Positions 1 to 25,058 of a DNA stretch of 25,058 bases are shown here, piece after piece. The DNA comes from a virus (taxonomy: Duplodnaviria > Heunggongvirae > Uroviricota > Caudoviricetes): the IMG/VR virus record IMGVR_UViG_2698536646_000002; one strand, 5' to 3'. The notes under the pieces were generated by a model, which was given only the letters and a program-made list of their open reading frames with translations, searched no databases and was not told the DNA's origin. The position numbers were made by a program, and so were the translations under genes. Positions within the stretch are counted from its first letter, which is position 1; each line of letters starts with the position of its first letter.

Positions 1-209
1 TATCGCTCGCCACGGGAATATCTGCGGCAGCGGGCTTGTAATGGGTTAAGTGATAACAGATGTCTGGAAATATAGGGGCAAATCCAATCGTCGCCGTATT
101 CCCGTATTAACAGAGACCGTAGCCCGACGGGGAACTCCTTCTGCGCGAGTGTGCGGGAATAATCAAAAACGATGCACACCGGGGTTACCGGGTACACATA
201 TTTCATCAT
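1..209 (-). CDS. Hypothetical protein, 5'-partial in window (ORF runs off window start)
   Basis: Reverse-strand ATG at 209-207 opens a frame with no stop to position 1 (about 69 codons, begins MMKYVYPVTPVCIVFDYSRTLAQKEF). No clear Shine-Dalgarno and no recognised homolog. Not in the ORF track, presumably because it lacks an in-window stop. Confidence 0.2.
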   Translation of the reverse strand, partial: MMKYVYPVTPVCIVFDYSRTLAQKEFPVGLRSLLIREYGDDWICPYISRHLLSLNPLQARCRRYSRGER

Positions 210-254
210 GCCAGCGAGTCCGGTTCTGGCACGGAAGAAACCGGACGTTATGAT

Positions 255-665
255 TTAGTGCGGAAATATTTGTGTAGTGTTCTGTATGTTCTCAGTAAAG
301 AGTAATGAATTATCAAAGGTATAGTAATACCTTTTGTTTTCGTGGATATTTGTAATCCATCTGAAAACCCCTGCTGTAGCAAGATTTTTCCTGTATTCGT
401 AAAATGATAACTCTCCTGATTTGAATCCTTTTAAGGTGGCTTCTATAAGGCATTTATTTTTTGAAAATCTTACATTTACAACCTTACCCTGTCCTTTTAT
501 TAAAACCGTATTATCGTTTTCAAGAACAAGATGAATATTCTCTGTGGCTAAATAGTAAATGTAATGTGAGACATTGTGACGTTTTAGTTCAGAATAAAAC
601 CAGTGATAGTTTAAATTATTTCGCACTTTATCGAATATTTGTTTAAAAATGGCAACCTGAGCCAT
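255..665 (-). CDS. Hypothetical prophage protein, resembles YbcV/YdfO family (DUF1398), AT-rich moron
   Basis: ORF 255..680 on the minus strand; the second ATG at 665 gives 136 aa and has a GGAAGG-like SD upstream, whereas the first ATG at 680 has none. GC content is visibly lower than the flanking phage DNA. Position (between lysis-side genes and cos) and length match ybcV-like genes of lambdoid prophages as I recall them; not verified. Confidence 0.55.
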
Positions 666-722
666 TGTAGTACCTTCCATGTGATATGAGGGGGCGTAGT
701 CTGCACGATTATCTAAATTGCT

Positions 723-956
723 TCAATCTGGTCTAACCTGTTTTCTGAGCAATTCAGTAATGTCACTCTTTTCTTTGTTTGCTTCAGGCGAAACTCTTTT
801 TTCTGAGCACAGTCTCCGGCGGCAGGCTTCAATGACCCAGGCTGAGAAATTCCCGGACCCTTTTTGAACAAGAGCGATGTTAATTTGTTCAATCATTTGG
901 TTAGGAAAGCGGATGTTGCGGGTTGTTGTTCTGCGGGTTCTGTTCTTCGTTGACAT
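723..956 (-). CDS. Small basic prophage protein, resembles YlcI/YnfO family (DUF3950), possible ribbon-helix-helix DNA binder
   Basis: 77-aa ORF starting MSTKNRTRRTTTRNIRFPNQMIEQINIALVQKGSGNFSAWVIEACRRRL. The basic N-terminus followed by a strand-helix-helix-like pattern suggests an RHH fold. It sits immediately upstream of cos/Nu1, as ylcI does relative to nohD in DLP12 (from memory). Confidence 0.55.
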   Translation of the reverse strand: MSTKNRTRRTTTRNIRFPNQMIEQINIALVQKGSGNFSAWVIEACRRRLCSEKRVSPEANKEKSDITELLRKQVRPD

Positions 957-1150
957 GAGGTTGCCCTGTATTCAGTGTCGCTGATTTGTATTGTCTGAAG
1001 TTGTTTTTACGTTAAGTTGATGCAGATCAATTAATACGATACCTGCGTCATAATTGATTATTTGACGTGGTTTGATGGCGTAGATGCACGTTGTGACATG
1101 TAGATGATAATTATTATCATTTTGCGGGTCCTTTCCGGCGATCCGACAGG

Positions 1151-1172
1151 TTACGGGGCGGAAGGCGCGCGG
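1151..1172 (+). other. cosN (terminase nicking site, cohesive-end region), variant sequence
   Basis: TTACG-GGGCGGAAGGCG-CGCGGGTTTTCGC lines up with lambda ...CAGGTTACG|GGGCGGCGACCT|CGCGGGTTTTCGC. The flanks are identical; the 12-nt overhang region differs at its last 6 positions (AAGGCG here, CGACCT in lambda). Confidence 0.7.
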
Positions 1173-1207
1173 GTTTTCGCTATTTATGACAATTTTCCGG
1201 TTTAAGG

Positions 1208-1320
1208 CGTTTCCGTTCTTCTTCGCCGTAACCTAATGTTTTTATTTAAAACACCCCCTGAAAAGAAAGGAAACGACAGGTGCTGAAAACGGGCTTTTTG
1301 GCCTCTGTCGTTTCCTTTCT
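1208..1320 (+). promoter_or_regulatory. cosB: Nu1-binding elements R3 (1208-1219), R2 (1264-1275, inverted), R1 (1309-1320) with an AT-rich IHF-type site I1 (about 1229-1251)
   Basis: CGTTTCCGTTCT at 1208, AGAAAGGAAACG at 1264 and CGTTTCCTTTCT at 1309 match the lambda R-element consensus CGTTTCC(T/G)TTCT. Spacing and orientation are as in lambda cosB, directly upstream of Nu1. Confidence 0.7.
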
Positions 1321-1344
1321 CTGTTTTTGTCCGTGGAATGAACA

Positions 1345-1864
1345 ATGGAAGTCAACAAAAAGCAGCTGGCTGACATTTTCGGTGCGAGTATCCGTACCAT
1401 TCAGAACTGGCAGGAACAGGGAATGCCCGTTCTGCGAGGCGGTGGCAAGGGTAATGAGGTGCTTTATGACTCTGCCGCCGTTATAAGATGGTATGCCGAA
1501 AGGGATGCTGAAATTGAGAACGAAAAGCTGCGCCGGGAAGTTGAAGAACTGCGGCAGGCCAGCGAGACAGATCTCCAGCCAGGGACTATTGAGTACGAAC
1601 GCCATCGACTTACGCGTGCGCAGGCCGACGCACAGGAGCTGAAAAATGCCAGAGACTCCGCTGAAGTGGTGGAAACCGCATTCTGTACTTTCGTGCTGTC
1701 GCGGATCGCAGGTGAAATTGCCAGTATTCTCGACGGGATCCCCCTGTCGGTGCAGCGGCGTTTTCCGGAACTGGAAAACCGACATGTTGATTTCCTGAAA
1801 CGGGATATCATCAAAGCCATGAACAAAGCAGCCGCGCTGGATGAACTGATACCGGGGTTGCTGA

Positions 1865-1890
<26 letters not shown>
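1345..1890 (+). CDS. nu1: Terminase small subunit Nu1
   Basis: 181 aa, near-identical to lambda Nu1 as recalled (MEVNKKQLADIFGASIRTIQNWQEQGMPVLRGGGKGNEVLYD...). N-terminal winged-HTH. Lies immediately downstream of cosB. Confidence 0.97.
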
Positions 1891-5805
<3,915 letters not shown>

Positions 5806-5825
<20 letters not shown>

Positions 5826-7125
5826 TCTCCCGCATATTGCCAGCATGGCTTTTAATGAGCCGCTGATGCTTGAACCCGCCTATGCGCGGGTTTTCTTTTG
5901 TGCGCTTGCAGGCCAGCTTGGGATCAGCTGCCTGACGGATGCAGTATCCGGCGACAGCCTGACTGCCGGAGAGGCACCCGCGGCGCTGGCGTTATCCGGT
6001 GATGATGACGGACCACGACAGGCCCGCAGTTATCAGGTAATGAACGGCATCGCCGTGCTGCCGGTGTCCGGCACGCTGGTCAGCCGGACGCGGGCGCTGC
6101 AGCCGTACTCGGGGATGACCGGTTACAACGGCATTATCGCCCGTCTGCAACAGGCTGCCAGCGACCCGATGGTGGACGGCATTCTGCTCGATATGGACAC
6201 ACCGGGCGGAATGGTGGCGGGAGCATTTGACTGCGCTGACATCATCGCCCGTGTGCGTGACATAAAGCCGGTATGGGCGCTGGCCAATGACATGAACTGC
6301 AGCGCAGGTCAGCTGCTTGCCAGTGCCGCCTCCCGGCGTCTGGTCACGCAGACCGCCCGGACAGGCTCCATCGGCGTCATGATGGCTCACAGTAATTACG
6401 GCGCTGCACTGGAGAAACAGGGCGTGGAAATCACGCTGATTTACAGCGGCAGCCATAAGGTGGATGGCAACCCCTACAGCCATCTACCGGATGATGTCCG
6501 GGAAACATTGCAGTCCCGGATGGATGCAACCCGCCGGATGTTTGCACAGAAGGTGTCGGCATATACCGGCCTGTCCGTGCAGGCTGTGCTGGATACCGAG
6601 GCTGCAGTGTACAGCGGTCAGGAGGCCATTGATGCCGGACTGGCTGATGAACTTGTTAACAGTACCGATGCGATCACCGTCATGCGTGATGCACTGGATG
6701 CACGTAAATCCCGTCTCTCAGGAGGGCGAATGACCAAAGAGACTCAATCAACAACTGTTTCAGCCACTGCTTCGCAGGCTGACGTTACTGGCGTGGTGCA
6801 AGCGACGGAGGGCGAGAACGCCAGCGCGGCGCAGCCGGACGTGAACGCGCAGATCACCGCAGCGGTTGCGGCAGAAAACAGTCGCATTATGGGGATCCTC
6901 AACTGTGAGGAGGCTCACGGACGCGAAGAACAGGCACGCGTGCTGGCCGAAACCCCCGGTATGACCGTGGAAACGGCCCGCCGTATTCTGGCCGCAGCAC
7001 CACAGAGTGCACAGACGCGCAGTGACACTGCGCTGGATCGTCTGATGCAGGGGGCACCGGCACCGCTGGCTGCAGGTAACCCGGCATCTGATGCCGTTAA
7101 CGATTTGCTGAACACACCAGTGTAA
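5806..7125 (+). CDS. C: Capsid assembly protease C (S49/ClpP-like prohead protease)
   Basis: GTG start at 5806 gives (V/M)TAELRNLPHIASMAFNEPLML..., matching lambda gpC. It overlaps the 3' end of B as in lambda. The ORF track shows a longer upstream extension that I do not accept. Confidence 0.9.
6520..7125 (+). CDS. nu3: Scaffolding protein Nu3 (in-frame internal start within C, shared stop)
   Basis: ATG at 6520 (MDATRRMFAQKVSAYTGL...) is in frame with C and 606 nt from the shared stop, the same arrangement as lambda Nu3. Confidence 0.75.
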   Translation: MDATRRMFAQKVSAYTGLSVQAVLDTEAAVYSGQEAIDAGLADELVNSTDAITVMRDALDARKSRLSGGRMTKETQSTTVSATASQADVTGVVQATEGENASAAQPDVNAQITAAVAAENSRIMGILNCEEAHGREEQARVLAETPGMTVETARRILAAAPQSAQTRSDTALDRLMQGAPAPLAAGNPASDAVNDLLNTPV

Positions 7126-7134
7126 GGGATGTTT

Positions 7135-7467
7135 ATGACGAGCAAAGAAACCTTTACCCATTACCAGCCGCTGGGCAATAGTGACCCGGCTCATACCGCA
7201 ACCGCGCCCGGCGGATTGAGTGCGAAAGCGCCTGCAATGACCCCGCTGATGCTGGACACCTCCACCCGTAAGCTGGTTGCGTGGGATGGCACCACCGACG
7301 GTGCTGCCGTTGGCATTCTTGCGGTTGCTGCTGACCAGACCAGCACCACACTGACGTTCTACAAGTCCGGCACGTTCCGTTATGAGGATGTGCTCTGGCC
7401 GGAGGCTGCCAGCGACGAGACGAAAAAACGGACCGTGTTTGCCGGAACGGCAATCAGCATCGTTTAA
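7135..7467 (+). CDS. D: Head decoration protein D
   Basis: [27 protein letters not shown]..., 110 aa from the ATG at 7135, matches lambda gpD. The ORF track begins two codons earlier at 7129. Confidence 0.95.
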
Positions 7468-7485
7468 CTTTACCCTTCATCACTA

Positions 7486-7510
7486 AAGGCCGCCTGTGTG
7501 GCTTTTTTTA
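7486..7510 (+). terminator. Conserved stem-loop plus T-run between D and E (terminator-like, probable partial terminator or RNA stability element inside the late operon)
   Basis: AAAGGCCGCCTGTGTGGCTTTTTTT: a GC-rich stem with one G-U wobble, followed by a run of seven T. Lambda has the same element at this position with a perfect stem, as recalled. Confidence 0.5.
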
Positions 7511-7522
7511 CGGGATTTTTTT

Positions 7523-8548
7523 ATGTCGATGTACACAACCGCCCAGCTGCTGGCGGCAAATGAGCAGAAATTTAAGTTTGATCCGCTGTTTCTGCGTCTC
7601 TTTTTCCGTGAGAGCTATCCCTTCACTACGGAGAAAGTCTATCTCTCACAAATTCCGGGACTGGTAAACATGGCGCTGTACGTTTCGCCGATTGTTTCCG
7701 GTGAGGTTATCCGTTCCCGTGGCGGCTCCACCTCTGAATTTACGCCGGGATATGTCAAACCCAAGCATGAGGTGAATCCGCAGATGACCCTGCGTCGCCT
7801 GCCGGATGAAGATCCGCAGAATCTGGCGGACCCGGCTTACCGCCGCCGTCGCATCATCATGCAGAACATGCGTGACGAAGAGCTGGCCATTGCTCAGGTC
7901 GAAGAGATGCAGGCAGTTTCTGCCGTGCTCAAGGGCAAATACACCATGACCGGTGAAGCCTTCGATCCGGTTGAGGTGGATATGGGCCGCAGTGCGGCGA
8001 ACAACATCACACAGTCCGGCGTCACGGAGTGGAGCAAGCGTGACAAGTCCACGTATGACCCGACCGACGATATCGAAGCCTACGCGCTGAACGCCAGCGG
8101 TGTGGTGAATATCATCGTGTTTGACCCGAAAGGCTGGGCGCTGTTCCGTTCCTTCAAAGCCGTCAAGGAGAAGCTGGATACCCGTCGCGGCTCTCATTCC
8201 GAGCTGGAGACAGCGGTAAAAGACCTGGGCAAAGCGGTGTCCTATAAGGGAATGTATGGCGATGTGGCCATCGTCGTGTATTCCGGACAGTACGTGGAAA
8301 ACGGCGTCAAAAAGAACTTCCTGCCGGACAACACGATGGTGCTGGGGAACACTCAGGCTCGCGGTCTGCGCACCTATGGCTGCATTCAGGATGCGGACGC
8401 ACAGCGCGAAGGCATTAACGCTTCTGCCCGTTACCCGAAAAACTGGGTGACCACCGGCGATCCGGCGCGTGAGTTCACCATGATTCAGTCAGCACCGCTG
8501 ATGCTGCTGGCTGATCCTGATGAGTTCGTGTCCGTTCAACTGGCGTAA
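7523..8548 (+). CDS. E: Major capsid protein E (HK97 fold)
   Basis: ATG at 7523 gives MSMYTTAQLLAANEQKFKFDPLFLRLFF..., 341 aa as in lambda gpE. The ORF track start at 7496 is an upstream extension. Confidence 0.96.
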   Translation: MSMYTTAQLLAANEQKFKFDPLFLRLFFRESYPFTTEKVYLSQIPGLVNMALYVSPIVSGEVIRSRGGSTSEFTPGYVKPKHEVNPQMTLRRLPDEDPQNLADPAYRRRRIIMQNMRDEELAIAQVEEMQAVSAVLKGKYTMTGEAFDPVEVDMGRSAANNITQSGVTEWSKRDKSTYDPTDDIEAYALNASGVVNIIVFDPKGWALFRSFKAVKEKLDTRRGSHSELETAVKDLGKAVSYKGMYGDVAIVVYSGQYVENGVKKNFLPDNTMVLGNTQARGLRTYGCIQDADAQREGINASARYPKNWVTTGDPAREFTMIQSAPLMLLADPDEFVSVQLA

Positions 8549-8589
8549 TCATGGCCCTTCGGGGCCATTTTCTCTCTGTGGAGGAGTTC

Positions 8590-8988
8590 ATGACGAAAGA
8601 TGAACTGATTGCCCGTCTTCAGGAGCTGGGTGAGCAATTGAACCGCGATGTCAGTTTGACGGGAACGAAAGAAGAACTGGCGCTTCGTGTGGCAGAGCTG
8701 GAAGAAGAGCTTGATGACACGGATGAAACTGCCGGTCAGGACACCCCTCTCAGCCGGGAAAATGTGCTGACCGGGCATGAAAATGAGGTGGTATCAGCGC
8801 AGCCGGATACCGTGATTCAGGATACGGCTGAACTGGTCACGGTCGTGGCACTGGTGACGCTGCATACTGATGCACTTCACGCCACGCGGGATAAACCTGT
8901 GGCATTTGTGCTGCCGGGAACGGCGTTTCGTGTCTCTGCCGGTGTGGCAGCCGAAATGACAGAGCGCGGCCTGGCCAGAATGCAATAA
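8590..8988 (+). CDS. FI: DNA packaging protein FI
   Basis: MTKDELIARLQELGEQLNRDVSLTGTKEEL..., 132 aa. GAGGAG SD at 8581-8586. Matches lambda gpFI. Confidence 0.93.
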   Translation: MTKDELIARLQELGEQLNRDVSLTGTKEELALRVAELEEELDDTDETAGQDTPLSRENVLTGHENEVVSAQPDTVIQDTAELVTVVALVTLHTDALHATRDKPVAFVLPGTAFRVSAGVAAEMTERGLARMQ

Positions 8989-8999
8989 CGGGAGGCGCT

Positions 9000-9353
9000 G
9001 TGGCTGATTTCGATAACCTGTTCGATGCTGCCATTGCCCGCGCCGATGAAACGATACGCGGGTACATGGGAACGTCAGCCACCATGACATCCGGTGAGCA
9101 GTCAGGTGCGGTGATACGTGGTGTTTTTGATGACCCTGAAAATATCAGCTATGCCGGACAGGGCGTGCGCGTTGAAGGCTCCAGCCCGTCCCTGTTTGTC
9201 CGGACTGATGAGGTGCGGCAGCTGCGGCGTGGAGACACGCTGACCATCGGTGAGGAAAATTTCTGGGTAGATCGGGTTTCGCCGGATGATGGCGGAAGTT
9301 GTCATCTCTGGCTTGGACGGGGCGTACCGCCTGCCGTTAACCGTCGCCGCTGA
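9000..9353 (+). CDS. FII: Head-tail connector protein FII
   Basis: GTG start, (M)ADFDNLFDAAIARADETIRGYMGTSAT..., 117 aa. Matches lambda gpFII. Confidence 0.93.
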   Translation: MADFDNLFDAAIARADETIRGYMGTSATMTSGEQSGAVIRGVFDDPENISYAGQGVRVEGSSPSLFVRTDEVRQLRRGDTLTIGEENFWVDRVSPDDGGSCHLWLGRGVPPAVNRRR

Positions 9354-9364
9354 AAGGGGGATGT

Positions 9365-9943
9365 ATGGCCATAAAAGGTCTTGAGCAGGCCGTTGAAAAC
9401 CTCAGCCGTATCAGCAAAACGGCGGTGCCCGGTGCCGCCGCAATGGCCATTAACCGCGTTGCTTCATCCGCGATATCGCAGTCTGCGTCACAGGTTGCCC
9501 GTGAGACAAAGGTACGCCGGAAACTGGTAAAGGAAAGGGCCAGGCTGAAAAGGGCCACGGTCAAAAATCCGCAGGCCAGAATCAAAGTTAACCGGGGGGA
9601 TTTGCCCGTAATCAAGCTGGGTAATGCGCGGGTTGTCCTGTCCCGCCGCAGGCGTCATAAAAAGGGGCAGCGTTCATCCCTGAAAGGTGGCGGCAGCGTG
9701 CTTGTGGTGGGTAACCGTCGTATTCCCGGCGCGTTTATTCAGCAACTGAAAAACGGCCGGTGGCATGTTATGCAGCGTGTGGCCGGGAAAAACCGTTACC
9801 CCATTGATGTGGTGAAAATCCCGATGGCGGTGCCGCTGACCACGGCGTTTAAACAGAATATTGAACGGATACGGCGTGAACGTCTTCCGAAAGAGCTGGG
9901 CTATGCGCTGCAGCATCAACTGAGAATGGTAATAAAGCGATGA
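9365..9943 (+). CDS. Z: Tail completion protein Z
   Basis: 192 aa, MAIKGLEQAVENLSRISKTAVPGAAAMAINRV... Matches lambda gpZ. Confidence 0.95.
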   Translation: MAIKGLEQAVENLSRISKTAVPGAAAMAINRVASSAISQSASQVARETKVRRKLVKERARLKRATVKNPQARIKVNRGDLPVIKLGNARVVLSRRRRHKKGQRSSLKGGGSVLVVGNRRIPGAFIQQLKNGRWHVMQRVAGKNRYPIDVVKIPMAVPLTTAFKQNIERIRRERLPKELGYALQHQLRMVIKR

Positions 9944-10335
9944 AACATACTGAACTCCGTGCAGCCGTACTGGATGCACTGGAGAAGCATGACACCGGGG
10001 CGACGCTTTTTGATGGTCGCCCCGCTGTTTTTGATGAGGAAGATTTTCCGGCAATTGCCGTTTATCTCACCGGCGCTGAATACACGGGCGAAGAGCTGGA
10101 CAGCGATACCTGGCAGGCGGAGCTGCATATTGAAGTTTTCCTGCCTGCTCAGGTGCCGGATTCAGAGCTGGATTCGTGGATGGAGTCCCGGATTTATCCT
10201 GTGATGAGCGATATCCCGGCACTGTCAGATTTGATCACCAGTATGGTGGCCAGCGGCTATGACTACCGGCGCGACGATGATGCGGGCCTGTGGAGTTCAG
10301 CCGATCTGACTTATGTCATTATCTATGAAATGTGA
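9940..10335 (+). CDS. U: Tail tube terminator protein U
   Basis: 131 aa, [33 protein letters not shown]... Matches lambda gpU. Overlaps the Z stop. Confidence 0.95.
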
Positions 10336-10342
10336 GGACGCT

Positions 10343-11083
10343 ATGCCTGTACCAAATCCTACAATGCCGGTGAAAGGTGCCGGGACCACCCTGTGGGTTT
10401 ATAAGGGGAGCGGTGACCCTTATGCGAACCCGCTTTCAGACGTTGACTGGTCGCGTCTGGCAAAAGTTAAAGACCTGACGCCCGGCGAACTGACCGCTGA
10501 GTCCTATGACGACAGCTATCTCGATGATGAAGATGCAGACTGGACTGCGACCGGGCAGGGGCAGAAATCTGCCGGAGATACCAGCTTCACGCTGGCGTGG
10601 ATGCCCGGAGAGCAGGGGCAGCAGGCGCTGCTGGCGTGGTTTAATGAAGGTGATACCCGTGCCTATAAAATCCGCTTCCCGAACGGCACGGTCGATGTGT
10701 TCCGTGGCTGGGTCAGCAGTATCGGTAAGGCGGTGACGGCGAAGGAGGTGATTACCCGCACGGTGAAGGTCACCAATGTGGGACGTCCGTCGATGGCAGA
10801 AGATCGCAGCACGGTGACGGCGACGACCGGCATGACGGTGACACCCGCCAGTGCTTCCGTAGTGAAAGGGCAGAGCACCACGCTGACCGTGGCATTCCAG
10901 CCGGATGGCGCAACCGACAAGAGCTTCCGTGCGGTGTCTGCGGATAAAACAAAAGCCACCGTGTCGGTCAGTGGTATGACCATCACCGTGAAAGGTGTTG
11001 CTGCAGGCAAGGTCAACATTCCGGTCGTATCTGGTAATGGTGAGTTTGCTGCGGTTGCAGAAATCAACGTCACCGCCAGTTAA
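10343..11083 (+). CDS. V: Major tail tube protein V (C-terminal Ig-like domain)
   Basis: ATG at 10343 gives [31 protein letters not shown]..., 246 aa as in lambda gpV. The ORF track start at 10313 is an upstream extension. Confidence 0.95.
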
Positions 11084-11098
11084 TCCGGAGAGTCAGCG

Positions 11099-11521
11099 AT
11101 GTTCCTGAAAACCGAATCATTTGAACATAACGGTGTGACCGTCACGCTTTCTGAACTGTCAGCCCTGCAGCGTATTGAGCATCTCGACCTGATGAAACGG
11201 CAGGCAGAACAGGCGGAGTCAGACAGCAACCGGAAGTTTACTGTGGAAGACGCCATCAGAACCGGCGCTTTTGTGGTTGCGATGTCCCTGTGGCATAACC
11301 ATCCGAAGAAGACGCAGATGCCGTCCATGAATGAAGCCGTTAAACAGATTGAGCAGGAAGTGCTTACCACCTGGCCCACAGAGGCAATTTCTCATGCTGA
11401 AAACGTGGTGTACCGGCTGTCCGGTATGTATGAGTTTGTGGTGAATGATGCTCCTGAACAGGCAGAGGACGCCGGGCCTGCAGAGCCTGTTTCTGCGGGA
11501 AAGTGTTCGACGGTGAGCTGA
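11099..11521 (+). CDS. G: Tail assembly chaperone G
   Basis: 140 aa, MFLKTESFEHNGVTVTLSELSALQRIEHLDLMKRQ... Matches lambda gpG. Confidence 0.95.
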   Translation: MFLKTESFEHNGVTVTLSELSALQRIEHLDLMKRQAEQAESDSNRKFTVEDAIRTGAFVVAMSLWHNHPKKTQMPSMNEAVKQIEQEVLTTWPTEAISHAENVVYRLSGMYEFVVNDAPEQAEDAGPAEPVSAGKCSTVS

Positions 11522-11937
11522 GTTTTGCCCTGAAACTGGCGCGTGAGATGGGGCGACCCGACTGGCGCGCCATGCTTGCCGGGATGTCATCCACGGAGTA
11601 TGCCGACTGGCACCGCTTTTACAGTACCCATTATTTTCATGATGTTCTGCTGGATATGCACTTTTCCGGGCTGACGTACACCGTGCTCAGCCTGTTTTTC
11701 AGCGATCCGGAGATGCATCCGCTGGATTTCAGTCTGCTGAACCGGCGCGAGGCTGACGAAGAGCCTGAAGATGATGTGCTGATGCAGAAAGCGGCAGGGC
11801 TTGCCGGAGGTGTCCGCTTTGGCCCGGACGGGAATGAAGTTATCCCCGCTTCCCCGGATGTGGCGGACATGACGGAGGATGACGTAATGCTGATGACAGT
11901 ATCAGAAGGGATCGCAGGAGGAGTCCGGTATGGCTGA
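11099..11937 (+). CDS. T: Tail assembly chaperone G-T fusion, produced by -1 programmed ribosomal frameshift at 11497-11503
   Basis: Slippery heptamer G_GGA_AAG lies in the G frame at 11497-11503. The -1 frame continues as the ORF 11503..11937 (MFDGELSFALKLAREMGRPDW...), which has no start context of its own. Same arrangement as lambda G/G-T. Confidence 0.88.
11497..11503 (+). promoter_or_regulatory. -1 programmed frameshift slippery site GGGAAAG (G to G-T)
   Basis: Heptamer is in the correct phase with the G codons and sits about 7 codons before the G stop. Confidence 0.85.
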
Positions 11938-14491
11938 ACCGGTAGGCGATCTGGTCGTTGATTTGAGTCTGGATGCGGCCAGATTTGACGAGCAGATGGC
12001 CAGAGTCAGGCGTCATTTTTCCGGTACGGAAAGTGATGCGAAAAAAACAGCGGCAGTCGTTGAACAGTCGCTGAGCCGACAGGCGCTGGCTGCACAGAAA
12101 GCGGGGATTTCCGTCGGGCAGTATAAAGCCGCCATGCGTATGCTGCCTGCACAGTTCACCGACGTGGCCACGCAGCTTGCAGGGGGGCAGAATCCCTGGC
12201 TGATCCTGCTGCAACAGGGTGGTCAGGTTAAGGACTCCTTCGGCGGGATGATCCCCATGTTCAGGGGGCTTGCCGGCGCGATCACCCTGCCGATGGTGGG
12301 GGCCACCTCGCTGGCGGTGGCGACCGGTGCGCTGGCGTATGCCTGGTATCAGGGCAACTCAACCCTGTCCGATTTCAACAAAACGCTGGTCCTTTCCGGT
12401 AATCAGGCGGGACTGACGGCAGATCGTATGCTGGTCCTGTCCAGAGCCGGGCAGGCGGCAGGGCTGACGTTTAACCAGACCAGCGAGTCACTCAGCGCAC
12501 TGGTTAAGGCGGGGGTAAGCGGTGAGGCTCAGATTGCGTCCATCAGCCAGAGTGTGGCGCGTTTCTCCTATGCATCCGGCGTGGAGGTGGACAAGGTCGC
12601 TGAAGCCTTCGGGAAGCTGACCACAGACCCGACGTCGGGGCTGACGGCGATGGCACGCCAGTTCCATAACGTGACGGCGGAGCAGATTGCGTATGTTGCT
12701 CAGTTGCAGCGTTCCGGCGATGAAGCCGGGGCATTGCAGGCGGCGAACGAGGCCGCAACGAAAGGGTTTGATGACCAGACCCGCCGCCTGAAAGAGAACA
12801 TGGGCACGCTGGAGACCTGGGCAGACAGGACTGCACGTGCATTCAAATCCATGTGGGATGCGGTGCTGGATATTGGTCGTCCTGATACCGCGCAGGAGAT
12901 GCTGATTAAGGCAGAGGCTGCGTTTAAGAAAGCAGACGACATCTGGAATCTGCGCAAGGATGATTATTTCGTTAACGATGAAGCACGGGCGCGTTACTGG
13001 GATGATCGTGAAAAAAAACGCCTGGAGCGGGATGCAGCCCAAAAGAGGGTAGATCAACAGCGTCAACAGGACAAAAATGCGCAGCAGCAGAGCGATACCG
13101 AAGCGTCACGGCTGAAATATACCGAAGAGGCGCAGAAGGCTTACGAACGGCTGCAGACGCCGCTGGAGAAATATACCGCCCGTCAGGAAGAACTGAACAA
13201 GGCACTGAAAGACGGAAAAATCCTGCAGGCAGATTACAACACGCTGATGGCGGCGGCGAAAAAGGATTATGAAGCGACGCTGAAAAAGCCGAAACAGTCC
13301 GGCGTGAAGGTGTATGCGGGCGATCGTCAGGAAGACAGTGCTCATGCGGCCCTGCTGACGCTTCAGGCAGAACTCCGGACGCTGGAGAAGCATGCCGGAG
13401 CGAATGAGAAAATCAGCCAGCAGCGCCGGGATTTGTGGAAGGCAGAAAGTCAGTTCGCGGTACTGGAGGAGGCGGCACAACGTCGCCAGCTGTCCGCACA
13501 GGAGAAATCCCTGCTGGCGCATAAAGACGAGACGCTGGAGTACAAACGCCAGCTGGCTGCACTTGGTGACAAGGTTACGTATCAGGAGCACCTGAATGCG
13601 CTGGCGCAGCAGGCGGATAAATTCGCACAGCAGCAACGGGCAAAACGGGCAGCCATTGATGCGAAAAACCGGGGGCTGACTGACCGGCAGGCAGCGCGGG
13701 AAGCCACGGAACAGCGCCTGAAGGAACAGTATGGCGATAATCCTCTGGCGCTGAATAACGTCATGTCAGAGCAGAAAAAGACCTGGGCGGCTGAAGACCA
13801 GCTTCGCGGGAGCTGGATGGCAGGCCTGAAGTCCGGCTGGAGTGAGTGGGAAGAGAGCGCCACGGACAGTATGTCACAGGTTAAAAGTGCAGCCACGCAG
13901 ACCTTTGATGGTATTGCACAGAATATGGCGGCGATGCTGACCGGCAGTGAACAGAACTGGCGCAGCTTCACCCGCTCCGTGCTGTCCATGATGACAGAAA
14001 TTCTGCTTAAGCAGGCAATGGTGGGGATTGTCGGGAGTATCGGCAGCGCCATTGGCGGGGCTGTTGGTGGCGGCGCATCCGCGTCAGGTGGTACAGCCAT
14101 TCAGGCCGCTGCGGTGAAATTCCATTTTGCAACCGGGGGATTTACGGGAACCGGCGGCAAATATGAGCCAGCGGGGATTGTTCACCGTGGTGAATTTGTC
14201 TTCACGAAGGAGGCAACCAGCCGGATTGGCGTGGGGAATCTCTACCGGCTGATGCGCGGCTATGCGGAAGGTGGTTATGTGGGCGGTGCCGGAAGTCCGG
14301 CGCAGATGCGGCGGGCTGAAGGCATTAATTTTAATCAGAACAATCACGTGGTGATTCAGAACGACGGTACGAATGGTCTGCCAGGTCCACAGATGATGAA
14401 GGCCGTGTATGACATGGCCCGCAAGGGTGCCCGTGATGAAATTCAGACACAGATGCGTGATGGTGGCCTGTTCTCCGGAGGTGGACGATGA
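11930..14491 (+). CDS. H: Tail tape measure protein H
   Basis: 853 aa, same length as lambda gpH. Long coiled-coil central region and Gly-rich C-terminal part. Start overlaps the T stop. Confidence 0.96.
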   Translation: MAEPVGDLVVDLSLDAARFDEQMARVRRHFSGTESDAKKTAAVVEQSLSRQALAAQKAGISVGQYKAAMRMLPAQFTDVATQLAGGQNPWLILLQQGGQVKDSFGGMIPMFRGLAGAITLPMVGATSLAVATGALAYAWYQGNSTLSDFNKTLVLSGNQAGLTADRMLVLSRAGQAAGLTFNQTSESLSALVKAGVSGEAQIASISQSVARFSYASGVEVDKVAEAFGKLTTDPTSGLTAMARQFHNVTAEQIAYVAQLQRSGDEAGALQAANEAATKGFDDQTRRLKENMGTLETWADRTARAFKSMWDAVLDIGRPDTAQEMLIKAEAAFKKADDIWNLRKDDYFVNDEARARYWDDREKKRLERDAAQKRVDQQRQQDKNAQQQSDTEASRLKYTEEAQKAYERLQTPLEKYTARQEELNKALKDGKILQADYNTLMAAAKKDYEATLKKPKQSGVKVYAGDRQEDSAHAALLTLQAELRTLEKHAGANEKISQQRRDLWKAESQFAVLEEAAQRRQLSAQEKSLLAHKDETLEYKRQLAALGDKVTYQEHLNALAQQADKFAQQQRAKRAAIDAKNRGLTDRQAAREATEQRLKEQYGDNPLALNNVMSEQKKTWAAEDQLRGSWMAGLKSGWSEWEESATDSMSQVKSAATQTFDGIAQNMAAMLTGSEQNWRSFTRSVLSMMTEILLKQAMVGIVGSIGSAIGGAVGGGASASGGTAIQAAAVKFHFATGGFTGTGGKYEPAGIVHRGEFVFTKEATSRIGVGNLYRLMRGYAEGGYVGGAGSPAQMRRAEGINFNQNNHVVIQNDGTNGLPGPQMMKAVYDMARKGARDEIQTQMRDGGLFSGGGR

Positions 14492-14817
14492 AAACCTTCC
14501 GCTGGAAAGTGAAACCCGGTATGGATGTGGCTTCGGCCCCTTCTGTAAGAAAGGTGCGCTTTGGTGATGGCTATTCCCAGCGAGCGCCTGCCGGGCTGAA
14601 TGCCAACCTGAAAACGTACAGCGTGACGCTTTCTGTCCCCCGTGAGGAGGCCATGGTACTGGAGTCGTTTCTGGAAGAGCACGGGGGCTGGAAAGCCTTT
14701 CTGTGGACGCCGCCTTATGAGTGGCGGCAGATAAAGGTGACCTGCGCAAAATGGTCGTCGCGGGTCAGTATGCTGCGTGTTGAGTTCAGCGCAGAGTTTG
14801 AACAGGTGGTGAACTGA
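14488..14817 (+). CDS. M: Tail tip protein M
   Basis: 109 aa, MKTFRWKVKPGMDVASAPSVRKVRFGDGYSQRAP... Matches lambda gpM. Confidence 0.95.
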   Translation: MKTFRWKVKPGMDVASAPSVRKVRFGDGYSQRAPAGLNANLKTYSVTLSVPREEAMVLESFLEEHGGWKAFLWTPPYEWRQIKVTCAKWSSRVSMLRVEFSAEFEQVVN

Positions 14818-15258
14818 TGCAGGATATCCGGCAGGAAACACTGAATGAATGCACCCGTGCGGAGCAGTCGGCCAGCGTGGTGCTCTGGGAAATCGATCTG
14901 ACAGAGGTCGGTGGAGAACGTTATTTTTTCTGTAATGAGCAGAACGAAAAAGGTGAGCCGGTCACCTGGCAGGGGCGACAGTATCAGCCGTATCCCATTC
15001 AGGGGAGTGGTTTTGAACTGAATGGCAAAGGCACCAGTACGCGCCCCACGCTGATGGTTTCTAACCTGTNNNNNNNNNNNNNNGACCTATCGCGGCGATG
15101 AGTGCGGTTATCACGGTCCGGCGGTCGCGGATGAATATGACCAGCCAACGTCCGACATCACGAAGGATAAATGCAGCAAATGCCTGAGTGGCTGTAAGTT
15201 TCGCAATAACGTCGGCAACTTTGGCGGCTTCCTTTCCATTAACAAACTTTCGCAGTAA
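14817..15258 (+). CDS. L: Tail tip protein L (interrupted by a 14-N assembly gap; internal sequence missing)
   Basis: N-terminus MQDIRQETLNECTRAEQSASVVLWEIDL... and, after the gap, C-terminus ...TYRGDECGYHGPAVADEYDQPTSDITKDKCSKCLSGCKFRNNVGNFGGFLSINKLSQ both match lambda gpL. The apparent length is well short of lambda's 232 aa (about 260 nt missing), so the N-run understates the real gap. Confidence 0.85.
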
Positions 15259-15263
15259 ATCCC

Positions 15264-16007
15264 ATGACAGAGACAGAATCAGCGATTCTGGCGCACGCCC
15301 GGCGATGTGCTCCAGCGGAGTCGTGCGGCTTCGTGGTAAGAACGCCGGAGGGGGAAAGATATTTCCCCTGCGTGAATATCTCCGGTGAGCCGGAGGCGTA
15401 TTTCCGTATGTCGCCGGAAGACTGGCTGCAGGCAGAGATGCAGGGTGAGATTGTGGCACTGGTCCACAGCCACCCCGGTGGTCTGCCCTGGCTGAGTGAG
15501 GCCGACCGGCGGCTGCAGGTGCAGAGTGATTTGCCGTGGTGGCTGGTCTGCCGGGGGGCGATTCACAAGTTCCGCTGTGTGCCACATCTTACCGGGCGGC
15601 GCTTTGAGCACGGGGTGACGGACTGTTACACGCTGTTCCGGGATGCTTACCATCTGGCGGGGATTGAGATGCCGGATTTTCATCGTGAGGATGACTGGTG
15701 GCGTCACGGTCAGAATCTCTATCTGGATAATCTGGAGGCCACAGGGCTGTATCAGGTGCCGTTGTCAGCGGCGCAGCCGGGCGATGTGCTGCTGTGCTGT
15801 TTTGGTTCATCGGTGCCGAATCATGCCGCCATTTACTGTGGTGACGGCGAGCTGCTGCACCATATTCCTGAACAACTGAGCAAACGAGAGAGGTATACCG
15901 ACAAATGGCAGCGACGCACACACTCCCTCTGGCGTCACCGGGCATGGCACGCATCTGCCTTTACGGGGATTTGCAACGATTTGGCCGCCGCATCGACCTT
16001 CGTGTGA
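15264..16007 (+). CDS. K: Tail tip assembly protein K (JAMM/MPN plus NlpC/P60 peptidase-like domains); canonical lambda start would be the ATG at 15408
   Basis: The C-terminal 199 aa from ATG 15408 (MSPEDWLQAEMQGEIVALVHSHPGGLPWLSEADRR...) match lambda gpK and have a GGAGG SD upstream. The open frame extends in-frame to an ATG at 15264, 6 nt after the L stop. The HSHx7Sx2D motif is visible in the sequence. 3' end overlaps I as in lambda. Confidence 0.8.
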   Translation: MTETESAILAHARRCAPAESCGFVVRTPEGERYFPCVNISGEPEAYFRMSPEDWLQAEMQGEIVALVHSHPGGLPWLSEADRRLQVQSDLPWWLVCRGAIHKFRCVPHLTGRRFEHGVTDCYTLFRDAYHLAGIEMPDFHREDDWWRHGQNLYLDNLEATGLYQVPLSAAQPGDVLLCCFGSSVPNHAAIYCGDGELLHHIPEQLSKRERYTDKWQRRTHSLWRHRAWHASAFTGICNDLAAASTFV

Positions 16008-16576
16008 AAACGGGTGCCGAAGCCATCCGGGCGATGGCCACACAGCTCCCTGCGTTTCGTCAGAAGCTGAGCGACGGCTGGTATCAGGTGCGTATTGCCG
16101 GGCAGGATGTTAGCACGTCCGGATTAACGGCACAGTTACATGAGGCTCTGCCTGACGGCGCTGTGATTCATATTGTTCCCAGAGTCGCCGGGGCCAAGTC
16201 AGGTGGTGTATTCCAGATTGTCCTGGGAGCAGCCGCCATTGCCGGATCATTCTTTACCGCCGGAGCCACCCTTGCAGCATGGGGGGCTGCCATTGGTGCC
16301 GGTGGTATGACCGGCATTCTGTTTTCTCTCGGTGCCAGTATGGTGCTCGGCGGTGTGGCTCAGATGCTGGCACCGAAAGCCAGAACTCCCCGCACACAGA
16401 CAACGGATAACGGTAAGCAGAACACCTATTTCTCCTCACTGGATAACATGGTTGCCCAGGGCAATGTTATGCCTGTTCTGTATGGTGAAATGCGCGTGGG
16501 GTCACGTGTGGTATCTCAGGAGATCAGCACGGCAGACGAAGGGGACGGTGGTCAGGTTGTGGTGATTGGTCGCTGA
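15905..16576 (+). CDS. I: Tail tip assembly protein I
   Basis: 223 aa, MAATHTLPLASPGMARICLYGDLQRFGRRIDLRV... Matches lambda gpI. Confidence 0.95.
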   Translation: MAATHTLPLASPGMARICLYGDLQRFGRRIDLRVKTGAEAIRAMATQLPAFRQKLSDGWYQVRIAGQDVSTSGLTAQLHEALPDGAVIHIVPRVAGAKSGGVFQIVLGAAAIAGSFFTAGATLAAWGAAIGAGGMTGILFSLGASMVLGGVAQMLAPKARTPRTQTTDNGKQNTYFSSLDNMVAQGNVMPVLYGEMRVGSRVVSQEISTADEGDGGQVVVIGR

Positions 16577-16633
16577 TGCAAAATGTTTTATGTGAAATCG
16601 CCTCCGGGCGGTTTTATCGTTTATGGAGCATGA

Positions 16634-19903
<3,270 letters not shown>

Positions 19904-19925
19904 AATATTTATAACCCCAATAAAT

Positions 19926-19949
19926 GGCGTCAGGAATGACGCCTTTTTT
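19926..19949 (+). terminator. Rho-independent terminator downstream of J
   Basis: GGCGTCA-GGAA-TGACGCC stem-loop followed by TTTTTT. Confidence 0.7.
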
Positions 19950-19973
19950 ATTGCAGAAAAGCGAGAGGTAATT

Positions 19974-20456
19974 ATGCGTAAAGTTTGTGCAGCCATTTTG
20001 TCCGCAGCCATTTGCCTGGCCGTATCCGGTGCGCCTGCATGGGCGTCTGAACATCAGTCCACGCTGAGCGCGGGGTATCTTCATGCCCGGACCAACGTTC
20101 CCGGCAGTGATGATCTGAACGGGATTAACGTGAAATACCGTTATGAGTTTACGGATACGCTGGGGCTGGTGACGTCATTCAGCTATGCAGGAGACAAGAA
20201 TCGCCAGCTGACCCGTTACAGCGATACCCGCTGGCATGAAGATTCCGTGCGTAACCGCTGGTTCAGCGTGATGGCGGGGCCGTCTGTGCGCGTGAATGAA
20301 TGGTTCAGCGCGTATGCGATGGCGGGTGTGGCTTACAGCCGTGTGTCGACTTTTTCCGGGGATTATATCCGCGTAACTGACAATAAGGGGAAAACGCACG
20401 ATGTGCTGACCGGAAGTGATGACGGTCGCCACAGCAACACGTCTCTGGCGCACTGA
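19974..20456 (+). CDS. lom: Lom-like outer membrane protein (Ail/PagC/OmpX family), apparently frameshifted near the 3' end
   Basis: Signal-peptide-like N-terminus MRKVCAAILSAAICLAVSGAPAWA and Ail/Lom family motifs (GINVKYRYEFTD, SVMAGP, AYAMAGVAYSR). The ORF stops at 20456 after ...SNTSLAH, while the conserved Lom C-terminus WRTDGFIVGVGYKF-stop is encoded in another frame at 20446-20490. Confidence 0.75.
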   Translation: MRKVCAAILSAAICLAVSGAPAWASEHQSTLSAGYLHARTNVPGSDDLNGINVKYRYEFTDTLGLVTSFSYAGDKNRQLTRYSDTRWHEDSVRNRWFSVMAGPSVRVNEWFSAYAMAGVAYSRVSTFSGDYIRVTDNKGKTHDVLTGSDDGRHSNTSLAH

Positions 20457-20513
20457 CGGTTTCATCGTGGGTGTCGGTTATAAATTCTGATTAGCCAGGT
20501 AACACAGTGTTAT

Positions 20514-20542
20514 GACAGCCCGCCGGTTCAGGCGGGCTTTTT
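20514..20542 (+). terminator. Rho-independent terminator downstream of lom
   Basis: AGCCCGCC-GGTTCA-GGCGGGCT stem-loop followed by TTTTTTG. Confidence 0.75.
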
Positions 20543-20554
20543 TGTGGGGTGAAT

Positions 20555-23500
20555 ATGGCAGTAAAGATTTCAGGTGTACTGAAAGACGGCACAGGAAAAC
20601 CGGTACAGAACTGCACAATCCAGCTGAAAGCAAAACGTAACAGCACCACGGTGGTGGTGAACACGCTGGCCTCAGAAAATCCGGATGAAGCCGGGCGTTA
20701 CAGCATGGACGTTGAGTACGGTCAGTACAGCGTTATTCTGTTGGTGGAAGGATTCCCGCCGTCACATGCCGGGACCATCACCGTGTATGAAGATTCCCGA
20801 CCCGGTACGCTGAATGATTTTCTCGGTGCCATGACGGAGGATGATGCCCGTCCGGAGGCACTGCGCCGTTTTGAGCTGATGGTGGAAGAGGTGGCGCGTA
20901 ACGCGTCCGCGGTGGCACAGAACACGGCAGCCGCGAAGAAATCAGCCAGCGATGCCAGCACATCAGCCCGTGAGGCGGCAACCCATGCGACTGATGCTGC
21001 AGATTCAGCACGTGCAGCCAGCACGTCAGCCGGACAGGCCGCTTCGTCGGCTCAGTCAGCGTCTTCCAGCGCAGGAACGGCATCAACAAAGGCCACTGAA
21101 GCCTCAAAAAGTGCTGCCGCTGCAGAGTCCTCAAAAAGCGCGGCGGCTACCAGTGCCGGTGCGGCGAAAACGTTAGAAACGAATGCGGCAGCGTCACAAC
21201 AATCAGCAGCCACTTCTGCATCCACCGCGACCACGAAAGCGTCAGAAGCTGCCACCTCAGCCCGGGATGCGTCGGCTTCAAAAGAGGCGGCAAAATCATC
21301 AGAAACGAACGCATCATCAAGCGCCAGTAGCGCAGCTTCCTCGGCGACGGCGGCTGCAAATTCTGCGAAGGCGGCCAAAACGTCCGAGACGAACGCCAGG
21401 TCTTCTGAAACGGCAGCGGGACAGAGTGCCTCAGCTGCGGCAGGCTCAAAAACAGCGGCTGCGTCGTCTGCCAGCGCCGCGTCAACAAGTGCCGGGCAGG
21501 CCTCAGCCAGTGCCACCGCCGCCGGAAAATCGGCAGAAAGCGCCGCATCATCCGCTTCAACAGCCACAACGAAGGCTGGCGAAGCCACTGAGCAGGCCAC
21601 GGCAGCAGCGAGGTCAGCTTCCGCAGCGAAGACATCCGAAACGAACGCGAAAGCGTCGGAAACCCGTGCAGAATCCTCAAAAACGGCTGCCGCATCGTCC
21701 GCCAGTTCGGCGGCGTCATCGGCATCATCGGCGTCTGCTTCAAAAGATGAGGCGACCAGACAGGCGTCAGCAGCGAAGGGCAGCGCCACGACGGCATCCA
21801 CGAAGGCGACAGAGGCTGCTGGTAGTGCGACGGCAGCAGCTCAGAGCAAAAGTACGGCGGAATCTGCAGCAACGCGCGCTGAGACAGCGGCAAAACGGGC
21901 AGAGGATATTGCATCCGCCGTGGCGCTTGAGGATGCGAGCACGACGAAAAAGGGGATAGTACAGCTCAGTAGTGCGACTAACAGCACTTCCGAGTCACTG
22001 GCGGCAACACCAAAAGCCGTTAAGGCCGCGTATGACCTGGCTAACGGGAAATACACCGCACAGGATGCAACGACAGCACAGAAAGGGATAATCCAGCTAA
22101 GCAGCGCGACCAACAGCACGTCTGAAACGCTGGCGGCAACGCCAAAGGCAGTAAAAGCAGCCAATGACAATGCTGAGAAACGTCTGCAGAAAGATCAGAA
22201 CGGTGCGGATATCCCTGGCAAAGACACCTTTACGAAAAATATTGGTGCCTGCCGTGCCTTCGGTGGGTCAGTAAGCACAACAACAGGAAACTGGACGACT
22301 GCACAGTTTATCGAGTGGCTGGATTCTCAGGGAGCATTTAACCATCCATACTGGATGTGCAAGGGTTCCTGGTCTTATGGCAATAATAAAATCATTACTG
22401 ATACTGGCTGCGGTAATATTCATCTCGCCGGAGCTGTCATTGAAGTAATGGGGATAAAGTCAGCGATGACGATCCGCATTACCACTCCGACCACATCCAG
22501 CGGTGGCGGAACAACCAACGCCCAGTTTACCTATATTAATCACGGAACAGATTATTCACCTGGCTGGCGAAGGGACTATAACTCCAGAAATAAGCCAACG
22601 GCATCAGAGATCGGGGCGCTACCGTCAGGTGGAACAGCAGTATCATCAGTTAATCTGGCTTCAAAAGGTCGGGTAGCCGCGCTGACAGACAATACGCAGG
22701 GGGCAGCAGGTCTTGAGTTATACGAGGTGTATAACAACGGATATCCAACAGCGTATGGAAATATCATTCACCTGAAAGGGATGACAGCCGTTGGCGAAGG
22801 TGAGTTACTCATCGGCTGGAGTGGTACAAGCGGTGCTCATGCTCCGGCATTTATTCGTTCACGACGGGATACGACCGACGCAAACTGGTCGCCGTGGGCG
22901 CAGCTTTACACCTCGGCTCATCCTCCTGCAGAGTTTTATCCAGTCGGTGCACCAATCCCGTGGCCATCAGATACCGTTCCGTCTGGTTATGCCCTGATGC
23001 AGGGGCAGACTTTTGACAAATCTGCTTACCCGAAACTTGCAGCCGCTTATCCGTCAGGCGTGATCCCTGATATGCGTGGCTGGACGATTAAGGGCAAGCC
23101 CGCCAGTGGTCGTGCCGTATTGTCTCAGGAACAGGATGGCATTAAATCGCACACCCACAGCGCCAGCGCATCCAGTACGGATTTGGGGACGAAAACCACA
23201 TCGTCGTTTGATTACGGCACTAAATCCACGAATAACACCGGGGCGCATACGCACAGTCTGAGCGGCTCTACAAGTTCAGCTGGGGCCCACCAACATAGTC
23301 AGACTGGGCCCAGAACGAATAGCGGGAGTCAACCTACTGGAATGTTTCCGGCAGGGAGTACTCAAGTTAGCGGGACTAATCAGGTTGGTATCAGTGGCTC
23401 ATTAACCAGTGGCACCTCCCAATGGGTAGGTAAATCATCTTCAGAAGGAAACCATACACACTCACTGTCCGGCACAGCAGCATCTGCGGGTGCACACGCG

Positions 23501-23638
23501 CATACTGTCGGTATTGGTGCTCATACGCACTCTGTTGCGATTGGTTCACATGGACACACCATCACCGTTAACGCTGCTGGTAACGCGGAAAACACCGTCA
23601 AAAACATCGCATTTAACTATATTGTGAGGCTCGCATAA
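20555..23638 (+). CDS. stf: Side tail fiber protein Stf (intact, Ur-lambda type) with expanded Ala/Ser-rich repeat region and His-box C-terminus
   Basis: ATG at 20555 gives [36 protein letters not shown]..., matching the lambda Stf N-terminus. It contains a long low-complexity Ala/Ser/Thr region with recurring K(T/S)SETNA units and two tandem KGI(V/I)[11 protein letters not shown](S/T)[11 protein letters not shown] repeats. The C-terminus has repeated (G/S)(A/S)H(T/A)H(S/T) motifs and ends ...[18 protein letters not shown], like lambda Stf as recalled. 1027 aa. Confidence 0.9.
21950..22162 (+). repeat. Diverged tandem repeat (two 81-nt units, period 132 nt) inside stf encoding the tail-fiber repeat motif
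   Basis: Units at 21950-22030 and 22082-22162 encode [26 protein letters not shown] and [26 protein letters not shown]. Confidence 0.8.
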
Positions 23639-24219
23639 TGGCATTCAGAATGAGTGAACAAGCACGGACCATAAAAATTTATAACCTGCTGGCCGGAACT
23701 AATGAATTTATTGGTGAAGGTGACGCATATATTCCGCCTCATACAGGTCTGCCTGCAAACAGTACCGATATTGCACCGCCAGATATTCCGGCTGGTTTCG
23801 TGGCTGTTTTCAACAGTGATGAGTCATCGTGGCATCTCGTTGAAGATCATCGGGGTAAAACGGTTTATGACGTGGCTTCCGGCGACGCGTTATTTATTTC
23901 TGAACTCGGCTCATTACCGGAAAATGTCACCTGGTTATCCCCGGAAGGGGAGTTTCAGAAGTGGAACGGCACAGCCTGGGTGAAGGATACGGAAGCAGAA
24001 AAACTGTTCCGGATCCGGGAGGCGGAAGAAACAAAAAACAGCCTGATGCAGGTAGCCAGTGAGCATATAGCGCCGCTTCAGGATGCTGTGGATCTGGAGA
24101 TCGCAACGGAGAAAGAAACCTTGTTGCTGGAAGCTTGGAAAAAGTATCGGGTGTTGCTGAACCGTGTTGATACATCAACTGCACCGGATATTGAATGGCC
24201 AGTAGCACCTATAGGGTAA
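23638..24219 (+). CDS. tfa: Tail fiber assembly protein Tfa
   Basis: 193 aa, [37 protein letters not shown]... Matches lambda Tfa. ATG overlaps the stf stop (TAATG). Confidence 0.93.
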
Positions 24220-24298
24220 ATTCGTAATGATTACCTAAATACGTTATTCTTTTGTTAAAAAAGTGATTTTGCTATAGGTAGGGAGTATGTTCTTGGAT

Positions 24299-24336
24299 TA
24301 AGAATAAAAAATCGCCATGAAAGAGCTTCATGGCGA
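24299..24336 (-). terminator. Candidate rho-independent terminator for a leftward (minus-strand) transcript
   Basis: Perfect 10-bp inverted repeat 24312-24321 / 24327-24336 (TCGCCATGAA ... TTCATGGCGA) with a 5-nt loop. On the minus strand it is followed by TTTTTTATTCTT (plus-strand A-run 24299-24311). Confidence 0.5.
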
Positions 24337-24968
24337 GTACATAAACGTACAAAATGTGATGAAAGTAGAGTGGCGTAAGCCACTATATTAAGATATGACA
24401 ATAGCGAAGAAAAGTAAATAACATTTTATGGACGTTTAATTGTTAATTATAAAAACTAGAGTGCCCGATATTGTTTATCTTGCTTTAAAATAATGTACTC
24501 AAACCAAATTTTTGAGCTAAAAGCTCAAATAATATAAATGCAATAATAATGTTTAATAAGACAATTAGCTTGCTTTGTATTTTCATTTCGGAATACTGTT
24601 AAGTAACTTTGATGACCCTAACAATAGATCGGAATTTTCTTAGAGTCAATGGTCACTGTTTTTGCTTGCAAAGCAAATGTTTTGGTGGTTATAAGTCGTC
24701 TTAATATAGTCACGCATGCAACTTGTTCCATGCGGAGATTAAAGATTGGAATATAACGCGAAGATGGAATTAAATTACATTTGCAATAATTAATTTATTA
24801 TTACTCAATAATTACCGATATTATTATTGTAAATTAATCATTAGAATGCAAAAAGAAATGTAACGGCAAAATAAGAGGACGATAGCTGAGAAAAAAGCGT
24901 GCTTTCCCAATCTGGGGCAAATCACGTCTGAATGACACCTGAAAACAGGTGGTAGCCTCAAGAAGGCT

Positions 24969-25058
24969 GGTGATGCTGCCAACTTACTGATTTAGTGTAT
25001 GATGGTGTTTTTGAGGTGCTCCAGTGGCTTCTGTTTCTATCAGCTGTCCCTCCTGTTC
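24969..25058 (+). mobile_element. IS1 insertion sequence, left end (partial; continues beyond window)
   Basis: GGTGATGCTGCCAACTTACTGATTTAGTGTATGATGGTGTTTTTGAGGTGCTCCAGTGGCTTCTGTTTCTATCAGCTGTCCCTCCTGTTC is the IS1 terminal inverted repeat and insA leader/5' end as I recall it. Confidence 0.9.
25024..25058 (+). CDS. insA: IS1 InsA (transposition repressor), 5' fragment truncated by window end
   Basis: GTG GCT TCT GTT TCT ATC AGC TGT CCC TCC TGT translates to (M)ASVSISCPSC, the InsA N-terminus. Confidence 0.8.
   Translation, partial: MASVSISCPSC

Follow-up and report, generated by a model that had tools for sequence, protein, structure and literature searches.

A natural right-half variant of the lambda cosN cohesive end that recurs in Escherichia coli genomes

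A 25,058-nucleotide virus sequence (IMG/VR record IMGVR_UViG_2698536646_000002, Caudoviricetes; this whole stretch is called the window here) holds a cosN site that stands next to lambda-like packaging genes and departs from lambda within the cohesive end itself. This raises the question whether the difference is an error of a draft assembly, the mark of a site that is no longer cut, the sign of a terminase with another specificity, or an ordinary natural allele. The segment corresponding to the overhang (window 1156-1167) reads GGGCGGAAGGCG, whereas bp 1-12 of lambda (NC_001416) read GGGCGGCGACCT. With its closest neighbours the segment is TTACG GGGCGGAAGGCG CGCGG (window 1151-1172), and a re-reading of this interval confirmed both its coordinates and its sequence. 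Over a longer distance, window 1147-1180 is CAGGTTACG GGGCGGAAGGCG CGCGGGTTTTCGC, and lambda, joined across its ends, is CAGGTTACG GGGCGGCGACCT CGCGGGTTTTCGC; on either side of the overhang, positions -16 to -1 and +13 to +34 match lambda without exception.

The original prediction described six contiguous changes among the 12 positions. A position-by-position comparison gave 5/12 mismatches (bp 7, 8, 9, 10 and 12) and 7/12 identical positions, one change fewer, because C11 is the same in the window and in lambda. The other shared bases are bp 1-6 (GGGCGG). The predicted confinement of the changes to the right half of the overhang stands, and the right-half hexamer is AAGGCG in the window compared to CGACCT in lambda. 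Around cos, we counted 21 mismatches to lambda in 255 aligned bases, with a background divergence of 6.4%. At this background, five mismatches within one hexamer have a probability of ~6e-6 per hexamer and ~1.6e-3 over the region, so that the cluster is not a product of chance but a genuine block as opposed to scattered divergence. The alignment to the lambda cos region, which had been proposed as a check, confirmed the block as real against NC_001416. Symmetric positions in the 22-bp cosN fall from 10 in lambda to 8 in the window allele, and the 5-bp replacement also abolishes the G3/C10 symmetry pair.

All parts of a lambda-like cos site that can be judged from sequence under the definition of Feiss, namely overhang, CG flanks, cosQ, cosB and terminase genes, were found in the window (Table 1). 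The CG dinucleotides outside the two putative nick sites (1154-1155 and 1168-1169) are the same as in lambda. The distance between cosN and R3 is also that of lambda, with no indel between them, and the interval between R2 and R1 shows a 1-nt deletion. The sequence flanking the nick region, R3, Nu1 and A are lambda-like, as had been predicted; for the rest of cosB, the R2 and R1 cores are present and I1 carries the substitutions listed in Table 1. The description of the terminase as near-identical to that of lambda was likewise accurate, since besides the Nu1 differences (Table 1) only five residues differ in the readable part of gpA (~99% identity). With differences at bp 7-12 only and otherwise lambda-like packaging machinery, the window site is a natural right-half variant.

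Table 1. Elements of the cos region and adjoining terminase genes in the window
Feature	Window coordinates	Strand	Remarks
cosQ, GGGTCCT	1126-1132	+	Packaging-termination element; identical to lambda 48473-48479, spacing to cosN as in lambda
cosN core, CG-GGGCGGAAGGCG-CG	1154-1169	+	16 bp; nick positions placed by homology to lambda
Overhang, left half	1156-1161	+	Identical to lambda; half in which mutations such as G2C impair cleavage (PMC4669245)
Overhang, right half (variant block)	1162-1167	+	bp 7, 8, 9, 10 and 12 changed, C11 kept
R3	1205-1220	+	Nu1 (TerS) site nearest cosN; identical to lambda bp 50-65; extent after PMC9026076
I1 (IHF) region			Between R3 and R2; five substitutions relative to lambda (lambda bp 71, 73, 78, 97, 102)
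R2	1258-1278	-	Inverted R repeat; core GGAAACG at 1269-1275; boundaries approximate, by lambda homology
R1	1306-1322	+	R repeat; core CGTTTCC at 1309-1315
Nu1	1345-1890	+	Small terminase, 181 aa; 3 aa differences from lambda
A	1865-4024	+	Large terminase (gpA), lambda-like; reading frame holds a scaffold artefact at 3392-3624

The window sequence is a draft scaffold in which three runs of N mark gaps (3392-3539, 15070-15083 and 18913-18933). In gene A, the artefact comprises 148 N followed by an exact copy of 3180-3265 and adds 78 codons in frame, and the gap begins directly after gpA codon N509. The A gene of a complete-genome relative, APEC E14033, is uninterrupted (1926 nt) and continuous across the gap point, which identifies the additional sequence in the window as a product of scaffolding or gap closure and not as a real insertion. 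The run at 15070-15083 replaces ~270 nt of the tail protein gene L (~aa 85-175 missing), and the run at 18913-18933 replaces ~250 nt of gene J (~aa 760-843 missing). Downstream of the gap, J shares only 67% identity in its C-terminal part with J of PhiR46_1, a phage-plasmid described below. The cosN block lies 2.2 kb from the nearest run of N.

The distribution of the allele was determined using a 46-nt junction query centred on the cosN block, for which megablast seeds only if the block itself matches. Based on this query, the variant allele was present in 159/5,426 complete E. coli genomes (170 places), and the corresponding query for the lambda-type allele matched 4,481 complete E. coli genomes (8,401 places). 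This amounts to ~2% variant and ~97% lambda-type alleles among the lambda-flanked cos sites of complete E. coli genomes. Sequences retrieved from five matching records showed the identical 12-mer behind differing upstream DNA. In PLSDB, we detected the variant allele in 24 plasmid records of E. coli, Shigella sonnei, E. albertii and E. fergusonii, and two phage records (YDC107_1 and PhiR46_1) carry it as well. IMG/VR contributed 76 cos-like loci with the variant 12-mer, all of which have CG flanks by construction of the search pattern; 33 of them have lambda-type flanks. Across these 76 loci, the cosQ-cosN spacer occurs in at least 17 versions, and the cosB-side sequence falls into three classes. 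A search of GTDB species-representative genomes with the lambda-flank pattern returned six matches, which were discarded as chance occurrences in unrelated environmental MAGs and genomes that are no cos sites. In the full text of the literature, the exact 12-mers and their reverse complements appeared only within unrelated primer or gene sequences; the variant allele was not found in open full text, and a dedicated survey (Vahanian et al. 2017) may list it.

Other alleles were sought in IMG/VR among lambda-flanked sites with a base other than T at bp 12. The resulting 49 loci carry GGGCGGAAGGCG (33 loci), GGGCGTCAGGCG (13 loci) and, at one locus each, GGGCGGCAGGCG, GGGCGTCAGACG and GGGCGGCGACCG; of these, GGGCGGCAGGCG is one step from each of GGGCGGAAGGCG and GGGCGTCAGGCG. 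The allele spectrum is therefore discrete, with ~97% lambda type, two alleles with five differences and one intermediate among the 49 non-T12 loci. Such a spectrum, with almost no intermediates, is not what would be expected from simple neutral drift at six free sites.

The third allele, GGGCGTCAGGCG, was found in 61 complete E. coli genomes and includes G6T, a change in the supposedly conserved left half. At most loci with this allele, cosB is a different one, the TerS-like gene has only 35% identity to Nu1, and no large terminase gene is adjacent; at the one locus that was read further (L126), remnants of E and FI lie downstream. These loci are defective prophages or satellite-like elements. 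A separate set of 15 IMG/VR loci combines the window allele and lambda bp 13-44 with the unrelated sequence TTCCGGGGAAAATCATGTCGG in place of R3, and has a distinct cosQ-cosN spacer that is one base shorter. They may be satellite cos sites or belong to another packaging specificity.

Among the carriers, PhiR46_1 (PV340565) is a deposited complete phage genome with E. coli ECOR13 as its host. This linear phage-plasmid is N15-like (telL/telR, ParA/ParB, primase) and carries a full and intact lambda-type Nu1-A-W-B...J-Lom-Stf module beside the variant cos allele; judging from its record, it probably forms infectious particles. YDC107_1 is classified in Ravinvirus, the genus of N15, and pAH01-1 is a further carrier. 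Similar non-mobilizable PLSDB records are mostly ~42-48 kb in size and come from the same four species. No record in the phage collection begins with the variant 12-mer, and a search for direct virion-end mapping in a phage with the variant allele found none.

Next to the allele itself, we compared the large terminase between 17 IMG/VR loci with the variant allele and 34 lambda-type loci, all of which encode a full-length lambda-like gpA. At the 17 variant-allele loci, gpA has its full length of 641 aa and is 98.8-99.5% identical to that of lambda. No gpA column separates the 17 variant-allele loci from the 34 lambda-type loci, and four Nu1 protein sequences are common to both groups. Only N9D and S21A of gpA are partly associated with the variant allele in this comparison. 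Both sit in the N-terminal region of gpA closest to cos, and their association is best read as linkage; co-adaptation between gpA and the allele was considered and not detected among the 17 and 34 loci. The substitution L404R (window 3073-3075, codon 404) is present in the window and at 2/17 variant-allele loci, and at 0/34 lambda-type loci. It lies three residues from D401, an endonuclease-centre residue of lambda gpA.

Published work offers a framework for how such a site would behave. Lambda-like phages commonly depart from lambda within bp 7-12, the cited examples being N15 and phiD326 (bp 9 and 12) and Gifsy-1 (bp 8, 9 and 11) (Feiss et al. 2015, PMC4669245). Together with mEp213/LLS (PMC12315714), these cases contradict the original prediction that a clean block at this place is unexpected. 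Cleavage at cos was not measurably affected by changes in the right half (Xu & Feiss 1991; Hang et al. 2001, via PMC4669245), and many mutations at bp 7-12 have a minimal phenotype while symmetric changes in the left half are severe (PMC4669245). For instance, G2C lowered the yield about tenfold and the change C11G had no effect (Xu & Feiss 1991, via PMC4669245). The asymmetry of cosN hinges on cosB being close by (Hang, Catalano & Feiss 2001, via PMC4669245), and bottom-strand nicking tolerates base changes because Nu1 bound at cosB positions gpA (PMC4669245). cosQ is highly conserved, and the CG flanks are conserved as well (PMC4669245). These tolerance data span changes of single or few bases and the 2-bp N15 allele, whereas the window allele is a 5-bp replacement.

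Under the R3-anchoring model, for which the spacing between cosN and R3 is critical (PMC9026076), Nu1 at R3 places the gpA protomer responsible for the bottom-strand nick, which falls between bp 12 and 13 and is therefore largely insensitive to the bases at bp 7-12. The elements that matter, all of them conserved in the window, are cosQ, the left half of the overhang, both CG flanks and the distance to R3. By analogy with the published genetics, we infer that the terminase would cut the window site normally, generating 12-nt 5' overhangs with a left end of 5'-GGGCGGAAGGCG and a right end of 5'-CGCCTTCCGCCC. The site appears ordinary because only bases with little or no reported effect on cleavage are changed. 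Taken together, we read window 1126-1345 as part of an E. coli lambdoid prophage and as its complete lambda-type cos site, followed by Nu1 and A. In this reading, to which we assign a probability of roughly 0.85, the site carries a recurrent natural allele and is cut normally.

Three other readings of the block itself have to be weighed against this one. The gapped scaffold, with one run of N beside an artefactual duplication in A and two runs in place of parts of L and J, invites the suspicion that the block arose through faulty sequencing or assembly of a low-quality draft and that the true sequence is that of lambda. The same 12-mer with its flanks recurs, however, in the 159 independently assembled complete E. 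coli genomes, the 24 plasmid records, the 76 IMG/VR loci and the two phage records, and the nearest run of N is 2.2 kb away. Since the identical 12-mer is found in many independent complete genomes, the window allele is not an error of its own assembly, and this explanation is effectively refuted. The allele could also mark a dead site, its carriers being decaying prophages that are no longer cut and packaged; most instances are indeed prophages, and some IMG/VR variant-allele loci have no R3 or no adjacent large terminase gene. Yet the 12-mer stays invariant beside spacers of at least 17 diverged types, a pattern unlike that of decay, and full-length gpA and Nu1 genes accompany the variant allele. 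Its carriers, moreover, include N15-like phage-plasmids of ~46 kb from four species as well as a deposited phage whose propagation host is named, and changes in the right half are tolerated according to published genetics (PMC4669245). No evidence of inactivity was found, and the suggestion in the original prediction that the site may be inactive for packaging is thus unlikely to hold, given that the unchanged allele occurs in 159 complete E. coli genomes and in phage-plasmids from four species, and that it adjoins intact 641-aa gpA genes.

The allele might instead be paired with a terminase of co-evolved nuclease specificity and so define a separate cosN specificity class. L404R, so close to D401 and present in the window and at 2/17 variant-allele loci, would be in keeping with this; but 15/17 of these loci have L404 as in lambda, no gpA position distinguishes the groups, and N9D and S21A are best attributed to linkage. 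As the terminases of lambda and N15hy4 also show no cosN specificity (PMC4669245), we regard a separate specificity class as highly improbable. A further idea, which does not compete with the explanation of how the site is cut, concerns what happens after cutting: the discrete and deeply diverged alleles CGACCT, AAGGCG and T-CAGGCG could be end-compatibility groups, in which a chromosome packaged between unlike cos sites cannot cyclise and dies. The allele spectrum is discrete and not graded, and even a 2-bp mismatch lowers the yield about fourfold (PMC4669245). Calculated duplex energies are -18.6 kcal/mol for variant/variant and -19.0 kcal/mol for lambda/lambda ends, whereas the best variant/lambda cross-duplex retains only the 6 bp GGGCGG (-9.5 kcal/mol). 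Variant overhangs would accordingly pair with each other as stably as those of lambda do, but not fully with lambda-type ends, which makes the original prediction that these ends could not anneal with those of lambda a reasonable one. For cyclisation of the phage itself this poor pairing does not matter, as its two ends derive from a single duplex site. Import of short tracts from diverged lineages combined with drift could, however, give the same pattern, and we consider the idea of compatibility groups tentative and improbable. If it were true, the groups would lead to positive frequency-dependent selection, with rare alleles selected against, and would partly restrict exchange between prophages and phage-plasmids that reside in the same cell, with rare allele transfers via the 12-nt heteroduplex.

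The origin of the block was also considered. AAGGCG occurs twice, at window 1162-1167 and at 1204-1209 on the edge of R3 (lambda bp 49-54). Copying from the latter was rejected as a source, as the flanking bases do not match; one 6-mer match within ~200 bp has a chance expectation of ~5%, and the repeat is probably a coincidence. A simple inversion of the lambda block was rejected as well, because CGACCT has the reverse complement AGGTCG and not AAGGCG. The block is sharply bounded by bp 7 and bp 12, and these bounds would mirror the limits of the positions that are free to vary. Exchange of alleles without flanking DNA may proceed through the 12-nt heteroduplex of annealed mismatched ends: chromosomes with mismatched ends were found to be viable, with both alleles segregating after replication, as shown for the 2-bp difference between lambda and N15 (Feiss et al. 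2015, PMC4669245). By analogy, this route may be an additional path of allele exchange here, where five mismatches stand against the two of the precedent.

Overall, the window allele is a natural allele within the published class of right-half cosN variants, real but ordinary. Its mechanistic weight is small, as it fits the published view that lambda terminase does not read bp 7-12; the population data extend this picture of tolerance to a five-base replacement. In practical terms, annotation and terminus-prediction tools that seek the exact lambda 12-mer will miss ~2-3% of the lambda-type cos sites in E. coli, and cos ends of the lambda type will neither anneal with nor be ligated to DNA from phages with the variant allele. 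From the standpoint of population genetics, the existence of a few discrete alleles is a modest curiosity.

Compared to the lambda cos site, the window site shares cosQ, the CG flanks, bp 1-6, bp 11 and bp 13-34, R3 with its distance, and the R2/R1 cores, and it differs at overhang bp 7, 8, 9, 10 and 12, at five positions of I1 and by the 1-nt deletion between R2 and R1. Engineered right-half mutants of lambda, for example C11G, affect the same region as the window block and show little or no phenotype (PMC4669245), because terminase anchored at cosB makes the bottom-strand nick whichever bases are present there. Such mutants change one or few bases, whereas the window allele changes five at once; in the open literature, we found no test of the five-base allele. 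Gifsy-1 (bp 8, 9 and 11; PMC4669245) and mEp213/LLS, with the inferred end GGGCGGCGCGCT (bp 9 and 10; PMC12315714), are natural right-half variants too, at other positions and with fewer changes, and their terminase and head modules are more diverged from lambda than those of the window. The end of N15 and phiD326, GGGCGGCGTCCG, which differs from lambda at bp 9 and 12, is likewise a right-half variant and has T12G in common with the window allele. It differs from the latter at bp 7, 8, 9 and 10, has two changes instead of five, and in N15 works with a simple cosB and a TerS of its own, in contrast to the Nu1 and cosB of lambda in the window. In experiments, this N15 allele was cut equally well by lambda TerL (PMC4669245).

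What the first reader, a model, noticed from the sequence alone, without database searches (positions are those of the whole stretch)
24220..24968. AT-rich orphan region between tfa and an IS1 insertion, with no ORF of 60 aa or more
Immediately after tfa the sequence becomes strongly AT-rich for about 750 bp and contains no ORF of 60 aa or more on either strand. This position corresponds to the lambda b region, a known site of accessory cargo in lambdoid prophages. The stretch carries a well-formed hairpin-plus-T-run that reads as a minus-strand terminator (24299-24336), several short inverted repeats (24507-24528, 24663-24677, 24927-24942), and ends abruptly at the IS1 left end. It may be the decayed or IS-truncated remnant of a cargo locus, or may carry small RNAs or micro-ORFs rather than conventional genes. 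I could not assign any function.
Basis: partly seen in the sequence, partly recalled or inferred. Interest (0 to 1): 0.5.

Follow-up and report, generated by a model that had tools for sequence, protein, structure and literature searches.

The report
Unannotated YncL-like small-protein gene after tfa
The "empty" AT-rich stretch after the phage tail-fibre assembly gene holds an unannotated, conserved 33-codon gene for a small membrane protein related to E. coli YncL, with its own predicted promoter and terminator; the rest is mosaic spacer cut off by IS1.

Summary
Window 24220-24968 is 31.5% G+C, has no ORF of 60 aa or more, carries a strong minus-strand terminator, and ends at the IS1 left end. 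The lack of long ORFs is what chance gives: 76% of shuffles show the same.

The region is a three-part mosaic, not junk.

- Module A (24220-24797) always follows tfa and occurs in 831 of 5426 complete E. coli genomes and in three cultured lambdoid phages. It holds a leftward unit: promoter-like TTGACT-17-TATTGT (24649-24621), a 33-codon ORF (24586-24485), a ~180-nt 3' region and the terminator (24336-24303).
- The peptide MKIQSKLIVLLNIIIAFILFELLAQKFGLSTLF matches the YncL family (NCBIfam E 1.3e-5; 0 of 20000 shuffles score as well). It is under purifying selection (pN/pS 0.16) and intact in all 113 copies sampled, yet almost never annotated.
- A unique linker spans 24798-24883.
- 24884-24968 is the outer end of a fossil attachment-site arm from a phage that integrated at serU.

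The best reading is a moron (an add-on phage gene with its own promoter and terminator) encoding a YncL-like inner-membrane peptide. Expression and function are inferred, not shown. This is a new member of a known kind, of modest interest.

The parts
23638..24219 (+). tfa (tail fibre assembly gene), left neighbour. Homology to lambda tfa (orf-194) stops at about 24200-24202, 17 nt before the stop codon.
   Evidence: ORF list; RefSeq annotation of relatives; about 50 phages including lambda match only up to query position 563-565.
24220..24797 (.). Module A, a mobile AT-rich block that always lies directly after tfa. Its right-hand neighbours vary: an AraC/YdeO-like regulator, sitABCD or ydfJ.
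   Evidence: Found in 831 of 5426 complete E. coli genomes, on chromosomes only; contexts; also in phages mEp332, ev099 and PhiR70_1.
24621..24649 (-). Predicted sigma-70-type promoter, TTGACT (24649-24644), 17-nt spacer, TATTGT (24626-24621). The predicted start is near 24613, about 27 nt before the ATG.
   Evidence: Consensus scan. Across the 112 copies with enough upstream sequence, the -35 is kept in all but 2, the -10 is TATTGT or TATCGT, and the spacing never changes. Prediction only.
24485..24586 (-). 33-codon ORF plus stop, MKIQSKLIVLLNIIIAFILFELLAQKFGLSTLF. It is a YncL-like single-pass membrane peptide with hydrophobic core residues 7-24 and a K-F-G motif at 26-28. There is no clear Shine-Dalgarno sequence (ttccgaaATG).
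   Evidence: NCBIfam YncL NF000537: E 1.3e-5, 25 bits. BLASTP to K-12 YncL: 39% identity over 28 aa, E 2e-7. Smith-Waterman score 60 against 20.2 +/- 4.1 in shuffles, 0 of 20000 as high. pN/pS 0.16, the lowest of six frames, with no indels. Intact in 113 of 113 copies.
24298..24395 (-). Most conserved block of module A: hairpin 24384-24369, a 34-nt invariant linker, the terminator hairpin and the U tract. Read as the structured 3' end of the ORF transcript; it may also yield a 3'-derived small RNA.
   Evidence: 91% identity with no gaps between the two deep lineages, against 63-64% with indels in both flanks. Folding z = -6.8. One-sided changes keep pairs only on the minus strand. Found in 827 genomes, matching module A's 831, and always at 90% identity or more. 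Covariation is not significant.
24303..24336 (-). Intrinsic terminator: stem TCGCCATGAA / TTCATGGCGA (24336-24312), then UUUUUUAUU (24311-24303).
24798..24883 (.). AT-rich linker found only in the prophage and phage group that carries the AraC/YdeO-like regulator. No conserved ORF or notable structure.
   Evidence: Homology breakpoints at query positions 578 and 665; folding z-scores near 0.
24884..24968 (.). First 85 bp of module B, the outer end of the phage-side arm of a fossil attR. In intact alleles it runs on to a 62-nt serU (tRNA-Ser) 3' fragment and 278 bp of E. coli DNA from beside serU.
   Evidence: The same block ends lambdoid prophages at serU/zinT (L008) and near uspF (L007). Positions 860-1199 of the intact intergenic region are 97% identical to K-12 serU and its flank.
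24969..25058 (+). Left end (insA-proximal inverted repeat) of IS1, running off the window.
   Evidence: Identical to the annotated IS1A copy in L002.

Best explanation
Module A (24220-24797) is a moron: an AT-rich, self-contained, leftward transcription unit inserted at the 3' end of tfa in a lambda-like phage. A sigma-70-type promoter (24649-24621) is predicted to drive a roughly 310-nt transcript. That transcript encodes a 33-residue single-pass inner-membrane peptide distantly related to the E. coli stress protein YncL (24586-24485) and ends at the strong intrinsic terminator (24336-24303) after a conserved, structured 3' untranslated region. By analogy with YncL, which depolarises the inner membrane when produced, the peptide probably inserts into the lysogen's inner membrane and changes its membrane state. 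By analogy with the HK97 gp15 moron, a captured YebO homologue, that change may serve stress tolerance or exclusion of other phages. The remaining DNA is non-coding mosaic. It consists of a unique linker (24798-24883) and the outer 85 bp of a fossil attachment-site arm from a phage that integrated at serU (24884-24968), cut by an IS1. In relatives, that IS1 has deleted 551 or about 741 bp to its right. Shown here: the anatomy, the distribution, the conservation pattern and the YncL similarity. Inferred: transcription, translation, membrane location and any phenotype.
For: The YncL similarity is specific. NCBIfam NF000537 is the only hit for both alleles (E 1.3e-5 and 3.7e-5), while the reversed sequence and four shuffled versions hit nothing. 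BLASTP to K-12 YncL gives 11 of 28 identities, E 2e-7. None of 20000 composition-preserving shuffles reaches the alignment score, and twelve other small membrane peptides score 18-35 against 60. The ORF shows coding-type constraint. Against the 82%-identical lineage there are 11 synonymous and 7 non-synonymous changes, pN/pS 0.16, the lowest of six frames. A second lineage shows 4 synonymous to 1 non-synonymous. The ORF has no indels although both flanks do, and it is intact in 113 of 113 sampled copies with 7 DNA alleles. Other ORFs in the region are broken in relatives or change only non-synonymously. The promoter hexamers and their spacing are conserved, and the terminator is strong and conserved. 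Moron features are present. G+C is 25-34% against 43-65% next door. There is a sharp boundary to lambda-type tfa at about 24200, and about 50 related phages lack the block. The block also sits beside different cargo in different prophages. YncL production depolarises the membrane and condenses the nucleoid (PMC12542507). HK97 gp15 is a precedent for a phage moron derived from a host small membrane protein (PMC3594210).
Against: The YncL score (25 and 23.5 bits) is below NCBI's curated cut-off of 35, so this is not a YncL equivalog. No Shine-Dalgarno sequence precedes the ATG, whereas K-12 yncL has aaggtgg. There are no expression, ribosome-profiling or proteomic data. An ORF of 33 codons occurs by chance in 95% of shuffles, so the case rests on conservation and homology. 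Only two deep lineages exist, so pN/pS rests on about 23 substitutions. Mosaic recombination can mimic block-wise conservation: L006 shares its 24701-24790 variant with the divergent lineage. No relative was found outside E. coli. A rare frameshift allele exists.
Confidence: 0.68

Rival explanations
1. The main functional product is a small regulatory RNA. The conserved block 24298-24395(-) is released from the 3' end of the transcript or made from a weak internal promoter (TTTACT-17-TATCTT, 24418-24390). It would act as an Hfq-type base-pairing RNA on host or phage mRNAs. The ORF would be secondary, or the RNA would have two functions.
For: This is the most conserved part of module A: 91% against 63-64% in the flanks, and never below 90% in 827 genomes. 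It has the hairpin, U-rich single-stranded linker, terminator hairpin and U-tract layout, with folding z = -6.8. G-U-compatible one-sided changes fit only the minus strand. Salmonella yncL was first catalogued as the small RNA STnc1110 (PMC5437024).
Against: There is no Rfam family. The best matches are MicC at 22.8 bits (gathering 90) and Esr41 at 15.6 bits (gathering 102), both with E above 1. Covariation is not significant: 62 of 500 shuffles reach the observed value, and only one pair has a double change. The internal promoter matches only 8 of 12 positions and was not reported by the scan. The block never occurs apart from the ORF. No target was found inside the window. A conserved terminator and 3' stabiliser would explain the same data.
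Confidence: 0.15
2. A type I toxin-antitoxin locus: the hydrophobic peptide is a membrane toxin held in check by an antisense or trans-acting small RNA encoded in the same block.
For: The peptide is small, hydrophobic and single-pass. YncL overproduction lowers viability and membrane potential. The locus has a long, structured untranslated region and a weak ribosome-binding site, and it sits in a prophage.
Against: No antisense promoter was found above chance: 5 promoter-like sites against 4.1 expected. The mRNA 5' end and the 3' element show no unusual complementarity: -14.0 kcal/mol against -14.8 +/- 3.3 in shuffles. There is no match to known toxin families in Pfam or NCBIfam or in PADLOC. 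YncL itself is not known to have an antitoxin.
Confidence: 0.08
3. Inert AT-rich spacer: recombination scars and decayed cargo with no expressed product. The ORF and the conserved blocks would reflect recent shared ancestry.
For: Most copies are 95% identical or more. Phage mosaicism produces block-wise identity differences. ORFs of this size are expected by chance. Annotation pipelines call nothing here.
Against: The divergent lineage keeps the frame open with mostly synonymous change, while the flanks take indels. The YncL similarity is far beyond composition. Promoter and terminator flank the ORF in the correct order and strand and are conserved.
Confidence: 0.07
4. A long, H-NS-silenced upstream control region of the AraC/YdeO-like regulator gene that lies about 1.5 kb downstream of tfa in intact alleles.
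For: In intact alleles the whole 1505 bp between tfa and that gene is non-coding and AT-rich. The regulator resembles YdeO and GadX.
Against: Module A also occurs with sitABCD or ydfJ downstream and no such regulator. A serU fragment and host DNA lie between it and the regulator. IS1 alleles delete the intervening DNA.
Confidence: 0.03

Closest known systems
YncL, the E. coli K-12 31-aa stress-response inner-membrane protein (NCBIfam NF000537; b4598)
   Same: Same size class and layout: Met, polar N-terminus with Ser5 and Lys/Arg6, a hydrophobic helix with Asn12, Ala16 and Leu19-Phe20, then a basic residue followed by Phe-Gly at 26-28. Identity is 39% over 28 residues. It is a short monocistronic unit with its own terminator.
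   Different: It scores 25 bits against the family cut-off of 35 (K-12 YncL scores 68.6). It sits in a phage b region, not between patD and ortT. There is no DNA similarity and no Shine-Dalgarno sequence. Its 3' untranslated region is about 150 nt longer, and the C-terminal tail differs (LSTLF against WFI).
HK97 gp15 moron, a YebO-family small membrane protein that mediates superinfection exclusion
   Same: A lambdoid-phage add-on with its own promoter and terminator and a deviant G+C content. It encodes a small inner-membrane protein whose closest relatives are chromosomal enterobacterial small proteins.
   Different: It belongs to a different protein family, lies in a different genome position (inside the tail operon, not after tfa) and is a larger protein. 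Exclusion activity is shown for gp15 and is only a hypothesis here.
Lambda lom and bor, the classic lysogenic-conversion genes of the late and b regions
   Same: They lie in the same part of the genome and follow the same logic: accessory genes expressed from the prophage independently of late transcription.
   Different: lom and bor encode outer-membrane or lipoprotein products of about 100-200 aa and are annotated. This unit is a 33-codon gene on the opposite strand and is missed by annotation.
Type I toxins (Hok, Ldr, TisB, ZorO and similar)
   Same: Small hydrophobic membrane peptides, often in prophages, with structured untranslated regions.
   Different: No sequence similarity and no antitoxin RNA were found.

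Membership tests
YncL family (NCBIfam NF000537, equivalog) | Whole-protein HMM score at or above the curated cut-off of 35 bits | tested here: not met
   25.0 bits for the window allele and 23.5 bits for the divergent allele; K-12 YncL scores 68.6 bits.
YncL family (homology in the broad sense) | Statistically significant full-length similarity that composition does not explain | tested here: met
   HMM E-values 1.3e-5 and 3.7e-5 with no other family hit; the reversed sequence and four shuffled versions give no hit. BLASTP E 2e-7. None of 20000 shuffles reaches the score.
YncL family | About 30-aa peptide with one transmembrane helix and a C-terminal basic-Phe-Gly motif | tested here: met
   33 aa; hydropathy peak over residues 7-24; K26-F27-G28 aligns with R26-F27-G28 of YncL.
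YncL family | Conserved chromosomal locus between patD and ortT | tested here: not met
   K-12 yncL lies between patD and ortT. This gene lies after tfa in prophages and phages.
YncL family | Inner-membrane location and membrane depolarisation on production | not testable with these tools
   Known for YncL (PMC12542507); needs experiment here.
Moron (Juhala/Hendrix sense) | Own terminator | tested here: met
   10-11-bp G+C-containing stem plus U tract at 24336-24303(-), conserved.
Moron | Own promoter | tested here: inconclusive
   TTGACT-17-TATTGT is conserved in position and spacing. It is a consensus match only, and promoter-like sites in the region are at chance frequency.
Moron | Base composition unlike the neighbouring phage genes | tested here: met
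   G+C 25-34% against 43-65%.
Moron | Present in some but absent from otherwise closely related phages, with sharp boundaries | tested here: met
   Lambda and about 50 other phages share tfa at about 94-95% identity only up to about 24200 and lack the block. The block is joined to at least three different right-hand contexts.
Moron | Expressed from the repressed prophage | not testable with these tools
   No transcript data available.
Type I toxin-antitoxin | A cognate antisense or complementary antitoxin RNA | tested here: not met
   No above-chance antisense promoter and no unusual complementarity.
Rfam small RNA families (MicC RF00121, Esr41 RF02676) | Covariance-model score at or above the gathering threshold | tested here: not met
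   22.8 bits against 90 and 15.6 bits against 102; both E-values above 1.
IS1 | Terminal inverted repeat and adjoining sequence identical to an annotated IS1 | tested here: met
   90 of 90 nt identical to the IS1A copy in L002.
IS1 simple insertion | Target-site duplication of about 9 bp | tested here: not met
   Relatives with the same left junction have two different right flanks, with 551 or about 741 bp missing. No complete E. coli genome has the junction expected from a simple insertion. The window itself ends inside IS1.

The most novel reading that the evidence does not exclude
The unit is a dual-function prophage RNA. It would serve as mRNA for a membrane-depolarising YncL-like peptide, and its nearly invariant 3' end would be released as an Hfq-binding small RNA that reprogrammes host gene expression in lysogens or takes part in defence against other phages. 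That would make it a widespread regulator, present in about 15% of E. coli genomes, that no annotation lists.
Probability: 0.12. Interest if true: 0.55.

Novelty: new member of a known kind. Interest (0 to 1): 0.35.

Why it matters
About one complete E. coli genome in seven, and at least three cultured temperate phages, carry this unit, yet annotation pipelines list no gene there. The exact peptide appears only twice, unnamed, among about 15 billion predicted proteins. It shows that prophage 'orphan' spacers can hide genes for small membrane proteins, as the moron literature predicted. It also offers a natural paralogue for working out what YncL-type peptides do: membrane depolarisation, stress dormancy or phage exclusion. 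The finding does not open a new class of system.

Tried and rejected
- tblastn against the phage collection found nothing, not even in phages known to carry the gene, so that negative is uninformative.
- Pfam, PHROGs and PADLOC gave no family.
- Rfam gave nothing near threshold in the window or in the intact allele, apart from IS009 inside tfa and tRNA-like hits on the serU fragment.
- Searches for more distant relatives turned up only the same two lineages. These covered species-representative genomes, viral contigs, metagenomes and 1.84 billion protein representatives. So neither a deeper pN/pS estimate nor a covariation test was possible.
- Covariation counting on 19 distinct 3'-end variants was not significant.
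- Fold-back or antisense pairing between the 5' and 3' ends of the transcript was no better than in shuffles.
- Three other ORFs were rejected. The 37-aa and 48-aa minus-strand ORFs are broken in relatives, and the 24-aa plus-strand ORF at 24317-24391 changes only non-synonymously.
- The 55-aa ORF annotated in ev099 across 24834-25001 lies in the attachment-arm block and was not pursued.
- A sliding-window folding scan found nothing notable outside 24260-24400.
- The IS1 target duplication could not be defined.

Full report
**1. The observation**

Window 24220-24968 follows the stop codon of tfa (23638-24219). Its G+C is 31.5%, against 43-65% in stf and tfa.

No ORF of 60 aa or more lies in it on either strand. 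The longest are 52 aa, running into IS1, and 48 aa. For DNA this AT-rich that is unremarkable: 76% of 1000 shuffles also lack such an ORF, and 95% contain an ORF of at least 33 codons.

The minus-strand terminator is real. Its stem is TCGCCATGAA/TTCATGGCGA at 24336-24312, followed by TTTTTTATT. The scan found two terminator-like sites against 0.4 expected. The segment 24298-24440(-) folds with z = -6.8.

From 24969 the sequence is identical to the first 90 nt of an annotated IS1A copy at the same junction in another strain.

**2. Where the region sits**

The stretch is 99% identical to DNA in many E. coli chromosomes. It also occurs in three cultured lambdoid phages: mEp332, ev099 and PhiR70_1.

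In prophages at the lambda site next to ybhB and the bio genes (bioA, bioB), the order is J, lom, stf, tfa, then 1505 bp without annotation. After that come an AraC-family regulator most like YdeO and GadX, IS fragments, and the host gene ybhB. In the free phage ev099, int and xis follow the IS fragments.

**3. The region is a mosaic**

Homology breakpoints divide it into three parts.

- **Module A, 24220-24797.** It is present in 831 of 5426 complete E. coli genomes, always directly after tfa. Its right-hand neighbours differ: the AraC-like cargo, the sitABCD transporter, or the chromosomal gene ydfJ at the end of a decayed prophage.
- **Its left edge is a classic mosaic junction.** Lambda and about 50 other phages share tfa at about 94-95% identity only as far as window position about 24200. 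That is 17 nt before the stop codon, and those phages lack the block. In several prophages a displaced tfa 3' fragment lies to the right of module A.
- **Linker, 24798-24883.** It is confined to the group carrying the AraC-like gene.
- **Module B, from 24884.** The same sequence ends other lambdoid prophages, for example one at serU beside zinT in an ST131 strain.
- **What module B runs into.** In the intact allele it continues into 62 nt of the 3' end of tRNA-Ser gene serU and 278 bp of E. coli DNA from beside serU. That stretch is 97% identical to K-12.
- **What module B is.** It is therefore a fossil right-hand attachment junction of a phage that integrated at serU, now carried as passenger DNA. 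The window holds only its outer 85 bp.

**4. What module A contains**

On the minus strand there is an ordered unit:

- a sigma-70-like promoter, TTGACT-17-TATTGT, at 24649-24621;
- a 33-codon ORF at 24586-24485;
- about 150 nt of untranslated RNA;
- the terminator at 24336-24303.

The peptide is MKIQSKLIVLLNIIIAFILFELLAQKFGLSTLF. Pfam does not recognise it. NCBIfam gives one hit, the small stress-response membrane protein YncL, at E 1.3e-5 and 25 bits, below the curated cut-off of 35.

I tested whether this is a composition artefact.

- The divergent allele also hits only YncL (E 3.7e-5).
- The reversed sequence and four shuffled versions hit nothing.
- K-12 YncL itself scores 68.6 bits.
- BLASTP to K-12 YncL gives 11 of 28 identities and 18 of 28 positives, E 2e-7.
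- None of 20000 shuffles reaches the Smith-Waterman score of 60 (mean 20.2, sd 4.1).
- Twelve other small membrane peptides, whose sequences I wrote from memory, score 18-35.

The aligned positions are Ser5, a basic residue at 6, Val9-Leu10, Asn12, Ala16, Leu19-Phe20, Leu22 and basic-Phe-Gly at 26-28.

I conclude that the peptide is a distant YncL homologue, a paralogue rather than the YncL equivalog.

**5. Is the ORF a gene?**

Two deep lineages of module A exist, about 72-80% identical overall.

- Between them the ORF differs at 18 of 102 nt. These are 11 synonymous and 7 non-synonymous changes, all conservative: V9I, I15F, F17L, E21K and S30Y.
- pN/pS is 0.16, the lowest of the six reading frames.
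- A third lineage shows 4 synonymous to 1 non-synonymous change.
- The ORF, its 5' leader and the promoter have no indels, whereas the flanking blocks do.
- All 113 copies in the fetched genomic, viral and metagenomic loci are intact, with 7 DNA alleles and 4 protein variants. One frameshifted form turned up only in the protein library.
- The -35 hexamer is unchanged in all but two of the 112 copies that include the upstream region. The -10 is TATTGT or TATCGT, and the spacing never varies.

The other ORFs of the region behave differently. They are interrupted in relatives, or, for the 24-codon plus-strand ORF inside the terminator, they change only non-synonymously.

Points against a gene:

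- no Shine-Dalgarno sequence precedes the ATG, whereas K-12 yncL has one;
- the substitution count is small;
- recombination between lineages is evident in the 24701-24790 block;
- there are no expression data.

**6. The 3' block**

The stretch 24298-24395 is the best-conserved part of module A. It is 91% identical between the deep lineages, against 63-64% on either side. It never falls below 90% in 827 genomes.

It contains a 6-bp hairpin (24384-24369), a 34-nt invariant linker and the terminator. Two one-sided substitutions keep base pairs as G-U only if the minus strand is the RNA.

A long-range stem with 24418-24427 shows one G-C, G-U, A-U series. Overall, however, covariation is not significant: 62 of 500 shuffles reach the observed value.

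No Rfam family fits. MicC scores 22.8 bits against a threshold of 90, and Esr41 scores 15.6 bits against 102. The block is never found apart from the ORF. It shows no unusual pairing with the 5' end of the mRNA or with anything else in the window.

I read it as the structured 3' end of the ORF transcript. A 3'-derived small RNA remains possible. It is notable that Salmonella yncL was first catalogued as the small RNA STnc1110 (PMC5437024).

**7. How it most likely works**

The unit has the features that define a moron:

- it has its own terminator and a plausible promoter;
- its composition differs from its neighbours;
- it is present in some related phages and absent from others, with sharp edges (definition in PMC3594210).

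[quoted passage not shown] YncL rises on heat shock, in minimal medium and in stationary phase (PMC12542507).

HK97 gp15 is a precedent. It is a moron derived from the host small membrane protein YebO, and it blocks DNA entry by superinfecting phages.

I therefore propose that the lysogen makes this peptide independently of late phage transcription, which runs the opposite way. The peptide would insert in the inner membrane and modulate membrane energetics. The benefit would be stress tolerance or exclusion of other phages. The anatomy and the homology are shown; every functional step is inference.

**8. The IS1**

Nineteen fetched loci share exactly the window's left junction. Their right flanks differ.

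- In one class 551 bp are missing.
- In another about 741 bp are missing, which leaves IS1 15 bp before the start codon of the AraC-like gene.
- No complete E. coli genome has the junction expected from a simple insertion with a 9-bp duplication.

This pattern fits one ancestral insertion followed by IS1-mediated adjacent deletions. The window ends inside IS1, so its own right flank is unknown.

**9. Novelty and verdict**

No RefSeq feature lies under the match. The exact peptide occurs only twice, unnamed, among about 15 billion predicted proteins. It has no PHROG or PADLOC family. In the searches I could run, no paper that mentions YncL describes a phage copy.

It is a new member of two known kinds, YncL-type small membrane proteins and phage morons. 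It is not a new kind of system. Interest is modest.

Noticed in passing
window 23981-24179 (+): Rfam family IS009 (RF02111) matches at 218 bits, far above its threshold of 117. The match lies entirely inside the tfa coding sequence, so this 'RNA family' may simply be conserved tfa coding DNA.
   Followed up: no
L001 6860-7199 (intact allele; lies beyond the IS1 in the window): The b region of free phages mEp332, ev099 and PhiR70_1 carries 62 nt of the serU tRNA-Ser 3' end plus 278 bp of E. coli chromosome from beside serU, 97% identical to K-12. This is a fossil attR, picked up either by aberrant excision or by recombination with a prophage integrated at serU.
   Followed up: yes
L002 6750-7517; L023 and L071 (IS1 right flanks): The same IS1 left junction is paired with nested right-hand deletions of 551 bp and about 741 bp. 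The larger deletion puts the IS1 end 15 bp upstream of the start codon of the AraC/YdeO-like regulator, which could change that gene's expression.
   Followed up: partly
L001 7506-8249: The cargo gene downstream of the region in intact alleles is a 247-aa AraC-family regulator. It is most similar to the acid-resistance regulators YdeO (149 bits, below the cut-off) and GadX, and recalls prophage regulators such as AppY.
   Followed up: partly
window about 24200-24202; L006 about 5580-5620; L009 4546-4645; L010 3587-3686: The mosaic junction with lambda-type tfa lies 17 nt inside the 3' end of tfa. In several prophages a second, displaced tfa 3' fragment lies right of module A, as if the block entered by recombination within tfa.
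   Followed up: partly
window 24701-24790: This second well-conserved, indel-free block (87% between lineages) lies upstream of the predicted promoter. It has no conserved ORF or notable structure. Its variant pattern shows recombination between lineages, and it could be a regulator-binding region.
   Followed up: partly
window 24621-24630 (-): A C stands directly upstream of the -10 hexamer (tCTATTGT, or tCTATCGT in the divergent lineage). From my own knowledge, that feature is associated with sigma-S-dependent promoters. Salmonella yncL expression requires sigma-S (PMC5437024).
   Followed up: no
window 20549-23638: The side tail fibre gene (1029 aa) has a long Ala/Ser/Thr-rich low-complexity stretch with 58-65% G+C. 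This contrasts sharply with the 25-34% G+C of the region studied.
   Followed up: no
P0003 (protein library): A rare frameshift allele of the small ORF (43 aa, altered after residue 26) exists in public data.
   Followed up: no
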